Source of the DNA: Chlamydiales bacterium
GTDB taxonomy: Bacteria; Chlamydiota; Chlamydiia; Chlamydiales; JBDQID01
Assembly: GCA_047611865.1 (NCBI GenBank)
Contig: JBLFWS010000101.1
Span: 1 to 12,435, forward strand
Length of the DNA stretch: 12,435 nucleotides
Direction: 5' to 3'
Below the pieces are notes generated by a model that worked only from the letters and a program-made list of their open reading frames with translations, was not told the origin of the DNA and made no database searches. This document shows positions 1 through 12,435 of the stretch, piece by piece. Every line of letters starts with the position of its first letter. Positions within the stretch are counted from its first letter, which is position 1. The position numbers and the translations under genes are program-made.

Positions 1-168
1 TCGCCCCTTATGAAGGCTTCGCCAAGTTCAAAAAAAATACTCCATTAGCTTGATAGTGGGACAAGTATTAACCGGAAACTTAGAGGGGGAGGCTACGGGA
101 TTTTAGTCCCATCTGTGTCACCCCAGGGCTGGCCCTTTGGCGGGGTTTTAAGGTGGAAACCCATAAAG
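1..168. repeat. Non-coding cluster of GC-rich mini-hairpins (REP-like/palindromic element, probably continuing left of the window)
   Basis: No ORF. GGC-TTC-GCC at 15-23 (GGCGAAGCC on the minus strand) plus a truncated TCGCCCC at 1-7. GGGA-TTTTAG-TCCC at 97-110. AGGGC-TG-GCCCT at 125-136, enclosed by ACCCC(120-124)/GGGGT(142-146). Imperfect GAAA-loop hairpin TTTTAAGGTG-GAAA-CCCATAAAG at 146-168. Multicopy status cannot be seen from one window. Confidence 0.45.
30..69 (-). terminator. Possible intrinsic terminator of the serS-mnmH-azlCD operon
   Basis: Minus strand reads AATACT-TGTC-CCACTA-TCAAGC-TAATGG-AGTATT, running into a T8 tract (A30-A37 on plus), about 115 nt past the azlD stop. The stem is imperfect (bulge and a C.A mismatch). 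Confidence 0.35.
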
Positions 169-184
169 ACTTTAAGTTTGTGGA

Positions 185-526
185 CTACTCGAAGAAATTG
201 ATTACGAAATTATTTGGTAGGAGGGTCATGTAGAGTAGTGTGCCTGTGACTAGGCTGAGTAGTGTGTTGCGTTTGTATGCGTGTATGATGCTGATGTATG
301 TTATGGCGGTGAATTCGGGGATTCCGTAGGGGATGGATTGTATGGGTGTTTCTTTGATGCAGTGTACTATTAAGAGGAACATGATGGTGGCGGGAAGGTA
401 TTTTCCGAGGTGGCGGATGAGTTCGTTGTTTTTCATTTTTTCAGCAGCGAAAAAAGGAATGGCTCTTGTGCAGAAGGTTGCTAGGGACATGGCGCCGATG
501 ACCCCGAAGATATAAGCTAGTTGCAT
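185..526 (-). CDS. azlD: AzlD-family branched-chain amino acid exporter, small subunit
   Basis: 113-aa hydrophobic protein with the TF.TRA.PF and LGKYLP..IM..L.V.C motifs and C-terminal KRN.LLS...GT.LYM.L typical of AzlD/BrnE. Its start overlaps the azlC stop by 10 nt. Confidence 0.9.
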   Translation of the reverse strand: MQLAYIFGVIGAMSLATFCTRAIPFFAAEKMKNNELIRHLGKYLPATIMFLLIVHCIKETPIQSIPYGIPEFTAITYISIIHAYKRNTLLSLVTGTLLYMTLLPNNFVINFFE

Positions 527-1251
527 ATTTTTTTTGTTTCCCAGGTTTTGTGTGCTATGAGCATTCCGGCGGAGATGGTGATTGCGATGAATAGCATATT
601 TTTTGGAAAAAAGATTAGGGAGATGAGAGCTGCGACGAGGGCTATGATGAAAGGGGTGAATGTTTGTACATTAGCGGCCTGCTCAATGGTGAGAATGACG
701 AATATGGCTGTAGGGACAAATTCTATTCCGGGTATATCTGGGGAGAGGTTGGCTCCACAGTATGCGCCGAGGATGCTACCCATCATCCAGTAGGAGTGAA
801 TTAAGGCGGTGACGTAGAAGCAGTGGTTGGGGTCTTGGCTTTTTTCTAGTGGGGGAGATGATGTAAGTAGAGAGTAGGTTTCATCTGTTAAGCCGAATAT
901 CATATATAGTTTTTTTAGCTTCCCACACTGATATCGTTCTAGTAGGGATAGCCCATAAAAGATGTGACGTAAATTGATAAGAAAGGTCGTGAGGGCTATG
1001 TCAATAATCGATGCTTGTGCAGCAATTAATGTGATAGCTAGAATTTGGGCGCTTCCGGCGAGGACGAAGAGGCTCATTAAAGGGCCTACAAATACATCGT
1101 ATCCTAGCCTTTGGAAAAGGAATCCGCAGGTGAATCCAAAGGGGATATAAGCAAAAAAAATTGGGAGGCTACATTTTAAAGCATTCAAGAAAGTTGAGTT
1201 TGATGAAGTCGCTTGTAACTCAGTGGGGATGGAATGGGCTTCTGAGGACAT
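517..1251 (-). CDS. azlC: AzlC-family branched-chain amino acid exporter, large subunit
   Basis: 244-aa multi-TM protein with AzlC hallmarks LPIFFAYIPFGF..G, MS..V.AGSAQ, INLRHIFYGLSL and FGLTDETYS. Paired with azlD. The ATG is 1 nt after the mnmH stop. Confidence 0.92.
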   Translation of the reverse strand: MSSEAHSIPTELQATSSNSTFLNALKCSLPIFFAYIPFGFTCGFLFQRLGYDVFVGPLMSLFVLAGSAQILAITLIAAQASIIDIALTTFLINLRHIFYGLSLLERYQCGKLKKLYMIFGLTDETYSLLTSSPPLEKSQDPNHCFYVTALIHSYWMMGSILGAYCGANLSPDIPGIEFVPTAIFVILTIEQAANVQTFTPFIIALVAALISLIFFPKNMLFIAITISAGMLIAHKTWETKKICN

Positions 1252-1252
1252 C

Positions 1253-2272
1253 TTAGTGCCATGAATCGTATTTGGAGAATTGAAGGATCTTATGAGCCCA
1301 TTGATGAGGGCTTAGTCCGTGTGCTGTCAGGGTGCTGATAGGCTGCTTTCGTTTGCTGAGACTATATTGATAAGCTTTGTCATAGTATTCGAGAACCATT
1401 TTGCCGGCTTTCAGATAGTCCCCTGATTCAATTAAGGATAAGATGCCTTTTGTGCGTAGGCCGCCGAGCTTTTTGCTAAGGCGTTGGGTCGATTCCATAA
1501 CGGAGGCAATCTCGAAGTTGCCATAGTCTTTTTCGAGGTTGGAGTGTCTCTCTGAAAGGGGAACATCGATTTTGAACAAGGGGGCTGCTTGCATGCCGTT
1601 AAAAATATTTTTGGGTATGGAGCAGAAGCCAATCAAACGACTTTCATCTTCTACCCATACGGGTTTTTCAGTACTAAAAGAGGCCCATTTTATTGCGATG
1701 TTATTTTCGAACTGCTCGGAAGTGGGTTGTTCACCAACTTTTCCAAAGGCGCTGCCCCGATGGTTGGCTAAGCCTTCTAAATCCAGGACCTGTTCTCCCA
1801 TACTTTCGAGAGCGTGTAATATATGGGTTTTATTAGATCCTGTGAGTCCTCCAATAACTCGGAGTTTTCTCGGTTTTTGCAGGTTTTCGAGAGCCCAGTT
1901 TCGGAAGCTTTTGTAGCCTCCTTCAAGAGTGCTGCTCGTAGTTCCTGTTAACTCTAAAAGTTCAGCTACGGAGCTGCTGCGCATGCCGCCACGCCAGCAG
2001 TGAACTTTTGCGGGCTGCCCTTTGAGGGTTTCCCTAGCTTTGGAGATGAGATGAGGAATTTGAGGCTCTATGATACTGAGGCCCAGATTAATGGCTTCTT
2101 GAACACCGACTTGTTTGTAGGTGGTGCCCACTTCTGAGCGCTCGGCATTCGTAAAGAGGGGTATATTGATAGCTAGAGGTATGTGTCCCTTGGCGTATTC
2201 GGCAGGGGACCTGACATCAATGATGGTGCCTTGAGTTTCGATAAATGGTTCGACAGCTAAGATCTCTGGCAT
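1253..2272 (-). CDS. mnmH: tRNA 2-selenouridine(34)/geranyl-2-thiouridine synthase SelU/MnmH
   Basis: N-terminal rhodanese domain (IDVRSPAEYAKGHIP, VGTTYKQ, HCWRGGMRS, LEGGYKSFR) followed by a P-loop domain (GGLTGSNKT, DLEGLANHRGSAFG, EDESRLIG, YYDKAY). Start moved from 2341 to ATG 2272, which is preceded by GAGGG and avoids overlap with serS; 339 aa. Confidence 0.93.
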   Translation of the reverse strand: MPEILAVEPFIETQGTIIDVRSPAEYAKGHIPLAINIPLFTNAERSEVGTTYKQVGVQEAINLGLSIIEPQIPHLISKARETLKGQPAKVHCWRGGMRSSSVAELLELTGTTSSTLEGGYKSFRNWALENLQKPRKLRVIGGLTGSNKTHILHALESMGEQVLDLEGLANHRGSAFGKVGEQPTSEQFENNIAIKWASFSTEKPVWVEDESRLIGFCSIPKNIFNGMQAAPLFKIDVPLSERHSNLEKDYGNFEIASVMESTQRLSKKLGGLRTKGILSLIESGDYLKAGKMVLEYYDKAYQYSLSKRKQPISTLTAHGLSPHQWAHKILQFSKYDSWH

Positions 2273-2291
2273 TTTTCCCTCATAATTGTGA

Positions 2292-3590
2292 TTAGGACAT
2301 GGCCGGAGACGTTTCCTGGGGCTCAAGCTTACTGATACCACCTAAGTACTTTTGGAGTACTTCGGGTATGTTTATGGAACCATCGGCATTTTGGTTGTTT
2401 TCCAGTAGGGCAACCATTAAGCGAGAGGTTGCTAGAGAGGAGCCATTGAGAGTGTGTAAAAGCTCGGGCTTTTCTCCTTTTTTCCTGTAGCGGATTTGTG
2501 AGCGACGTGCCTGGTAGTCCGTGCAGTTGGAGATAGAAGAAACCTCATAATAACGATCTTGGCCTGGAAGCCAAACTTCTATGTCGACAGTACGTGCGGA
2601 GGCAAATGACATGTCACCTGTGACAAGAAGCATATTGCGGTAGTGTAAACCGAGGCCTTGGAGGATTTCTTCAGCGGTGGATACCATTTCATCAAACATT
2701 TTTGGGCTATCTTCTGGCTTGGTGAAGCAAAATAACTCAACTTTGTTGAACTGGTGTACGCGGATAAGGCCTCGTTCTTGAGATCCTGCAGCACCGGCTT
2801 CTCGACGAAAGCAAGGGGTATAAGCTGTGTATTTTAGGGGCAGTTCTTCTTCGGTAAGGATCTCGTCGTAGTGTAGTCCATTGAGGATTACCTCAGCAGT
2901 AGGGATCATGTACAAGTCGAAATGTTCGTCCTTAAGGCGAAAAACCTGGTCTCCAAATTTAGGGAGTTGTCCTGAGCCGTAGAGGATTTCGGGACGGGCT
3001 ACCAAAGGAGGTATCCATTGGGTAAAGCCATTTTTAATATTGCAGTCTAACATGTAGTTGATAAGTGCCCATTCGAGGCGTGCCCCCATTCCACGGTATA
3101 CTGGCCATCCGCTCCCGGAAACCTTTGCTCCTCTTTTGAAATCGAAAAGGTTCAGGTCTTCGTTGAGTTCTAGGTGGTTTTTGAATGAGAAGGAGAACTC
3201 GGTTTTTTTTCCTACTTCTTTGATACAGACGTTGTCTTCGACATCATGAGAAATTTTGACGTCTTCCATAGGGAGGTTAGGGAGTGAGGCGAGCTCATGA
3301 GTGAACTGACTGTCGAGTTCACGGGATTTTTCGTCGAGATCATGGATTAGGGAGCCTAGTCCCTCGACTTCTTTCATAATTTCGCTGGCATCTTCTCCTT
3401 CTCTCTTGAGTTCGCCGATTTTTTTTGAAATGCTGTTGCGCTTGGATTTGAGCTCTTCAACTTCTAATTTGACTTTCCGTAATTGCGAGTCTAGGTTTAT
3501 AACCAGAGACGTGCTGGCATCGGGTTCTTTTCTTTTGATGAGTTCTTCAATGCGACTTTGATCATTACGAATTGTTTTAATATCGAGCAT
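2292..3590 (-). CDS. serS: Serine--tRNA ligase (class II aaRS)
   Basis: MLDIK N-terminus and coiled-coil arm, GQLPKF, IPTAEV, motif 2 PCFRREAG...RGLIRVHQFNKVE, EVSSISNCTDYQARR, motif 3 HTLNGSSLATSR. SD GGAGGT at 3594-3599. Confidence 0.98.
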   Translation of the reverse strand: MLDIKTIRNDQSRIEELIKRKEPDASTSLVINLDSQLRKVKLEVEELKSKRNSISKKIGELKREGEDASEIMKEVEGLGSLIHDLDEKSRELDSQFTHELASLPNLPMEDVKISHDVEDNVCIKEVGKKTEFSFSFKNHLELNEDLNLFDFKRGAKVSGSGWPVYRGMGARLEWALINYMLDCNIKNGFTQWIPPLVARPEILYGSGQLPKFGDQVFRLKDEHFDLYMIPTAEVILNGLHYDEILTEEELPLKYTAYTPCFRREAGAAGSQERGLIRVHQFNKVELFCFTKPEDSPKMFDEMVSTAEEILQGLGLHYRNMLLVTGDMSFASARTVDIEVWLPGQDRYYEVSSISNCTDYQARRSQIRYRKKGEKPELLHTLNGSSLATSRLMVALLENNQNADGSINIPEVLQKYLGGISKLEPQETSPAMS

Positions 3591-3617
3591 ATTACCTCCA
3601 AGAATACAAGTTTAAAA

Positions 3618-3646
3618 AGTATAGGTGTCGTCACGAATTTTGTCAA
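3618..3646 (-). promoter_or_regulatory. Sigma70/sigma66-type promoter for the serS operon
   Basis: Minus strand TTGACA (3646-3641), 17-nt spacer, TATACT (3623-3618). Predicts a leader of about 20 nt containing the GGAGGT SD. Confidence 0.8.
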
Positions 3647-3672
3647 CAAACTCTAGGGGGTTATTTTTCTTG

Positions 3673-3678
3673 TATAAT
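3673..3678 (+). promoter_or_regulatory. Putative -10 element for smc
   Basis: Perfect TATAAT ending 55 nt upstream of the smc GTG. No convincing -35 at 17 bp. Confidence 0.45.
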
Positions 3679-3694
3679 AAGGTGAAAATGTGAG

Positions 3695-3731
3695 ATAAAT
3701 GCACTCCCTATTTGTGCATTATGGAGTGCAT
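3695..3731 (+). promoter_or_regulatory. Inverted repeats in the smc leader overlapping its Shine-Dalgarno
   Basis: ATGCACTCC (3699-3707) is the exact reverse complement of GGAGTGCAT (3723-3731), which contains the GGAG SD. AATGCAC (3698-3704) also pairs with GTGCATT (3714-3720). Confidence 0.55.
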
Positions 3732-3733
3732 CC

Positions 3734-6700
3734 GTGCGTTTAAAAAAGATTGAGCTTTATGGTTTTAAGTCATTCGCTGATAGAACTGTTTTGGTTTTTG
3801 ATGAAGGAATTACAGGAATTGTCGGGCCTAATGGTTGTGGCAAGTCGAACATCATTGATGCCTTTAGATGGGTAATCGGAGAGCAATCTGCGAAGTCCAT
3901 GCGTGGCGATAAAATGAATGATGTTATTTTTGCTGGAGCTTCAAAGCGTAGCTCTTTGAATTATGCCGAAGTATCTCTGACATTCACAGAAGTTAAGGGG
4001 GCTCTTCCTATTGATTTCGATGAAGTATCCGTCTCCCGTCGCGTCTATCGTAGTGGAGATTCGGAATATCGGATAAATCGAAATATCGTTCGGCTTAAGG
4101 ATGTGCAAAGTTTATTTTTGGGAACCGGAATTGGGAAGACGGGGTTTTCTATTTTTGAACAAGGGAAGATCGATCAGATTATCCTTAATAACCCGGTCCA
4201 GCGTCGCTATATTTTCGAAGAAGCAGCGGGTATCCTCAGATTCAAACAGCGTAAAAAAGAAGCTTTAAACAAGCTGGAGCAAACCCAGTCAAATTTGGAA
4301 AGAGCTCGCGATATTTTTGACGAAGTAAAAAAACGACTGGCAACTCTTTCTAAACAAGCTGAAGCGGCACGACGCTTCAAAACAAATAAAAGTAATTTTG
4401 AAGGTCTTGACAAAGCTGTTTTCCTTGCTAAATGGGAAGGCTTGAAAGCACGAAATGAAGACCACCTTTCCAAGCAGACCTTGATAGAAGAAGACAAAAG
4501 CAAGCACGATGCTTCTCTGGAAGAAATGGAAGGCGAGATCGCCAAAATTGAAAAGCTACTATCTTCCAGCGATGAAGATTTCCAGAAAGTCAAAGAAAAA
4601 GTATTCGGTACTCGCGGAGTGAAAGAAGTCGCAATCGTTGAGGAGAGGTCCCGAAAGGAACGTGTTCGTGAAGGCGAGGCTCGAGATAAAACACTGCGGC
4701 AGGATTCTCAAGAATTGAGAAAGCGTCGTAAAGACAATGAAAAAGAGATTGCCGTATTTCGACTTGACGAAGAGAAGTTTAAGGAAACTTTGAAAGCTGA
4801 AGAGATTAAGCTTAAAAAGAGCGAGAAAACAGTTGCCTCTGCTGAAAAAGAGATTGGGGATTTACGAGACTCGCAAAAGAAATCGCAGAAAAGCCTTCTC
4901 CATTCTATGGAGGACTTGAACCGTTGGGATGGAAAGCTTAAAGACAGTCGCGTTCGTCTTGAGAGCTGTCAGGAAAAGCTGGCATGGCTTGAAGATCAAA
5001 TGAAAGAAAATAGCGCAACTTTGAAAAGTTTGCGTAGTGATATTGAGAGCAAGAAAAAGGTAGTTGATACTACAGTGGGGCGTATTGATGGCCTGAAAGG
5101 CTCTTTGATAGAAGCGGAAGATCAGGTTGCAGATACAAACCTTGCAATTCGTAAAGGTCAGGAAGAGCAGAAAAGGGTCCTGGGGAAAGTAGCAGAGGTA
5201 AGCGCTAGAAAAGAAGTGCTAGAACGCTTGCGTGAGGAGATGGAAGGGCTCTCTTTAGATACACGATCTTTATTGCGCGAATCAGCAAAAGCAAAGAGTC
5301 CTTTAAAAGGTCTTCTACAACCTCTTTATGAACGAATTGTTCCGAAATCTGGTAATGAAGAGTTTCTTGCAACCGCTTTGCGGCAATATGCTCAGACTAT
5401 CGTCGTGCAAAAGTCTCAAGATCGCGAAAAAGTTTTACTCTTTGCTAAGGAAAATAAACTGCGGGATTTTTCACTCTTTTGCGTTGAAGATGCTAGAAAT
5501 GAGAAAAATGCGGCAGGAAAGATTTCCGGAGCGTCCTCCCTTTTAGATTTTGTCGAGAAGAATGAGATTGCTGAGCACTTTTTGCAGGACGTATACGTTG
5601 TTGAATCGATTGATAAGGCTGTAGCTCTCTCTAGGAGTAAGCAAAATTTAGAAGCGTTAGTAGAAGGGGGTATTCTTGTAGATAGGCACTCTGTTCTAGC
5701 TTCTACGACCCTTGGAGAGGGGAGCACTTTTGTCCGAGAGGCGGAAGTAAAAGTGCTTTCTACAGAATTGAAGAAGGTAGAAGGGCTCTGTAGAAAGGCT
5801 GAGGAAACTCTTACTGCACTAGAGCAGAAAAAAGCATTGGAGCTTTCTCGCAGGGGTGAAATCGATCAGATGATGCGCCGTGAAGAAATGAAGCTGGTGG
5901 AAGTCAATATGTTTCTCCAAGGGGCGATTGCTAATAGGGATAAGGTTCAAGGGCAGCTTGAAGCTAACGCTGAAGAATCGAAAACGCAAAAAGAAAATAC
6001 TAATAAATTCGGCTCCTTAATTAAGGAAGCGGAGAAAGAACTATCTGTAGCGCAGAAAAATAGCGAAAAGTTCCGTCTCATTGTAGAAGAGAGCGAGAGA
6101 TCTCTGGAAGGACAACTGAAAGTTCTGGAGGAGTTGAAGCAAGAATATCGTGAATGCGAGTTGCTTCACAAAGAGCAAGCTGATGAAGTACGAACGGTTG
6201 CGAATTCCTTAAATGTGTTAGAGATGCAGGCTAAGGAGTGGGAGCGGCAGCAGGGGAATCTGGAAAAAGAGTTGCTTACATTGTCCAATTCTCAGGAAGG
6301 CCTTGTGGCTAGGGAAGTGGAATACCGGCAGAAGTTGGAAGCAATCGAGAAAGAGCTGGAATCTCAGGAAGCAGCCTGTGATAAATTAAAATCTCAAGTG
6401 GAAAAGCAGAAAGAGTTGTTGGAACAAAAGACTCTGACCCTTCGAAAGTACCGTGAAAAAATTCATAAACTTGAAGAAAAAAGAAGTAGCCTCGGTATAA
6501 AAGCTGCACGTAGCGTTGCCGAACTCGAAGCTTTGGAAACGAGCTTTCATGAGCGCTATCAGATAAATTTTGAACAGGCTTCCAAGATGCAATTGCCTGT
6601 AGTACAAGATCTTCTAATAGCAGAACAGGCTTTGGCCCAGCTCCGTAGAGAAATCGAGAAGGCAGGCGATGTCAACATGTCTTCCATCGATGAATACGAG

Positions 6701-7300
6701 CAAGTTCATGCCCGTCACGAATTCCTTAATGGTCAACTTCAGGATATTGGGGGGTCTCAGGAAGAACTCTTGAAAATTATTGCTAAGTTGGACAGAGCTA
6801 GCCGGAAGGCTCTTAAGGAAACCTTTGACGCTATCCGTAAGAATTTCAAAAAGAATTTCGAGATTCTCTTTGGTGGTGGGGAGGCAGACCTGAAGCTTAC
6901 GGAGAGTCCGGATGTTTTGGATGCGGGAATTGAAATTATTGCTCAGCCTCCAGGAAAGCAGATGCGTTCTATTAGTCTCCTTTCCGGTGGGGAGAAGTGT
7001 ATGACAGCGATGGCTTTATTATTTGCCTTCTTCGAAGTTAAACCGGCACCTTTTTGCCTTCTTGACGAAATAGATGCTCCTCTCGATGATTCAAATATTG
7101 CCCGATTTGTGGATCTCTTAAAGCAATTTATTGAACAGACTCAGTTTGTCATTGTTACTCATAATAAACGCACGATGTCTATAGTAGATATTCTTGTGGG
7201 AGTGTCAATGCAGGAAAAAGGGGTATCTAAATTGCTTTCTCTGGAGTTTACAAAGGAGACGGAATCTAGTAAGGAAGAAGCGCTTGTGACGGCTTCTTAA
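3734..7300 (+). CDS. smc: Chromosome segregation protein SMC
   Basis: 1188 aa. GFKSFAD, Walker A GPNGCGKSN, Q-loop FEQGKI, EEAAGI, two long coiled coils around a hinge, signature LSGGEK, Walker B/D-loop LLDEIDAPLDD, H-loop QFVIVTH. GTG start with GGAG SD. Confidence 0.96.
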   Translation: MRLKKIELYGFKSFADRTVLVFDEGITGIVGPNGCGKSNIIDAFRWVIGEQSAKSMRGDKMNDVIFAGASKRSSLNYAEVSLTFTEVKGALPIDFDEVSVSRRVYRSGDSEYRINRNIVRLKDVQSLFLGTGIGKTGFSIFEQGKIDQIILNNPVQRRYIFEEAAGILRFKQRKKEALNKLEQTQSNLERARDIFDEVKKRLATLSKQAEAARRFKTNKSNFEGLDKAVFLAKWEGLKARNEDHLSKQTLIEEDKSKHDASLEEMEGEIAKIEKLLSSSDEDFQKVKEKVFGTRGVKEVAIVEERSRKERVREGEARDKTLRQDSQELRKRRKDNEKEIAVFRLDEEKFKETLKAEEIKLKKSEKTVASAEKEIGDLRDSQKKSQKSLLHSMEDLNRWDGKLKDSRVRLESCQEKLAWLEDQMKENSATLKSLRSDIESKKKVVDTTVGRIDGLKGSLIEAEDQVADTNLAIRKGQEEQKRVLGKVAEVSARKEVLERLREEMEGLSLDTRSLLRESAKAKSPLKGLLQPLYERIVPKSGNEEFLATALRQYAQTIVVQKSQDREKVLLFAKENKLRDFSLFCVEDARNEKNAAGKISGASSLLDFVEKNEIAEHFLQDVYVVESIDKAVALSRSKQNLEALVEGGILVDRHSVLASTTLGEGSTFVREAEVKVLSTELKKVEGLCRKAEETLTALEQKKALELSRRGEIDQMMRREEMKLVEVNMFLQGAIANRDKVQGQLEANAEESKTQKENTNKFGSLIKEAEKELSVAQKNSEKFRLIVEESERSLEGQLKVLEELKQEYRECELLHKEQADEVRTVANSLNVLEMQAKEWERQQGNLEKELLTLSNSQEGLVAREVEYRQKLEAIEKELESQEAACDKLKSQVEKQKELLEQKTLTLRKYREKIHKLEEKRSSLGIKAARSVAELEALETSFHERYQINFEQASKMQLPVVQDLLIAEQALAQLRREIEKAGDVNMSSIDEYEQVHARHEFLNGQLQDIGGSQEELLKIIAKLDRASRKALKETFDAIRKNFKKNFEILFGGGEADLKLTESPDVLDAGIEIIAQPPGKQMRSISLLSGGEKCMTAMALLFAFFEVKPAPFCLLDEIDAPLDDSNIARFVDLLKQFIEQTQFVIVTHNKRTMSIVDILVGVSMQEKGVSKLLSLEFTKETESSKEEALVTAS

Positions 7301-7329
7301 GGATTACTCTTAATTAAATATTGACTATT

Positions 7330-7370
7330 GATAAGGGATCGTAGTTTTGTCTATCCCTATCTTGTGTTTT
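7330..7370 (+). terminator. Possible intrinsic terminator after smc
   Basis: GATA(A)GGGAT (7330-7339) pairs with ATCCCTATC (7353-7361), followed by TTGTGTTTT. Large loop and interrupted U tract. Confidence 0.35.
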
Positions 7371-7423
7371 CGATTATTATATTTTCCACATTTCACAATT
7401 TACGAAACAAGGGGCATGAGATT

Positions 7424-8539
7424 ATGCTTATTGGTGTACCTAAGGAAATAAAAGATCAAGAATACAGAGTAGGTGCTACACCTGAAATGGTGCGGACATT
7501 TGTAGAGGCAGGACACATAGTGAAAGTCCAAAGCTCCGCTGGAAAACGGATTGGTTTCTTCGACGAAATGTATGCAGATGCGGGAGCCTCTATTGTAGAG
7601 AGGTCTGAGCAAGTTTATGACAGCGAAATGATCATTAAGGTCAAAGAACCTCAGGCTTCGGAATATCCCTTATTAAAAGAAGGGCAGATTCTCTTCTGTT
7701 ATTTGCACCTTGCTCCAGATCCTGTGCAGACAGAAAATCTTCTGAAAAGTAAGTGCGTTGGAATTGCTTTTGAGACGGTGACGGATGCTTCGGGAAGAAA
7801 TCTTCCTCTCCTTATACCCATGAGTGAAATAGCTGGTCGTATTTCGATTCAAGCTGGGGCAACTGCTTTGCAGATGGCTTATGGAGGGAAAGGGATCTTG
7901 ATGGGAGGAGTTCCAGGAGTTCCTCCTGCGAAGGTGGTGATTCTTGGGGGAGGAGTTGCCGGAACTCAGGCAGCTAGAGTTGCCCTGGGATTGGGTGCTC
8001 ATGTGACAATCCTGGATATCGACCTGCCAAGACTTAGACAACTTGATAGTATGTATGGTCCTGCGTTGACGACAATATATTCTACGACTTCTTCTATTGA
8101 GGAGTATGTTCTCCAAGCGGATTTACTTGTGGGTGCTGTGTTAATACCAGGGAAAAAGGCTCCAAGTTTGGTTTCCAAAGAAATGATCAAAGCCATGTCT
8201 CCAGGTTCTGTTGTAGTAGATGTGGCGATTGATCAGGGAGGATGTATTGAGACTTCAAGACCTACGACTCACACTAATCCTACGTATATTGTAGACGATG
8301 TGGTGCACTACTGTGTGGCTAATATGCCTGGAGCTTGCGCGCGGAGTTCTACTGAGGCCTTGGGGCATGCTACGCAAAGCTATGCTCTTAAAATCGCTAA
8401 TTTGGGCTATAATAAGGCCCTGAGGAATGAGCCAGGTCTGCGAGCAGGCTTAAATGTATGGTTTGGGGAAGTAACAAATGAAAACGTGGCAGTGGATCTG
8501 AACTACGAGTTCAGATGTCCTGAAACTGTACTGGTATAG
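7424..8539 (+). CDS. ald: Alanine dehydrogenase
   Basis: MLIGVPKEIKDQEYRVG, IKVKEP, FCYLHLA, LPLLIPMSEIAGR, Rossmann GGGVAG, GAVLIPG, VDVAIDQGGC, HYCVANMPG. True start is ATG 7424 (AAGGGG SD at 7409-7414), giving 371 aa, rather than TTG 7328. Confidence 0.97.
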   Translation: MLIGVPKEIKDQEYRVGATPEMVRTFVEAGHIVKVQSSAGKRIGFFDEMYADAGASIVERSEQVYDSEMIIKVKEPQASEYPLLKEGQILFCYLHLAPDPVQTENLLKSKCVGIAFETVTDASGRNLPLLIPMSEIAGRISIQAGATALQMAYGGKGILMGGVPGVPPAKVVILGGGVAGTQAARVALGLGAHVTILDIDLPRLRQLDSMYGPALTTIYSTTSSIEEYVLQADLLVGAVLIPGKKAPSLVSKEMIKAMSPGSVVVDVAIDQGGCIETSRPTTHTNPTYIVDDVVHYCVANMPGACARSSTEALGHATQSYALKIANLGYNKALRNEPGLRAGLNVWFGEVTNENVAVDLNYEFRCPETVLV

Positions 8540-8547
8540 GAATCAAG

Positions 8548-11364
8548 GTGAATATGAAGGATCAATCTCGTTATGTTATTGGAATAGATCTTGGAACAAC
8601 AAACAGTTGTGTTTCTTTTGTAGATTGTGACAGGGAGAAAAACCCCGGCCTCTCTATTCGCCTTTTTCCTATACTTCAGGCATCTCTTAAGGGTGTTGTG
8701 GAGGCTAAAACAACGCTTCCATCTTTTTGCTATCTTTCTAGAAAAGATGAATTTAGTAAAGGCACCCTGGATCTCCCTTGGGCACAAGAACGAGATTTTG
8801 TAACAGGTGTTTTTGCTCAAGAGCAAGGAGGTAAAGTTCCATCTCGTTTGGTACAGTCAGCAAAAAGTTGGCTGTGCAATCGTGCAGCAGATCGAAGAGA
8901 TAAGATTCTTCCATGTGAAGCAGGTGAGGAAGTAAAGCGCTTGAGTCCCGTAGAGGCCACAGCCCACTACTTGCGACACATTAAGGATGCCTGGAACCAC
9001 GTCATAGCAAAAGGGGATCCTAAGGAAGAGTTTGAACAGCAAGAAATCATTCTTACTGTTCCAGCTTCTTTTGATGAAGTTGCCAGATCACTCACCGTTG
9101 AGGCGGCTAAGCAAGCTGGCTTTGTGAATATGACATTGCTAGAGGAGCCTCAAGCGGCCTTTTATCATTGGATTTCTGATCAAAAGGAGACCTTTGACAA
9201 GACATTAAAGCTTGGTGATCAGGTTGTGGTGTGTGACGTAGGTGGGGGTACGTGTGATTTCAGCCATATAGAAGTCAAAAGTGACGATGAGGGTGCACTA
9301 AGTTTTCACCGCATGGCCGTTGGTCGGCACCTATTGCTCGGTGGTGATAATATGGATGGGGCTATTTGTCATTATCTCGAGGGTAAGTTTAAAAAAGAGG
9401 GGCACGGGGAGTTAGATCCAGATCAGTGGCTACAGATGAAGCATCACTCCCGCGTTGCAAAGGAATATTTGTTGCAGGGTATATCGGAAGATGACGCGAG
9501 CTATGTGGTGACATTGCAAGGCTCTGGAAGTAGCGTGGTGTCAGGTAGCATAAGTACTCACATCACTCGTGGAGAACTCGAGAGCTTTCTTTTAGACGGT
9601 TTTTTCCCAATTCAGGATTTGACGGAAGCTATGCAGCTGAGGAAGGGAACGGGTGTACGAACGATGGGGCTACCTTACGAGAGTGAGCCTTCGATTACAA
9701 AACACCTTGCCACGTTTTTGCATTCAGCAAATCTTTGTGGAAAAGATTGTGAAAAGAAGACCAATTACCTCCTCTTTAATGGCGGGTGTATGAAGCCTTT
9801 GATTTTTAAGGAAAGAATCTTGAGCGCTGTAGCTCAGTGGTCTGGGGGAGAGCCTCCAGCTATACTTCCCTCTGATAGTCTCGATACCGCTGTAGCTAGA
9901 GGTGCAGCTTATTTCGGCAAGGTGCGTCGAGGTTTGGGTTGTCGTATTGGAGGGGGATCCCCTCGAGGTTACTACCTTGCAATTGATGTGAAGGGGAAAA
10001 AGGGAGAAGTCGAAAAGAAGGCTTTAACTTTACTTCCAAGGGGTACAGAAGAGGGCTCTTCATATGAGCCAGATCAACAGTTTTGGATGACCCCAAATAC
10101 TCCGGTTTTATTTGAGGTGCTGACCTCTAATACGCGCTTGAATGACAAAAAAGGGCAGCTTGTTCCACTAGAAGAAGAAGATTTTTCTGAACTTCTTCCT
10201 CTTCATACGATATTGCGCTTCGGAAAGAAGGGTTTTGGTGATAGTCATGGAAAGGTTCCAGTATCTTTAGGAATAAAACTTAGTGAGATAGGAACTCTTG
10301 ATCTTTGGTTAAAATCTGTAGAGACTGAACACAAGTGGAACCTTAGTTTTCAACTTCGTAACGCTTCTGGTCAAGATGATAGTATTAGAGCTTCAGGGGA
10401 TGGACGTAAAGATGAGACCTTTGATTCAAGTTATCTGGAGGAGGCTCGGCAGTATATTAAGAAAACCTATAGTGATAATCACGGGGTAAAACCTACGCAA
10501 TTGATGAATCAACTGGAAGGAATCTTGGAGAAGCCAAAAGACAGTTGGGCTCCGAGTAGTCTTAGGGAACTTTGGGAGGCCCTTCACCAAGAAGCCCCAA
10601 AGAGAGGGAAGTCTTCTGAGCACGAAGCTCGATGGTGGAATTTAACGGGATTTTGTGCACGACCGGGTTTTGGATATCCTCTTGACGATTTTCGCATTAA
10701 AGAGCTTTGGAAGATAATCCTTGGAGATTACAAAAAGAAAAAAGATCACAACTGTTCCGTGCAAAGATGGATATGTTTCAGGCGTATTGCTGGAGGCTTA
10801 AATAAAGGGCAGCAGATGCAGCTAGCAAGAGAGATTATTCCTACCCTGATGGATGCAAAGTCCAATGTCTTCAGAGAAATTGGAACTGAGAACGCTTATG
10901 AATATGCCGAGAAAATACGTGCTCTGGGGGCTATGGAGCTATTGGAAAGAGGTGTGAAAGAGCGTTTAGGTAATGCATTGATCGAGCGTATTTATGCTGA
11001 CAAAGCCCTGTCTTGTGAATATTGGGCACTTGCCCGGATAGGTGCCAGGCATCTTATATACGGATCTGTTGGATCTGTTGTCTCTAGAAAAACTTGTTCA
11101 AGATGGGTGGAAAGGCTTATCCGTTCTGGACGTGCAGATTCAGAACGTCTGTTCTTTGTGTTTTGGCAGCTTGCAAGAAAGGTAGATCAGAGGGAACTTA
11201 ATCTACAGGAGTCTTTAATTGAGAGAATTAAAGAACAGTTTTCTTCTTCAGAGGAGAAATATCGCTTTATGTCCCTGGTCAATGGGGATAATGCCTTGAC
11301 AAAAGAAGAAGAAGAGCAAGTTTTTGGTGATCAATTGCCTTCTGGACTTTCTCTCTCTTGTTAA
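8548..11364 (+). CDS. DnaK-related Hsp70-family protein with non-canonical C-terminal domain (DUF3731-like)
   Basis: Hsp70 ATPase motifs IGIDLGTTNS, SAKSWL, LTVPASFD, LLEEPQAA, DVGGGTCD, LGGDNMD, LFNGG, AVARGAA. No DnaK linker or substrate-binding domain. Trp-rich helical C-terminus (HEARWWNLTGFCARPGFGYPLDDFRI, WALARIGAR, FGDQLPSGL). Start may be ATG 8554. Confidence 0.85.
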   Translation: MNMKDQSRYVIGIDLGTTNSCVSFVDCDREKNPGLSIRLFPILQASLKGVVEAKTTLPSFCYLSRKDEFSKGTLDLPWAQERDFVTGVFAQEQGGKVPSRLVQSAKSWLCNRAADRRDKILPCEAGEEVKRLSPVEATAHYLRHIKDAWNHVIAKGDPKEEFEQQEIILTVPASFDEVARSLTVEAAKQAGFVNMTLLEEPQAAFYHWISDQKETFDKTLKLGDQVVVCDVGGGTCDFSHIEVKSDDEGALSFHRMAVGRHLLLGGDNMDGAICHYLEGKFKKEGHGELDPDQWLQMKHHSRVAKEYLLQGISEDDASYVVTLQGSGSSVVSGSISTHITRGELESFLLDGFFPIQDLTEAMQLRKGTGVRTMGLPYESEPSITKHLATFLHSANLCGKDCEKKTNYLLFNGGCMKPLIFKERILSAVAQWSGGEPPAILPSDSLDTAVARGAAYFGKVRRGLGCRIGGGSPRGYYLAIDVKGKKGEVEKKALTLLPRGTEEGSSYEPDQQFWMTPNTPVLFEVLTSNTRLNDKKGQLVPLEEEDFSELLPLHTILRFGKKGFGDSHGKVPVSLGIKLSEIGTLDLWLKSVETEHKWNLSFQLRNASGQDDSIRASGDGRKDETFDSSYLEEARQYIKKTYSDNHGVKPTQLMNQLEGILEKPKDSWAPSSLRELWEALHQEAPKRGKSSEHEARWWNLTGFCARPGFGYPLDDFRIKELWKIILGDYKKKKDHNCSVQRWICFRRIAGGLNKGQQMQLAREIIPTLMDAKSNVFREIGTENAYEYAEKIRALGAMELLERGVKERLGNALIERIYADKALSCEYWALARIGARHLIYGSVGSVVSRKTCSRWVERLIRSGRADSERLFFVFWQLARKVDQRELNLQESLIERIKEQFSSSEEKYRFMSLVNGDNALTKEEEEQVFGDQLPSGLSLSC

Positions 11365-11365
11365 T

Positions 11366-11376
11366 TGTGGTACAAT
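11366..11376 (+). promoter_or_regulatory. Extended -10 promoter candidate for the SWIM/SNF2 gene
   Basis: TGTG-G-TACAAT (TRTGn plus a -10 with one mismatch to TATAAT) in the 45-nt intergenic gap. Confidence 0.45.
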
Positions 11377-11409
11377 ATTCAGATTTTGAAATATCAGCTT
11401 GCAGGGGAT

Positions 11410-12435
11410 ATGAAAGCGGCGGATCTATTTGACGACTATAGGGTGATAGCTGAGGAATACCTCGATAAAGGTTATGTTGGTGAGCTTAGCTTTTCTGGGA
11501 GAACTTACCAGATTCAAGTTAAGGACGAGCAGAGTGGAGAAGAAATTTGGCCTTTCATGCAGTTCAGCGAAGAGGGCTTGATTAAAGATTATTTTTGCTC
11601 TTGTCCTGCAGCTGAAGAAGCTCCAGCTTGTGAACACCTTGCAGCAGCTTGCATGAGGATTTTTAACGGTCATCCTGACCCTTTGCATCTTCGTTTTAAA
11701 GAGTCTTTATGGAATCAACTCTGTGAACTGTATGCCTTTCGGCAAGGTTTCGATACTGATGTCCTGAAAAAGATCGGAGAAGGACACTATGTTTGTGAAG
11801 CAGTTTCAGGCAAAACCCTGTTTTTTGTTAGGGGGAAATCTGAAGATGCCAATAGGCGCTTGAAAATCATAATCGACGAACGAACGGTTGAGACGGAGGA
11901 GACTTCCCTGAAGTTTTCTGACCTTAGCCAGGAAGACATTGCCCTATGGCGAGAGGGTCGTCCTAGAGCCCCCCTGCGATATGAGTTGTCCTTTTGGTCT
12001 GACTTCGCTAAGTGGCTTATGTGGAGGCAAGATGTTCGTGATTCGTACGAAATTAACTTTCGCTTCGATGACGAGGGTATCCCTAATCAAATATGGATTG
12101 ATTTTGAAGATCTTTCCTTAGCATTCTATGTTTCAGAAGCGAATCTTCCGGGGATAATTCCTTCTTTGTCCACTGTGGACACTACCTTGCCTGTTTATAA
12201 CTTCAATGAAGAAGCTATCGAAGAAATCTCTTACGATGAAAACAACAAACAATTGTTGATAAAGCTTCGAGAGGAGTTGGTGGAGCAAAGCAAAGACATT
12301 TCAAATAGCACTCAAGGACCAACAGAGAAATACTATTTTGGTGACTGGTTATATGTTCCTAATGATGGTTTTTACTTTCGTGGAGAACATAGCTTATTAG
12401 CACTACCTATTGTTGATACAATCGATATCCCAGCA
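11410..12435 (+). CDS. SWIM zinc-finger protein, probable N-terminus of a chlamydial SNF2/SWI2-family helicase (partial, runs off the window)
   Basis: Not in the ORF track. Open for 342 codons from ATG 11410: MKAADLFDDYRVIAEEYLDKG...YFCSCPAAEEAPACEHLAAA...PLHLRFKESLWN...LRYELSFWSDFAKWL. SWIM motif CxC-x8-CxH at 11596-11637. From recall, it resembles the N-terminus of the Chlamydia CT555-type SNF2 helicase; the helicase motifs lie beyond the window. Confidence 0.78.
   Translation, partial: MKAADLFDDYRVIAEEYLDKGYVGELSFSGRTYQIQVKDEQSGEEIWPFMQFSEEGLIKDYFCSCPAAEEAPACEHLAAACMRIFNGHPDPLHLRFKESLWNQLCELYAFRQGFDTDVLKKIGEGHYVCEAVSGKTLFFVRGKSEDANRRLKIIIDERTVETEETSLKFSDLSQEDIALWREGRPRAPLRYELSFWSDFAKWLMWRQDVRDSYEINFRFDDEGIPNQIWIDFEDLSLAFYVSEANLPGIIPSLSTVDTTLPVYNFNEEAIEEISYDENNKQLLIKLREELVEQSKDISNSTQGPTEKYYFGDWLYVPNDGFYFRGEHSLLALPIVDTIDIPA

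Follow-up and report, generated by a model that had tools for sequence, protein, structure and literature searches.

A sub-kilobase patch of extreme silent-site strand skew at the 3' end of a chlamydial azlCD operon: a possible local mutational footprint

Results

Genes and features at the left end of the window

The DNA analysed here, hereafter the window, is a stretch of 12,435 nt from a Chlamydiales bacterium (contig JBLFWS010000101.1). Near its left end lie two intact genes on the minus strand, azlD and azlC, whose products scored 74.2 and 141.4 bits against the Pfam families AzlD and AzlC (curated cut-offs 23.7 and 32.1, respectively). By family, they are predicted to be an AzlD/AzlC branched-chain amino-acid exporter pair. 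The two genes share 10 nt, and azlC begins 1 nt past the stop codon of the ORF upstream of it. The features referred to below are as follows.

54 to 184, no strand assigned: spacer 3' of azlD with small stem-loops (DNA-fold stems at about 84-124, 132-141 and 143-162)
185 to 526, minus strand: azlD, intact (Pfam PF05437, E = 9.7e-21, profile positions 2-98 of 99)
188 to 214, minus strand: tail of azlD, its last 9 sense codons, between the patch and the spacer
210 to 440, minus strand: second reading frame, 76 residues from stop to stop, rich in His, Thr and Pro, without a start codon
215 to 442, minus strand: core of the patch, azlD codons 29-104, silent sites near saturation
443 to 900, minus strand: shoulder of the patch, 5' end of azlD and 3' half of azlC, delimited by the two-changepoint fit and the amino-acid shift
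517 to 1,251, minus strand: azlC, intact (Pfam PF03591, E = 3.3e-41)
901 to 3,590, minus strand: operon baseline, comprising the 5' part of azlC, a rhodanese-domain ORF and serS

Extent and borders of the skewed patch

The silent sites of azlD are strongly skewed. Excluding Met and Trp, 95 of its 108 codons end in A or C, and in codons 29-104 the count is 72 of 73 non-Met codons, the sole exception being codon 44, CTT. The first 40 codons of serS gave 24 of 39. All three figures had been counted by hand in the original prediction and were reproduced here. From about 215 to 900, codons with A or C in third position number 190 of 220; elsewhere in this operon they number 583 of 880 (Fisher test, P = 1.1e-9). 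The best window of 73 codons contains 72 such codons in azlD and 61 in azlC, and at most 57 in each of the other six genes of the window. The bias is also visible when all sites are considered: the G+T content of the plus strand over 215-442 is 0.724, which makes it the top 228-nt window (mean 0.544, sd 0.046), A+C accounts for 71% of first codon positions in the core, azlD holds 112 C and 37 G over its three codon positions, and the GC skew over 201-400 is 0.60.

In azlC as a whole, 172 of 235 codons end in A or C, and bins of 25 codons showed that the proportion is high at the 3' end and drops toward the 5' end. The original prediction had noted this fall. Its shape, predicted as a decay with distance, is less distinct: an exponential decay (length 0.38 kb, AIC 1326) beats models with per-gene constants (AIC 1335 and 1333), but a free single step at about 856 (AIC 1322) and two steps at 443 and 919 (AIC 1318; A/C-ending levels of 0.94, 0.80 and 0.66) fit at least as well. 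The profile resembles a plateau as much as a gradient, and the sequence left of position 1 lies outside the window. Since the decay and step models beat the per-gene models and the borders fall inside genes, the skew is positional and is not a property of a gene. It is local and strand-specific and runs on from azlD into azlC, within which it ends, in agreement with the original prediction.

In Pfam, nothing at E up to 1 matched the second minus-strand frame at 210-440, which is read as a by-product of the missing T at azlD third positions. Overlapping genes were rejected as a constraint on the sequence, the plus-strand ORFs at 333-515 and 521-793 having sub-threshold Pfam matches alone (E = 0.13). 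A chimeric assembly is unlikely, because homology is continuous through azlC and identical proteins are recorded on 3 contigs.

Silent-site baseline in the rest of the window

Beyond position 900, the minus strand shows no heterogeneity among its 35 bins of 25 codons, which lie around 0.663 (chi-square 31.6, P = 0.59). The plus-strand genes are homogeneous too (P = 0.12), and the other 11.5 kb of the window, outside the patch, is statistically uniform in silent-site skew. Minus-strand genes are 0.66-0.88 A/C-ending and the four plus-strand genes 0.57-0.61 G/T-ending; thus the plus strand is G+T-rich at silent sites across the window whatever the gene orientation, which fits a replication-associated strand asymmetry. 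The sign of the skew is unchanged throughout the window. The uniform magnitude of a replichore-type bias was not found, as the patch stands at 0.86 against 0.66 (P = 1e-9) while the remaining window is homogeneous. No DnaA-box cluster of the kind expected at a replication origin was seen among the 50 boxes in the window (36 expected), and the left end has one box, with 2 mismatches, at 179-187.

The spacer and its stem-loops

The original prediction had anchored the skew at hairpins in the spacer and had placed its peak beside them. Neither idea was borne out. The region 1-184 is unskewed (plus-strand G+T 0.53), and so are the intervening azlD codons at 188-214, with A or C at the end of 5 of the 9, so that the skew stops short of the hairpins. 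The stems are 4-6 bp long and no stabler than shuffled sequence. Against shuffles, the DNA folds of 80-170 and 54-184 gave z values of -0.09 and -0.57 on the plus strand and -0.06 and +0.55 on the minus strand, and RNA folds over 1-190 gave -1.28 and +0.58. Stable stem-loops specific to the lagging-strand template, as in a primase or primosome initiation hairpin, were not found in the DNA folds.

Database and motif searches of this region were likewise negative. On both strands of 1-1400, no intrinsic terminator (a G+C-rich stem followed by a T run) and no sigma-70-like promoter was found, 2.4 promoters being expected by chance. Rfam gave no match over the whole window at E up to 1, and the tRNA/tmRNA scan found none. 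No other convincing copy of the 1-184 element is present in the window, and one of its stem-loop motifs had no match in the 80 listed loci described below. The inverted pair at 29-51 and 514-536, which flanks azlD, was considered as an inversion signal and rejected, since its 19 matches of 23 are mostly an A/T run and look like chance. A diversity-generating retroelement or other templated hypermutation was also rejected: direct repeats involving 185-900 are at most 19 nt long, at chance level, no such domain occurs among the 8 proteins of the window, and the changes are not adenine-specific.

Only transitions are involved

At four-fold degenerate sites, the purine fraction is 0.364 in the patch and 0.342 in the baseline, so only transitions are involved. 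Within the purines, A:G is 39:1 in the patch against 107:32 outside (P = 0.002), and within the pyrimidines, C:T is 57:13 against 162:105 (P = 0.001). C>T and A>G are thus both enriched on one strand with the purine/pyrimidine balance unchanged, which is the pattern of organelle-type gradients. On the logit scale, the strand effect goes from 0.54 outside to 1.67 in the patch at two-fold pyrimidine sites and from 0.47 to 1.73 at two-fold purine sites, a factor of 3.1 to 3.7 by our own arithmetic from the counts. The synonymous first position of leucine codons showed a tendency in the same sense, with CTA to TTA at 10:3 in the patch against 27:27 outside (P = 0.12). Amino-acid composition was rejected as the cause of the skew: with its amino acids held fixed and codons drawn as in serS and the rhodanese ORF together, azlD should have 71.1 A/C-ending codons, and 95 were observed (z = 4.9).

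The skew extends to amino-acid replacements

For the close relatives (72-91% identity), the comparison covers protein sequences. In the A/C content implied at codon positions 1 and 2, the AzlD of the window ranks first of 92 homologues (0.532 against 0.444, sd 0.023). Residues 29-104 of AzlD are shifted to A/C-rich codons by +0.122 (se 0.028) and residues 1-28 by -0.011; the corresponding shifts are +0.063 (se 0.024) in the C-terminal half of AzlC and +0.023 (se 0.026) in its N-terminal half. SerS, at -0.017, showed no shift. Among the replacements that could be polarised to the lineage of the window, 5 of 5 in AzlD and 7 of 9 in AzlC went toward A/C (12 of 14 together), against 1-3 toward A/C and 3-4 toward G/T in SerS. 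Together with the transition-only pattern, these shifts in the same sub-regions uphold the mutation-like process proposed in the original prediction.

The AzlD shift is common to relatives at 91% and 74% protein identity (+0.080 and +0.072, respectively), and the pressure is therefore old and persistent. Protein divergence from the relatives is not elevated, AzlC and AzlD being 87-91% identical and SerS 89-90%, so that only the direction of change, and not its rate, is shown to differ. These identities and the lack of a transversion excess speak against repeated resynthesis by a low-fidelity polymerase, one of two candidate processes originally suggested. The other, that one strand stays single-stranded, fits the transition pattern. 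The differences between AzlC and its relatives are spread across both halves of the protein, without a mosaic pattern. Beyond three close relatives, the nearest homologues among the matches listed belong to archaeal and gammaproteobacterial records, at 46-50% identity; among the same matches, azlCD appears to be patchy in chlamydiae, with close relatives in few lineages.

azlCD loci in other genomes do not have the skew

Loci were surveyed with a profile built from 17 of the best 120 of 1,199 AzlC proteins, the window's own included. The survey set consists of the 80 loci listed, the best 48% identical, with the source genome and its close relatives outside the set. An azlC-azlD pair is present in 71 of these 80 loci, and the azlD genes there are 0.27-0.64 A/C-ending, none of the 71 reaching 0.8. 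In the 64 listed loci with enough neighbouring codons, azlD minus its same-strand neighbours averaged -0.039 (sd 0.062, maximum 0.142), against +0.213 in the window. No 73-codon window exceeded 58 in either direction among 267,947 windows from 1,228 ORFs of the 80 listed unrelated loci. A property of the gene family was rejected as the source of the skew, because the 71 listed azlCD loci lack it. Simple recent transfer, for which the original prediction had allowed, does not agree with the maximum of 0.64 in these azlD genes or with a lineage that is moving off the baseline.

Discussion

A possible source of the patch

We tentatively regard the patch at about 215-900 as a local mutational footprint, for which antisense transcription from the downstream spacer is the most likely source among those considered, with a probability that we put somewhat short of even. 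The patch behaves like mutation pressure, and selection on nucleic-acid composition would look alike in these data. On this explanation, the plus strand would have gained C>T and A>G transitions over a long time, about threefold more strongly than the surrounding DNA, which on the coding strand would appear as G>A and T>C. These are the changes to which bases are prone in single-stranded DNA, and the bias seen across whole chlamydial replichores points the same way. From changes of the single-strand type in the patch, we infer that the plus strand is more exposed there than elsewhere. Conjecturally, antisense transcription would enter the 3' end of the azl operon from the downstream spacer with the plus strand as non-template, and the putative G-rich antisense RNA on its C-rich template would stabilise an R-loop, so that the skew might reinforce itself.

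Several observations touch on the role of transcription. The unskewed spacer and the last 9 codons of azlD are compatible with a start near 215 but not with read-through from a point further left. Against the explanation, no sigma-70-like promoter was found on either strand of 1-1400, and sense transcription of the operon, whose non-template strand is the A/C-rich one, exposes the strand opposite and predicts the opposite sign. The four plus-strand genes, exposed both by replication and by their own transcription, are only 0.57-0.61 G/T-ending, which also counts against the explanation; transcription alone would therefore need unusual intensity or amplification by an R-loop.

Alternative explanations

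A link to replication, the conventional version of the process originally suggested, we consider possible though rather unlikely. The operon is head-on, and its 3' end would hold a preferred site of Okazaki priming or of fork pausing: the plus strand, as lagging-strand template, would stay single-stranded longest just right of the site and give a sawtooth of deamination. Such a sawtooth predicts both the abrupt left edge at about 215, next to an unskewed region, and the fall over the next 0.7 kb or so; the skew has the sign of the replichore-wide bias, with the plus strand G+T-rich across the window, and the transition-only pattern agrees. In the available portions of PMC9561281 and PMC2695485, organellar gradients are anchored at replication start sites; no bacterial chromosomal example was found in the literature searched. 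By our inference, fixed priming gives at most about 2-fold exposure over random priming, less than the 3.1-3.7 seen, and the left end offers neither stem-loops stabler than shuffles on either DNA strand nor a DnaA-box cluster. An equal probability is given to the absence of any local device, in which case the patch would be the extreme tail of ordinary strand-bias heterogeneity, possibly helped by loose constraint on a transporter acquired long ago and seldom expressed. The strand bias here is certainly strong (lagging-strand third-position A+C 0.66, against 0.506 for C. muridarum in Table 1 of PMC2089121), the evidence comes from 12.4 kb of the genome, and close relatives of azlCD occur in few lineages, the next homologues being at most 50% identical among the matches listed. 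A tail is nevertheless hard to reconcile with a remaining window that is binomially homogeneous, with borders within genes, with the z of 4.9 given the amino acids and with the 5' half of azlC, which is at baseline under the same expression and constraint; the plus-strand genes, including a long ORF without Pfam match, are also far from saturation.

Selection on the transcript, to which we give slightly less weight, would keep the distal mRNA C-rich, G-poor and unstructured, for example so that Rho could load on the mRNA of an operon that has no intrinsic terminator. C-rich RNA poor in G is what Rho prefers; the excess of C over G in azlD is of this kind, no intrinsic terminator was found in 1-1400, and among 228-nt windows of the operon mRNA the core folds least stably (-17.9 to -20.7 kcal/mol; mean -47.1, sd 10.8). 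However, such a composition leaves an mRNA weakly structured no matter what produced it, and selection of this kind does not call for the exchange of A for T at silent sites. The stretch is also translated, its 0.7 kb goes far beyond the need of a loading site, and C-richness is lacking closest to the 3' end, at 188-214 and in the spacer. The sharp borders, the patchiness of azlCD in chlamydiae and the step to 46-50% identity after three close relatives among the matches listed might instead point to a segment acquired or recombined from a replicon with extreme strand asymmetry, its donor composition kept. This is improbable, given that the highest value among the 71 listed azlD loci is 0.64, that the replacements of the lineage itself (12 of 14) go further toward A/C, the opposite of amelioration, that the AzlC differences lack a mosaic pattern and that blastn of 1-1300 found no match in plasmid or phage collections. 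Least probable by far is translational selection for exact Watson-Crick codons with a minimal tRNA set. Anticodons with G34 and U34 pair with C- and A-ending codons, as this would have it, but such selection would act on whole genes, and the 5' half of azlC is at baseline and serS, in the same operon, is unaffected; the amino-acid shift and the CTA-over-TTA tendency are left unexplained.

Significance

Bacterial strand asymmetry is usually treated as a property of the whole replichore, and the literature searched contained no account of skew patches shorter than a kilobase, whether in chlamydiae or in other bacteria. If the footprint of antisense transcription or a similar local exposure is real, exposure would differ about three-fold between sites a few hundred bases apart and would last across species. 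The patch saturates silent sites, and the composition of AzlD moves from valine and glycine to isoleucine, threonine and asparagine. In uncultured organisms, fine-scale skew might then locate fixed priming sites, zones of R-loops or strong antisense transcription; if the phenomenon is general, sub-kilobase skew peaks would mark such exposure sites from sequence alone. A caution follows for codon-usage screens, which would flag azlD as foreign or highly expressed; neither seems to be the cause. A more far-reaching formulation, which we hold to be unlikely, is that, in this environmental chlamydia, a head-on operon has a conserved point at its 3' end from which the lagging-strand template habitually stays single-stranded, through a self-reinforcing antisense R-loop or a fixed Okazaki start; the outcome would be an organelle-like deamination shadow of about 0.7 kb in a bacterial chromosome, strong enough to alter the composition of AzlD.

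Comparison with known systems

G4-type primase sites, which serve single-strand initiation in phages and plasmids, consist of three adjacent stem-loops and give a fixed priming point. The spacer resembles them in having a group of neighbouring stem-loops within some 100 nt of the lagging-strand template, and differs in that its stems are only 4-6 bp and not stabler than shuffles; we know of no flanking skew at single-strand initiation signals. A cytosine deaminase gives only C>T, as a burst. The strand-coordinated deaminase clusters described for the DddA toxin in the available part of PMC7901873 are likewise clustered transitions, but in the patch A>G contributes at least equally and the shift is old and continuous, reaching relatives at 74% identity.

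Transcription-associated mutagenesis is reportedly the subject of classical work in E. coli. Mutagenesis of the non-transcribed strand and of strands exposed by R-loops is treated in PMC2866735 and PMC6411842, and, so far as the available portions of these papers go, the likeness is that a displaced strand collects deaminations locally, tied to a transcription unit. The difference is that sense transcription here predicts the opposite sign, so that a putative antisense transcript is needed.

In C. muridarum, lagging-strand genes favour C- and A-ending codons and leading-strand genes G- and T-ending ones, with cytosine deamination cited in the available part of PMC2089121. That bias has the direction of the patch, but it is uniform over the replichore and moderate (third-position A+C of 0.506 in lagging-strand genes), whereas here a patch of 0.7 kb reaches 0.86-0.99 over a baseline of 0.66. 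A likeness in kind of change is to the organelle gradients, in which C>T and A>G accumulate on an exposed single strand (mtDNA heavy strand, PMC9561281; chloroplast, PMC2695485). According to the available portions of these sources, the patch shares with them the same pair of transitions, the readout at silent sites and the dependence on position. The organelle gradients are anchored at a fixed start and span kilobases of a small genome under strand-displacement replication, whereas the present case is a patch of 0.7 kb within a bacterial chromosome, with a presumed single-stranded intermediate.

Gene layout and host lineage

The left 3.6 kb of the window is occupied by four closely packed minus-strand genes, here called the operon; plus-strand genes follow. 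The features are:

185 to 526, minus strand: azlD, overlapping azlC by 10 nt
517 to 1251, minus strand: azlC, starting 1 nt past the stop of the upstream ORF
1253 to 2341, minus strand: ORF with a rhodanese domain as its sole Pfam match (ORF call and Pfam)
2292 to 3590, minus strand: serS (ORF call and Pfam)
3734 onward, plus strand: smc, alanine dehydrogenase, a DnaK-related DUF3731 protein and an ORF without Pfam match (Pfam)

The listed GTG start of the rhodanese-domain ORF gives a 50-nt overlap with serS; an alternative ATG lies 23 codons downstream (about 2272), 20 nt past the serS stop. The region 8548-12435 holds the DUF3731 protein (938 aa), followed directly by the ORF without Pfam match, which runs off the window.

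SerS has its closest named relatives in Chlamydiota metagenome bins and in Waddlia chondrophila (about 70% identity); the chlamydial assignment was thus right, and the lineage is environmental. Among the protein matches listed, azlCD has three close relatives (72-91% identity), and the next ones, from Methanosarcinales, gammaproteobacteria and others, are at most 50% identical. This sharp drop suggests that the chlamydial lineage acquired azlCD long ago.

A local excess of strand bias in azlD and azlC

The plus strand is G+T-rich at third positions in every gene of the window, the A/C-ending fraction being 0.66-0.88 in minus-strand genes and the G/T-ending fraction 0.57-0.61 in plus-strand genes. 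Under the leading/lagging strand rule for third positions documented for Chlamydia muridarum (PMC2089121), the plus strand is the leading one, and the serS-azlD operon is therefore head-on to replication. The divergent serS/smc spacer (3591-3733) is AT-rich (GC about 0.34) and the skew does not switch sign there; the spacer is therefore no origin. Within smc, one 100-codon stretch (4345-4650) falls to 0.40 G/T-ending, against 0.58 in the plus-strand genes, a dip within their overall homogeneity (P = 0.12).

Three hand counts of A/C-ending codons in the original prediction were reproduced exactly: 72 of 73 non-Met codons in the core (215-442, azlD codons 29-104; all but codon 44, CTT), 95 of 108 in all of azlD and 24 of 39 in serS codons 1-40. 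The all-site G+T content of the window peaks at 213-440 (0.724; mean 0.544, sd 0.046), and the GC skew at 201-400 is 0.60. Over 215-900, here called the patch, 190 of 220 codons end in A or C, compared with 583 of 880 in the rest of the operon (Fisher 1.1e-9). The best 73-codon window scores 72 in azlD and 61 in azlC; none of the other six genes goes above 57. When the codon usage of serS and the rhodanese-domain ORF was applied to the amino acids of each protein, 71.1 A/C-ending codons were expected and 95 observed in azlD (z = 4.9), which rules out amino-acid composition as the cause, and 155.9 were expected and 172 observed in azlC (z = 2.25). The remainder of the window fits a uniform binomial fraction, both in the operon past 900 (chi-square 31.6 over 35 bins of 25 codons, P = 0.59) and in the plus-strand genes (112 bins, P = 0.12).

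For comparison we used 80 azlC-bearing loci of other prokaryotes, listed in a profile search with the AzlC alignment (1.32 Mb, 1,228 ORFs, 267,947 windows); no 73-codon window in them exceeds 58 in either direction. An adjacent azlC-azlD pair is present in 71 of the 80 (the remaining 9 were dropped), with azlD 0.27-0.64 A/C-ending. Of these, 64 have 300 or more neighbouring codons on the same strand (7 more were dropped); there the excess of azlD over its neighbours averages -0.039 (sd 0.062, maximum 0.142), against +0.213 in the window. These values rule out a trait of the azlD family; they also speak against a simple recent transfer from a donor sharing the A/C-ending usage, and donor composition is further contradicted by replacements in the window lineage, mostly towards A/C. 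The patch is not due to chance, amino-acid composition or family membership.

Shape and borders of the patch

Table. A/C-ending fraction in 25-codon bins, and models of the skew
188-263: 0.84
266-338: 1.00
341-416: 0.96
Bins up to about 886: 0.80-0.88, one bin 0.68
Bins past about 886: about 0.66
Constants per gene: AIC 1335
Three constants (azlD, azlC, rest): AIC 1333
Exponential decay from 185, length 0.38 kb, 0.94 to 0.66: AIC 1326
Single free step at 856, 0.86 to 0.66: AIC 1322
Two steps at 443 and 919, 0.94/0.80/0.66: AIC 1318

The fits indicate that the skew is positional and ends inside azlC. Of the predicted decay over about 1 kb across a gene boundary, the crossing holds, and decay does better than per-gene models (1326 against 1333-1335), yet the step models score 1318-1322; a gradient and a plateau are both compatible with the profile. 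The left edge is abrupt: the last nine azlD codons are 5/9 A/C-ending and the G+T content of 1-184 is 0.53, so, contrary to the proposal, the skew does not peak right beside the small stem-loops at 1-168.

Nor do these stem-loops look like an anchoring element. Stems in 1-190 are present but short; the RNA fold of 1-190 has z = -1.28 (plus strand) and +0.58 (minus strand), and DNA folds of 80-170 and 54-184 have z from -0.57 to +0.55. Rfam and tRNA searches gave nothing there, no terminator-like or promoter-like sites were found, plasmid and phage collections had no match to the region, DnaA boxes do not cluster at the left end, and no second copy occurs in the window or the 80 listed loci. 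The hairpin region thus bears no mark of a special element. The plus-strand frame at 3-53, open from the window edge with its stop at 51-53, resembles a protein C-terminus, and 54-184 may be a spacer between convergent genes. An inverted repeat (29-51/514-536, 19 of 23 positions complementary) brackets azlD and the spacer; it is mostly an A8/T8 run, on a par with chance pairs elsewhere in the window.

Nature of the bias and its footprint in the proteins

Between the patch and its surroundings the purine fraction at 4-fold sites does not change (0.364 and 0.342), while A:G among the purines moves from 107:32 outside to 39:1 in the patch (P = 0.002) and C:T among the pyrimidines from 162:105 to 57:13 (P = 0.001). 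The bias consists of transitions only: coding-strand G>A and T>C, equivalent to plus-strand C>T and A>G. We separated the strand effect from strand-independent codon preference by logit arithmetic, with baseline counts from the plus-strand genes (T:C 406:184, A:G 358:291) and the operon outside the patch (C:T 115:87, A:G 131:42). In logit units the effect rises from 0.54 and 0.47 at baseline to 1.67 and 1.73 in the patch (C:T 41:10, A:G 22:2), by our arithmetic a 3.1- to 3.7-fold strengthening.

The A/C content at codon positions 1-2 implied by the protein is 0.532 for the window's AzlD, rank 1 of 92 listed homologues (the other 88: mean 0.444, sd 0.023), and 0.501 for its AzlC, rank 3 of 120 listed. 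Compared with homologues column by column, AzlD residues 29-104 are shifted by +0.122 (se 0.028) and residues 1-28 by -0.011; AzlC is shifted by +0.063 (se 0.024) over its C-terminal half and by +0.023 over its N-terminal half, and SerS by -0.017. The amino-acid shift therefore maps as the silent-site bias does. Replacements were polarised by comparison with the closest relative, the next relative serving as outgroup. In the window lineage, 5/5 AzlD replacements (e.g. D>N twice, I>T, V>T) and 7/9 in AzlC gain A/C; SerS has 1-3 towards A/C versus 3-4 towards G/T, depending on the pair chosen. AzlD of the relatives (91% and 74% identical) carries most of the shift (+0.080 and +0.072), which indicates that the pressure predates their divergence and continues to act. 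The two proteins show no raised divergence (AzlC 87% and AzlD 91% identical to relatives, SerS 89-90%); change in azlCD differs from that in SerS in its direction, with no sign of a higher rate.

Possible sources of the bias

The two transitions of the patch are those that accumulate on single-stranded DNA. Organelle genomes have this very pair, graded by single-stranded time (PMC9561281, PMC2695485). Of the two processes originally proposed, an exposed single strand is favoured over a low-fidelity polymerase, since the latter would add transversions and raise divergence, neither of which was observed; we thus favour extra single-strandedness of the plus strand.

As to what exposes it, sense transcription is rejected because it exposes the wrong strand. 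Antisense transcription from near 215 would expose the right one and would account both for the abrupt left border and for the lack of skew at 188-214; however, the promoter search over 1-1400 gave no match, and ordinary transcription contributes little here, to judge from the plus-strand genes. R-loops are linked to GC skew; one formed by a G-rich transcript on its C-rich template could be stabilised, and the skew could thereby feed back on itself. With a fixed Okazaki start, a sawtooth of the correct polarity would be expected, but by our reasoning the exposure could at most double.

Explanations at the level of the transcript or the gene product were also considered. Selection may favour an unstructured, C-rich, G-poor mRNA end; the folding energy of the core mRNA is -17.9 kcal/mol (mean -47.1), although such weak folding follows from the composition, whatever its cause. 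Translational selection is contradicted by a bias that is positional and ends inside azlC. A constraint from overlapping genes is likewise contradicted, the alternative frame at 210-440 having neither start codon nor Pfam match. This minus-strand frame (+2 with respect to azlD; 76 residues, rich in His/Thr/Pro/Arg) spans exactly the core without a stop, probably because azlD lacks T at its third positions there.

Comparison with known systems

No description of sub-kilobase skew patches in bacteria was found in the literature searched. The anomaly is both strong and conserved. The closest known phenomenon is the replichore-wide bias of chlamydiae, from whose expected uniformity the patch departs; the closest in form is the deamination gradient of organelles, whose chemical signature the patch carries.
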